From assembly GCA_021613535.1 (NCBI GenBank), contig CP075497.1, positions 4,216,001-4,280,000 on the forward strand: DNA of 64,000 nt, written 5' to 3'. Shown one piece after another: positions 1-64,000 of the stretch. Both the position numbers and the translations under genes were made by a program. This stretch comes from Adineta vaga. Its lineage: Eukaryota; Animalia; Rotifera. The notes beneath the pieces are model-generated. The model saw only the letters and a list, made by a program, of their open reading frames with translations, had not been told where the DNA came from and did not search any database. How positions within the stretch are numbered: the stretch's first letter is position 1; every line of letters begins with the position of its first letter.

Positions 1-1435
1 AATCTTTCAATACTAGATATTTACGTTTCTAATCCATATCGTTGTAAAAGTTGACTTTTCTCATCGAAACCTTTATCCGTCTTTGGAAGAGCTTAAAAGA
101 TGAAAACAACAAAATATTTTGTATTGGAAAACTGAAAAGATCTTTTCTTCTACCTAATCTTAATGAATATGTGTCATATGGATTGTTTTGATCAGGAACA
201 AAACCATTGTGAATTAAATATTCTGCATTTGTTCGTTTTCCATAAAACATAAATATTTGTTCATCTTTTTCAATATCTTTCATTGTTTTACATTCAATTT
301 GTTTAAGATTTTCATCATAATGAATACATTCTTGACCATTTTGATGATTAAGAAAATCCATAACTGGTATTAATCCTAGTCGAGGTTCACCTTGTTCATT
401 CGAAACATTGTTTTGTCGTGTTGAAACAACACTTACTGCCCATCTATGTTCCATCAAAAAAATTACATCAATATCATCTACAGAGAATATTTACCTATAC
501 GTATCAAAAGAAAAGTTTTCCGAGAGTTTAGAAAGTGATAATTGACCCTATGAAACATTTCAAGTTATAGAAGAAAGACAATTTCGTAAGGATTTTACTT
601 TGAGAAGATTATGTAAATAACAATATTGTCTAGCAATTCGTTGTATATGCATCAGAACATCGCCTATCACAGATGAAATCAAGTTTTTTTACAATGAAAT
701 CAAAAGGAATTATTCTTACAAAGTATAGCAGATGATTTTAGTCGATTGAGTTGATCAAGATCAAAATACAATGGTGTATTGAATTGATTTGGTAAAACAT
801 CAATATACGGTTTCCATTTTGATTCTGAACGTTCATGAAGAAGAAACAATGCTAAAGCTACATTTGGCATTGAACGAAGCAATTGATCATTTGTAACTAA
901 CGAGGCAAGTGACGAAGAACTTTTAATTGTATCCGTTGTAATAGTGAGTGAAAGTGGTACATTGAGAAAACATTCGTTAGTCTAAAGATATATCAAAACG
1001 TAGATAGAAAAGGATTAAAAACAATGTATTACGCAAAGTGGTTTTGTTGCTTTTAAACCAAAACCATAGTTTTCAAATGAACAAATTGTAAAGTTTGAAG
1101 TATCAATACCATTTGAATGTAACCATTTATTGAAATCGTACAATCGTTCTTCACGATTGGAAATCGGATTTGATTTTAAAAGTTCTTAATCCATAGAAAA
1201 AAGCTCGTATTGATAATCTTCTACATCATCTTACCTTTTTCAACATCAATTACTTTTTGTAATTTCTCATAGATCGGTTCGAATTGAGACCATTTTGTTA
1301 TTTCCTTTATCGATACACATTCTATAAGAATTATTAGATTTGAAAAACTAAAACATAGGTCGATCTACCTTGATAAAGTTGAGTAATAAAATCTTCACGA
1401 TTTTGTATCAATTGTCTCTTTTTTTTCTTATCCAT
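1..1435 (-). CDS. SETD3: SETD3-like SET-domain (actin histidine) methyltransferase, multi-exon, 3' end beyond window start
   Basis: ATG at 1435 (MDKKKKRQLIQ), then spliced exons with YGFGLKAT, LRSMPNVALALFLLHE...WKPYIDVLP...TPLYF, RWAVSVVSTRQN, LIPVMDFLNH, EQIFMFYGKRTNAEYLIHNGFV. These are SETD3/Rubisco-LSMT-class SET motifs. Confidence 0.85.
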
Positions 1436-1844
1436 CTACAATACATTCATCTTTCATACTTCAATCTTCATCGAAAACAAAAACAACAATATCAATCCTT
1501 TCTGTATATTCAATCTATGAAATTCTATTATCATGCCTAGAAATCTAGTCAGCATATAAATAAAATTACAAGTAATACATGTATATGAGTATATTAATAC
1601 TAAATCTCGAATAAATTAAAACAAGTATGAAAAAAATAGAACGATCTTTTGTTTTTAAGCATTGGTGAATAAACAAATCTTCGTTATAATAAATAGGATT
1701 GACACTATTATCGAGTTCTACAAACGGAAAAAATTCAATTGTTTTTATCAAGCGCGGATAAATAAAACTAACACCTGAGCTTCACAAATATTTAACCTAT
1801 CACAGATAGGTTCACAAATACATCTACATATCAACTTTTCTTTT

Positions 1845-4800
1845 CTATGCATAATAATTCGGTGACACAAGAACATCAGCAAGAATTACAAGTTGATCTT
1901 CTGTGAACTTCTCACGATGTTCATGCCACGAATCATAATGAGTTCGACGAAATTCAGATAATGATTTCTTGATCGATTTCTACAAAACAAAACAAACAAA
2001 CATCACTTTCATTACCATCTTTCTTCACACTTACTTGAATAAGATCTGGATCATGTGAATGTTCACAAAGTAACATCAATGCTTCGGGTACATCATCAGG
2101 AATATCATATGGACTCGACAAAACAATTGCACAAAGACCAAGGACACCTAGCAAACATACATCATTCTCGCTCTCAACCATCCATCATGCATCACTCACC
2201 TCCATGTCGTTTGACAATGTTCTCGACTGATGTCACTTTTTTGCCATCGACCTTTGTGAAATAACTTGTCTTGCTCATCACACGAAAATGTTTCTATGAA
2301 TGAGATGAAGAATATCAATGCAAACGAGAGAGAGAGATGAATATACATACAAGATCATCTTTGCTGACTTGAATGAATCCACATTGGTAGAAACCAGAGA
2401 GTGTGACGGATGCAACAGTTCGAACTTCGAATTGTTCATCGAAGAGACATTTGAAGACGAGTTGTCTTAATCGTTGAGCATAAGGTCGAGTGTTGAAGAG
2501 ATTCGAAAAGATCATATTTTGAACGAACTCGATGGCAGCACGACGTGCATGCCATTTTGTACTGGAACAAACCTATGAGAGGAGAGAGAGAGAGAGAAGG
2601 AAATGATGTGGATGAGAGTGAACGAATGAAATTAAATTACATATTCGAGTTGTTCGATCAATGGTTCGATGAATGGTATTTGCAGATAAGTTACAGCTAA
2701 ATACATTCGACTAATAACTGTACTTTCACGAATAAAATCATCGTTAGCAATGATACTATCAATTTCACATAACTAAAAAATGAAAGAAATCGTTAAAATA
2801 AATATATTTTAAAATCATCTGTTTGTGTACATGAGGAAATAGACGAATAATAGAACTTTTTACTGGTTGAATATAACTAGAGAACATCAAGGTGTGTAGT
2901 TGAACAACTAAGTGAGAAATAAAATAGTGCTTTATCAATAGAAGAAAATATATGTTTCTACCTGTTTCAATATAATTCAAAGCTTTACGAGCTTCAGAAT
3001 CAATTTCAACACGTTCACCCGAGATATTTGCTAGAAAATGGGAATGCTGTTTATTTCAAAAAATTAAGAATTTATTTTTACCAAGCGGTGTTTTTTCATA
3101 TATTTGAATTGCTTGAGCAAATCGTTCTCGAATATTGTCAATGAATTGATTGACATTTGGATGACGAGTAGATTGACTATTGGGTAATTTTATATCGAAA
3201 CTGAGGGAAGTTGTTAAAACACTAACAGAAAAATCGAATTTATCATTTATTACATATAATTGATCCTTTTTTTACCTTGCGATACGTTCACGAATTGCTT
3301 TATATGGATGATCGAGATGATCTTTTGCATATTGATTAATTGCCCACCATACTTCAGGAATACGCCACTCAAAATTACTTAATTTTTGTACAAGAGTCCA
3401 TTGTGATGTAGCAAGAAATGTATTTCCTGTTGCATGTGTATTAATTAACGAACGAAGAAATTCAACTGGACGATACATTCGACGAGGATCTTCATCTTCC
3501 TAGGAAAAGAAAATCAAATGTTTGGCAGAAGAGTATTTATCTATCGACATACCATGCCAAATTTGAAACATGAACCCCAATGTGTTACAGTTTCTGCACT
3601 TAGATTTGTACAGACTTCATTAAGAAACGGTGTTAATCTTTTCCAAAGTTCATCCAACTACAAGAAATAATTCATTGAAATTTCAACAAAAATCTTTTCT
3701 TTCTCTTAAATACATACCATATCTAAAGTCCAATGTTTTGAACCACGAATCATTGCTCCAGTAATTTCAGCTGCTACTCGATGACTACCTTCATGTTTTT
3801 CTTTCGTTTTTTCATGGATTAATACATATAAATGTTCCATAAAAGTATCTATTAATACTAAACCAAAATTTCGGAAGAGACCCTATAGATAGAAAACAAA
3901 AGTAGATAAATCATCCTCATCCTTATCATTTACTTTGAACATTCGAAATCGATGAATATCAAAATTAATTTCTTCTTCTTCTTCGTCCAAAACCATTAAT
4001 TGAATGAATTTACTTATAAAATCTTTGTCAACAAATCTCTCATACAAGATTGATACATTTTCAGGCATTGTCTCCTTTGTATATCGTTCTCGTTTGTTCA
4101 TTGGATATCGAATTATCTTGGGCCACTTGTAATATCCATGATAACTTTTATCTAGGAAACAAGTTTCTTCCCATTCTTGTTGTGATGTAGGTGGCTTATA
4201 GTTATTGATAGTGAGCCAAAGATTATCATCACGATCACCAGGATGACATTCATTGATGTTAACAGGTCGATGAAGAATTTGATCGAGAGTTTTTTCGATA
4301 TAGATTCGAGGTGGTTTTTGTAGACGAGTAAATGCTGCAATACCTTTTTCTGAAATCTATACAAATCAATGAATTATTCATGGAAAGATCCTATGAATCT
4401 AATGAATATTAACCTTTCGTAATTCAACATTATCGTGAACAAGAAAATCGACAAATGTTCGAATACATGATGATGGAAGTGCGATAGGTCTTTGTAAAAG
4501 TAACCAAATAAACGCCATCGTCATTTCTTGTTGTCGCCATGTTCTTGAATTAAAAATGAAATTTAAAAAAGTATTGATAGAAAAGAATAATCAAATAACA
4601 TACAATACATTTCCATAAAATAATGAATTCAAGGTTTCCATCACATTATTATATGACTGAATATTTGCTTGATTTCTTTCTTCTCTCAATTGATCTCTAA
4701 ATGTTAACTCATTGGCTTCCAATGGTCGCCATAAAGAAATAGCAGCTTGTACTGATGCATCATTGATATCTTCTGTGACTGCTGGCGTATCAAATTGTTT

Positions 4801-7800
4801 TCCAATTTTTTCCATAATTCGATCAAGTAGATTTTGTGTACTAACTTTTGTAGCATGCACTGTACGTGCAAGTGATGGCCATAATTTTTCAAGTAATGTC
4901 CATGAATGTTTTGTTGGAATAAAAATTGAATCGTTTCCAAGAAGAATATAGAGACAACCTTTGATTTGATCATGATCAGCTTCGTCTGGACTATTCAATA
5001 ATTCAAGAATACGGTCAATTATTACTTGATATGAGAAAAGATAACGTCGTAGAATATGAAATAGATACACTTGTGCATTACGACGTACCTAGGAAGAAAG
5101 ATATGTTATGTGTAGGTAAAGTATGTCTCAACTTACTTCACTATAACGATGAATTGATAATTCGAACAATTTCAAAATGACTTGTTTATCTATTTCAGTT
5201 AAACTTTGATAGTTACTAATGGAAAATAACTATTGTAAAAATTAAAGAAAACATCAATGATCTTATCATTGTATGTAGAAAATGGCTGATTTACTTCAAG
5301 TTGAACATTTATACGTTTAATGATAATAAATCGTGGATGTTTTCGTTTGCCCGATAATTTATTTTTAAACAGTAATTTACTTGTTTCCAGATCTTTACAT
5401 AATTTTTCGACATAGTTTTCAAATACTCCAAAAAAGACCGATGTTATCGAATAAATCTAAACGAGCAGATAATATTTCCTCAAAAAACAATAGAACTAAT
5501 CTAGAATACCTTTAAAGCTGTTTTCATGGATGAAGCATCATCAGAATGATTTTCAACAAGAACATCTAAATGAATGAAAGTTATTCATATTTATCGTTTC
5601 TATCAACAGAAATTTACCAAGTAAATTTCCAATATCAGTTAACAGACGTATTCGCAAATTTTCTTTGAAATCTAAAATAGTCATGAAGATGTTTACGACT
5701 AGACAAGACTTTTTCTCTACTTAACAATAACTTACTAGGTTCTTTCGCATATAGTGTATATTTAGCACGTTTTCTTGTATCAAACGGTACAACTGATAGT
5801 ACTCTAAAAGGAGCAATATGTAACTGAAAAGTATTTGAATTATTACTTACAGATTGGTTACTTCTGGACTATCAATACGTGGTACCATGCGAAAACATCC
5901 TATAGCCATAAAACGAATCAATGTGAGTGATCTCAATCGTTCATCATTCGACATTTTCGAGCATTTTTCATTCAATAATTGTAATTCAGGATATATAAAT
6001 GTTTCAACAAATTCACATGCAAAATCAACTTCCTCTGCATTCGGAACATGAAATTGAACTTGAAGATCATCTAATTCAACATGTTGACCCCATGCCTACA
6101 ATAAAACAGTCAATTTCACAGCACTCTCATCTAAGAAACAAGATCAACATACGCGAATGGGAAGAAAATCAGTAAATGGTTCTTCGATGTTTTCAGTAGT
6201 TAAACGATATTCATTTGGATATACATAAGATAATGATTTCAGTAGATTTTTTGCAGCATTAGCAACAGTTTCATAAGATTCTTTATGAATAATACGAATG
6301 CATTGATGGAAAACGGAAAAAATCATTTGTTTATAAATGAGTAATGCATCACCACGAGCACGAACCAATTCAGAAAATAATGTTAAACACCAAGTTAGTT
6401 CTGTATCTCCTTTATGATCAGTTAATACTAATGAATCTGATTGAGTGATAATCTTGTTGATGCGTTCACATGTTTGTGGTAGAAGACATTTGAGTGTTTC
6501 TTCTGGTTTACCTTTGAGAATAGCTCGCACAAGTCCATTCAAAAGTTTACTTATTTTAGGTGAAAATGAAGATGCTGCTAGAAAGTTTGTTATCTTTTCT
6601 CGTATCATCTAAATCAAGAGTATTTCTTTTCTGATATGGAATCATTACAATTAATAAACATACTTGAAAGATTTTGTCACTACATTGTTGAACAATACCA
6701 GCTATCATGTTGGTCAATTCTTGACCAGCCTCTTGATCTTCCAAATTACTTTCATTTGTTAACATAACAGCATCCGACATTTCTGTCGAAAGAGTCTCGA
6801 TCATTCGAAATGTACGATTTAGAAATTCACTGATGAAGTCTTCAAATTTCGCTGTTGACAAACATACTTCTTTCTCAATCTATTATTAAAAACAACAGCT
6901 TGTATCACTCAGTTCAATCTTCATCTGATGGTAATCTTACTTCAGTGAGATCATTTCGAGTATGTACAGCTGATGAACAATCGACACATGTGACAAGCAT
7001 CAGAATAGCATTGAGAAACTGAAATGTGACTGCTGTCTTTTTGAAATCATTCGAATCGATGCCTGGTAGTACAGACATCAATAATGGTAGAACATAGGTT
7101 TGACCTTGTGAAAAACGAGGTGTTTGTCGAACGATCTCTCGTGTCATACCAGCAAGACAAGTAATAACAGCCGTGAAGCGATGTGGTTCAGTAATACTAT
7201 CGATCGATAAAAACAGTCTAAAAATTCATCAAATCAACCGATGATTAATCAATAATTGGAAAAAGAATAATAAATACGAACAATTCAACCAATGGTGGGA
7301 CAACTAATTCTGGCCGAAGTTGTGATAAACAATGACATGCTTTAGCTGCTTCTTCAAGATGTGCTTTATTAAACACAGAAATAAAGACACATTCTTTCAC
7401 GCAATTAACAAAATCAGTAATATCATCTTCTGTAAGTCGATAAGATTTTGGTGGATTAAAATGCCAAGCACAGTCAGGTTTTCGTTCTCTAGAATATATC
7501 CATGAATAGATCAAGAAATAAAATTTAACTTAACATACAAATGAACTCGATCGATAAATGCTTGTGATAGTTTTGAAAGAAAACTAACAAGATCTTGTTG
7601 AAAATCTCCTGTATTTGACGGATGATAAAATGTTTTCGTTGCAGTAAATAAATCTTTTAAGTATTGTAAACATGAACTTCCATTTCCCATCATTGCTACA
7701 AGCCATGTAGATATAATTGTTAACGAATAACTTTGTGATTGAGTAGATACTTGAACATTTGCAACAGGAAGCGAAAAATTTTTCAATATTCGTGTGAAAA

Positions 7801-8856
7801 TCTAAGAAAAAAAGCACAATATGTCATATGACGGTACGAAATTATATGTAATAAAAATACTTTCGGAAGCCAAGGTTCCCAATCAACATAACCAATATTA
7901 CACCAAGCAACAAAAGAGAAGATGTTGATTACATTCTAAAATGTTCATCTGTGAAATATCATATGAAAATGATTGAGTGAAAAACAAACTTGTTCCCAAT
8001 CAGGACTATTTGTTACACTTTCCCAAATACCTAGCAATTCCTGTAACCATAATCTAAATGCAGAATTTTAATGAACAAAATTTTATCTATTCATATCTGC
8101 ATACTTAAATCCTTGTTCATGTAAATTTGGTGGTAAATGAACAGGTAATAACAAATCTAAATAACACATTGCATCACTGAATGCTGAATCAAACGGACAT
8201 AACCATGGTCGAAATTCATCTAATATCTCTTGGGTTGCAGTTGCTGATAGATATGGTCGACAGCTGCGAACACAGTATAGAAGTGATTTTTCGATATCAC
8301 TAAATATAAAAATATCAATCGTACATTTCTAATTTCCAAATAGAAAATAATACAAACTTGGGCAAAGCTACTAATGAATATGATTCATCATTATTGAAAA
8401 GAATTAATTTAATCCATATATAAAGTAGATGCCAATCGATGATTAGATCATCTCTTGTTATCAAACGAGATTTCCTAGAATAAATATAAAAAGGAAATTG
8501 ATGAATAGAATATAGAAAAGAAATTCTACTAACGTCAAAAGTTCATCTATAATATCAAAACTTGTTTTTGCATTGGAATAATTCAAATCCGGAATTGTAA
8601 GAACACTTAGATATAAATGAATTAATTTCAAATGATCACTTTTTGTAAATGAAAAACCATAGAGTGAAATGAATTGTTGTAATTTTGATGACCATAATGG
8701 AAAGCCTGGTCGTAATTCACGTAATTGAATAATTCGAGAAAGATTTTCACATATTTCCTCAAATGATTCTAAACTTTGCTGTTTGATTGTATCATAAAAT
8801 GGCAAAAATGTATTGTAAACATTCGGTTTTTGAAGATTATCTTTATTAGAAGACAT
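1845..8856 (-). CDS. PSME4: Proteasome activator complex subunit 4 (PA200/Blm10), copy A, multi-exon
   Basis: N-term [56 protein letters not shown]-term ...[11 protein letters not shown] (TAG 1845-1847) carries the PA200/Blm10 YYA proteasome-docking tail. Confidence 0.95.
2576..2598. repeat. (GA)n microsatellite in a PSME4-A intron; longer allele at the equivalent PSME4-B site (about 10765-10792)
   Basis: Direct reading; flanks are identical in both copies. Confidence 0.8.
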
Positions 8857-10020
8857 TCGTTTTTAATTATCTAATAAGAAACAAAAAAAGGAATTGACTT
8901 TCATCAACAAATCAGACAACTACAAAACATCACGTGAAATCATGTATAAGTTACACGATGAGTCATTGTTATAATAGTTTTTCTGTCACATGAATACGGT
9001 TACTTATTCGTCAACACTACAAACACTATTCAATCTGCAAACTTATAGTTATTTTTAAAATATCTGCATTAATTAGATACTTAAAATATTGCGATTATTG
9101 AGATTTATGATCAACAATTATTTAACAAACCAATAGAATCATATCGAAAATTATCTACTAGTTACATTATCTAAATAATTACTAAAGCGCTAGAAATCAT
9201 TTACTTTACCTCCCTATTATTCTCAGCTATACTGTTTCAGTCACAAAAGAGAAATATTTATTCTAATATTAATTTTATGAATTTCTTGTCTATAGAGATA
9301 CGTAATTGAAGAAGGATGTCAAAACAATACACCTACGGCATGATACTATCTATTCATGAAAGAAAAACATTACTAGTATTTTTACAAAAAGTCATGTATC
9401 ACTAGGAGAATGAGAAACGTAAAGTGTTTTATAGCTGTAATATATATAAAATACATTAAAATCTTTCTTGTATCAATTTTAGTCTTAAAATTTGCAGATT
9501 CTATGTTCTTTAGCAGATGAATACAGATTAGAAAGATCAATCATCGAAACATGCATCCCATTTTGGATTATTATCTAAGGTTAACTCATTTTCATGCAGT
9601 AAAAATCTCTCCACCGTCATAAGAGCCGAATAATACCTATGTGTGTATACATCTGAATTCAATCGATATGTTATCTAAAGCGAAAAATTCTCTCATTTTT
9701 GTGATATATATGTATACATATATATATTTGTAGAATAAAAAAACAACAAAAAGAACATGAAAGAATCGTCTTCGTTTCGTAAGAAGGAAAAACTGTTTTT
9801 TTTCTTTTCTTTCATTAACACAAAAAGCAGAATACGTAGTTTTCACCATAAACAACAAAGAAAAAGAATCTTGGATATGAGAACAGATTATACTAGACAA
9901 GAACAAGTTTTAAACAGAAAAGAAACCGGGACATTTTCTATCAATTCGATTCTTGATTTGAGAAAAGGAAACGAGAAAATCACAGCAACTGTATTCGTTG
10001 CACAATATCGTTCGATTGTT

Positions 10021-13000
10021 TCAAGCATAGTAACTAGGCGATATGAGAACATCAGCAAGAATTGCGAGTTGATCTTCTGTGAACTTCTCACGATGTTCAT
10101 GCCACGAATCATAATGAGTTCGACGAAATTCAGATAATGATTTCTTGATCGATTTCTACAAAACAAAACAAACAAACATCACTTTCATTACCATCTTTCT
10201 TCACACTTACTTGAATAAGATCTGGATCATGTGAATGTTCACAAAGTAACATCAATGCTTCGGGTACATCATCAGGAATATCATATGGACTCGATAAAAC
10301 AATTGCACAAAGACCAAGGACACCTAGCAAACATACATCATTCTCGCTCTCAACCATCCATCATGCATCACTCACCTCCATGTCGTTTGACAATGTTCTC
10401 GACTGATGTCACTTTTTTGCCATCGACCTTTGTGAAATAACTTGTCTTGCTCATCACACGAAAATGTTTCTATGAATGAGATGAAGAATATCAATGAAAA
10501 TGAAAGAGAGAGAGAGAGATAAGAGATGAATATACATACAAGATCATCTTTGCTGACTTGAATGAATCCACATTGGTAGAAGCCAGAGAGTGTGACGGAT
10601 GCAACAGTTCGAACTTCGAATTGTTCATCGAAGAGACATTTGAAGACGAGTTGTCTTAATCGTTGAGCATAAGGTCGAGTGTTGAAGAGATTCGAAAAGA
10701 TCATATTTTGAACGAACTCGATGGCAGCACGACGTGCATGCCATTTTGTACTGGAACAAACCTATGAGAGGAGAGAGAGAGAGAGAGAGAGAAGGAAATG
10801 ATGTGGATGAGAGTGAACGAATGAAATTAAATTACATATTCGAGTTGTTCGATCAATGGTTCGATGAATGAAGTGTGTAAATAGGTCATGGCCACGCACA
10901 TACGACTAATTGTTAAATTTTTTCGAATAAAATCATCGTTAGCAACGATACTTTCTAATTCACAAAGCTGAAAAAAACGATAGGAGATAATAGAATCTTG
11001 AAGTTCATAGAAGAAAAGATCATACATAGGGGAATAATCGAATTACTCCAAGTTTCATTGGTTGCAAACACCTGGTAAAAAAATGTGTATGCATTTGTAT
11101 CACTAAAGAATAAGTATAAAATATCTTTCGTAATTAATAGAATCATTATATACTAACCTGTTTCAATGAAATTCAAAGCTTTACGAGCTTCGGGATCGAT
11201 CTCAACTACTTGTCCTGATACATTCGCTGCAATAGAAGGAATTAGATCAAATTTATTCTATCATAAAACACTTTACCCAAAGGTGTTCTTTCATAGATTT
11301 CAATTGCTTGTTTCAATCGTTCACGCATAGTATCGATGAATTCATTTGCATTCGGATGACGAATCGATTGACCATTGGGTAGTGTTACATCATAACTCAA
11401 GGATGTTGATAAGACACTAAATAAACAAATATATTCCAAACAAAAACATTGCCTTTTGTTGATTGCTTACTTGGCGATGCGTTCCCGAAAAGCTTTAAAT
11501 GGATGATCAATTAATTCACGAGCCTGTTCATGGATTGTACACCATAATTCTGGTACACGCCATTCAAAATTAGTTATTGTTTGCACAAGATACCACCGTG
11601 ATGTTTCAAGAAATGTATTTCCTACTGTATGTGTATTAATCAGTGAACGAAGAAATTCAATTGGACGATACATTCGACGGGGATCTTCATCTTCCTATAA
11701 ATCGAAGAAAGATTGTTCGATTTATGAATAAAAAAGTTAATAACATCTACTAACTATGCCTAATTTTAAACATGTACCCCAATGTGAAAGTGTTTCTGGA
11801 CTGAGATTTAAACACACTGCAGTCAAAAATGGTGTGAGTTTTTTCCAAAGTTCATCCAACTACAAGAAATAATTCATTTTTTTTATAAAATAAAATAAAA
11901 AAGAACCAACCATATCGACTGTCCAACATTTTGATCCACGAATCATACCAGCTACAATTTCTGCAGCTACTCGATGACTACCTTCATGTTTTTCTTTCGT
12001 TTTTTCATTGATCAATACATATAATCTTTCAATAAAATTGTCAACAAATGCTGGACCGAAATTACGAAAGAGTCCCTAAGAAAACATATTGATTATTATT
12101 GCATATGAAAGACAAATATATCTATCTCTACTTTGAACATATTAAAGCGTCTGGGATCAAAATTAATCTTTCCTTTTTCTTCATCCAAGACCATAAATTG
12201 AATGAATTTACTTATAAAATCTTTGTCAACAAATCTCTCATACAAGATTGATACATTTTCAGGCATTGTCTCTTTTGTATATCGTTCTCGTTTGTTCATT
12301 GGATATCGAATTATCTTGGGCCACTTGTAATATCCATGATAACTTTTATCTAGGAAACAAGTTTCTTCCCATTCTTGTTGTGATGTAGGTGGCTTATAGT
12401 TATTGATAGTGAGCCAAAGATTATCATCACGATCACCAGGCTGACATTCATTGATGTTAACAGGTCGATGAAGAATTTGATCGAGAGTTTTTTCGATATA
12501 GATTCGAGGTGGTTTTTGTAGACGAGTAAATGCTGCAATACCTTCTTCAGCAATCTAAATAAACGAGTATGATTAAAACATATAGATAAATAGTAAAAAG
12601 TGAACCTTTCGTAATTCAACATTATCGTGAACAAGAAAATCGACAAATGTTCGAATACATGATGATGGTATTGGTACTCGTTTTTGGAGAAGTAACCAAA
12701 TCAATGACATTGTTGTTTCTTGTTGTCGCCATGTTCTAAATAGTATTAATGCGAAAAGATAGTTGATTCACATATAAAAAGAACAGTTCCCGATGACTGA
12801 TAACGAATATTAACAACTTCAGAGAAGATAAACTTCACTTAATGAGCATTCGTTGTCAGTGCAAGAAGAAGCTTTGCTCATGTATTCGTAGCTTTACTCA
12901 TCAATGATTTTGAGGCAATCTGAATAATTCATTTTATATATACTATATCGTTACTACTTACATAGAATCGCCTCTGAGTAATCCATTCAATGTTTCCATG

Positions 13001-16000
13001 AGACTATTGTATGATCGAATATTTCCTAGATTTCTTTCTTCTCTCACTTTATTGCCAGCTATTAATTCATTCGCTTCTAATGGTTTCCACAAATCGATTG
13101 CTGCTTTTCTCGCTATTTCATTTGTATCTTCAATTAATGCTTGTGTATCAAATTGTTTTCCAATTGTTTCATTAATATGATCCATTAAACGTTGTGTTGT
13201 TGGTTTTTTTGCATGAGTTGTTCTTGCCATTGCTGGCCAAAGTTTTTCAATCATCGACCATGAATGTTTTGTTGGTAAAAAGAATGATTGATTTCCAAGA
13301 AGAATATAAAGACAACCTTTGATTTGATCATGATCAGCTTCACCTGGACTATTCAGTAATTCAATGATTCGATCGACAATGACTTGATAAGAAAATAAAT
13401 AACGATTAAGAACAGAAAATAAATAACCCTGTGCATCACGTCGAACCTTGATAATTAAAGACAAAATAATAAACAAATTCGTTGACAGAGAAACACTTAC
13501 TTCACCGTATCGATTTATTGATAATTCGAATAATTTAAGAATAACTTGTCTATCAATTTCAGTTAATGATTGAAAATTACTTAGAGAAAATTGCTAAAAA
13601 TAATCGAAAATGTCTTTCTTAATGAATCAATTTCACTAAATTGTTCTTTACTTCGCATTGTAATGTCATTCGTTCAATCATTAAGAAACGTGGATATTGT
13701 CGTTCACCATATAGTTTATTAATAAAAGAATTTTTTGCTGCTTCAAAATGTTTTTGTAACTTTTCTGCATCATGTTTAAACACACCATAATAGATTGATG
13801 ATAAGGAATAGATCTATTTTCCAAATGTAAGAAATTTTGTTATAATATATGAAAAGAAATAGAAACATACTTTCAATGCAGTTTTCATCGAGGATGCATC
13901 ATCCGAATGATTTTCAACCAGAATATCTAGACGGTACAAGAATGAATATGTCTAGTTATATTTCTTCTATCGTTCGAAACTTACCAAGTAAATTTCCAAT
14001 ATCAGTTAAAAGACGCATTCTCAAGTTTTCTTTGAATTCTGAAGAAAAATACAATCTATAGAGAAGAGCTAATTCTTTTCTTTAATCGATATACTTGGTT
14101 CTTTTGCATAGATTGAATATTGTGCTTGATATTTAGAACCATATGGAGCAACGGATGGAACACTGAAAAATCCATTGAATTTATAGATCAAACAAATGAA
14201 TTATCAATAATTTCTTACAGATTTTCTATTTCTTTACTATCAATACGTGGTACCATTCTTAAACATCCAATTGTCATATAGTGAACAAGTGTAAGTGATC
14301 TTAATCGTTCATCATTCGACATTTTGGAGCATTTTTCATTCAATAATTGTAATTCAGGATATATAAATGTTTCAACAAATTCACATGCAAAATCAACTTC
14401 CTCTGCATTCGGAACATGAAATTGAACTTGTAGATCATCAAATTCAACATGTTGACCCCATGCCTACAATAAAACAGTCAATTTCACAGCACTCTCATCT
14501 AAGAAACAAGATCAACATACGCGAATGGGAAGAAAATCAGTAAATGGTTCTTCGATGTTTTCGGTAGTTAAACGATATTCAGTTGGATATACGTAAGATA
14601 ATGATTTCAGTAGATTTTTTGCAGCATTTGCTACAGCTTCATGAGTTTCTTTATGAATAATACGAACACATCGATGAAATACAGAAACAATCATTGATTT
14701 GTAAATGGACAAAGTATCACCACGAGCACGAACCAATTCAGAAAATAATGTTAAACACCAAGTTAGTTCTGTATCTCCTTTATGATCAGTTAATATTGTT
14801 GTTTCTGAATGACTCATGATTTTTTCAATACGTTCACACGTTTGTGGTAGAAGACATTTGAGTGTTTCTTCTGGTTTACCTTTGAGAATAGCTCGTACAA
14901 GGCCAGTAACAAGTTTACCAACTTTTGGAGTGAAAAATGAACCAGCAAGAAAATTTGAGATCTTTTCTCGTACCATCTAAATAAATATTTTATAATATAA
15001 TGAATTTGATCGATTTTTATTGACTAATTTATTTACTTGAAAGATTTTGTCACTACATTGTTGAACAATACCAAACATCATCGATGTTAATGCTAATTCG
15101 GTCACATGATCTTCGACATTAATCTTTGATATAACAACAACAGCATCCGACATTTCTGTAGATAATGTATCAATCAGTTGAAAAGTTCGATTTAGAAATT
15201 CACTGATGAAATCTTCAAATTTCGCTGTTGACAAACATACTTCTTTCTCAATCTATTATTAAAAACAACAGTTTGTATCACTCAGTTCAATTTTCATCTG
15301 ATGGTAATCTTACTTCAGTGAGATCATTTCGAGTATGTACAGCTGATGAACAATCGACACATGTGACAAGCATCAGAATAGCATTGAGAAACTGAAATGT
15401 GACTGCTGTCTTTTTGAAATCATTCGAATCGATGCCTGGTAGTACAGACATCAATAATGGTAGAACATAGGTTTGACCTTGTGAAAAATGAGGTGTTTGT
15501 CGAACGATTTGACGAGCTATACTCGCTAAACATGTCATAATAGACGTAAATCGATGTGGTTCACTGATACTATCAATTGATGAAAAGAGTCTAAATTAAA
15601 TTCAAAATAAATGATATTAAGTGTTTAAGTGAAAGATTAATAACAAACTTTTCAACGATAGGTGGAACAATTAATTCAGGCCGAAGCATTGACAAATATT
15701 GGCAAGCTTTCGCAGCTTCTTTCAATTGAGTTTTTGTAAAAATTGCGATAAATGCACATTCTTTCACACAATTAACAAAATCTGTTATATTTTGTTCTGT
15801 CAATCGATAAGATTCAGGTGGTGTAAAATACCAGATTGGATTTGCTTTACGTTCTCTAAATAAAGCAATACAATTAATTTATCGAAAGATTCTTCTTTGC
15901 TTACAAATGAACCCGATCGACCAATGCTTGTGATAATTTCGAAAGAAAACTAATTAACTCTTGTTGAAATTTTCCCGTATTTGATGGATGATAAAAGCTT

Positions 16001-17267
16001 TTGATAGCTGTAAATAAATCTTGTAAATATTGTAAGCATGTACTACCATTTCCTAACATAGCTACAATCCATGTTGTAACACTTGACATCGAATAACGAT
16101 ATTGTTGAAGTGAAACTTGAAGTTTACCAACTGGTAGAGTAAAACTTTTCAATATTCGAGTAAAAATCTATTTAAAAATTGAATAGTTTATAAACAAAAA
16201 AAGTTATGATTTAATTGAAATACTCGTGGTAGCCAAGGTTCCCAATCAATATAACCAATATTACACCATGCTAACAAGGAGAACAAATTGATCATATTCT
16301 AGAAAGAATCATATTTTGCATCCGAAACATGATCAGTCAAGTTATATTTACTAGTTCCCATGATGGATTACTGTAAATACTTTCCCAAATACCCATGAAT
16401 TCAGTTAACCATAATCTATAATCAAAATAAATATGAAATTTTCGTAAATAAACTTTGTCATTTCTTACTTATATCCTTGATCATGTAATTCTGGTGGTAA
16501 ATGAACTGGTAAGAATATTTCAAATATTCTCATTGTATCCGAAAAAGCTGAATCAAATGGACATAAATATGGTCGAAATTCATCGAGAATTTCTTGTGTT
16601 GATGTTGCTGAAAAATAGGGTCGAGATCCTCGTATACAATAGAATAAAGAATTTTCAATATCACTTGAGAAAAAAGAAGAACATGAAACAGATTAAGATG
16701 ATGAAAAAGTAAACAAAACGAACTTCGGTAATGAAACTAATGAGTATGGTTCGTCATGATTGTGAAGAATGATTTTTGCCCATTTGTATAATTCACGCCA
16801 ATCGATAACTATATCAGCACGTGTGATCAGACGTGTTTTTCTAGACAAAATAGAATATTATTATGAAAATTTTAGTTTAAAACATATGAAAGCAAACCTC
16901 ATCAAATCATAGAGCATATCAAAGCACGTTTTGACATGCGAAAAATCCAAATCATTTATGGAAAGAACTGATAAATACAAATGAATTAATTTAATATGAT
17001 CTGTTTTCGTAAAATTGAGACCATAAAGAGCAATAAAACGTTGTAGTTTCGATGACCAATGTGAAAATCCAGGTCTTAATTCTCGTAATTGAATAATACG
17101 TGACAAATTCTCTTTGATTTCTTCGAATAAATCATAACCTGTTGTTTAACTGAATCATAAAAAGGTAAATATTTATTGAAAATATTTGGTTTTTGAAGAT
17201 TATCCTCAGATGTATCCATTTCGTCGACATCTGTACTGCGTTCACTTTCAATCTGTTGATCGTCCAT
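10021..17267 (-). CDS. PSME4: Proteasome activator complex subunit 4 (PA200/Blm10), copy B, multi-exon, with an apparent 1-nt deletion frameshift near 17140
   Basis: Same exon series as copy A; C-term ...[11 protein letters not shown] (TGA 10021-10023). Exon 1 reads KQQ and must then change frame to give [24 protein letters not shown] (copy A: [27 protein letters not shown]). Confidence 0.9.
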
Positions 17268-17947
17268 CTAAATAAAATATGAGAATAAATTTGTCAATTA
17301 TTCAGTCAATTCAATTTCATCAAGGTTTACAATACGAAGAGATTTTTTTGTTTTCTTTTTGTATTATGTAAGAGAAAAATGATTATTTGCCAGTATTAAT
17401 CGAATAACAAATAAGGATAAAGAAAATTTGAACTAACTAATACAAAAAAAAACTAAACAAATGAAGGACGATAAAAATTTATGCATTATCATCAAAAGAT
17501 AAATTTATATTTTGAACGTGGTTGATCAAAAAGGATCCATTGACTCAGCAATATCTGGCCTCTTCTGTTCTATTCAAATACATCATCGTGCGACATCTAT
17601 TTCTTCAGAAAGATTTTTCTTCTACGTCAAGTACGTGAGAAGACAGAAGAAGTTTAGGATAGAAGCGGTTTCGATCAATGGTATGGTTTTAAGACCTTTA
17701 TTTATTTTCCAGAATTGAAATACAATCATATGTGAATATGGATTTTTATCAATGATGTAAGTAGCAAAGCTTAGATCGTAATTGAATGCTTATACAATGT
17801 AGTAAAATAGCGTATCCATGCTATCGGACATTCAGATATATCGAATTTTTCAAGATTTATAATTAGACAAAGAGAATTTATAGTGTATCAATCTGTGAAA
17901 CTTAGCATTCTATTTAAAAATAAACATATTTAATTGAAACTTCTAAA

Positions 17948-18107
17948 TGGCCTGCGCGAACGCAAGCCAGCGTCAAGAAATTAGCGGATCTCTTCTATTC
18001 ATGTGAATAGAAAGCGTACGTCAGCCGTAGACCGATGTGCAATGGCCAGACCTTCACACGGCGGATCGAAGTTCTTGATCCTCGAAACCGCATCCGAAAG
18101 TAAGTAT
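17948..18107 (-). ncRNA. U1: U1 snRNA variant with altered 5' end (AUACUUACUUU)
   Basis: The minus strand begins AUACUUACUUU. Helix CGGAU/AUCCG; SL1 loop GAUCAAGAAC; SL2 loop AUUGCACAUC; SL3 UUCUAUUC-ACAU-GAAUAGAA; Sm-like AAUUUCUUG; SL4 UGGCUUGCG-UUCG-CGCAGGCCA. Length 160 nt. Confidence 0.9.
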
Positions 18108-18355
18108 GATTATTATTCTATTTTCTTCACCTAATATATTAACTTCAAATGCAAAACAAAATCGGTGAAAATTCTGTAGTCATCTGATAAACAAATGACA
18201 AGAAATCAGCGACAAATGTTTGAAAGAACGAACGAAAGAAGACTATGAATCACATGGAAGAACAGAGGAAAAAAGGAAACTGATAGCAAACATTTACTGC
18301 GAAATTTGTGCATAGTTACTTATTATATAATAATGAGTGAAGCGAGTTCATAAGC
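18108..18355. promoter_or_regulatory. 248-bp bidirectional snRNA promoter region with PSE-like elements
   Basis: On its own strand each U1 gene has a T-rich motif ending in TGCA at about -47 to -43, then an ATATA tract, then GTGAAG at about -23 to -14. The minus copy has TCACCG, resembling the start of the vertebrate PSE. Confidence 0.5.
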
Positions 18356-18516
18356 ATACTTACCTGCCACAGGAACTTCCTTGAACAAGAAGAAGGAAGC
18401 CCCTGGCGGAGGCCCTGTCATTGCACTCCGACAGCGCTAAAGCCAGCGAAAGGTTCACATAGAACCTTCTCGAGTGGATCATTTTTCCCAACGGATCGAG
18501 CGTTCGCGCTTGATCC
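18356..18516 (+). ncRNA. U1: U1 snRNA with canonical 5' end (AUACUUACCUG) and divergent body
   Basis: AUACUUACCUG; helix CCAC/GUGG; SL1 CUUCCUU-GAACAAGAAG-AAGGAAG; SL2 CUGUC-AUUGCACUCC-GACAG (U1A site); SL3 AAGGUUC-ACAUA-GAACCUU; Sm-like AUUUUUC; SL4 GGAUCGAGCG-UUCG-CGCUUGAUCC. Length 161 nt. Confidence 0.92.
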
Positions 18517-18957
18517 TATCCTTTCAAATCCATGATAAAATTAATAGAGATTTTATATATTCGTTTCCCTTTCTCATTTTCAAATATAATATACAATCAC
18601 TAATGCAAAATACACATTTATATTACATAAAAAAATGACAAAATCTGATAACTTTCTTCCAAACTATATAAAATTCATGCAGAATATATATATTTTTCAA
18701 AATCAATAAAACAAAGATAAATATTTTGCAAACAGAAATAACAAATATAAGAAGATAAAGAGATTGAATCTTTTCATTTCTAAGCGATAGTATGTAACAG
18801 GATCAACCATATCATAATCACTAGTATTTTATTGTAGTTTTTTTTACAATGTATTCAAATATGCGATATCGTATATGAAAGATAAGTAAAACAAGATCGA
18901 TTGTTTTTAATTCGTATCGAATGAAATATTCAGTATATGGTTGGTTGATTGATTGAA

Positions 18958-19878
18958 TTATCGAACCGTATTACTGTTTGTATTCGTTACTGTTTCTTGA
19001 CGTCGTGCCAAGAAAATAGTAATAGCGTCACCAGTTAACAATAGAAATGCTACAAGTCCTAGAATCTATATAGAAATGAATTGAGAATATTTCTAATTCA
19101 TCTTCTTGTTTGAATACTTACTCCACCAGCAACTTGACCTGGAATACGACAATAATGAATTGTGATACTTGATGCAATCTAATCATACATAAAAGAAATA
19201 GTAAAATATCAAAACAAAATATTTTATTTTGATCATACCAAAAGATAGAGTGCATCATGAGACGTTGCAAAGAAATCCTGTGAATAAACATTACACAATC
19301 AATATATTGACAAGCGTCGAAAACACAGAAGCTCTTGTTAATCTATTGACTCGAACTGATGATGTTTCATACGTATTTGTGGACAAACAATCATACTAAC
19401 ACTACTATTCTTTTCGTCTTTGCTTTGTTGACTCTCGACGCGTCGGCTGATCAATGCATTATATAATTTCAATAGAATAATATACTTACAAGAAATTCAA
19501 AATCAATACCAGGAAATTTTGCTTGTAAACGAAAAATAAAAATGATTATAATTATAACTTGCATTAGAATAACTAGCCATGTTACAGTTGCAAGAAATAC
19601 ATGTGTACCATTACATTGTGGTGTTGATACCAAACAGATAAATGCAATTAAACAAATTAACTATGGAAGAAAAGAGAAGAAAAGAAATACTTGATCTGTT
19701 GTAAAATTCGATTTCAATATGTCTATCATCATTAGTGTTCACTTACTAAACAAATAAACTTGAGAATACCACGAATTGAAGTCAAGTACGCTTTGTCGAA
19801 ACGAGTTTCAGATTCTCTTGACGGTGTTGTACCATATTCTGTTGTCGAATGATTTGATGATGTATTCTGTGCATTCAT
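18958..19878 (-). CDS. MARVEL-domain (CMTM/CKLF/plasmolipin-like) four-TM protein, about 5 exons
   Basis: Spliced translation MNAQN...FDKAYLTSIRGILKFICL/LICLIAFICL...FLATVTWLVILMQVIIIIIFIFRLQAKFPGIDFEFL/DFFATSHDALYLL/IASSI...AGG/ILGLVAFLLLTGDAI. The YLxSxxGILK start and four hydrophobic helices are typical of MARVEL. Confidence 0.75.
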
Positions 19879-21233
19879 ATTTAGTAACGATTATTATGAT
19901 CACTACTTTGTCAGTGTAGTCTATCAGCTGAAAAAAGAAACGAATATGTCCATAATAATTTGTTTTGTCTCTCTCTCTCTCTGTTTCTCTTTCTCTCTTC
20001 TGTCGTTCTTTCGTTTCGATCATTTACGAACGAGAGGAGACATGTATTGTCTTCTTCCTACTCTCTTTCTTCTTTTTATCGAACTTATCTGGCATCACTG
20101 GTATACATACTAAACAAGAGAAGAAATGAGAGAATATACAATGATGTGCTCTGTTTATGCGACACGATACGAAAAAAAAGAAGCACAGGAACAAGTTAGA
20201 CGATCGCGATTTGCAAAAAAAGAATGAACAAATATACATAGACATTCGAGGTCGTTGACATCTATGTCTTGAAATAAAGAACAAAATTAATGATTGTTTT
20301 TCCAATAGTATGATTTATTTCTTATCATATATGAAGAGGATCATGCGAAGTCACAGCTGTTATATTAAGTCCAAGTCGAGACAGATGGTTCACGATAAAA
20401 TGATTATTGAAAAGAAGTCATGTTATCTTCGTATATTTTGACAAAAAAGAAAAACACATACAGAAGTGAGAAATTCAGCATGGAAACTGAATAAGACTGC
20501 AGCCTTTTGCCCAACTATTGAGTTCATGCATATTACAACGCGTATACTGTGTAATCGAAGACTTTCAATAGACTATATTGCATTTTATTTCACCTTTTGA
20601 TAAAAATCACTTTTTTCGATGAGATCATGACTGATATTTTTCTTGATAAGAAAAACAGATATCTATACACAAAATTGAAATATCACCGTGCATATTTAAT
20701 ATCATCAGCTGCCCCCGATAGATTCAATTATTATTCTTTTTGTTTAGCATATTAATAGACACGTGCACCAGACAAATAGAAGTATTCTATTGATCAGTCG
20801 TCGATTTCAGAGACATACTAATTACGAAGTCTTCTTCGTTGTCATTTACAAAATAATTATGAATATTGTTCTGATAAGAAGTATATATTGAATAATGACA
20901 AAAGAAAAAAGAAATGAAAAAAGAAGACAAAAAAATAGAAGTTATTTTCAAGTGCATTTCCAACCACGAATATAAGATATTAAAAACACATAAGAACATC
21001 AAATACAACAATTGACAAGAGAGTACAGAAGCCAAAGCTTTGTTTTGTTGATTTTCTTTCTTTTTGTTACAATAAAGATAATCATCTAGGACAAATAACA
21101 ATCGAAGTACACATATACAAACAAACATGAGATGGAAGACATATCGAGAGAAATATCTTGGAATGTAATCTACTAAGTAGATTCGGATTGTTCATCAAAA
21201 CACGAAAAAAGCAACTAAAAATCGATCGAAATA

Positions 21234-24200
21234 TTAGACAGTTTGTAATGCTGAACAAAGTGTTGTTGGAATTGAATTTGATTGTCGCAATGCTGCACAC
21301 AAAGATGATGATGATGAAGATGACGATGAGGATGAAGAACTTGAAAATGTGGGCGAAGAATTGGATGAAGATAGAGGTGATGATGTCACTTGTGGTATGG
21401 ACATCGCAGGTGATATTGGTTGAGTACATGTTAAACCTTCAAAATGACGAAAGATCAATGCTACATAATACATCACACGTTCCCAATCAGGCCATTCTGA
21501 TGCACACATTTCTTCTACATCCTAAGAAAGAAAAAGGAAACTTTTCTTCTTTGATGATTGCATGACATTTATTATTTACCAATATTGATACAATTCCAAC
21601 ACTACTTGCAACATTGAAAGCAATTTCGAAACGTTTTTTCTAAAAATAAGTAAGAGAACAATCATATAAATCTATATTTATATAAATTAGTTTTCTTTAC
21701 TTTAGATTCATTTTTAACTATTTCAAGATCAATACAATCAGGTAGATATGAATGCAATAATGAACAGAATGCAATACCATCTATCCATGAATTCGAAAAA
21801 TTTGTTATTGAAATTCCCTAAAATAATCTTCAATTTAACAACTTCTATTCACATAATATGATATCTTACATAATTAGCTAATTTTTCTCCACACCATTTC
21901 AATAAAGCATCACGTTTACAAACACTTCCTGGCATTCGAGCAAAGACTGCTTCAACAATTGATTTCATTTCATCATATTGTTCACTAGAAATATATATGT
22001 ACTATCAATGTGATCGTTTGGTTTTTATTTTTATTCTTACTTTGTAATTGATCGAAGTGTTGTATCTGTACGATGACTATTATTCAAACAATTTGCTGAT
22101 GGTGATGTACTATGTTTTGTTGTTGATGATAGAAGTTTTGCATCATCTGTAGTTGTACCAAATTGTCGTTGGTGATTATTTGTTAAAATAGCATTCGTTT
22201 CTGTACGTGTACATGGTTGAGATAAAGGACGTTGACGAACAGGAGATTCCATAGGAGTATTTAATGAACCTAAAGTATACAGATAAATGTTTAATGAAAT
22301 AGTTTCATTAGGAATAAATCTTACCATTTCGAGAATTAGCTTCCAGTGTTCGAATCATTTCTTTAATTCTTAGATGACCGAAATCTATTGATGAACGAAT
22401 AGTATGAGAATATAAATAAATCTATGTTTCTTTTCCTTACCACAAAATCCATTTGTACTATTTCGATTTGTTGGAGGTAATTGCATCTAAAGAAATCAAA
22501 TAACATTAGATTTATATGAACAACTAGGTGTAAAAATTCGTTATTTTGTAAACAGATGTTCTAAACTCGAAAAAAGATAATCTCGATCATTTACCTGTCT
22601 TCGTTGAACTTCTTTATTAATTGCTTTTTCTTGTTCAATATGTTCTGTAACACGTTTTAAATCATCTGTTGCTTTACTCAATCGATCTTCCGCATCTAAA
22701 ATCGAACATTAGAAATCTGCTTGTTATAATTTCAATAGAAAAATCTTCAATACCATGTCGCATTTCACTTGCTACTCGTACAGCAATCAACATATCAGCT
22801 AATGTTTCATCTTTTTCTACAGTTACTACTTCAAGTTGTTTTTTCGTATCAGCTAATTTCTTTTCTACTTCATCAATTTGTGTTGATAATAAAGAATTTT
22901 TCTCTCGATATTCGGCAATTTTTTCTTCATAATCATCTTCTTTATCAATCAATGCTTTTTCTAATCGACGATTTTCTTCAATTAATTCTCCACAACGTAT
23001 TGATGCTAAAGCTTTATCTTTAATAACTTCTTCAATTTTCATTTCTAATTCATTAATATGTTGTTTTAAATCGTGAATTTCTTTTTCATGTTTATCATCA
23101 ATTGTACGTTGATTTTGTTGTAGAGTTTGATTTTGTTTTTGAGCATATTTTAATGATTCATCTAATGTTGCAATCTTTGTTTCATGTTCATAACGTTGTG
23201 TACGTAATTTATCTTGCATAGTTTGTAATTCAAGATCTGCTAATGATTTTAATTTTGAACAATCTTCAACCTGAACAGAAAAATCGAATTTAAAATAGTT
23301 CTTTTCTTTATCTTTATCTTTACTTTTTTTCGTTCAGTTTCAATTTGTATTTTTAATTTTTGATTATCTTGTTCAAAACGTTCACAAAATTTCTTCATTT
23401 CATTACATTCATTAATTAAACGTTCATTTTCATCTGATTTCTTTTCGAATTTTATCTTCGAACATAAAACATTATCACGCATTTTTGCTGCATCACCTTC
23501 ATAATATTTCAATTGTTCTTCTAATTTTTGAATACGTTCGTGATTTTGTCGCTAAAACGAAATTTTATGTGTTATTTGAGACATATTCAGTAGATTGCTT
23601 ATTGTACCTGTTGACTTAATAAATCATCACGTTCTTCTTGAGATTCTTGTAACAGAGATAAGAGTTTCTTTTCGTCGTTACTGTGGTCTTGTTCTGAAAT
23701 ATATAAACAAAATTTTTTATTGTATATGATAAGAGTGTAATGTTAGAAGAGATGAATGTGTCTTTGAGAGGATTTATCTGTTACATTATTTACCATTTCT
23801 TATCATTTGCTCCATTTGTTCATTCTTTTGTTTTAGATTACGTAATTCATTCGAACGTTCATCAACAATAAAGCACAACTGATCACGATCCTTCTTGCCG
23901 TTCATCAATTGTTGTTCCTGCTGTTTGATTATTGCCTGTATAGCACACAAACATAAAAGAGAAAAAAAAACGAGAATGAGAATAAGTATAGATTAACACT
24001 TGTAGTATGATTGTAGGGTGTATGAGTGAGTACGTGATGGTGAAGACAAAAGAAAAATACGATAAATAAATAAAAGGCAAAAATGTTTCGATTTTTTTTA
24101 TCTCAAAATTTTACCTGACAATCATTGAGTTCTCGTAAAATCGCTTGAATCTTTTCATTTTTCGATAATGATTCATCCGTTAAGGCTTTTAATTGTTGTT

Positions 24201-24700
24201 GTTGAGCATGATGATCATGTTGATTTAATTGTAATGGTGGTGTTTGAGTTTGAATGGAATTCGTTAGAATTCGACGTTTAACTGATTGACATTGTTGAGT
24301 TACGGATTGTTCATCAAAAAGTATTGTAGGTGTACGTTTATTTATTGAAGCATTCGGTCGTAAAACTGGTGGAAATGATGACGTCGATGACGGTGAAGTG
24401 TTATTGTTATTATTATTGTTAGTATTTGATTTTTGTTGTCGTTGTTTCTCATGTTTTACTTCGATTTCAATTTCACTCTTATGACGGACTTCAGCACGAG
24501 AGGTAGGTACTGAACCAGAAAAATTCGTTGATTTAATGATCGAATTACTTGATTCGGAACTACTTGGAGTAAGAAGAGAATTATTGGGAGGTGTATTTGG
24601 TGCTAGAAAAAGAAAAGTAAACAATAAATAAATAGAAATCGATTGAAAAATGAATATCATTCTATTTGTGAAATCTAATCTATTCTTTACCTTGATTCAT
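21234..24700 (-). CDS. SPECC1L: Cytospin-A/SPECC1L-like coiled-coil plus C-terminal calponin-homology protein (proximal start MNQ at 24700; further first exons up to 30117)
   Basis: Long coiled coil including ADMLIAVRVASEMR. CH domain KRDALLKWC...ITNFSNSWIDGIAFCSLLHSYLPD...FEIAFNVASSVGI...PDWERVMYYVALIFRHFE, which is the cytospin/smoothelin-type CH. Confidence 0.75.
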
Positions 24701-25151
24701 TTCTTTTTATCTGTACTTATTTATATTTACAAATCTTTCACCTTGCGTTTATCGTCTTTTCTCTTCTTTTTTTTTTCTTAAAGTAAAATGAATTTGCTTT
24801 TCTTTTCTTCTTCTTCATCTCTTTTCTCTTCTTTTTTTTTAATTTATAACACAAATGGGTAGTTGTGACCTTCAAAATATATGAGATGACTTTTAACATG
24901 ATGAAAAATGAATAAGTTATATAAAGCTTTTTTATGATCAATTGCCAAGGGAAAACGTATTCATCCGAGGAAATCGGATGTTTTCTGATCGCATGATCTT
25001 TTGTCAAGTGATTTCGAATATGTCTATAGAGAAAACAATTGAAAAAAATAAATAAAACGCTCGAAGTTGTAGACAATCTATAATTGAAAAATATCGATTT
25101 GATATAGATTTCTAGTCCGATAACTCAACTCTTTGTTCTATTACTCTTTAC

Positions 25152-25269
25152 CGTCTTCTTGTTGTTGTCGTTTAATTTCATGCCATGTTATTGTAGACGG
25201 ATATCTTTCACGTCTTATCGGTATCCATATATAAGGTTGTAATGAACAATAATTTGTAATCGTCATCAT
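25152..25269 (-). CDS. Candidate alternative first coding exon of the cytospin-like gene (MMTITNYC...QQED, phase 1)
   Basis: ATG-initiated open frame of 118 nt (39 codons + 1) ending G|GTAAAG; phase matches the acceptor at 24602. Confidence 0.5.
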
Positions 25270-26202
25270 AGAATTATTATTTAACATGATAAGATCCTCT
25301 ATTGTATTTATTAATATCTAACCTATTTCTTTCGTGTTCAGTTTCTTCTTTTGTCTCCTAGTTTTATTTGATGATATACGTTTTTGTTCTATCATTTGTC
25401 GTCGTCGTCGTCGACATCATGTCAATTATTTCATGGACGATCATTGATACTTATTCTCTATCATTATGTTGAATCTTACTAGTTACTTTGATACTCTATT
25501 ATTCATAAGAATATAAATATAAATATAACATCTAATAAGGTCAGAACAATTATAATGATGAATACATATATCATTATCATGTATTGAGAACCTTGATAGA
25601 TAAATACAATTGACGAGCAACTTATATCTATCAAAATATTTGTAATAGTGACAATCTTAGTGTTAAAAGTTACCTTCGAATTGTCTTCTATTGTCACACG
25701 TACAAAATCGAAGCGAAGAAATATTTCGGTTTCTTTTCATTTGATTCATATAAGTGTTCGAATGTAACAACGATCGATGCGATAGAGAAGAAAATGATTC
25801 GAAATATATAGATATATTTATATATATTTTGTTTCTAATTAGATCATTTTGCAGTACTTTACTATTTGCTATGATCATTTACACACTCTCAAGATTGAAA
25901 TATTACATTTAAAAAGAAAAAGAAACGTATACTCTATTTGACCTTAAGTTATAATGCAAGTGTTTATTTGTCACCTCAACTTCGAATATATCTATATATA
26001 TATATATACAAATGACGTTGTAATGAACTAACATATATATACAAGGATTTTCTTCTTCCTTTTCCTACTATCTCTGGTAATGATGCAATCGAACTAGTAA
26101 GTGTAGATTTCAAGAAATTGAATCTGATTGAAGATTAATAATAGACAATGTCGACGGCGCAACGATATTCAATATCAATAGATTTCGAAAAGCTCAACTT
26201 AC

Positions 26203-26644
26203 TCGCTGGTATAGTACAACAGATGTCAGGTAATAGAAGCAGTGGAGAATCTCCAGACACTTGCTGAGGATAATTGTTAAGTGATGATGATGATGAAGAA
26301 CAAGAAAGAGAATTTCGATTTTTCTTAATTGTTATATAGATTGTATGACAGAAGGAGAGAGCATCAAGATCGGAATTGATCATCTTCTTCGATGTTGTTG
26401 ATATATTCGATGATGTCGGAAAGAATGATGGTGATGAAGAAGACAATGATGAATTGATTAAAGATGTTGATGAAGTATGCTCTTTTCTTCGATTCTGATA
26501 ATAGAAAGAGTTGTTTTCTTGTTGTTGTTGTTGTTGTTGATGATGATGGTGATGATGCTCTTGTTGATCAAATGAATTCATCTGACGAAGAAAAACTTGT
26601 TCTTCGAATGGTGAATAATAAGGAAGTAAATTTTCATAAAACAT
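26203..26644 (-). CDS. Candidate alternative first coding exon of the cytospin-like gene (MFYENLL..., His/Gln/Ser-rich, phase 1)
   Basis: 442 nt (147 codons + 1) ending at an A|GTAAGT donor; phase matches the acceptor at 24602. Confidence 0.55.
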
Positions 26645-28664
26645 TTCGTGTAAAGAACGAGAAGAGGATTGAATGATCTTCTTCTTCTTATTTATAATAA
26701 ATTAATTTCGATGTGATAATATCGAGAACGGATACGTAAGAAAAAAAGACGGTGATCAAGAAAAAAAATATCAAGATCGTAAAAGAAAATCTAATAAAAT
26801 TAAAGCGATACAAATAAAACAGATTCGAGATATTTAAATAATCAAATAATCGTCTTATCAACGATGCATAGACGCCTTCGATCGGTCTGTATACGTATAT
26901 ATATTGAATATTGTGCCAGGCAGGAGTCCATAGAATATTAAAGAAGAGGTGGTAATTTTGACAATCATGCGCGCGGGCGCGCCACTTTAAAATGCATCGT
27001 ATATTTCAAATAAACGTTCGATATACCAGAACGCAAAGAGAGAAAAAAGCTGTATATACATATACGTATACACTGATCACTCTTTCTCTCTCCCTCTCTC
27101 TCTCTTCGTGTATACGATATACAGTATGGTGAACTGAGCCTTTAATGATGTTACATAAGATAGAAAACGCGAAGTGAAGTATAGTGCGAAAAATGAATTC
27201 AATTTTGTTTTTCTTACTGCTTGAATACAACGTCTTTTTCGTGCTTCATATAATGAGCAAACGAATGAATACAAATATATCGTTTGAAGATAACATTTCA
27301 TTACTAATGAACATATATCATAGAAGTAAGGTCAAAAGGTAAGAAAAAAAGACCCACAAAGATGAAAAGACGAGTATGAAAAGAATCGAAGAAAAAAACG
27401 AAATAAAAACCGTAATAATGATTATTTCGATATTTCTCATTGTCAATTCAATATACACTTATAAAAGAAGATAAGTATCAATGTAAAATCTTTTTCAGAC
27501 ATTGTTTTATTTTTTTTACCTTGAACTAAGTAAACGATTAAGCAGTGAACATACAGATGACATTGATCAATTTTCAATAGTTCTTTTCAAATAGAGTTTA
27601 TTCAACAATAAAATCCTATTTTGTTTGGCTTAACAATAATTGAAAAGTGAATGTGAATTCTCTTTACTTAAAACAAAAGATCTACATCCTATCTTTCTTC
27701 TTAGTTCATCATTGGATTGATTGTGCAAATAGACAGGTCTACTTTATTTCCTCGTATTATACATATTTCTAATGAAAGCTGTCAGATTACTAACCTCGAT
27801 TGAGCTTAGGATGTTTCCATTTAAAATAGTACATTCAATAACTTGTGATCAGTCGATTTGACGTATACGATATAGTGATATGATACGTATAGACAGTGAA
27901 GAGTGCACAATGATAATTGATAAATAAAACAAGAAGGAGAAAAAGAGAAGAAAGAGAATAGAGAGCGTATAATATCATCGAGTCACTCGAAATTGACATG
28001 TCAGGTAGACGATGACGATGTTGTATCATTTTAAATAGGATGAGTGTCTCGTCTTTTCATTTTGAAAAAAAAGAAAGAAGTCAAACAATAATTATCATTT
28101 GTTTTCTTCTATACTCGACAACAATATACATATACATCAATATGTAGATACGAAAATACACAAACATTAAGCTTCTTTCTTCTATTTGAAGGCTTAATGT
28201 TCTAATTGGCTATTGCCGACAGAACATAGAACATGAACTACTTGAAGAAAAGAATAGAATTACTACTATTACTACCATTACTATGTACTATAACATAACA
28301 ATAACAATTAATCCGCCTTCAAACATACGAGCTAATTATCCTAGAAAGAAGAATTGTTCTTTCTATTGAACCAAGGTTTTGTCTTTTTGCTGTTAAATTA
28401 ACTACGTGCAAATCGAGAATTTTTCGATCATCAGTTAAATGTGTATGTATATATGCGTGTGTGTGTGTGTCTTCGTATGGACGTGACAATCATTAGATTA
28501 ATATTTACTATGTAAAATGGCTCGACATGTACACCTGGCAAATGTCGGTCAGGCTTCGATTAAAAATTTTGATGAAAGATAAAAGATTCGTCCGATAATA
28601 ATAACGATAAGAGCAAAAAGACGAGTTTTTCTTGCTTATTTTTTTTTCGAAAAGATTTGATTAC

Positions 28665-28746
28665 CTTTATGTACAGAGATTGAACGAAATGGTGGAGGTG
28701 GAGATGATTGAGTTGGTGATTTTCGAAATCGACGAAATAGACGCAT
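28665..28746 (-). CDS. Candidate alternative first coding exon of the cytospin-like gene (MRLFRRFRKSPTQSSPPPPFRSISVHK, phase 1)
   Basis: 82 nt (27 codons + 1) ending AAAG|GTAATC. Confidence 0.55.
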
Positions 28747-29549
28747 GATAAAATTGAAACGAAAATAATCCGATTGTTATTAATAATACCGATCAGGAGA
28801 GAAATGTTGCTGATCAGCTTTTAGTTCGACCGATATGTATATATATGTATATATATATGTATATAGATGTGCGTGTTGTTGTGGTGAGTGTGATGAAGAG
28901 AGGAAGAGAGCGAAAGAGACGAATGTGCAGAAGAGAAGAGAAGCTTAATGTGTACATCTATGTACAGAATAAGAATAAGAAGAGAAGAGAAATAGAGCAG
29001 AAGTGAGGTAGAAGAAGAAGTTTGTCATCTTTTTTTTCTTCTTTTTTAACTATTTGTGTGAGACATATTATACACCTTGACAAGGTCGGTCAGACGACAA
29101 TTCTTGTTTCATATATGTCCCCGATAATACAACGCTTGATTGAACGCACACGTCCTCGATTAGTTAGGTACTTCATAATATATTATCATATTGTAATATA
29201 AAATAAGACTAATATATATATATATATATATCATTTCTCAAAATCTATTGCTAATTCGTTATGAAGTACATCAATTTAAAGAATCTATTATATTATGATA
29301 TGTCTTTCTTTGAATGATATCGTCTACATTTGTGTAGACAAACGAGTTCTCTATCGTCTTGTAAGTGAGCTTCCTGCTGAGGACTTCCTTTGTCAACAAC
29401 AAGAAATAATCGGACATGATTTATATGTCTCTTGTGGATAAGAAGAAATAGTTTGATCGATGATTATTATATACAACTTAGACTATTGATTGATAAATTC
29501 ATTTTGTTTTTGAAATAAGAAAATGAAATGATTTGATAAATTAACTTAC

Positions 29550-30117
29550 ATTTTTGTTGATGAGCAAAAGTTTCAAGTTCTTGAATACTTTTCTTGAGTA
29601 AATCATTTTCAATAAGCATCTCTTCAAGTCTTGCATTTAACATCGTTTGTAAATGCATTGCTTGTCCAATAGTTTCATTGGATGGTAGAGCTATACTGCT
29701 GCGTTTCTTTTCAATATGTTGTCGCATTGTTTCAAGTTCATCGGTTTTCATCTGTAAATCATGTCTCAATTGATCGATTATTTGTTGAAGAGCTTGTACA
29801 TTGGAATTTTCATTTGGTACATCACTTATCGATGATTGTTGTTGTTGTTGTTGTTGAGGTCGTTTAATACGAAAGAGACTGAAACGACGACGTAATGCTG
29901 ATGTTGTATTGAATAAAGATTGAGATGATGGACCATTTTTTGATTCAAAACCATTTAATACTGTTTGAGATTTTTTCATTTTGGTTGATTTTGTTGATTG
30001 TTTTGATATTTGAAGATCATTGTTCAAATCTATTTTTGCTAAAGATTCTGAACTTCTACTAAGAAATTTTGATGATACAATTTGATAATAATGAGATGAT
30101 AATTTATTTGTTGCCAT
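29550..30117 (-). CDS. Candidate distal alternative first coding exon of the cytospin-like gene (MATNKLSS..., coiled coil, phase 1)
   Basis: 568 nt (189 codons + 1) ending T|GTAAGT; encodes LRRRFSLFR and heptad-rich helices. Confidence 0.6.
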
Positions 30118-32865
30118 CAATGATGTCTAGTAATCGAAGATAACCTAAAGAAATACTACAAAAGAAAAAGATGATTGAAAATACTGATGACATTATACAT
30201 TTGGAAATCAGAATAAGATTAGATTAGTGAAGAAAGAGAAGATATATATATATACTCAAAATAGTATGAATAAACAAATGAACGAATGAACGATTACTGG
30301 AAAAGTATTGATCGATTTTTCTGTCTTGAAAACAATTAATGAAATAGGATCAACTGAACAGATGGGTTCTTACATGTCTATAGAGAAGCTTTTACAATAA
30401 TGAACATGCATTAAATATCGAACGTGTTATAACCAATCTGTAAAGTATTTTCTTTTTTCTTTCAGATAGAATATATGGCATCTCTTCGACTACTGAGCTT
30501 AGTTATATACACCTTATTCAATATATGTATATACAATGCTTTCTACTGATGACACAACTCAAAATGCTTCCAATACCACATCTACATATATACATATATA
30601 TCTATGTGTGTACATATACATATGCATGTATATATGTATGTATAAAGAATAGGTCATCATCATATTCATCACTTCATTAAACGTATCCATACGATGCCTA
30701 TATTACGAATCTCATACAAAGGCGAATGGACATCGTCCATGAAGTTTGTCAATATATTAAGTGCGAAAAAAGACACCATGCACTTTTATAAAAGCAAACA
30801 AAATGATCTCTTCTATAACCTTGTATACATATACGATATCTCATTGACTGATAAGCAAAATATACAATACTTGTACCTGTCCCACCTTTCTCTTAATCAC
30901 GACCATATCTTCTTTCCTTCTTTTAAAACAAAAAACAATGATCTTATACCGATAGTCACGTTCATACAATTAGATATTTGATAGATATGTTTTGATCTGT
31001 CTTACTCAGTTGTACGATGAACATATGTTCTCATTATAATCGTGATGATAGAAGTAGAGAGAAAAAGAAAAGAGCTATGAAGCGTAAAACAACTGTATAT
31101 AGTAATTAGCTTGGCTAGAAATGCAGAAGAAAGAAACGAGAGGGAATTATAGTGATTTCTAGACGAATAACTATTATGATTGTCTGTATACATCAAAAAG
31201 ATACCGCAAAATACGTACGTTCTAAGCCTAGAGGAAAACAACTCGGACAATACTAATAAGACCCGTGAGGCGAACAAGGAAATAGACTCAATTTCCTCTT
31301 AGTTTCAGTGATCCCAATCAAATTATAGTTATGATAATAGCATCATCCTATTTTTTTTGTGTTACGTCAACATCATGTGTCATTTGTTTCCTTCCTATAC
31401 TAACTATTTCTCGTTTACATTCTTTGGTCAAGGGAAAACTTAAAGGTCATTTCTACTCTTCAAAATATCTTTCTGTTCACTAAGAAGAAGACATTGATAT
31501 AAAACAAGAGATCATTCACTAATGTACATTGTATAAATCAACAAAAGAAAAGAAATGCTCATGATGATTATGATTGACAGGAGAGATACACCATATGACC
31601 TTTCTATCAAGTAAAATTTATGAATGACTACAGTAGTAACTATTATTTGAAATTATGTTAAATCAACAGAAAAAAAATTCATCATGTACAACTTTATACT
31701 AAAAAAAATAAAGAAATGAGGAAAAGAATCTAACCGATCAAACCGCATTTGTCAAGATATGGAAGAAAAAGTATACTTATTCTTTTTTTTCTACGTGTTA
31801 CTAAATGGTCTGTATATATAATTAAAGAATTAATCAAAACGTTGAAACTTGTCAAGAACAATTATTTTCTACCTACATTGAAATCTTCAAGGTTATTTGT
31901 TCGCTTAATCGTATGTCAAATAATACTTATAACACCAATAACTACGGTAAGTAAAAGAAATTAAGACTACGAGCAAAAAAGAAATGAATAAATCATCAAC
32001 GACTATAATCAACGCTACCACTGTACCCATTTATTCTTTCTCTCTCATAAGAAGAGAATGAAGTGTTTTAACCCATGTCGATGGACGCTATAGCTGGCAT
32101 AAATCAGAAAATGTACACGTGTATGAACGACCAGAGAGAAGAAAAAGAGAGAGAGAGAATTGAAAAAAAAACTGTGAACAGTGAGTGTTCATTGAAATAA
32201 TAATTACCATGTCAAACTAGATGGAAAAAGGAGCAGCTGCTGCTACTGCTGCTCACTATACGACAATTGTCGATTGACCAAACGACACATTCATTTTAAA
32301 AGAAAAGAAATCTTTCAAAAGGACAAAAAAAGTAAGGATAAAGAAAAGAAAAGACAAAATAAAAGGTCATCAGTCATTCATCGAAGAGTTTGATGTTTAC
32401 ATATGAAAAGGCATATGCACACTCACTCAAATATGGGTAAAATATCTCCTACAAGAGAATCTAATCACTTCAAATAAGAACGGATTTCTTTCTCTCTCTT
32501 TTGACTTGACAAAGTACACTTCAACATTTATTCAATAAGATTGTTGATACTAAATCGAGACGTAAGACTCCTAAGAACAAACTAGGCAATATGTATCAAG
32601 AAATAAATAAAATAATGTCCAACAATTGATTATAGACATTCACTCAATTTTTGCCGTTAAAAAGTTTGATGATATAATAGAACATTAAACTATTGAATAA
32701 TAAAATGAGACATTCTCAGTTGGAGTTTTCCTTTGTCATATTTTATATGAAGCTATTATCGAAGTAATGTTGCATACAATTGTATTGTCAACTTTCAACT
32801 AGCTTTTGAAAGAATGCGCCATATTGAATAATATAGTCTTACTTTTTTTTTCTTCTTTTTTTTAA

Positions 32866-33450
32866 ATGGATTCAATTTTGATATTATCTTTTCGACAAAC
32901 AGATCATCTTCTTCGTCTAACAAAAACGATAATCCATGCTTTTCGATTACAACGTATACTTGCCACTGATAATCTTAATCTTTTCGAAAGAAAAATAACT
33001 GATCAATGTGCTTTTTCACATGATTTATGTAATGAACTTCGATTGATACAAAAACAATTGCATTCAACTTGTTTTTTACTTCAACAAGCACTCTATCGTT
33101 TACAAGCATTGAGACAAAAACGTGGAGATACATTAATTGAAATCGACGAAAAGATTATCAAGAAATATGAAGACAATCTTTTACCACAATTGGAGAATAT
33201 TCAACAGATAATTTCATCAATTATCGATGAAAATATGTTAATAGATTCTTCTTTAAATACTCTTCAAGCACTATTCAAACAACTTCAAGAAAATTTCGAG
33301 ATCTTTCTCGATTTTGTTTATTGGATACCACCTTTGAAAAGTACATTCTATTTAGGAAATTTAGTTGCAGATACACTGGAACGATTCTATTTTATTCTTG
33401 GCACACTTGCTCGACTTGTTAATGATATTGAAGAATTTGAGATTGAATAA
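32866..33450 (+). CDS. Single-exon 194-aa predicted all-helical protein, unknown function
   Basis: 585-nt uninterrupted ORF in very AT-rich DNA, not antisense to another CDS; Leu/Gln/Glu-rich amphipathic helices; AATAAA at the stop. Confidence 0.65.
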   Translation: MDSILILSFRQTDHLLRLTKTIIHAFRLQRILATDNLNLFERKITDQCAFSHDLCNELRLIQKQLHSTCFLLQQALYRLQALRQKRGDTLIEIDEKIIKKYEDNLLPQLENIQQIISSIIDENMLIDSSLNTLQALFKQLQENFEIFLDFVYWIPPLKSTFYLGNLVADTLERFYFILGTLARLVNDIEEFEIE

Positions 33451-33471
33451 ATAAAATCGATCTCAAAATGA

Positions 33472-36470
33472 TTAATCTTCATTCTCAATTGTTTGAACAT
33501 GAAGAATATCTTGAATTGTATCACCAGCAACTGTTCGTGCTAATTCTTGAGCAAGTTTATGAAATTCAGGTTCATAATTTGCTGGATATTCAACACCTTT
33601 TCGCATCTTCAAAGAAAACCGATAGAAATTCGAGAAAAAATACGTCCAACCATACTTTGGCTTTTTTTCGAAGATTCGGTGAAAGTTTCAAACAAATTGT
33701 CAAACCACTACATAGAATACGAAAAAGAGAAATCATTGGTAACGGAAAGATTCTTTTTAGAAAACGAACGTTTCATCACCAGCTAATAGAATTGGATGAA
33801 TAGGATTAAATGCAATTTTTGTACATGATTTTCCTAATTCATCTGCTAATAATTGTTCACAAATTGGTTCAAGTTTATTTGAATGTATGTCGAATATATA
33901 TACTTTGCCATCCGTTCCTGCAGTAGCAAATAATGTCGATGTAAAAGGTGACCAGACAATATCTTGTAAACTTGTACATAGATCAAATCTCATTAAATAT
34001 TCGCTACAACAAAACTAGAACATTGTTGACTCTTTTAATGAAGAAGAAATAGGCCTAACAGTAGTTTTTCATGCCATATTTTCACCGTACCATCAGCTGA
34101 ACATGAAGCAAATACATTCGGATGAAAAGGACTATGATGAGAAATAGATTAAATTAGATAGTAACAAATGTAATACCTCCATTGAACAGAATAAACAGCA
34201 AAATCGTGAGCATTAAATATCATATCAATCATTCCGGGATCATCTATAGATGCTTTATAAATCTTTCCATCTTCTGTTCCAACAATGAATACATCTTTCT
34301 GATGGCGATGAAAATCAAGTGCAAGAGCAGGACCTATTCATATTCATATATCTTTGAACAATTAAGTCTAGAGTAAAAACCTGGCATCGATAAAAGAGTA
34401 CCATCATCAAGTCGTGTCGATTTCGTTGTACTTGGTAAATCCAATAGAAGTACTCGTCTCAATTCACCTTTGATACATGTCCATCGTATTACTTTTCCAT
34501 CATCACCAACGGAACAAAATCGTGGTTGATGATCATTCGATGACAGACACCATTGAACCTAAATAAGTTCATCATAGACAAAGAGTAGTTTATTAATCAT
34601 TTTTTTATACCTGCCATACACATCCAAGATGTTTACATGTATATGATGGATTGGTAAATACTGTTTTACAAGATGAAAATGATATGTCATAAACAATCAC
34701 ATCACCATCCATTAATCCGACACAAATAAGATATCTAGTGAAAATTATGTAAATATCAAATATAATTTCGAATTGTTGATGTATGTCTTACGGTCGAGAA
34801 GGTAAACAATCAATCGATAGAACAGTACTTTCTGTATGGATCAACGTATCTGGATGACTATTATTTAGTGTAAACACAGCTATGGCACCTTGAATTCGTT
34901 CAGCTCGATCATCTTTGAATGATATGATAGATTTAAATTATTTCTTCTATGACGAAAAAAACAATTCATACAAAGTCCATATCCAATAATCAACATATCT
35001 GAATAAGTTGGATTCCATGTCAATGCTGTTACTGATCGATTAGGAACTGTAGATGAAAATTTCCATAATGGAAATAATGTTCCCATTGGATCACGTATTT
35101 CATCAGTCTTATCTTCGAAATACTTGAAATCTACAAAAACAAAAAATAAACAGTCGATGTTTGTATTGAAATAAATTCCAATTACTATAAATCATTTCAT
35201 GATATCGATTTTGATTCAAAACACGTTCAATAGCTTTAAGAACTCGAACTTGTCGACGTTTGACAACCGCCTAGAAAACATTTCAACTATATAGATAAAT
35301 TCTCGAATTATTCTCTCATACTTCAGGTTTCAAACGTTCTGTTTTAATCATTTTCTTTTCAAAGATCCCTTTAGATGGTCCATAACTTGTCTTATGTTTT
35401 CGTTTCTCTTTATCTTTTTCCTAATGGTAATCTCATTACACATTTTTCTTTTCATCTCCAAATCTCATTCGCATACTTGTTTGGCATAATCAGCAGCATA
35501 TTCTTGATATAGTATTCGTTGATTTGCTAATCCAACAAATTTTTTATTTGGAATTGGATCTGTAAGCGTTGTTACATTCTAACTAGGTAGTATTCTTATT
35601 GATTGAACAAGGATAAGAAATGAATCAAACTTTGCTCGGCGAAGAATATGTCTGAATACCTTGTTCACAATAATTAAAACGATTCAATATTTTCTTCGGC
35701 TTTTCCGTTGATATCGGACTTTGAACTTGCGAAGTTGGCGTCTAAATATTAGATCAAGAAGAGCTTTCACAAATATTTCAAATCACAAACATTACTAAAT
35801 CATCTACAAATTCATTTAATTCACTTTGTTCTGATATGTCACTTGCAACTGTATGTAGTTCATCTTCATCAATTGCTTGTTGTGGTACTAGGAAAACAAA
35901 ATAATCATACTGATACACGAGAAATCTATTTACATTCGTCATGTTCGTTGGATGGTTTGATTTCTATTTTAATTAATTTTTCGTTTTTATAAGTATTCAA
36001 TAATGCTATTGGAAGTAGAGAAGTGACTTCTAGAACCAGAACTTCGTATTTCCTCTATTTTTTGTTTATACTAACGATTATTTTCTTTTTGTAAATAAAC
36101 TTTCGCTTCATCAGAATCAATGGGAATCAGATTTCCTTCATATGAATAATGTATAACTAGTTGTTCCGTATTTACTACTGGTACAAATTGTTTGTCCTGT
36201 TCAGACATAAAGTTGATTTTTTTGTAGTAATTAATAGAATAAAATGAATTATATCTACGATAACTAAACATGACTAAATTTTTTGGTCCATACGTATTTT
36301 CCGTTGTTAAAACTCGTGTGATTTCTTCATCAGGATCAGTAGAATGAGGTGATACAAATAAATTTGTACGCTGAAACAATATACAGATTTCGATTGTTTA
36401 AGTTCAAGAGTAATGAACTAACACTTGTGTTATAATTCTGATTTCGTTCGTCATTTGTAGATTTCATCAT
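33472..36470 (-). CDS. Divergent axonemal dynein intermediate chain (DNAI1-like paralog), WD40, multi-exon
   Basis: [89 protein letters not shown]; stop TAA 33472-33474. Confidence 0.85.
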
Positions 36471-36845
36471 TGCTTTCCCATTGGATGTAATCTATATGTA
36501 ACAATTTGCTGGCTTTATATCCAATTCTATAATACTTACATCATTTATTCGTTCAAATGTATTTATGATGTGAAATCAAAAAAGAAATATGTTTTTTTGC
36601 TTTGAAATTGTGTTTTATTTAGAAGCGAAATATATTATGAATATTACACTGTGTAGAGATATATCTTTAAAGCGAATGAGTAAGAATGCAGATGAATGAA
36701 TACAAAACGCGCCAAAGAAAAAAAAAGAAGATATACTAAAAGTGTAAAGGAGAGGAAAAGATTATTGCTGTGAATATTGAATAAAAATGATAAAAAATAA
36801 GATTTCATATTCGATAGATCAAGAAGAAAAAAGAATCTGTCTTTT

Positions 36846-39800
36846 TTAACTGGTAGTTAAAATTGGCGTTGCACTAATTTGTTGTTGCGGTGGTATTGCT
36901 TTACTTTTAGCATCATCTGGATCACGAATTAGTGCAAGAATTTTGTCTAATTTAACACTTTCTGCCTCTGGTCCTTCGGTGACATCTTGACCCTTTTTAA
37001 TTTTAGGTTTTTTACGTAAATTTGGCGAAAGTTTTAATGACATTACATTGCCACGATCATCACCGGCAAGTAGAACAGGATGCTTTTGATTAAATGATAT
37101 ATGTGTTAATTTTGTACGTTTTTTTTGAACAACAACTTGTTCAGCTAATGCATCATATTTATTAATATTTAAATCAAAGACAAAAATTTTTCCATCAGCA
37201 GTACATGCAGCAAATACAGTCGAAGAATAAGGTGCCCATGCAACATCACCAACAGCACTACCCAAATCGTAAACAAATAATGGAACTCTAGAAGTAAAAC
37301 AATTGAAACGAAAGATATGTAGAAGATTGATTTTACTTATAATCAATATCCCAGATTTTAACTGTCCAATCTGCTGAACAACTGATGAAAATCTTCGGAT
37401 GAAAACAATTCCAACGTACAGCATAAACAGCCATATGATGAGCATCGAATGTATCTAAGAATTGATTATTGTATGATTTGGAACATTTATGAATTTTTCC
37501 TTCTTCTGTTCCGACAATAAATAAATAATCTTGTTGTTTATTAAAATCAAAACATGTTCCACAACCTTAAATATTCCGAAAGAAATCTTTTCAAAAATAG
37601 AAATAGAACAATTGAGATCTCTCTTACCGAGTGATGCTAATGGAAGAGCTTCTTCTGTTTCTACCGATGATTTATCTAATTTCAATTGTACAATATCATT
37701 GTACATTAAATCACTCTAAAGAATATTGAAGCGGAAATTTTTCTTCTGAGAATTTATTTGAAATAAAACTTACTTTCACGATCGTCCAACAAACAACACG
37801 ACCATCCGATGAAACAGAATAGAAATTGAAATTTCCATCCAAATCATCTTTTTGCCAACGAACTTGCCAAACTGGATCTGTATGTTTACCATTTCGAGCT
37901 GTACTTTGACATTTTGGTCGTTTATGATCATCAGCTATATTATAAACAGCAACAGAACCATCATAAAAACCTAAACAAATTTCTCTTTTGGTCAAGAAAA
38001 CGTTGAATTTCACGAAAAAATCTTTTTCTTACCGCAACAAAGCAAATTCGAATGTGTATGATGAAAATCTAAACACATCACACCAATTTCTGTTTGATAA
38101 ACATATTCCGGAAAGCTTGGATTTTTTAATGAATAAATTAATAACATTCCATGACTTTGTTTAAGAAAATCATCTAGAACATACTTCATTCAATTCAAAT
38201 CTAACAATTATTTCATCATACATGAACCAAAAGCAACAGCAAACATATCGGAATATTGATAGTTCCATGCCAAATATGTACATGCCAATTTTTTTGTTAA
38301 TTCATAGTGAAAAGACCATAATGGTAATAGACTACCTTCTTGTTCACGATATTCATCAGCTGCATCTTCCCAATATTTAAAGTCTAATCAACGACAAAAC
38401 CGTTGAAAAACCTATCTTCTCATTCGAAAGAAAAAAAACAAACCTTGAGCGATATCATCGAATGTATTCTGATTAATCATTCGTTCGATGATTTTCAATG
38501 AAATACTTGCAGCTTTTGAACGAGCAAATTTAGCCATATCATCTCCCTTTTTGAATAGAAAAAAGTATTATATTTTGTTTAAAATCATTGAATTCATTCT
38601 TATCTTACAGATAGATCAGTTGTAACAAATTTCTTCTTCTTTTCTTCATCTTTTTTCGTTAAAGTTTTCTTATTTTCTTTCTCTTTTGTTTTTTGCTAAA
38701 AAGACAAATTTCGTTTAATTATTCGCAAGATGATCGATCAAAATTACTTGTAGATCATAATCTTCATTATAAGCATCGAAAATTGCCCATTGAGATACAT
38801 TATCGGAAAACACAGCACGTGGTGTTTGTTCGACAAATGTTTCACGATCCTATGAGAAGAATTTAGTAAAATATGATTGACAACTTATGCAAATACTCGG
38901 CATGGATGATTGTATGTTTGTGAAGCACGTTCACTGAAATTGAATTGATTCGTTAATTTTTTTGTTTTAGTTGTAGTTGCACTTGGTTTTACAGATCTAT
39001 CTTCGTCTTCTTCTTCAGCATCTTTTGATGTTACTTCCTATAAGAAAATTCGAATAAGAAATATATGTACGTCATGAAATTGAAATGTCAAATACTTCAT
39101 CAAGTTCAGTCGTTGCAACTGTTGTTGGAATCTCCTCATCTTCCTCTTCTTCATCATCTTCGATTAAATATTCTAGAAAAAGAAGACGTTTAGTTTTGTT
39201 TTTCAGAATGTTTTTATCATTGACCTCCGCCATCTCGTACGAGTTGTCGTCGTCCTTCATCAGAATCACGAAGAATAAGATTTCCATCAAGTTGAAAATG
39301 AATTGCTAATTGATCAACATGTGGAATCGGTTTGTACATTCGATCCTATATTGATATAATACTAAATTCTTTCTCACTGTTAGCTCTCGAAATGTCATAT
39401 ACTTTGTAACTATATCGAACAATATTTTCTGCAGCTTGAGGATTACGTGTTGTTAATATTCGTGTATGTTCTTCGTTTAATTCCTAAGAAAAGAAGATCG
39501 ATTTTTTTCTATGAACAAGTCATTCGTCCTACCGCTTCTGTTAATTTTAGTTGATCATCAGGACGAACAGGTCGAAGTGCCTAACAGAAATCATTTTATA
39601 AAGGCTAATAAAAAAAACTAAAATTTCATACATCTTCTGAAAGGTCAGGCATATTCCCAAAATCTTGTTCATCATCCTAGAAAAAATTTTTATTTTCAAT
39701 TCGATTGTTTTTCTGAATCTCTTTCATCATACTCGAAAATTTCCCATCATTGAATTGCGAGATAATTGACTAGTACGTCGTTGTAATGGAACAGATCCAT

Positions 39801-39904
39801 TAATCACCGGTGGAACCTATGATATAAATTAATATTTTCATCGAAATCATTTCTTTCAAATCAATCTCTACCGGTTTTTTCTCTACAACACCTTTCGTTG
39901 GCAT
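36846..39904 (-). CDS. DNAI1: Axonemal outer-arm dynein intermediate chain 1, multi-exon
   Basis: MPTKG..., [117 protein letters not shown]. Confidence 0.92.
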
Positions 39905-39993
39905 ATTTGTTCTTTCTTCAGTAAGTAACTATAAATGACAACACTTTTCTTTCACTATACTTTCTATGCCATTAACATCACTATAGCTCTAGG

Positions 39994-40007
39994 CAGTACA
40001 TAGCAAC
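39994..40007. promoter_or_regulatory. Candidate RFX X-box upstream of DNAI1
   Basis: CAGTACATAGCAAC about 90 bp upstream of the ATG of a motile-cilia gene; one strong half-site (ATAGCAAC) and one degenerate half. Confidence 0.35.
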
Positions 40008-40135
40008 AGATCACTTACATATTCTATATAGATGTCAGTTATAACTTCTATAAAATGATCGCTTGAATTTTATTGACATAAGAAAAATATTTATCTAACA
40101 GAAATGAAAAGAAAAAACGAAGTCAATGAGATTAT

Positions 40136-42252
40136 TTAATGTTTAAAATATTTTCTTGCAATATCATCTGTTGTATAATAGTTGTGATTTTCAAATATAT
40201 TTTCGTACATTTGAATTTTTTTCGTTGTACCATCGATTTCACAAACAATCCAAAAATTTGCATCAGGTTGATTTAAAACTGGTATTTGAATAATCTGATA
40301 TGGAGATGTTGAATTTCCTACTACACCATTATTAAATGTCACTGTTGCACCTGATTTCGTTAATAAACCTTCTCGAGAATATCGATGAACAACATAAAGA
40401 TATTTTAAACCGGGTTGTAAAGTAATTTTAATTGTTTCAGGTCCATTTCCATTTGTAACATCACAATCAAGTGAAACATTTCCTTGACATTTTGCTCGAA
40501 AATAAATATGTCGACCATCAGATACAAATACATGTGAATCAAGATCACGTGGTAATAAACCCCATTTTAGAACAATCTCTAATTGATCACTTTCTAACTG
40601 TCGACAAATGAATTGAGTATTTACTTCCGCTCCACGATTTTCGTAAACAATCATTCGAAATACGGATGGTTTATATTTTGAACTTCCGCTATTAATTTCA
40701 ACATCATAGCAATTTTTCGGTAATGTCGATGGAATTTCCACGGTACCTGTCGCATCTGTTTTACCAGTAAAGACAATCTGATCACGTAGTTTGATTTGGA
40801 CAGTTGCACCGACCAGAATATTATTAACAGAATCGCGAAGAACAAATTTTTTTGGCATACAAATTTCATGTTCTGGAACAATATTTACTAATGTTTCGAC
40901 AAGAACATTATCCGAATTTTGATCATAAATCGTTACCGAATATTTTCCATAATTTTCGAAATTATATTTATCATTAAGAATTGGTTTAATAGCAATACCA
41001 TCGAGATTTGGATGAACAACGGCTGGAAATAAAACACCACGGGAACCTTTTGGACCATCAGTTGCTGTGGCAACAGGAGTAATTCGAGAAAAATCACTAT
41101 TATTTTCGGGTAATGGTAAAATTGATGGTGCTACGGAATCGATCGCTGGTATTGCAGAAGTCGATGAACCGGGTGATGCTACAGGAATTCGTAGTAAATT
41201 GGAGGGTAGATCTAATAATTGATTTTGAACTGTTGAAGATAATTGATCAAACGAATTTATTGGTGGAGATGTTTTATTTTTTATTATTTGTGTAAGAAAA
41301 TCTTCGACTTGTTTTGACTAAAAATATTGATTTGTTTTTTTTTTCAATAAATAAAAAATAATGATGAGGAGAAAATGAAAGAATTTACTTGAGATTTAAT
41401 TGTTGTAACAAGTGATTTAATTTGTTCCGTTTGTTGTTGAATAGTTTGTAAAAGTTGAAGTGATCCTTCAGAATTTTCATTCGTTTCTTTATGATCAATA
41501 CTGGATTTTGGGGAAGCCTTATTAGGATTACTAATTATAACAAAACAAAACAAGACAAAAGAAAACAAAAATTCATATTAAACCAAAAATATACTTTCGT
41601 AATGTACGTAACGCTTTTCGGAATTTTAATTGTGAACCAATCGGTGCAATCAATTGTTTTATCATAGTATCATTCAGACCCTCTGTTTCATCGACGAGAA
41701 CTGAACCATCAATTTCATTTTCTTTGAAAACAAAGCATTCAATCTCGGTTTTTCATTTCTCGTCAACAAAAAAGAAAAAAAATTTACTTCGAAATTCTTC
41801 AATACATTCTTCTAATGAAATTTCTTTCAACCATCGTATAACATCATCAATACTCCAACGTTCAGGATGACTTAAATCTAACGGACGAGTATAATTCTTA
41901 TAGGATGGAACTAATTTTGAATTTATCGGATTCATTGATGCTGGACCGTCAACTAAATGTCTAAAAACAACGTTCTCAATTCATAAATCTCTTCTTCTTG
42001 TACTTACCGTACGCAATACAAGGATTGATCATCGGTATAACGCATTGTAGCATTCTCTGTCGTTAATTGTGTTGTACATATTTTACAGCGAAAACAATCT
42101 TTATGCCAAATCTAAATGAAAAGATGAAGACAATCGTAAAATCATTTTTCAAATGAAATTTCACTAACTTTACGAAAAAAAAATATACTGTCAGATGTGC
42201 CTACAGATGAAGAACATGCCGGACAAAATAATCGTGTTGATGAAGTGAGCAT
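40136..42252 (-). CDS. Chimeric protein: LIM zinc finger + SAM + Pro-rich linker + beta-sandwich + YfaP/DUF2135-like domain
   Basis: LIM: CPAC...WHKDCFRCKIC...LYCVRH. SAM: PERWSIDDVIRWLKEISLEECIEEFRKNEIDGSVL...IAPIGSQLKFRKAL. Last exon 40136-41317 is intronless and in frame, with LEIVLKWG..PRDLDSHV...SLDCDVTNGNGPETI...YLYVVHRYS. Confidence 0.8.
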
Positions 42253-43877
42253 TTGATGTAAGAAGTCTCGTGAGATGATTATTATTTTAAGACTATGTTA
42301 TTTTGTTAAAATTAACAACAAGGACAAAAAAACAGCATTAAAAGAAAATCACAAGTTTGATTTGCGTATATAATCAAGAACTATGAAAGAAAAATAATAA
42401 TAGAAATAAAATTTCTCTATATTTGTTTAAAACCAAATACAGTAGTGCATCTTTATATTGACTGACGAATCATTAAAAGCGAGAGAGAAAAAAAACGTCT
42501 TTGCAATGTGCAAAAAGTTTTTATTTATTGGTAATTAAAAAACGGATAAGTAATTAACGGATATGTGAATATTTATCATTCATTATGTGAGGAATATAAC
42601 AATTGAAAGATAGAAAAACATAAAGTTCTTTGCTATTCTTTTTGAATATCAATCTTGTTTCATTGATCATTGATTATTTAAAATACACAAATGTTCTAGG
42701 TTATAATTACATCTATTTTTCGAGCTTTTGAATAGTTTGTTTTCTCTATTTAAACCTTAGTAAACGCTGTATGTATGATATTATATCAAATATTATCGAT
42801 TGAAAAGTGTACAGGTCGAGTATATCAACCAACAAATAAAAATCAGTTAAATGTATGTTAGTTCTATTCTTTGTGAATGAAATATATTTTTTCATACAAT
42901 GTTGAAGTTCGTGTGAAAAACGAAAATAGAAAGCCTGCTTTACGAATTATTGATGATTCGAACGGTTTGTTCTGCCTAGATGAAACTATTCAACCGTGTC
43001 TTTTACACACATGTCTATATATTCAGCTGCTTTCCAATATGATTAGCTTAGTTTTCAAACAAAATAAAAATGTACACACCAATGAACAAGAAACATAATG
43101 ATTGATCAATTAAGCAATGCAGTAATAAAATCAAGTTTATATTTTGTTTTCTAAATATATATCAATATATTCTTATTGAAAAAGCTTTTTATTAGGTTGA
43201 ATTATACGAATAAATAAGCATAATTTATCCAGAAAAATCTCCATATAAAAGGTATATATTTTATACTAATACTCTATTAAGATGCTACCAGTCCTATAGA
43301 ATTACTAGAACTACCAATTTATTTTTCCTTTTTTCTCGTCGATGGTAACTCTCGTTGACATTCACATCTTTCTCGTTCGTTCGTTCGTTCTTTCTTTCTT
43401 TTATTATGTTTATTTTTTCTTCGTTCTACCATATTTCAGCATGCACATGTGAGCCAATCATAGCAGTTTTTCTTTGTATTAGTTGTCTTTTGAATATTGA
43501 ACGTGTCAGAACTTGACGTTTCTTATCTTTTAATATTGTTTATCGAGAAAAATGTCAGAAAACAACTGATCTTAGGTTTTTTCTCGAAGTAATATTGTTT
43601 TAAAGCAATTTAAATGTAAATAGATTCTGTTTTTCCTTCACGGATGATTGATTTAGAAAATCGAGAAAATATTCACTGCATGTAAGGTTAACTTCGATGA
43701 TAGATGAGTTATTTTTAAAGATTTTATTGTTCATAAAGTTTTTCTTTACTATGCACATTCAATAATCAAACAAAAATGTCATCGTGTTCTTTACTTTCTA
43801 TTTTTTTTTCTGTTACTAGACAACATTCCCAGAAATATTATATATTTATAGGCAAACATGATCTATTAATATCGATA

Positions 43878-46800
43878 ATGACAACTAATCGTTCTCGTTT
43901 CGTTCCACCTAACTATCAAACTAACCCCGACGATGATAAAAACTTGACAAATGACATGGAAAATGGTGAAGATAACCCAAATTTTTTACACAATGAAACA
44001 AATCTGACTGAAATCGAGTTAGAACCAATTCAATCAATTGAAACTGATCTTACTAATTTGAATGTTACTTTTAGTACATCCAGTCCCATTGCTGATAATA
44101 CTTATCGAAAGGATTCTTCTATTTCAACTCAACCACTCGCCGCTGATCACGATGAACAAATAACAGATGATGAAGACGTAGCTGCAACTGTTTCACATCA
44201 AGATGATCCTACTACATTAGTTTTAACTTTCCGTTCCTGGTTTCTTGGTCTTTTATTTACTATTCTTCTTTCTTTTGTGAATCAATTTTTTTGGTATCGA
44301 ACTTCTCCACTATTCGTTGGTACACTTGTTGCTCAATTGTTAACATATCCCTTAGGAAAAGCAATGGCTAAATTCTTACCAAAACGAACTTTTCAAATCC
44401 ATCGATGGAAATTTTCATTTAATCCAGGACCATTTACTATTAAAGAACATTGCATTATTACGGCTATGGCTAATGCTACATGTGTAAGTTTGTGTTTTGG
44501 TTTTCTTGGAAAAGTAATAAATCATCGTATATTACTTTGAAATAGAGTACAGCTACTGCAATTGATGTTCTAACAATTGAACGATTATTTTATAAAAGAA
44601 CGATTCATCCAATACTTGGTATTATTTTTGTAATTACATCTCAAACTTTAGGTTATGGAATCGCTGGTATTATGCGAAAATTTCTTGTCTGGCCAGCTGA
44701 AATGATTTGGCCAGCTACTCTTGTTCATTGTGCACTTTTTCGAACATTACATGAAAATAAGGATCATGATAATAAGGAAGAAACAGATAAAGGATTACGT
44801 TGGAAAATGTCTCGTCTAAGATTTTTCTATCTTGCAACTTTGTTTCAATTTCTATGGTATTGGTTTCCCGGTTATATTTTTCCTGTTCTATCACTTTTCT
44901 CCTGGATATGTATGTTAAAACCAGATAATATTATTGTTTCACAATTAACAGGAATTAATGGACTTGGTATTGGATCTCTCGAATTAGATTGGAATGCATG
45001 GGTTTCATTTTTGGGTTCACCCATCGTCGTTCCTTTTTGGTATGTTAAAGAATGGTATCAAAATTTTGCTCTTTACTTTCATATACAACTAGGGCTCAAC
45101 TTAATATTCTAGCTGGTTTTGTTGTATTAGCATGGATTATAACACCTATTGCTTATTATACCAATCTATGGGGTTCAAAAAGCATGCCAATTGTTAGTAA
45201 TCGTGTTTTTACATCAGAAGGCTATTATTATAATGTATCATCTGTACTTGATTCAAACCTTCATCTAAACGAAACTGCTTATAAAATATATGGTAGATCG
45301 TATATGGAAAATATTCTCTAATATTTACATTCAAAAATCGTTTCTAGGTGATCTTCGAATGCCAGTTCTGTTTGCCTTTTCATATGCTGTATCATTTGCT
45401 GCAATTACTTCTGTTATCGTTCATACGATTCTAAATCATGGTAGGTCGATGTGATAGAATGAATCTGAATATCAATTTGTATTTAAAGGTAAAACAATTG
45501 TAAAACAATTTCGATCATCGTTGAAAGATCATTCCGATGATATTCATGCGAAATTAATGTCTCGTTATGATGAAGCACCTGAATGGTGGTATGTATATGA
45601 ATAGTTTATAAATAATAAAAACATTCATCTCTTTTTTAAATATCAGGTATACTGTTCTATTTGTTATTGCATTTATTCTCGCTGTTTTTGTTTGTCATTT
45701 TGGACGATTAATGCCTTGGTATCATATGTTTAGTAAGTTAAAGATAGTATGGAATCATAAGTTAGTAATTCTGAAACATATTAAATCTAGTAAATAATCG
45801 TAGACTAAAATAGTAGAACGCGTTGATAAATTAGAAGAATTTGTTATAAGAAATGTTAAAAGAATAAATCTTTTTATCTGTACCTATTTAGCTGCTGTTG
45901 CAATTGCATTTATGTTCGTGTTACCGACTGGAATCGTTCAAGCAGTTACGAATCAATCAATTGGTACGAAATCATTTTTTTCCTTTCAAAATTTCTAGTT
46001 TTTCGTTAACTATATATCTATTTAGGACTAAATGTTATCACAGAATTTGTTGCTGGTTTCGTCATGCCCGGTAATCCTATGGCTAATGTGACATTCAAAA
46101 CGTATGGATATATAACACAATATCAAGCTCTATTACTCATTTCTGATTTGAAACTAGGACATTATATGAAAGTATATGAAATAATTCGCTCATGAGTCAT
46201 CACAAAGTTATTTATGTTAATTTTTAGATTCCACCACGTGCAATGTTTATTACACAATTAACAGGTACAATGGTAGCGGGAGTTGTCAATTATCTAGCAG
46301 CTACATATCTGATGAATACGATTCCAAATATTTGTACATTAAAAAATGCTCGTTGGACATGTCCTAATGCTAATGTATTTTATAGTGCATCGATCATTTG
46401 GGGAGCGATTGGTATGTAAATATTCTTATCTTACAAATTTTGTATTTAAAAACAAAATTGTTCATCTTAGGTCCAGCGAAAATGTTTGGCAAAGGATCTT
46501 TATATTCACCATTACTTTGGGGTTTTCTTATTGGTGCAGTTCTTCCAATTCCACCCTGGTTTCTTGTGAAAAAATATCCAAATATCAAATGGCTTAAATA
46601 TATACATTTTCCTATTATGTTATCAGCGACAGCAGTTATGCCACCAGCTCCACCTGGTAATTTTCCATCTTGGCTTATGGTCGGTTTTATTTTTAATTTT
46701 GTTCTCCTTCGATCTGCACGATCATGGTGGAAACGATATGCATATGTATTTTCCGCAGCAATGGATTGTGGAGTCGCTTTCAGTGTAGTTTTCATCTTTT

Positions 46801-46934
46801 TTGCATTCCATAACAATGGTATAGAGTTTCCGAAATGGTGGGGAACCGGTGGACCAACACAGGATGGATGTCCTCTATCCTATGCTAATTATTCGGGTAT
46901 TATTCCAACAGATCGTCCCATACTTATCAAGTAG
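43878..46934 (+). CDS. OPT-family oligopeptide transporter (fungal/plant OPT1/ISP4 type), at least 9 introns
   Basis: [120 protein letters not shown]. Confidence 0.93.
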
Positions 46935-47065
46935 AAAAGAAGTTGTTAAATTATATTTTTGTCAATTTTTTTCAAACTTATTAATCAATATTAAAAGTCT
47001 GTATGAAATTCGTTATTTGTTACTTTTTTATTTCTAACAAAAATGAAAAAGAAATAACAATAATT

Positions 47066-47326
47066 CTAATCCATCGGAAGAAGATCATTCGATGCTAAAT
47101 CTCGAATAAAATATATAGCAACAGCAAAACAACCAATACTCTTGATGAAATCCCTGAAAAAGAAAATTGTGTAAAAGAACTTTTCTTTCAATGTCGATTG
47201 ACATTACCATTTTACTGGATCGTAATAGAATGTTTTCACATAATCCAATTTTGTTGCTGGTCGACTTGGACCTGTGCGACGAGCTGCCATACCTGACGAT
47301 GCACCGGAATCAGATGAAAGAAACAT
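47066..47326 (-). CDS. TOMM6: Small tail-anchored protein, TOM6-like mitochondrial import receptor subunit (2 exons)
   Basis: MFLSSDSG...KTFYYDPVKW/DFIKSIGCFAVAIYFIRDLASNDLLPMD*; intron 47154-47207; resembles the TOM6 segment LGLFAAGVWLARNLSDIDL. Confidence 0.6.
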
Positions 47327-47465
47327 TGAATCTAAAACGAAAAGCAAGCGAAAGTTTTGGAAGAGATTTTCACTTGCAAAATAACAAAAAACAGTAAAGA
47401 ACAAATTACTGTCAATTTCTTTCTTTCGAAACAACAATACAACAACAAAAAAATGACATCGAAAT

Positions 47466-49026
47466 TTAATCAATTTCAGGTTTGTTTGATGGTTGCTGTC
47501 TCTGCCGATGACGATGATTGAATACTCGATGTTTATCTTTACGTTGAATCGCTTTACGATGTTTTGTTCGAAGTGCCTAAAATCCATAGGTAATTTCGAA
47601 AATTGAAGAAAATAATTCATGAAATTTACTTCAGCGATTTCTTTTCGTTTATTTGGCCATGTTCGTTCGAGTTCATTCAAATCTTCAGTACGTATAAAAC
47701 TTTCTAATCCATCTAAATACAATTCATTTCGATCATTATTTTACATCAATACTAATATCTACCTTTTAAACGACTATCAATATCAAAGAAGAAAAATGTA
47801 TCATTGACAATTTCCTCCTTGATTTCACTACTATAATAAATAAGGCAAAAAAAATGATTATTATTATACAAATATACTTTTTACTTTTCTGTCAATGATG
47901 CTGTTTCATGATTATCCTCTTCGCCTGATGTATCACCAGATTGATTTAGAAATAATTTCGATTTACCATTTGATATTGGTTTCGCTAATAAAATCGGTTC
48001 TAAAAGGAAAGAAAGCGTCAATGAATTAGAGCATTGAATGATTTATTAAACAAACTTGGTGTAGATAAAGTCACTGGTTCTTTATTCTGGAAAAATTGAA
48101 ATTGAAATTGATTATTTTCATTTGTATTCGTTGTTGGATTCAATGTCTTATTGAAAACAGATTTTAATTTTGTTTCATCAAAATTATATGTTCGTGTTGA
48201 ATCACTAAAATTCAAACAGAAAATCTACAAAAACCATCAAAAGATCAAATTCACTTACACAAGCGGTGTTGTTCCGATGATTAGTTTTGTTTTCGATTTT
48301 GATAGTTTCTCTTCCGATAAATTCAAAGTTTTTTCATCACTTTTGGTTTGAGAATCAAGTTCATAGATTCTATGTTCAGTTTTACTTGGATCAAAACGAA
48401 TCATTTTACTTTTTGGTTGTTTCACTGTCGTTTTTGCATTAGCTATTTGATCAAGAATTGCCAGAGATTTCTTTTTTTCTTCTTCAAATGAAATCTCTTT
48501 ATCGGGATCGGCTACTGCCTCCTCTTTCTCCACCTCTTCCTCCTCATCATCATTGATTGTTTTATCGTTATCATCAAGAAATTTTTCAGAAAACTGAAAC
48601 CGTGGATCATTTGTTGTTGTTAAACGTGCTTGAAGATCTTGTAATTTTTTTCTTTTCTTCGGAATCTTCTTTTTACTAAAATGTTCTTCAACATTTGGTA
48701 CATCATTATCATCAAATAATTGAATTTTTTTCTCCATAAATTTCTTTGGTTGTCTATTATTTCCATCATTATCATCATCGTCTGAATCGAATTTGAAATG
48801 TGTCGTTCTATTCTGTTGCTGAGTAAGGGATTCTTTTATCAAACGTTTTTTCTTCAACTTTTCTTGTCCATATTCTTCAAGTGATTTCAAACGTTGTTCA
48901 TTCGATTTCACCGAACGTAATGACTAAAAATTTTAAAAAAAACCCGATAAATCAATCGTTTCTTCTTCATCAACTCATACCTTCCACTCAACTACATACT
49001 TCGTTATTAGATTGAAGATTGGTCAT
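47466..49026 (-). CDS. NOL8: Nucleolar protein 8-like (C-terminal conserved part only, no RRM seen)
   Basis: SNEQRLKSLEE, HFKFDSDDD, LQDLQARL..DPRFQFSEKFL, EEKKKSLAIL, IRFDPSKTEH, TFFFFDIDSRLK, W..KR...LRTKHRKA appear in the order of NOL8 C-terminal blocks. Confidence 0.65.
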
Positions 49027-49284
49027 ATCTTGTTCAACGCACAGACAATAACGAATCTAGAATATAAAGAAAGTATCTCAATTGGATATATTTACAAACC
49101 AAAAATGATGAATGAATTCTATCATTCAATAGAAGATAACAAACTGCAAAAGAAAAATACAAGATACACAAATAACAAAGCTCGAAATCGTTTCTTGTCC
49201 TTTTCATTTTTAATGACCATTTGAAATAAAAAAAAAACACAAGTCACAGAATCTTTTCGAATGTAAATATCAATGACAAAACAG

Positions 49285-51071
49285 TTAATTTGATATAGGA
49301 GATGCTTCGGAGGGTGACGATGGTGATACTGGTTTAACTTCACCTGGTGATAAGTTCGATCGTGGTGATGACGATGATATTTGATTCGATAAATTCAATG
49401 CTGATGTTGGATTCACGTTATTCTCGGATTTTGAATTTGCAGTTTTATTATTCGTCGATAGATCCATTGAAATTGGTTTGTCATCAGATGATGTATCCAT
49501 ATTTAATCGAGAATCATTAGCATCATTGTTAACAGTTAGCGGTTTTTCACCTGAATTATCTTCATCATGAAGTTCATCATCATGTGTGTCCTCATTTGAT
49601 AAACTTTTACCAAGAATTTCATCGATTTTAAAAAGTTTTTGAAGTTTTTTTTCTAAATGTAATTGAATTAAATCAGCTTGTTCTTGAGAACAAAATCCAT
49701 CATCCACACATCTAAACAATTTATTCATTTAATTCGATTCATTTCATTTTCTTTATTTACCTGGAAATTGTAATGAGATTAGGACTGTGTTTAAGCGATT
49801 CTAAAACTTTTGTGAGAGCTTCAATCAAATAAAGTATCATTCCTTCTGAAGAGACATGCAATGGTGGTCTTGTATCTGCTAGATGCATTGCATAACTATG
49901 AACTGCTTTCCAATCAAGTTTCTTCGAACGAATTACAGAAACTAATGCCGAGAGGTAAATATTTCTACGAGAAAACATTGCTTCGTTGAAAAAAGAAAAG
50001 AAAAAAACATTCTTACTCAATAGTTATTGGTTGATCGGGTTTTGGATCAGTTAAATATTCATTCATTATTGTCCGTATTTGATCCAGAGCATTTTCTCTT
50101 GCTGTGATATATTGTAGAATTTCTGCATCTGTTTGTTCTTGTACAATTCGTGTATAAACATAACGAAGAATTTCATATTCATTTTCATCGAATTGTTTTC
50201 GTATGGGATCATCGGTGGAAAAAAATGATAGATCAATATCGATAATAAATTGTTTATTTTCTAATAATTCATTGGTTAATACGGCATCAAGTGAATGAAC
50301 TCGTTTTGTTGATGATTGAGAATCTTTATGATTGGTTTCATCATTTGTTAATTTCGCTTTTTTTCGATTATCACTATCTAAACTTTCGCTTCCACTATCA
50401 TTGTCATAGATTGGTGCATGACTTTTTTCACTTATTGTCAAATAATTTTTTGCTAAACCACTTGTTGATACATAAACATCAACTGATTGAATATTGGAAA
50501 GTTTTTCAACGGATGAATACACACAATTGGAAGTGAAATATGGAAGTGTTGAAGCAACTCTATAGAGCAAAAAACAAATTCAAAATTGAAAACAATCATT
50601 TAGATTTGAAAAACGTACTTTAAAACACCAGTTTCTTGACATTTTCCTACTTTTAATTGATAAAATCCATCTTGAAATTGATGAGCCCATGGTGGTTTAA
50701 ACCAAAAAATCGTTTTTAAATAACCTCGATAAACAGCTGGAAGTATCCAAGATTGATTTTTAATCGAACTAAAATCGATCAAAAGTTTTTGTGAAAGCAG
50801 AAAATTCATCGTTTTACTTCATAATATGATCGAGTGTATCGATTTCATCTGCTTGAACATCTTTCGGTACAAGTAAATCAGCATATGTATCAAATCGAAT
50901 TAATGCAAATTCATCTGATTTGATATTGTCTCCAAAATCATGATTTATTATTGGAAGAACCTGGAAAAAAAGAAAGTCATATTAGATCATTTAATATAAA
51001 AAAGAAATCATTCTCACTTCATGATTATTTTCAAGAATTTTAATCTTCAATTTATCTTTTGTATACACCAT
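49285..51071 (-). CDS. C5orf22: UPF0489 / C5orf22-like protein
   Basis: ILENNHEVLP, FDTYADLLVP, SWILPAVYRGY...WFKPPWAHQFQDG, FIIDIDLSFFSTDDP, PPLHVSS, PNLITISR/CVDDGFC. Confidence 0.8.
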
Positions 51072-51223
51072 TACATGGTCTTTTTGGCGAATCTAATCTG
51101 AAATATTTGCTATTTATTGTTTCGATTCAAATACATGAAGAATATATACATATATATATATATATATATTTATAATTACAAAAAAAAGTAAATAAACAAT
51201 TTAATTTAAAAGTTTTTGGTCAC

Positions 51224-51625
51224 TTAAAATCCATCACTTTCATTAATGAGAGCACGTTCGAGAATAACTCGACCTTCTTTATAACGTTGTGATTCTTCGG
51301 TTGCAAATTCATACATCCAACCAAGTTTTGTGTCACATTTTTTACAACTTATATCACGAACAAAATGACGACCAGTTAACATCATCTAGACAGACAAAAA
51401 AAACAAGGTCTTGATTGATTCCAAAAATCAAGATCAATTCGGATTTACTCGTTCTTGAACAGGACTTTGTTTTGTATTAACAACACGACTGAATAGAAAT
51501 GCTCGACCTGTTGCACCTGTAAATCGTGTGGAAACTAATTCATTACGATTGGTTAAGGGAGTTTCACAATGTGCACATGAAAATATACGTTGACCACCTA
51601 AATGTTCCAGGAAAATGCGTCCCAT
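51224..51625 (-). CDS. YPEL5: Yippee-like 5 (2 exons)
   Basis: [20 protein letters not shown]...[14 protein letters not shown]...[50 protein letters not shown]. Confidence 0.95.
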
Positions 51626-52060
51626 ACTTTAAATGATTTCTTTTGATCAATTTTTTATACGAATACGTGCTTTGGTTTGTAGAATATTGGAATTTGAATA
51701 TCCAGCGGTAAAAGTAAGAGGAAAAAAAAAGAAATAAACAATCAATCGATAACGATTTTGAGAATTAACTAATCATATATTAGTTCTAGTAAGATGTCGC
51801 TAGATGATTAAGAAAGTATTATTTTACCCTGGATTGAAAACATTCTGACCCAGACCCACCCCCAAGATTGGACTTTATTCTTCATGTAAATATTTTGTCC
51901 TATGCTTTTGTACTCTTATAGTCAAAGTTATTGTAGAAAATCACAAAGTACAAATTATTAATCTATATTAGTACAGCTGGTTTATTTTCTCACATTTATC
52001 CAGTTCGAAACTATATAAAATTTTGTTTTCCAATGATCTATTGCTTCACTTTCTTCAAAT

Positions 52061-52564
52061 ATGGTAACAACATCATTCATCGTTTTTGTAGTATTCTTGG
52101 GAATTGTTTCATCAAACAATGAAAAGGATACTATTCGTATTATCAATTCAGGTTCATCAAATACTGCTGGCTATGTCATTACAGTAGAACGTAGCGGACG
52201 TGTTACATGGAACATTGCACCACGATTTCATCCTACTACATCACCAGCACCACGTAGTACAACTGCACGAACTCATTCATCTTCATCATCAACACCAAGT
52301 AGTACAACTACACAAAATAGTATTCAACTTTCAGTCAGTCGTATAAATAGTATCTTCGAAGCTGTTCAACTCGCTTTTCCATTCAAGCAATATAAACCTG
52401 TTTTTTGTGTGAAAAGTGTTTCATTTGGTACAATGCTTCACCTTCAATACAAAGGCGAAGAAACACCTGATTTAAATTGTCCAAGACAAGAAGAACGATT
52501 AATAACTTTAAACAAATATGTTCAAGGCTTAATTACCGATTTACACATTAACACATTTGGTTAA
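52061..52564 (+). CDS. Single-exon secreted 167-aa protein, bacterial-hypothetical-like (NSGSxNTxGY...CxKSVSFGT...TPDLNCP)
   Basis: Hydrophobic signal peptide, intronless ORF, two cysteines, internal Ser/Thr-rich insert. Confidence 0.75.
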   Translation: MVTTSFIVFVVFLGIVSSNNEKDTIRIINSGSSNTAGYVITVERSGRVTWNIAPRFHPTTSPAPRSTTARTHSSSSSTPSSTTTQNSIQLSVSRINSIFEAVQLAFPFKQYKPVFCVKSVSFGTMLHLQYKGEETPDLNCPRQEERLITLNKYVQGLITDLHINTFG

Positions 52565-52751
52565 CTGACGAATGAATGATTAGGAAACAAAACTGTGTTT
52601 TTTTTTGTTATTTGAAGATTCATTAAAAAGATTTAGAAAAAAAATAGAATTTCAATCTCATCTGTACAATCAAAATAATCAAATACTAATGAAAAACAAA
52701 ACCGAATAAAGAATCTTGTGATTTTTTTGTTCTTGTGTTGATTCTTTCAGA

Positions 52752-55700
52752 TTATTGAGTTTCAGTTATTGTTGTATCAAGTGACGGTCGTCGAAATTCC
52801 GCAATAGGTAATAATGAACTATTTCGACTCAATGTTCCAGGACCATGTAACATACTCCATGGATACAGACGATGATTTTTAACTCGTTCACTCGTTCGAT
52901 AATTAACATTTGATAATGGACGAATCGTTGCATCAACTGGTACAGTACATTGAGTACCTTCGAGTTCAAAACCACGAATTTCAAGTGGCATAGATTGACT
53001 AACATCATGACAATGTTGATGATGTTCATCCTGAATAAAAGAAACTACAATGAGATGAAATATGTGCAAAAAGAATTGCGTACCATGTTTTTGGCAAGAC
53101 GAATTTCTGTAGCTCGATTTGTTCGAATACTTGTGTCAAGTAATGTTCCACTCATTCCACTATTTTGACTATTTCGTGGAGTTGAACGCTGACGAAAGAT
53201 AAAATGATAAAGTTTTCAATGCGAATGACTGATACGGATAACTTACATAGGGTAGTAAATCTCTGGGTGTATTAGATTGATGAATAGGTGTAACTGAATG
53301 TAGAAATGAATGATTATTACTTCCATCACCATCCATTCTCTACGTATAATGAATGCAAAGAAATATTATGAAAATATATAAATAAAAAATGATGTCTTAC
53401 ATGTGTGAGACGAGATTTGTTCATTTCATCATACCATTCCTGTTGAATAGGTCGATGTGATCGAGGTGTCGTTTCATTGGGTAACTTATCAAATAGAATA
53501 ATATGAGAAATTCGAATAAAAGAAAAGATATTTTATTTTACTTCAAGATCAGGAAAACGTTGACGATGATTAATTGGAAGTAGAACTTTACTTGATCGTC
53601 TTGAAGATGTCAATGCATATTCACTTCGATTTGTATGTGCTTGCTGAAAACATAACGTGTCAATTGTTTTAAAAAAAAAAGAAAAGAAATATATCAAAGC
53701 AATTTACTGTTGTCGGAGAACGCTCATAATTATAATCAATTGCTAATTGATCATTCGATGGTAATTGTGGCAAATCTTCATGTTCTCTTTTACGTTTTAA
53801 TGGTGGTAACTAAATAGGAAAAGTATCGAATTAATCAAAATCTATTGATTAGTTGTTGTTCTTTTCACTCTTACTTTATTAACACGTTTCCGACGTGATT
53901 CTCGATCCCATCCTCGACGAGTCTAATGATCAAGAAATAATTTAGTAAAATTAAGAAGTTTTCAAGAAGAAAATGCATCTACTGAATCATTATTTTTCAC
54001 TTTTGGATTGTAAACTGAATTGAGACTGCGTGTTTTACTGACCGCATTCCATTTTGGTTTTCTTGGTGGTGTCTAAAATGAAAGTAAAACGAATAAATAA
54101 AACAAATTATAATTTTCATTGTATCGACCTACGTTGACATGTCGAAACTGAGATAAGAACATAGTCGACAAACGTAAATCAAGCGCCATTACTTTTCCGT
54201 TTTCCTAGATTTTATTTTGACTCATCTCTTGATTTATTTGCAATCAACAATAAAAAATTCTTCTACACACCTGTACTCAAAATTTTGAAAAGTATGTAGA
54301 ATCTAATAAATATATATCTAACAATTGAAAATTGACATTATGCAAAGAAAAGATCATATATTGTAACTATGACTCGATATTTTCTTTTTGTAAACTTATT
54401 AAAATAATGATCGTGGAAAAAAAGAGAAACAGAACAAAAACACAGCCTGAAAAAAGCTCTTTCTTCTTGTTTAACAATAGAAATACATCTTACTACTACC
54501 AGAAAGCAAAAATTTTGCATGCATTTTGTTTTCTATATACTTGAAAAGAAAAAATAACTCGTCAATCAGCTTGTTATGTATGCATACATTTGCATGATTC
54601 TGTTACTATTCAAACGAGTTCAACAAGAAAAGGAATTCTTTGACAAAATTTTTCTTTTTTCTTAATCATTGTTTTACTTTTACACACGCCCGAATCAATA
54701 TGTAGGTCTTTCTATTGCTTTTAAAAAAGCATTCTTATTGAATCATGTAATTTATCGTGCATAGCAACCAAGAGCTTTAGAATAATTCTTATTACCTTTC
54801 GATTTCGTCGATGAGATTTGTAATTATAATTTTCCCAAACATAATCTTTCAATTGTGAATTTCGTACCCGTGTTGGTCGATCAAAAATCATCTAAAGAAT
54901 TTCATATACGATCAAAGAAGATGAAAGTTTTGAAGACGTACTTTAGTATGTTTTGATACTTTTGGAGGATTGATTGGACTTAATACACGATTATTTCGCT
55001 TTAGATTGGGATACTATTTAAGGAGAAGAAATGTAAAGTAAAACAAAGGAAGAAAAGAAACTTTTTATACTCACTGTAACAATAGCTTTCTTTCGATCTA
55101 GTTTACGAAGATCAAGTTCGGACCAACAATGTACTTTTGCTCGAGCATTCCAATTTAGTTTTTCATTGAAAATCTAACCAACATAAAAACATAAAAAAAG
55201 AAAAGATTTATTTCGATATTCTTACTTGACCATTACTCAATGTTGTTCGTGATGGATGTACTCTTGCCGGTGAATGCATTCGAAATTTTGGTACACCATC
55301 CCATTGAGGTGTTTTATGAAAAATCTTTTTTATAATAAAAATAAAATCATATTTTCATTCTTGTAATTCCTACTTGTATTGTAGAATCCTTTGATTTATC
55401 TTGTATATGGTCATGTCTTCTCTGTGGTACTTTTGGTCCTCCTATTCGTCCATCTTTTTCTTCCAAGATCTAAAAGAATAGAATATGCTAAAAGTTTAAA
55501 TTACTTGATAAGCATACAGGTGTATAAGAACGATTATTTGGAAAATGATGCTGCAATCTTCTATCAAATTGCTCTTGATAAAGATGGGCTTGTTCAGCAT
55601 CAGAAATGTGTGGTAATGAATTAGCTGGAGCAAGAGTATCTCGTTGAAAAAATCGAGGTGATTCTTTAACAAAATCGGATAGTTTAGATTCACTATGCCA

Positions 55701-58700
55701 TCGAGGTTTTTTATCATAAATCTATAAGGTTTATTCGTTTGAAATGAATTGTTAAGGGAAATATTTCGTACTTTGACTTCCTTTCGTCGCGGTGTATAAT
55801 TAAAATTTTCATAGGAATACTCTTTCAATCTAGATGCTGAATGCCATTCAAGAGGTTCATGAAAAATAGTTGGACTTCCGTCAGCTAGAAACATCAATCG
55901 ACCAAACATTTGTACTGGTAAATCCTAGGAATTAAAGAAGTGAATTAGAAGAGAAAGACAATACATGATTTTTTTTACTTTGATAGAATGAATATGTTGT
56001 TCATCACCAATTTGTTCTTGAACGAATAGTTCTTTACGATCATTTGGGTTTTTTGACTATTCAATAAGATTATAGAAAAAAAAGATTCTTTCAAAAAAAA
56101 AGTATTCTTTCTACTTTATGTTGATTCAGTTCCAAAACATTATCTTCTTCGTTGTCGGACTATTATTGAAGAAAAAGAAGGAGAACATATATTCATCAGA
56201 GACATTTCGTAGGAAACAAACTTTTGAATGGTATATTTTCCTTGATATGACATTGAATTTTCTCGGATGGTAATCAAAATTTTCGAATGAATTTACACGT
56301 GCTTGAACATATGCATATTTTTCATTTGGTTGATGCTAAATTGAAAACAAATGAGTTAATTGGATGGATGAAAACTTATTTCTTATTAACCTTGCTAGCT
56401 AAGATCGAAGCAACACGTTCACGCCAATTAGGATCCATGTGTTGTTCTTCAACAAATGGATGTACAGGACTACCGGAAAAAGATACACGACGTTGACGTT
56501 GTTCTCGTTCTGATTTTGGTTCGAAAAACTCATTGTTAGGATCGTTCGGTGATGTACTTCGTACCTGAATTTATTGAAATTTTAGCATTCGACTTGTGAT
56601 AAGATATGCTTACTTCAACACGTAATGATGGTGATGCATTCTCATTCATAGATTGTTTGTGCTCGATGTAATTGTTCATTCTGAGAATGAGATGATAAAC
56701 GTCTTTGAATTTCAGTAGCAAACGCTGGTTGTATTGGTGACAAAACTGATGCCTGTTTTTTCGTTGTATGGTGATTGGTATTAGAAGTATTTGTCTTTTC
56801 ATTTGGAAGAGTTAATGATGATGTAGCGTTACCTTCGATAGATGTATGATTCGTATCGTCTACTTCATGACGACGAGGAGAGATAGTTGTTGAATGTTCA
56901 TTTTTATTAGATTTGAATTGAGCAGTTAAATTTTCATGAGTTTGATGATGACCTTCAGTATTCTTGACTGAGTCAGACGTTGGTGATTTTTGTACTTTTC
57001 GCTTTCGCTCATCGAAATGTACTGGAGAAATTGAAGGACTTTGATGTGTAGAGTTTTGTTCTTGTTTATAATTTGACAATGAAGTATTATTTTTCGGTGA
57101 CATTGGTGGTAATTGAATTTTAGCTTTTTGTTCAACTTCATGTGATGAACCATTCTGTTTGAAAGTCAAGGCTTTTGGCGAATGGACTTTTGTCTGCAAT
57201 GGTTGACTTAGTAACTTTTGTTCTAATGTATTATTCACCGATTGAATCGGTTTTCTATGACCTTCAGTAGATAGATTTTCATTGGAATGTCGAGATGATA
57301 ATCTTTCAGGATGTATTCCATTTGCAGGATTAGGTGATTGTATTTGATCTTGTGGTGGATTTTTTGAAAGAGAAGAATTTCTTTTCTGCGGTGATGTGGT
57401 TTTTGATCTTGGTATTTCATTGTCTTCAAGATCGGATGAATCCAGATTCAAAGGAAGTGCTGAATTTGCTGAAGAACTTAAACCTGATTCACTACGTTGT
57501 GAAATAGAACGATCACTTAATGATCGTTCATCGAAATTCTGTAATGATCGTGGTTTATCATCTAAATATTCTTCGTGTTCATTTATTGGTGTTTCCTGTC
57601 GTTCACCTGGAAACGTCATGGGTCGTTCTACTTCGTGATTATTTGAAGAAGACGAGGAACTTGAAGAACTATGTCGTTGTTGATTTGTTTGAGAACGTTC
57701 ATTGGCAGCTGTGGATGAATGTCGAGAATTTGACTTTCGACCAGTGGACTTCTTTCCACTATTACTTTTTAATGAACTGTGAGCTGAAGATGTCGAACGT
57801 GATAATGATCGTTCAGTTGAATTGATTCTATCCGGTGTCTGGTCTCCTTCGTCATTTGCTGATGTTGTTGTCTGTATCTGTGAATGCATTTGAAGGACTA
57901 AGAATGGCGATGATGACGTAGTATGACAATTGTTTGAATTACATAAACGTTTTTCTTGTTCTTCAATACTTAAATGAACTGCATCTGTATTTAATGTCGT
58001 ATTTGATGGTTTTCTATTATAATTGTCGTTATTTCTGTTGTTTTCAAATGTAAATTGCGTTTGCACGTTGCCGATAATGGAAGAAGGCAATACTTGCTTT
58101 AGTGGCGATGACGACGACGACGGTAGGATTGAAATCGTAGTCACGATAGATTTCTTTGTCACATCGATTTTTTTTCTTTTTATTTCTTCTCTTTTTTCTG
58201 TATTTACATGTCGATTGTTCTTTCCTATTGTGGACGGTATTGACGAGGGCTGATTTAGCTGTTGTTGTTGCTGCTGCTGCTGCTGCTGCTCTGGATGATG
58301 TGACACGTGAGGTGAAAAGAAGATTACTGATGACGATGGCGATTGGGCTATTTGACGTCTATCAGTGTCATTATCATTATCATTTCTTATAAGATCTTTT
58401 CGAACTTCAGAATTAATAACATTCTGAACAATCAATGGACTTCTCCTATTCTTATTATTCGTTAGATTAGGAGAAGAAGTAACACCAGAATTGATCCTTT
58501 TTGCTTGTACAGAAGGCAATTTTTCAGGAAAATCATCGATATTAACTGCTGAATTTCGCGTTGATGGACGTGAATTGTTCCTAACCTGTGGTATATCTGC
58601 AGTAATATCAGGATAATGTTCTTGAAAGAATATTGTATTTTGAGAAACGGCAGGTGAATTGAATTCAGATGTAATTGAAATTTCCGATCGAATTGGAATC

Positions 58701-59594
58701 GATGAGTCCATGTTGCGCTTAGTTGATTGATTTGTTGATGTTAATTGATGCAAAAATGTATTTTGCAATAACTGATCAATATCGGGATCAATATGATCAT
58801 TTGAAAATAAATTTATAGTTGCATTTAAAAGATCAGGTTGACTTGGATTGTTCGATTCAGAATCGATAAACATTGAATAATTCTTAGATGGTGCTCCAAG
58901 ATCATGAAGAAATTGATCAGCATCTAATGTTTCTTCAAGAATTACTTCTTCGTATTCATCAAAGTTGACTTCATTATCATGATTTTTCGAGTCATGTTTA
59001 AGAATGATTACCATCTAAATCAGAATGAGATTGCTCATTCATCCGTTGATCGTCTACAAAAATATTTCGTGATAAGTTATCCGTTGTTTGAAAGACAGGT
59101 GTTGGCATTCGTCGAATAAGATTATTGTTACAAATGAGAGATTGATCTATTACATTTGGTCTTCTCAATAAAGGTAGACGAGATGTTCTTGATTGTCGTT
59201 CAAACGAAGTTAAATCTTCTTCAATATCATGAATAGAATGTTGTATATCAATAAGTTTTTGTTCTCGAAAAACATCAGCTCTATTTCGGTTGATATTGTT
59301 CAATACAGGAAGTCGATCTGATTCTGCTGATTTATATTCCGATGGTAATGATGAAACAGCAAGTGATCGTCGCTGTTTTGATACTTCGATTTCATCAAAT
59401 ATTGATAATGGATCTGCTAGATCGGCAATTGTACTAGTAGATAAAGTTAACAATCGTTGAAAAGATAAAGATGATTGATAATATTGTCGATTATAGAATG
59501 AGTTATGATGAAATAATGGATTTGTATCTTCATTTCGAGATGATCTAGGACTGCTTATATATTTATTATAATTGGCTTTATTGTGATCATTCAT
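52752..59594 (-). CDS. Large disordered Ser/Gln/Asn-rich protein with C-terminal degenerate Tau/MAP-like repeats; two frame discontinuities (near 59000 and 56650)
   Basis: 206-aa and 790-aa ORFs followed by many small phase-0 exons carrying IFHEPLEWHSASRL, IYDKKPRWHSESKL, IFHKTPQWDGVPKF, IFNEKLNWNARAKV, TPPRKPKWNAVSK; stop at 52752. Confidence 0.6.
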
Positions 59595-60555
59595 CTTTCT
59601 TCGATTGTTGAATATCAATGTCGATATATTCGTTCTTTACGTATGCGTCTTTTATTCTTTTTCTTCTTTGTCAAATGAAAAAAAAATTCATTGAATTTCA
59701 AGTACTTTTTCTCCTGTTGTTCTATATGAAATTAAGTAGAACATGCTCCAACATCATTACTACATATTTGAATTCAAGTGAGCACAGATGTGAGAAAAAA
59801 TTTTCATACACATTGAAAACAAATAGAACGGTACAATTGATTTCAACGCAATGAAAAGACGAAACTTTCGTAAAACATGGTGATAGGTATTTTATTTATT
59901 GATATTTGATAGTTTTGTGTTCTATTCTTGAAATTTGATTTCATAACATCGATGTATTATTCTTGATCAAGGATTTATTTTGTTAATATTTGAACTCGAT
60001 TATTTATTTTGTATGGATCACTTTAACGGCGAATAGCAATCGAAAAATCAATTCATTCCTTTAGTATTTATTCAAAATGATTGATCTTTCTTACAACTTT
60101 GTTATTCACTCTATTCTAATCATTGGACAGTTTTTATATTAAATATCTAATCAAATATCATTTCATTTTAAAAAAAATTCAAGATTAGTTTGTGATTGTT
60201 AAACAGTTTATCATATCGGAAAAAAGCAAACGACAAGCTCTTTGTAACGATTGATATATAAAACACACACAATACACCAATAAAGATAACACTATTCATA
60301 GAAAAACATCAGGGAAAAAACAATTCTATATCTACTTTCTAAACAACGCAGAAAACGTGGGCATTGCTCTTGGTCTAAAATTACTATGGGACAAACAAAA
60401 AAAATTATGTCAAGAATACTAATCACAAGCTCATATTATAAATACTACTGTTCATGAGAATAGAGGTTAGATATAACGGAGAAAAATAAATTAGATGGAT
60501 TTTTACGAAACTTCACCGTCTCATTGATTCATTTGATTCGAGCTCGTTTTTCATT

Positions 60556-63553
60556 TCAACTAACACTACCTAATGGCTTGAGACCCATCATAGCTTCAGC
60601 AATACCTAAATAATAAACCATTTGAGCGATACCAAACAATGGTGCAATGACCATGACACGAAGAAGTGAACCTTTGAAGAATGCACTTGAACCTTCTTCT
60701 CTGATAATTTTGCTAAACAAAGAAATCCATTAGATTGCTGAAGATAACCGAATAATAATCTACTTACGTAGCGCAATCAACAATTCCTGAATATCGACTT
60801 TTATATTCCAACGTTTGCAGACGAGTTTTAATTACTAAAAAGAAAAATTTAATTCACACATTGATTGAAATTTTGGTAGGAAACAAGATATACAATGTTG
60901 TTATTCTGAAAAACAACAGAAGGGTGGCCGATCAATTCGTCGCATTCAATTCGTCGTATTTATATATGAGAATAAGAGAGACAAGTATGAGAGCGAATCG
61001 ATAATTGAATTACACGATTTAAACTAACTTGTTATACTGAATGTACTGCTGATATAAGTATTTTCGTATAGATCTGCCAGTTCTACCGGAGTGAAAGAAA
61101 AGTAGTTGGGAAAAGGAAGTTTAAAACAAGTATTTGAGAAGCGAAGCATCACAGAGTAAGATTTCACTCATCTTTTCAACTGATCATAACTGAGAGTCCG
61201 CACAAAATTATAAATAAACTATCAAGAAAAAAACCTTTTGACAAGATGAGAACAAGACTTGTTTCCTTTATTATTCTTAAGATTTTCACTATCCTTTCAC
61301 AGTATTAGACGACAGACAATTATCTACTAATTCGATAGTAAGGTCACCTCATGAAGACTATTCAATCTTTCGGTGACGACAGACAGCCAACAATATATTT
61401 TTTTGTTTTTGAAAGTGAAATTTGATATTTTGGACGTTCTCGTCAAACCAACTTCATCTCATAATTGTATACCTTAGAAAGTTCATATGAAACTTTTGAA
61501 ATCAGTAAAACATTTAGTATAACAAGTTAGTTTCAATCGTGTAATTCAATCATCGATTCGCTCTCATACGTGTCTCTCTTATTCTCATATACAGTAAAAC
61601 TTCCCATATATGGGCACTCTTCGGACTTTTCCGAATCGCCTATTTAATGGAGGTGCTCTTGTCATAGAGCTTTTTGTAAATAGCATACATAAACGTTTTG
61701 GGTGTGAATGACGGTGAGTGTAGGTGAGAGTATATTCTGTTGACTCTCACCCATCCCACATCTTTTGATACTTTATATTTTTGCGTATAGCTCGCGCTGT
61801 GAAAGTCCAGTCCCATTGGCAGAATCTAATCAACTCGATATTCTCATCAAGAGCAAGAAAGAACAATAGAAAAAGAAATATATGATTCATATATTGACTA
61901 TATGCCCATATAAGAGAAATTCGGCTAGTCAAAATGGACTAAATTAAATGTCCACTGCTCAAAAGTGGGAGGTGCCCTTGTAACAGAGGTTCATTTCTAG
62001 CCAAAATTCGTCGGTCGTTCTGTTGAGTGTCCACATAAGCGAGGTGCCCACATAGAGAAGTTTCACTGTATAAATACGACGAATTGATCGACGGCGAATT
62101 GATCTAGTGCCATCAGTAGTATCTGGTGCTTAGAAACAGTTAGAGGAACAATACATCGAACATGAAAGTAATATATCTGTAAGCAATTAAAGATTAAAGC
62201 TCATCATTTCAGACACAGTTTTAAAAAAGATTAATTAACGATCGCAGTCATGTTAATCAGCACGTATTCACATGCACACGATAATTGTTGATAAATGATT
62301 ATCGTTTATTTTAGTAATCTTACATTGGTAGCATGAGTTTCCAATTCAACGAATATCGGACAAACAGATCAAACTGTTTCTAATAAACTATGTATATTCA
62401 GATGAACTGTCTCATTAGTATTATTGAATATTTCTACGAATAGCACTCAAGTAGAAATCGATAAGTGATCAATTGATATTAAGTGCACTTAAAGTTCAGA
62501 TCGATGGATTGTCACTTCTTTTCGTTTTTACTTAAATTAACGTACCGTCCAAAGGTGTTGCTAGGAAAGCACTGATGGCACCAGCACCAATTCCCGATGC
62601 AAATGAATGGTAAAATGGTACATAATTGCTTCCAGGTGTTTTACCCTGAAAAATAAAATTTTTTAAGAAAACAAAGTTGTTCTTTTCACTTACCTTGTCA
62701 TTGAAATAAGCAAATAATGGAAAGTACATCATTGAAAAAACCACATCACGTGTAAACGTTGCTCCAATACCTTTATATAAACCAGAAATACCCTTTTCGC
62801 GATATAATTGCATAGCTAACTGTCGAGAATTGAGTGATTTAGTTGAGCCTAGAATTGAAAGAAATAAAAAGTCAATTTCGATGTATATCTTTCGTTTACC
62901 TTGAGATTTTGCCATTTGTCGTTGAATCTTAAGTAATTCCATGGGTGTTGTAACGACAATTTGACATGTTCCAGCGCCTGCACCAGCAAGAATTTGTCGA
63001 TGCATTGGAAGTGAACCATCTCTGAATGATGAAGTAATGATTAATGAAATGAGTATCATCTAATTTACTTCGTTTTCAAAGCATGACGAAAAGCATCATT
63101 CGCAACGAGTTTTATCGCTTTTTCGGGAGTAATTAATAAAATATTTACTGCAGAACCTACAAGAAAATAAAAGTCATCTTCTATTTTTTATTTAACAAAC
63201 TAAAACAATCACTAACCACTATACATTCCACGTAAACCTTCACCACGGAAGGTTTTCATTGCACAATCCAAACTAAATAAACGAACATCATTCAAATCTA
63301 TCTTCTATATTCTATTCTATTCTATTTTATTTACATATTTTTATAAAGTGGTGGTTGACCAACTGCTTTTGATTGATTTTGCATTCGAGTTTTTACTAGA
63401 TCGATTGGAAATACACATATTACACCAACAATACCAGCAATACCACCATTTATAATACGTGGTAACAATCTAATGATATATTCAAAAGAATTCTGATTGA
63501 AATTCTCAATAAATAAAAACTTACCCGAAATCTTGATTAGCTCCTGGTGCCAT
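60556..63553 (-). CDS. SLC25A22: Mitochondrial glutamate carrier (SLC25A22/A18-like), multi-exon
   Basis: [112 protein letters not shown]. Confidence 0.9.
60930..62104. mobile_element. Non-autonomous foldback/MITE-type element with about 120-bp imperfect terminal inverted repeats, in an SLC25A22 intron
   Basis: 60930-61053 is the reverse complement of 61501-61591 joined to 62069-62104. The ends carry tandem TCAATTCGTCG motifs. No transposase ORF and no clear TSD. Confidence 0.8.
61592..62068. mobile_element. 477-bp Tc1/mariner-pogo-type MITE inserted into the right TIR of the outer element
   Basis: TIRs CAGTAAAACTTCCCATATATGGGCAC and (reverse complement) CAGTGAAACTTCTCTATGTGGGCAC, flanked by TA. 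Comparison with the uninterrupted left TIR shows exactly one extra TA (TSD). Internal GAGGTGC(C/T)C repeats. Confidence 0.88.
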
Positions 63554-64000
63554 TTTGAGACTAGTAGTCTCCTATTTGTTATTGATTTTATTTAAAAACA
63601 AAAGTTCATTTATCAAAAGAAAAATGATCTACAAATAAGAAAGAAAGAAAGATTCTGTTTTTAGATATCTCTGATTTATATACATGAGTATGTTTCTAAA
63701 TCAATGTAAAATGAGCAAATGCACAAGATGCTTAAAATTATACACAAAACAAATAAGTATCACACACACACATGGAAAAAAATAATCAATTGCGCAGTGG
63801 AATGTAAATTTTGAATTTTGTTTGATAAATAGATTCTAGCAAATGAATAGAAATAAAAGAAAGTTCTTTTTTTATGGATTCTTTCTCATGGAATGTTTGT
63901 CAAATGAAAGACAATCAAAATGACAAGAAAGAAAATAGTTATGCTTATTTAAGAAATAGTTCTGTGTATTTTGCAATCAGTATTTCGGTAAATGTATTAA

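Follow-up and report, generated by a model that had tools for sequence, protein, structure and literature searches.

Two U1 snRNA genes in a conserved divergent pair in the bdelloid rotifer Adineta vaga, one with a changed donor-reading 5′ end

To our knowledge, few RNA sequences in eukaryotes are as conserved as the first 10–11 nt of U1 snRNA, and most of the natural U1 paralogues described with an altered reading end belong to the variant U1 (vU1) genes of humans, which are heterogeneous and barely expressed. Nucleotides 9–11 of U1 pair with exon positions −1 to −3, and changes at this end, in laboratory suppressor U1s of the Zhuang and Weiner type, reportedly shift donor specificity by pairing. 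Developmental U1 isoforms also occur in Xenopus, sea urchin and mouse (U1b); all those that we know of keep the donor-reading 5′ end. Developmentally regulated isoforms are likewise described for Drosophila (PMC4291461, PMC10645366), and engineered U1 snRNAs are covered by a review (PMC10572768). The human vU1 are paralogues, some of them with reading-end changes, that have been proposed to widen or regulate 5′ splice-site choice (PMC3561869, PMC8457000, PMC10870369); they are heterogeneous, occupy loci of their own, reach less than 0.001% of U1 and are mostly without measurable splicing activity (PMC10870369, PMC3561869). In Fritillaria borealis, where ~95% of introns are non-GT/AG, the two U1 versions have identical 5′ ends, and the 2026 study that describes them considers what may constrain U1 duplicates that diverge (PMC13326754). 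The literature that we searched contains no report on rotifer U1 variants or on the donor composition of A. vaga.

The locus described here lies in a stretch of 64,000 nt of A. vaga DNA (hereafter the window; positions 4,216,001 to 4,280,000 of contig CP075497.1, assembly GCA_021613535.1). An earlier note on this stretch had claimed that it holds two complete U1 folds on opposite strands with 248 bp between them, the plus copy beginning with the canonical AUACUUACCUG and the minus copy with AUACUUACUUU (C9U, G11U). Both claims hold. The Rfam RF00003 covariance model (gathering score 69.5 bits) matches the two genes across positions 1–166, with E values of 1e-19 to 1e-26 that are far past chance, and the 5′ ends of the genes face each other (Table 1). 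In the variant, nt 1–8 and 10 are unchanged with respect to the canonical 5′ end and nt 9 and 11 are changed, giving ACUUU at nt 7–11 instead of ACCUG. The 5′ end of the plus copy is thus complementary to CAG|GUAAGUAU and that of the minus copy is not.

Table 1 Features of the divergent U1 locus (positions are those of the window)
Feature	Position	Strand	Description
Canonical U1 snRNA gene	18356..18518	+	RF00003 109.2 bits, full length; 5′ AUACUUACCUG; helix H CCAC/GUGG
Variant U1 snRNA gene	17946..18107	-	RF00003 84.8 bits, full length; 5′ AUACUUACUUU
Divergent spacer, 248 bp	18108..18355		Two separate core promoters inside; invariant blocks
PSE-like box of canonical gene, TTTACTGCGAAATTTGTGCA	18293..18312	+	TACTG at −61; conserved in 11/11 spacers; U5 flavour
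TATATAA box of canonical gene, −32	18324..18330	+	Invariant in 11/11 spacers
PSE-like box of variant gene, TTTTCACCGATTTTGTTTTGCA, −64 to −43	18150..18171	-	1–2 variable positions across 11 spacers; U4 flavour
TATA-like box of variant gene, about −34 to −25	18132..18141	-	Conserved ATATATT block in spacer alignment
TGAATCA palindrome-like element, about −105 from canonical start	18246..18252		Candidate shared enhancer, putative function
Conserved AGCGACAA block, about −100 from variant start	18208..18215		Nearly invariant in spacer alignment

Whilst the two genes are just 52% identical, each aligns to every helix of RF00003, and common to both are helix H, SL1–SL4, the SL2 loop CAUUGCAC, the SL3 loop UUCACAU and the SL4 sequence GCGUUCGCGC. 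In the variant, helix H is CGGAU/AUCCG, and folding at minimum free energy yields the U1 four-way junction and leaves nt 1–11 unpaired. The SL1 loop carries the U1-70K motif (AUCA.GAA type) as GAUCAAGAA in the variant and GAACAAGAA in the canonical gene, and the SL2 loop, with the U1A motif AUUGCAC, is invariant in all copies; in both loops protein binding is predicted from the motif. The interval between helix H and SL4 contains a putative Sm-like site in each gene, AAUUUCUUG in the variant and AUUUUUCC in its canonical neighbour, both differing from the consensus AAUUUGUGG and both conserved in relatives. Covariance score, fold, loop motifs and promoter all place the two genes in the U1 family. 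Among these family traits it is, on its sequence, only the canonical 5′ end that the variant lacks, and a changed 5′ end does not by itself put it outside the family.

How does this locus compare with the systems outlined above? With canonical U1, as represented by RF00003, both genes have length, junction, SL1 and SL2 motifs, a putative Sm-like site, GCGUUCGCGC and promoter type in common; the universal AUACUUACCUG is present in the plus copy, whereas the minus copy and two further genes of this genome read ACUUU. The nearest known counterparts are the human vU1, which are likewise U1 paralogues differing from the main U1, some of them in the reading end. The vU1 are, however, many and heterogeneous, whereas the rotifer class, known from its genes, has a uniform 5′ end, a gene number equal to that of the canonical class, compensatory changes across several taxa and a conserved promoter of its own. 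In the tree described below the rotifer variants group as a lineage of their own next to the canonical rotifer genes, and they arose independently of human vU1: the class is vU1-like rather than a member of vU1. For engineered and suppressor U1s the assumed mechanism is the same, changes within nt 3–11 shifting donors by base pairing, but these are laboratory constructs and the rotifer variant would be a natural, germline-encoded and conserved counterpart. Several genes, different promoters, stem differences and possibly differential expression are shared with the developmental isoforms, in which, as far as we know, the 5′ end is unchanged; in the rotifer variant it is the 5′ end itself that differs. 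Finally, U11 of the minor spliceosome is likewise a second RNA in the cell that reads other 5′ splice sites by pairing. It comes from another RNA family and has a set of partners and a sharply distinct class of introns to itself, whereas the rotifer variant is structurally a U1 and its predicted donors do not form a separate class.

A genome-wide Infernal search of the 100.8 Mb assembly (6 contigs) identified six U1 genes, each scoring 79–109 bits and divided equally between the classes: three with ACCUG (the window plus copy, C3:11047669 and C6:4758571, the latter designated C6b) and three with ACUUU (the window minus copy, C2:2628065 and C5:14662872). Head-to-head pairing is confined to the window locus; the remaining four genes are solitary and no second pair was found in this genome. 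The canonical C3 and C6b genes are 90% identical and have flanks that can be aligned at 73.5%, and the variant C2 and C5 genes are 86% identical. Both couples look like duplicates from an old genome duplication. In the haploid AV20 assembly of A. vaga, which comprises six scaffolds, chromosomes 1–3 correspond to chromosomes 4–6 (PMC8494291), and both couples fit this correspondence if contig numbers equal chromosome numbers. When the genome's six U1 genes are compared, 23 of 37 predicted pairs have changed on both sides and still pair, in agreement with the earlier observation that the stems of the two window genes differ in sequence and yet pair, with the motifs kept.

To look beyond A. vaga, public metagenome contigs were scanned once with the pattern ATACTTACTT...CATTGCAC...GCGTTCGCGC, yielding 29 loci. 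Twenty-three of these begin ATACTTACTTTC (ACUUU) and lie on AT-rich contigs (GC 0.26–0.36); a further six contigs are of the AUACUUACUUGG type, with L038 and L049 having no ORF of at least 150 aa. The ACUUU loci comprise ten of the window type (helix H CGGAU) and 13 of the C2/C5 type (helix H CCUCU), and both variant subfamilies of the A. vaga genome thus have counterparts in other taxa. In all ten window-type loci, a canonical window-type U1 lies opposite the variant, 5′ to 5′, at a distance of 272–285 bp. Compared with the window, these ten syntenic loci show identities of 90–95% in the variant U1, with the first 24 nt invariant, and 94–98% in the canonical U1, against 48–60% in the spacer and 70–78% in the syntenic flanks. 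These identities mark the contigs as coming from other, well-diverged taxa, and the contigs fall into at least three sequence groups. Conservation of the ACUUU class and of its head-to-head linkage, as well as the claim that both genes are under selection and are not decayed copies, are borne out by these comparisons.

Within the variant class, the first 12 nt are invariant in 18 of 18 distinct genes. Of 612 stem cells, 611 (99.8%) pair, compared with 37–48% in slid controls, and 15 of 34 pairs have changed on both sides, compared with one to three in the controls. A maximum-likelihood tree built with the first 11 nt left out, on just 154 columns and with some long branches, separates the 18 distinct ACUUU genes, without exception, from the rest by a branch with support of 96/93. 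By this grouping the ACUUU end is old and arose once, ahead of both the split of the two subfamilies and that of the sampled taxa. It also indicates that the window neighbours are not recent copies of each other, and a recent local inverted duplication as the origin of the pair can be set aside, the two genes being 52% identical and each grouping with its own class even when the 5′ end is omitted. The variant has been kept at three loci, each of which has counterparts in other taxa; at two of them, retention apparently goes back to the old genome duplication. Both classes are old and held by strong purifying selection, and the pattern of conservation leaves little room for a dead variant gene, which is therefore unlikely.

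In an alignment of 11 spacer sequences, invariant blocks stand out within otherwise scrambled sequence. The canonical promoter has the motif TACTG(C/T)G(C/A)AATTT(T)TG from −61, TATATAA at −32 and AAGC immediately before +1, and the variant promoter has TTCACCG(A/G)TTTTGTTTTGC from −61 with a TATA-like ATATATT near −32. The two types of box are found again, sorted by class, at the four U1 genes outside the window and in the C2/C5-type relatives. Within the genome, box CTACTRTGCAATTTTTGCG is found at canonical U1 genes (including C3 and C6b) and at three U5 genes, box TTCACCGATTTTGTTYTGCA at variant U1 genes (including C2 and C5) and at three U4 genes. The window genes therefore possess complete and mutually different core promoters, of the kinds used by other Pol II snRNA genes. 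Since each gene has a PSE-like box and a TATA box of its own, U5-like in one case and U4-like in the other, the pair does not share one promoter, contrary to the single bidirectional promoter proposed in the earlier note.

Co-expression of the two genes, also part of that proposal, is not what the RNA libraries show. In X4 (plant-associated) and X5 (a soil metatranscriptome), contigs cover the canonical gene (18370–18498) at summed word depths of about 3000 and 56, respectively, and no contig with at least 90% likeness falls on the variant gene or the spacer. The canonical copy is expressed. In the X4 and X5 communities the window variant copy is far rarer than its canonical neighbour, with the proviso that contigs are evidence of presence rather than absence and that the comparison concerns the variant of the window locus only. 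Seven RNA runs on record each contain no more than 0.18 of the words of the stretch, about one U1's worth. Runs from 2013, all with one species label, contain the entire stretch at 0.8–0.99 of its words. In X2, which bears the same species label and is RNA only by guess, a single 192-nt contig lies over the variant gene (17893–18084); it lacks the first 23 nt of the variant and extends ~53 nt into the 3′ flank. The missing 5′ end and the 3′ extension indicate that this is not the mature snRNA, and the contig may represent a precursor or DNA.

If the variant end is used in splicing, the sequences of interest are the exon ends that it would face. Introns were predicted on 264 kb, namely the window and C6:4280001–4480000 (a small sample from one chromosome arm, a tandem duplication included). 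Junctions between long open segments served as candidates, and the models for the acceptor, for intron length and for donor positions +3 to +8 were trained by EM, none of them using positions −3 to −1. At the chosen threshold this gave 239 introns, compared with 24 in the reversed sequence (about 10% false), with a median length of 57 nt. In syntenic relatives, the interiors of the predicted introns are 54% identical and the flanking exons 78%, a contrast that supports the predictions. The donor consensus is (A/C)A(A/G)|GTAA(G/A)T. At exon position −1 the frequencies are A 0.40, G 0.34, T 0.17 and C 0.09; A accounts for 0.54 at −2, and at −3 A and C account for 0.35 and 0.26. The commonest exon end is AAA|GT, seen in 31 of the 239. 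A(−1) donors are therefore common, and the two AA|GT examples given in the earlier note, GAA|gtaagt and AAA|gtaagt, belong to predicted minus-strand introns at 5089–5136 and 37716–37773.

With GT decoys taken from within the flanking exons as the reference, enrichment at −1 is 1.59-fold for A and 1.86-fold for G, whilst C and T are halved; at −3 it is C, which fits G11, that is enriched (1.36-fold) and not A, which fits U11 (1.06-fold). A chi-square test found no association between positions −3 and −1 among the 239 introns (p = 0.07 and 0.40), and C(−3) accompanies A(−1) more often than it does G(−1). Intronic matches, moreover, number 3.74 in A(−1) donors against 3.37 in G(−1) donors (p = 0.016), and donors with a pyrimidine at −1 have as many as those with A, as one would predict if A(−1) mostly stays unpaired and C9 does the bulk of the reading. 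No two discrete donor classes are seen among the 239 predicted introns. The absence of a −3/−1 association, the preference for C at −3 and the intronic compensation of A(−1) donors together argue for a continuum. The suggestion that two U1s divide 5′ splice sites between them is thus not supported for discrete classes, whereas a softer sharing of the work according to the −1 base is plausible.

Duplex energies for both 5′ ends against the 239 predicted donors were obtained as in-register nearest-neighbour estimates. The means for the two ends are nearly equal (−3.83 and −3.84 kcal/mol). For the canonical and the variant end, respectively, the estimates are −2.3 and −4.7 kcal/mol at A(−1) donors and −6.5 and −3.6 kcal/mol at G(−1) donors. 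By a margin of more than 0.5 kcal/mol, 110 of the 239 donors favour the variant end and 98 the canonical end; 88 donors reach −5 kcal/mol or lower with the canonical end, a number that grows to 113 when either end may pair.

Taken together, these observations suggest how the locus may work. It would be a conserved divergent pair of two functional U1 genes drawn from two old paralogous classes, each under its own snRNA-type core promoter with a PSE-like box at about −61 and a TATA box near −32. Ordinary U1 would come from the canonical gene. The variant appears to retain what a U1 snRNP requires, that is, helix H, SL1, SL2, SL3, an Sm-like site and SL4, and its two changes, C9U and G11U, would face exon positions −1 and −3 and so favour binding of donors with A(−1) and A(−3), G(−1) still being accepted through G-U wobble. 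In an AT-rich genome with short introns, in which A is as frequent as G at −1, such a variant could widen the set of well-recognised donors, acting as a second, overlapping 5′ splice-site reader and serving no separate class of intron. That the changes fall exactly on exon-facing nucleotides, beside a fully conserved nt 1–8, and are invariant in 18 diverged genes points to an altered pairing function. The identity of the genes, the two classes, their conservation and compensatory changes, the separate promoters and the donor composition are shown by the data above; we infer that the variant RNA is produced, enters an snRNP and takes part in splicing with the preference predicted for it, and we regard an overlapping reader favouring A(−1) donors as the most likely picture, with moderate confidence. 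A stronger version, in which bdelloids of the Adineta lineage have a dual-U1 spliceosome with the variant as an abundant snRNP on which many introns behind A-ending exons depend, is conceivable, though we are doubtful of it.

Other readings of the locus have to be weighed against this one. The main rival, in our estimation unlikely, holds that the variant is functional but specialised or rare, being a stage-, tissue- or stress-specific isoform (in eggs, embryos or recovery from desiccation) or an RNA with a task outside splicing, for instance guarding against premature cleavage and polyadenylation at A-rich sites resembling 5′ splice sites, with bulk splicing left to canonical U1. Developmentally switched U1 isoforms, described for Drosophila (PMC4291461), offer a precedent. 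The difference between U4-like and U5-like promoter flavour suggests separate control, two environmental RNA libraries rich in the canonical RNA show none of the variant, and A(−1) donors seem to be compensated in the way that reading by C9 would require. Against this rival stands the nature of the changes: the developmental isoforms known to us have an unchanged 5′ end, whereas here it is the donor-reading positions that differ, and they do so invariably in 18 genes, which points to a pairing function. It is far harder to believe that the variant genes are non-functional relics or neutral paralogues beside functional U1s. Such a view would account for the lack of mature variant RNA in the libraries examined and for the unusual Sm-like site AAUUUCUUG, and human vU1, mostly below 0.001% of U1 with few active in splicing (PMC10870369), are an example. 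It has to contend, however, with a gene body that is conserved far beyond the adjoining spacer, with stems in which almost every cell pairs and 15 pairs are compensatory, with conserved promoter boxes and with the retention of three loci that each have counterparts in other taxa; we consider it very improbable indeed.

The strict form of the earlier proposal, in which AAA|GU and CAG|GU donors form two classes, each with its own U1, and the two U1s are co-expressed from one bidirectional promoter, draws on the equal gene numbers, three and three, on the linkage of one gene of each class in ten of ten related loci and on the switch of the preferred U1 with the −1 base in the duplex estimates. 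Against this, positions −3 and −1 are unassociated, C(−3) if anything keeping company with A(−1); the core promoters are separate and of different flavours; only the canonical copy appears in the two RNA libraries; and the other four U1 genes are solitary. We therefore think this form improbable.

The overlapping reader would be of interest on several counts. A recoded reading end has here been fixed in a whole gene class, with its own conserved promoter and compensatory stems, in several taxa. If the variant is expressed, it would amount to a natural experiment on the co-evolution of 5′ splice-site specificity and its U1 reader, and were the dual-U1 reading true, donor drift in an AT-rich genome would have been met by a co-evolving reader RNA, a route considered unused even in animals with extreme non-canonical splicing. 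The proposal is directly testable, A. vaga being cultured and having a chromosome-level genome.

The upstream regions compared in this work also allow the snRNA promoter flavours of a rotifer to be mapped for the first time. In addition to the boxes of the U1, U4 and U5 genes, box ATTCACCGTTYTTTTTCT together with TATATAA is found at the U6, RNase MRP and RNase P genes, and the region upstream of U2 has a different motif and no TATA box. The resemblance of the variant's TTCACCG to the U6, MRP and RNase P boxes prompted us to consider transcription of the variant by Pol III. This was rejected, as three U4 genes, which are Pol II genes, have nearly the same box as variant U1 and the variant genes have no 3′ T-run in any relative. 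Alignments downstream of the variant and canonical genes are A-rich and unconserved, with no conserved 3′ box in either. Upstream, a TGA(A/G)TCA-like element is present at a distance of ~85–110 nt from U1 genes of both classes and from U4 genes; in the window, the TGAATCA at 18246–18252 is a possible shared upstream element of both genes.

Comparison of the PSE-like core promoter elements upstream of the U1, U2, U4, U5, U6, RNase MRP and RNase P genes revealed distinct promoter flavours among the snRNA genes of the A. vaga genome. Canonical U1 shares the box CTACTRTGCAATTTTTGCG with the U5 genes (loci L066-L068) and variant U1 shares TTCACCGATTTTGTTTTGCA with the U4 genes (L076-L078); a third box, ATTCACCGTTYTTTTTCT, is common to U6 (L069-L075), RNase MRP (L079) and RNase P (L080). 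A TATA box is present in all three sets. The U2 genes (L056-L065), which are clustered and present in at least 19 copies, have the motif AAATGTGYNNNGAC without a TATA box.

Two of the U6-like genes, L073 and L074 (see table), carry GAUAGAGAGA instead of GAUACAGAGA and thus have an altered ACAGAGA box, the part of U6 that contacts the 5' end of the intron. Both have an upstream TATATAA box, and the TCACCG box is absent from L073. These genes may be U6 variants or pseudogenes.

Metagenome contigs yielded strong U1 genes (111-151 bits) with the 5' start AUACUUACUUGG, that is, with C9U alone. Their host contigs are eukaryotic, with a GC content of 0.39-0.44. U at position 9 thus also occurs outside the rotifer lineage. 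No ORF of at least 150 amino acids was found in L038 or L049, two of these contigs.

Coordinates of snRNA and tRNA genes in the A. vaga genome (G000) and in metagenome contigs
Feature	Location	Remark
U6-like gene L073	G000:C1:15557882-15557985	
U6-like gene L074	G000:C3:18913715-18913815	
C9U-only U1	L032:2063-2224	
C9U-only U1	L035:3328-3490	identical copy in L038, L049, L055
C9U-only U1	L042:930-1092	
tRNA gene near variant U1	L036:1840-1910	one related lineage
tRNA gene near variant U1	L045:5605-5675	one related lineage

In two unrelated RNA libraries, X4 and X5, the canonical U1 contigs share their first base, window position 18370 (nt 15 of the RNA), immediately preceded by adaptor sequence; nt 1-14 are missing from both. 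Reverse transcription halting at this point, or an artefact of assembly, may account for the shared start. Run X1, from organism A (a different species label), contains canonical U1 over window 18352-18538 (187 nt, 6 differences). The flank downstream of this gene is dissimilar to that of the window, and X1 therefore represents a further relative carrying the canonical window-type U1.

Directly left of the U1 pair, a multi-exon gene region is duplicated in tandem, with diverged copies at window 2032-8841 and 10208-17426. Each copy aligns with one and the same metagenome contig, L036, at ~70-75% identity, and several predicted donors are common to the two. The window contains no tRNA at or above the Rfam gathering score; a tRNA gene is located ~100 nt downstream of variant U1 in one related lineage.
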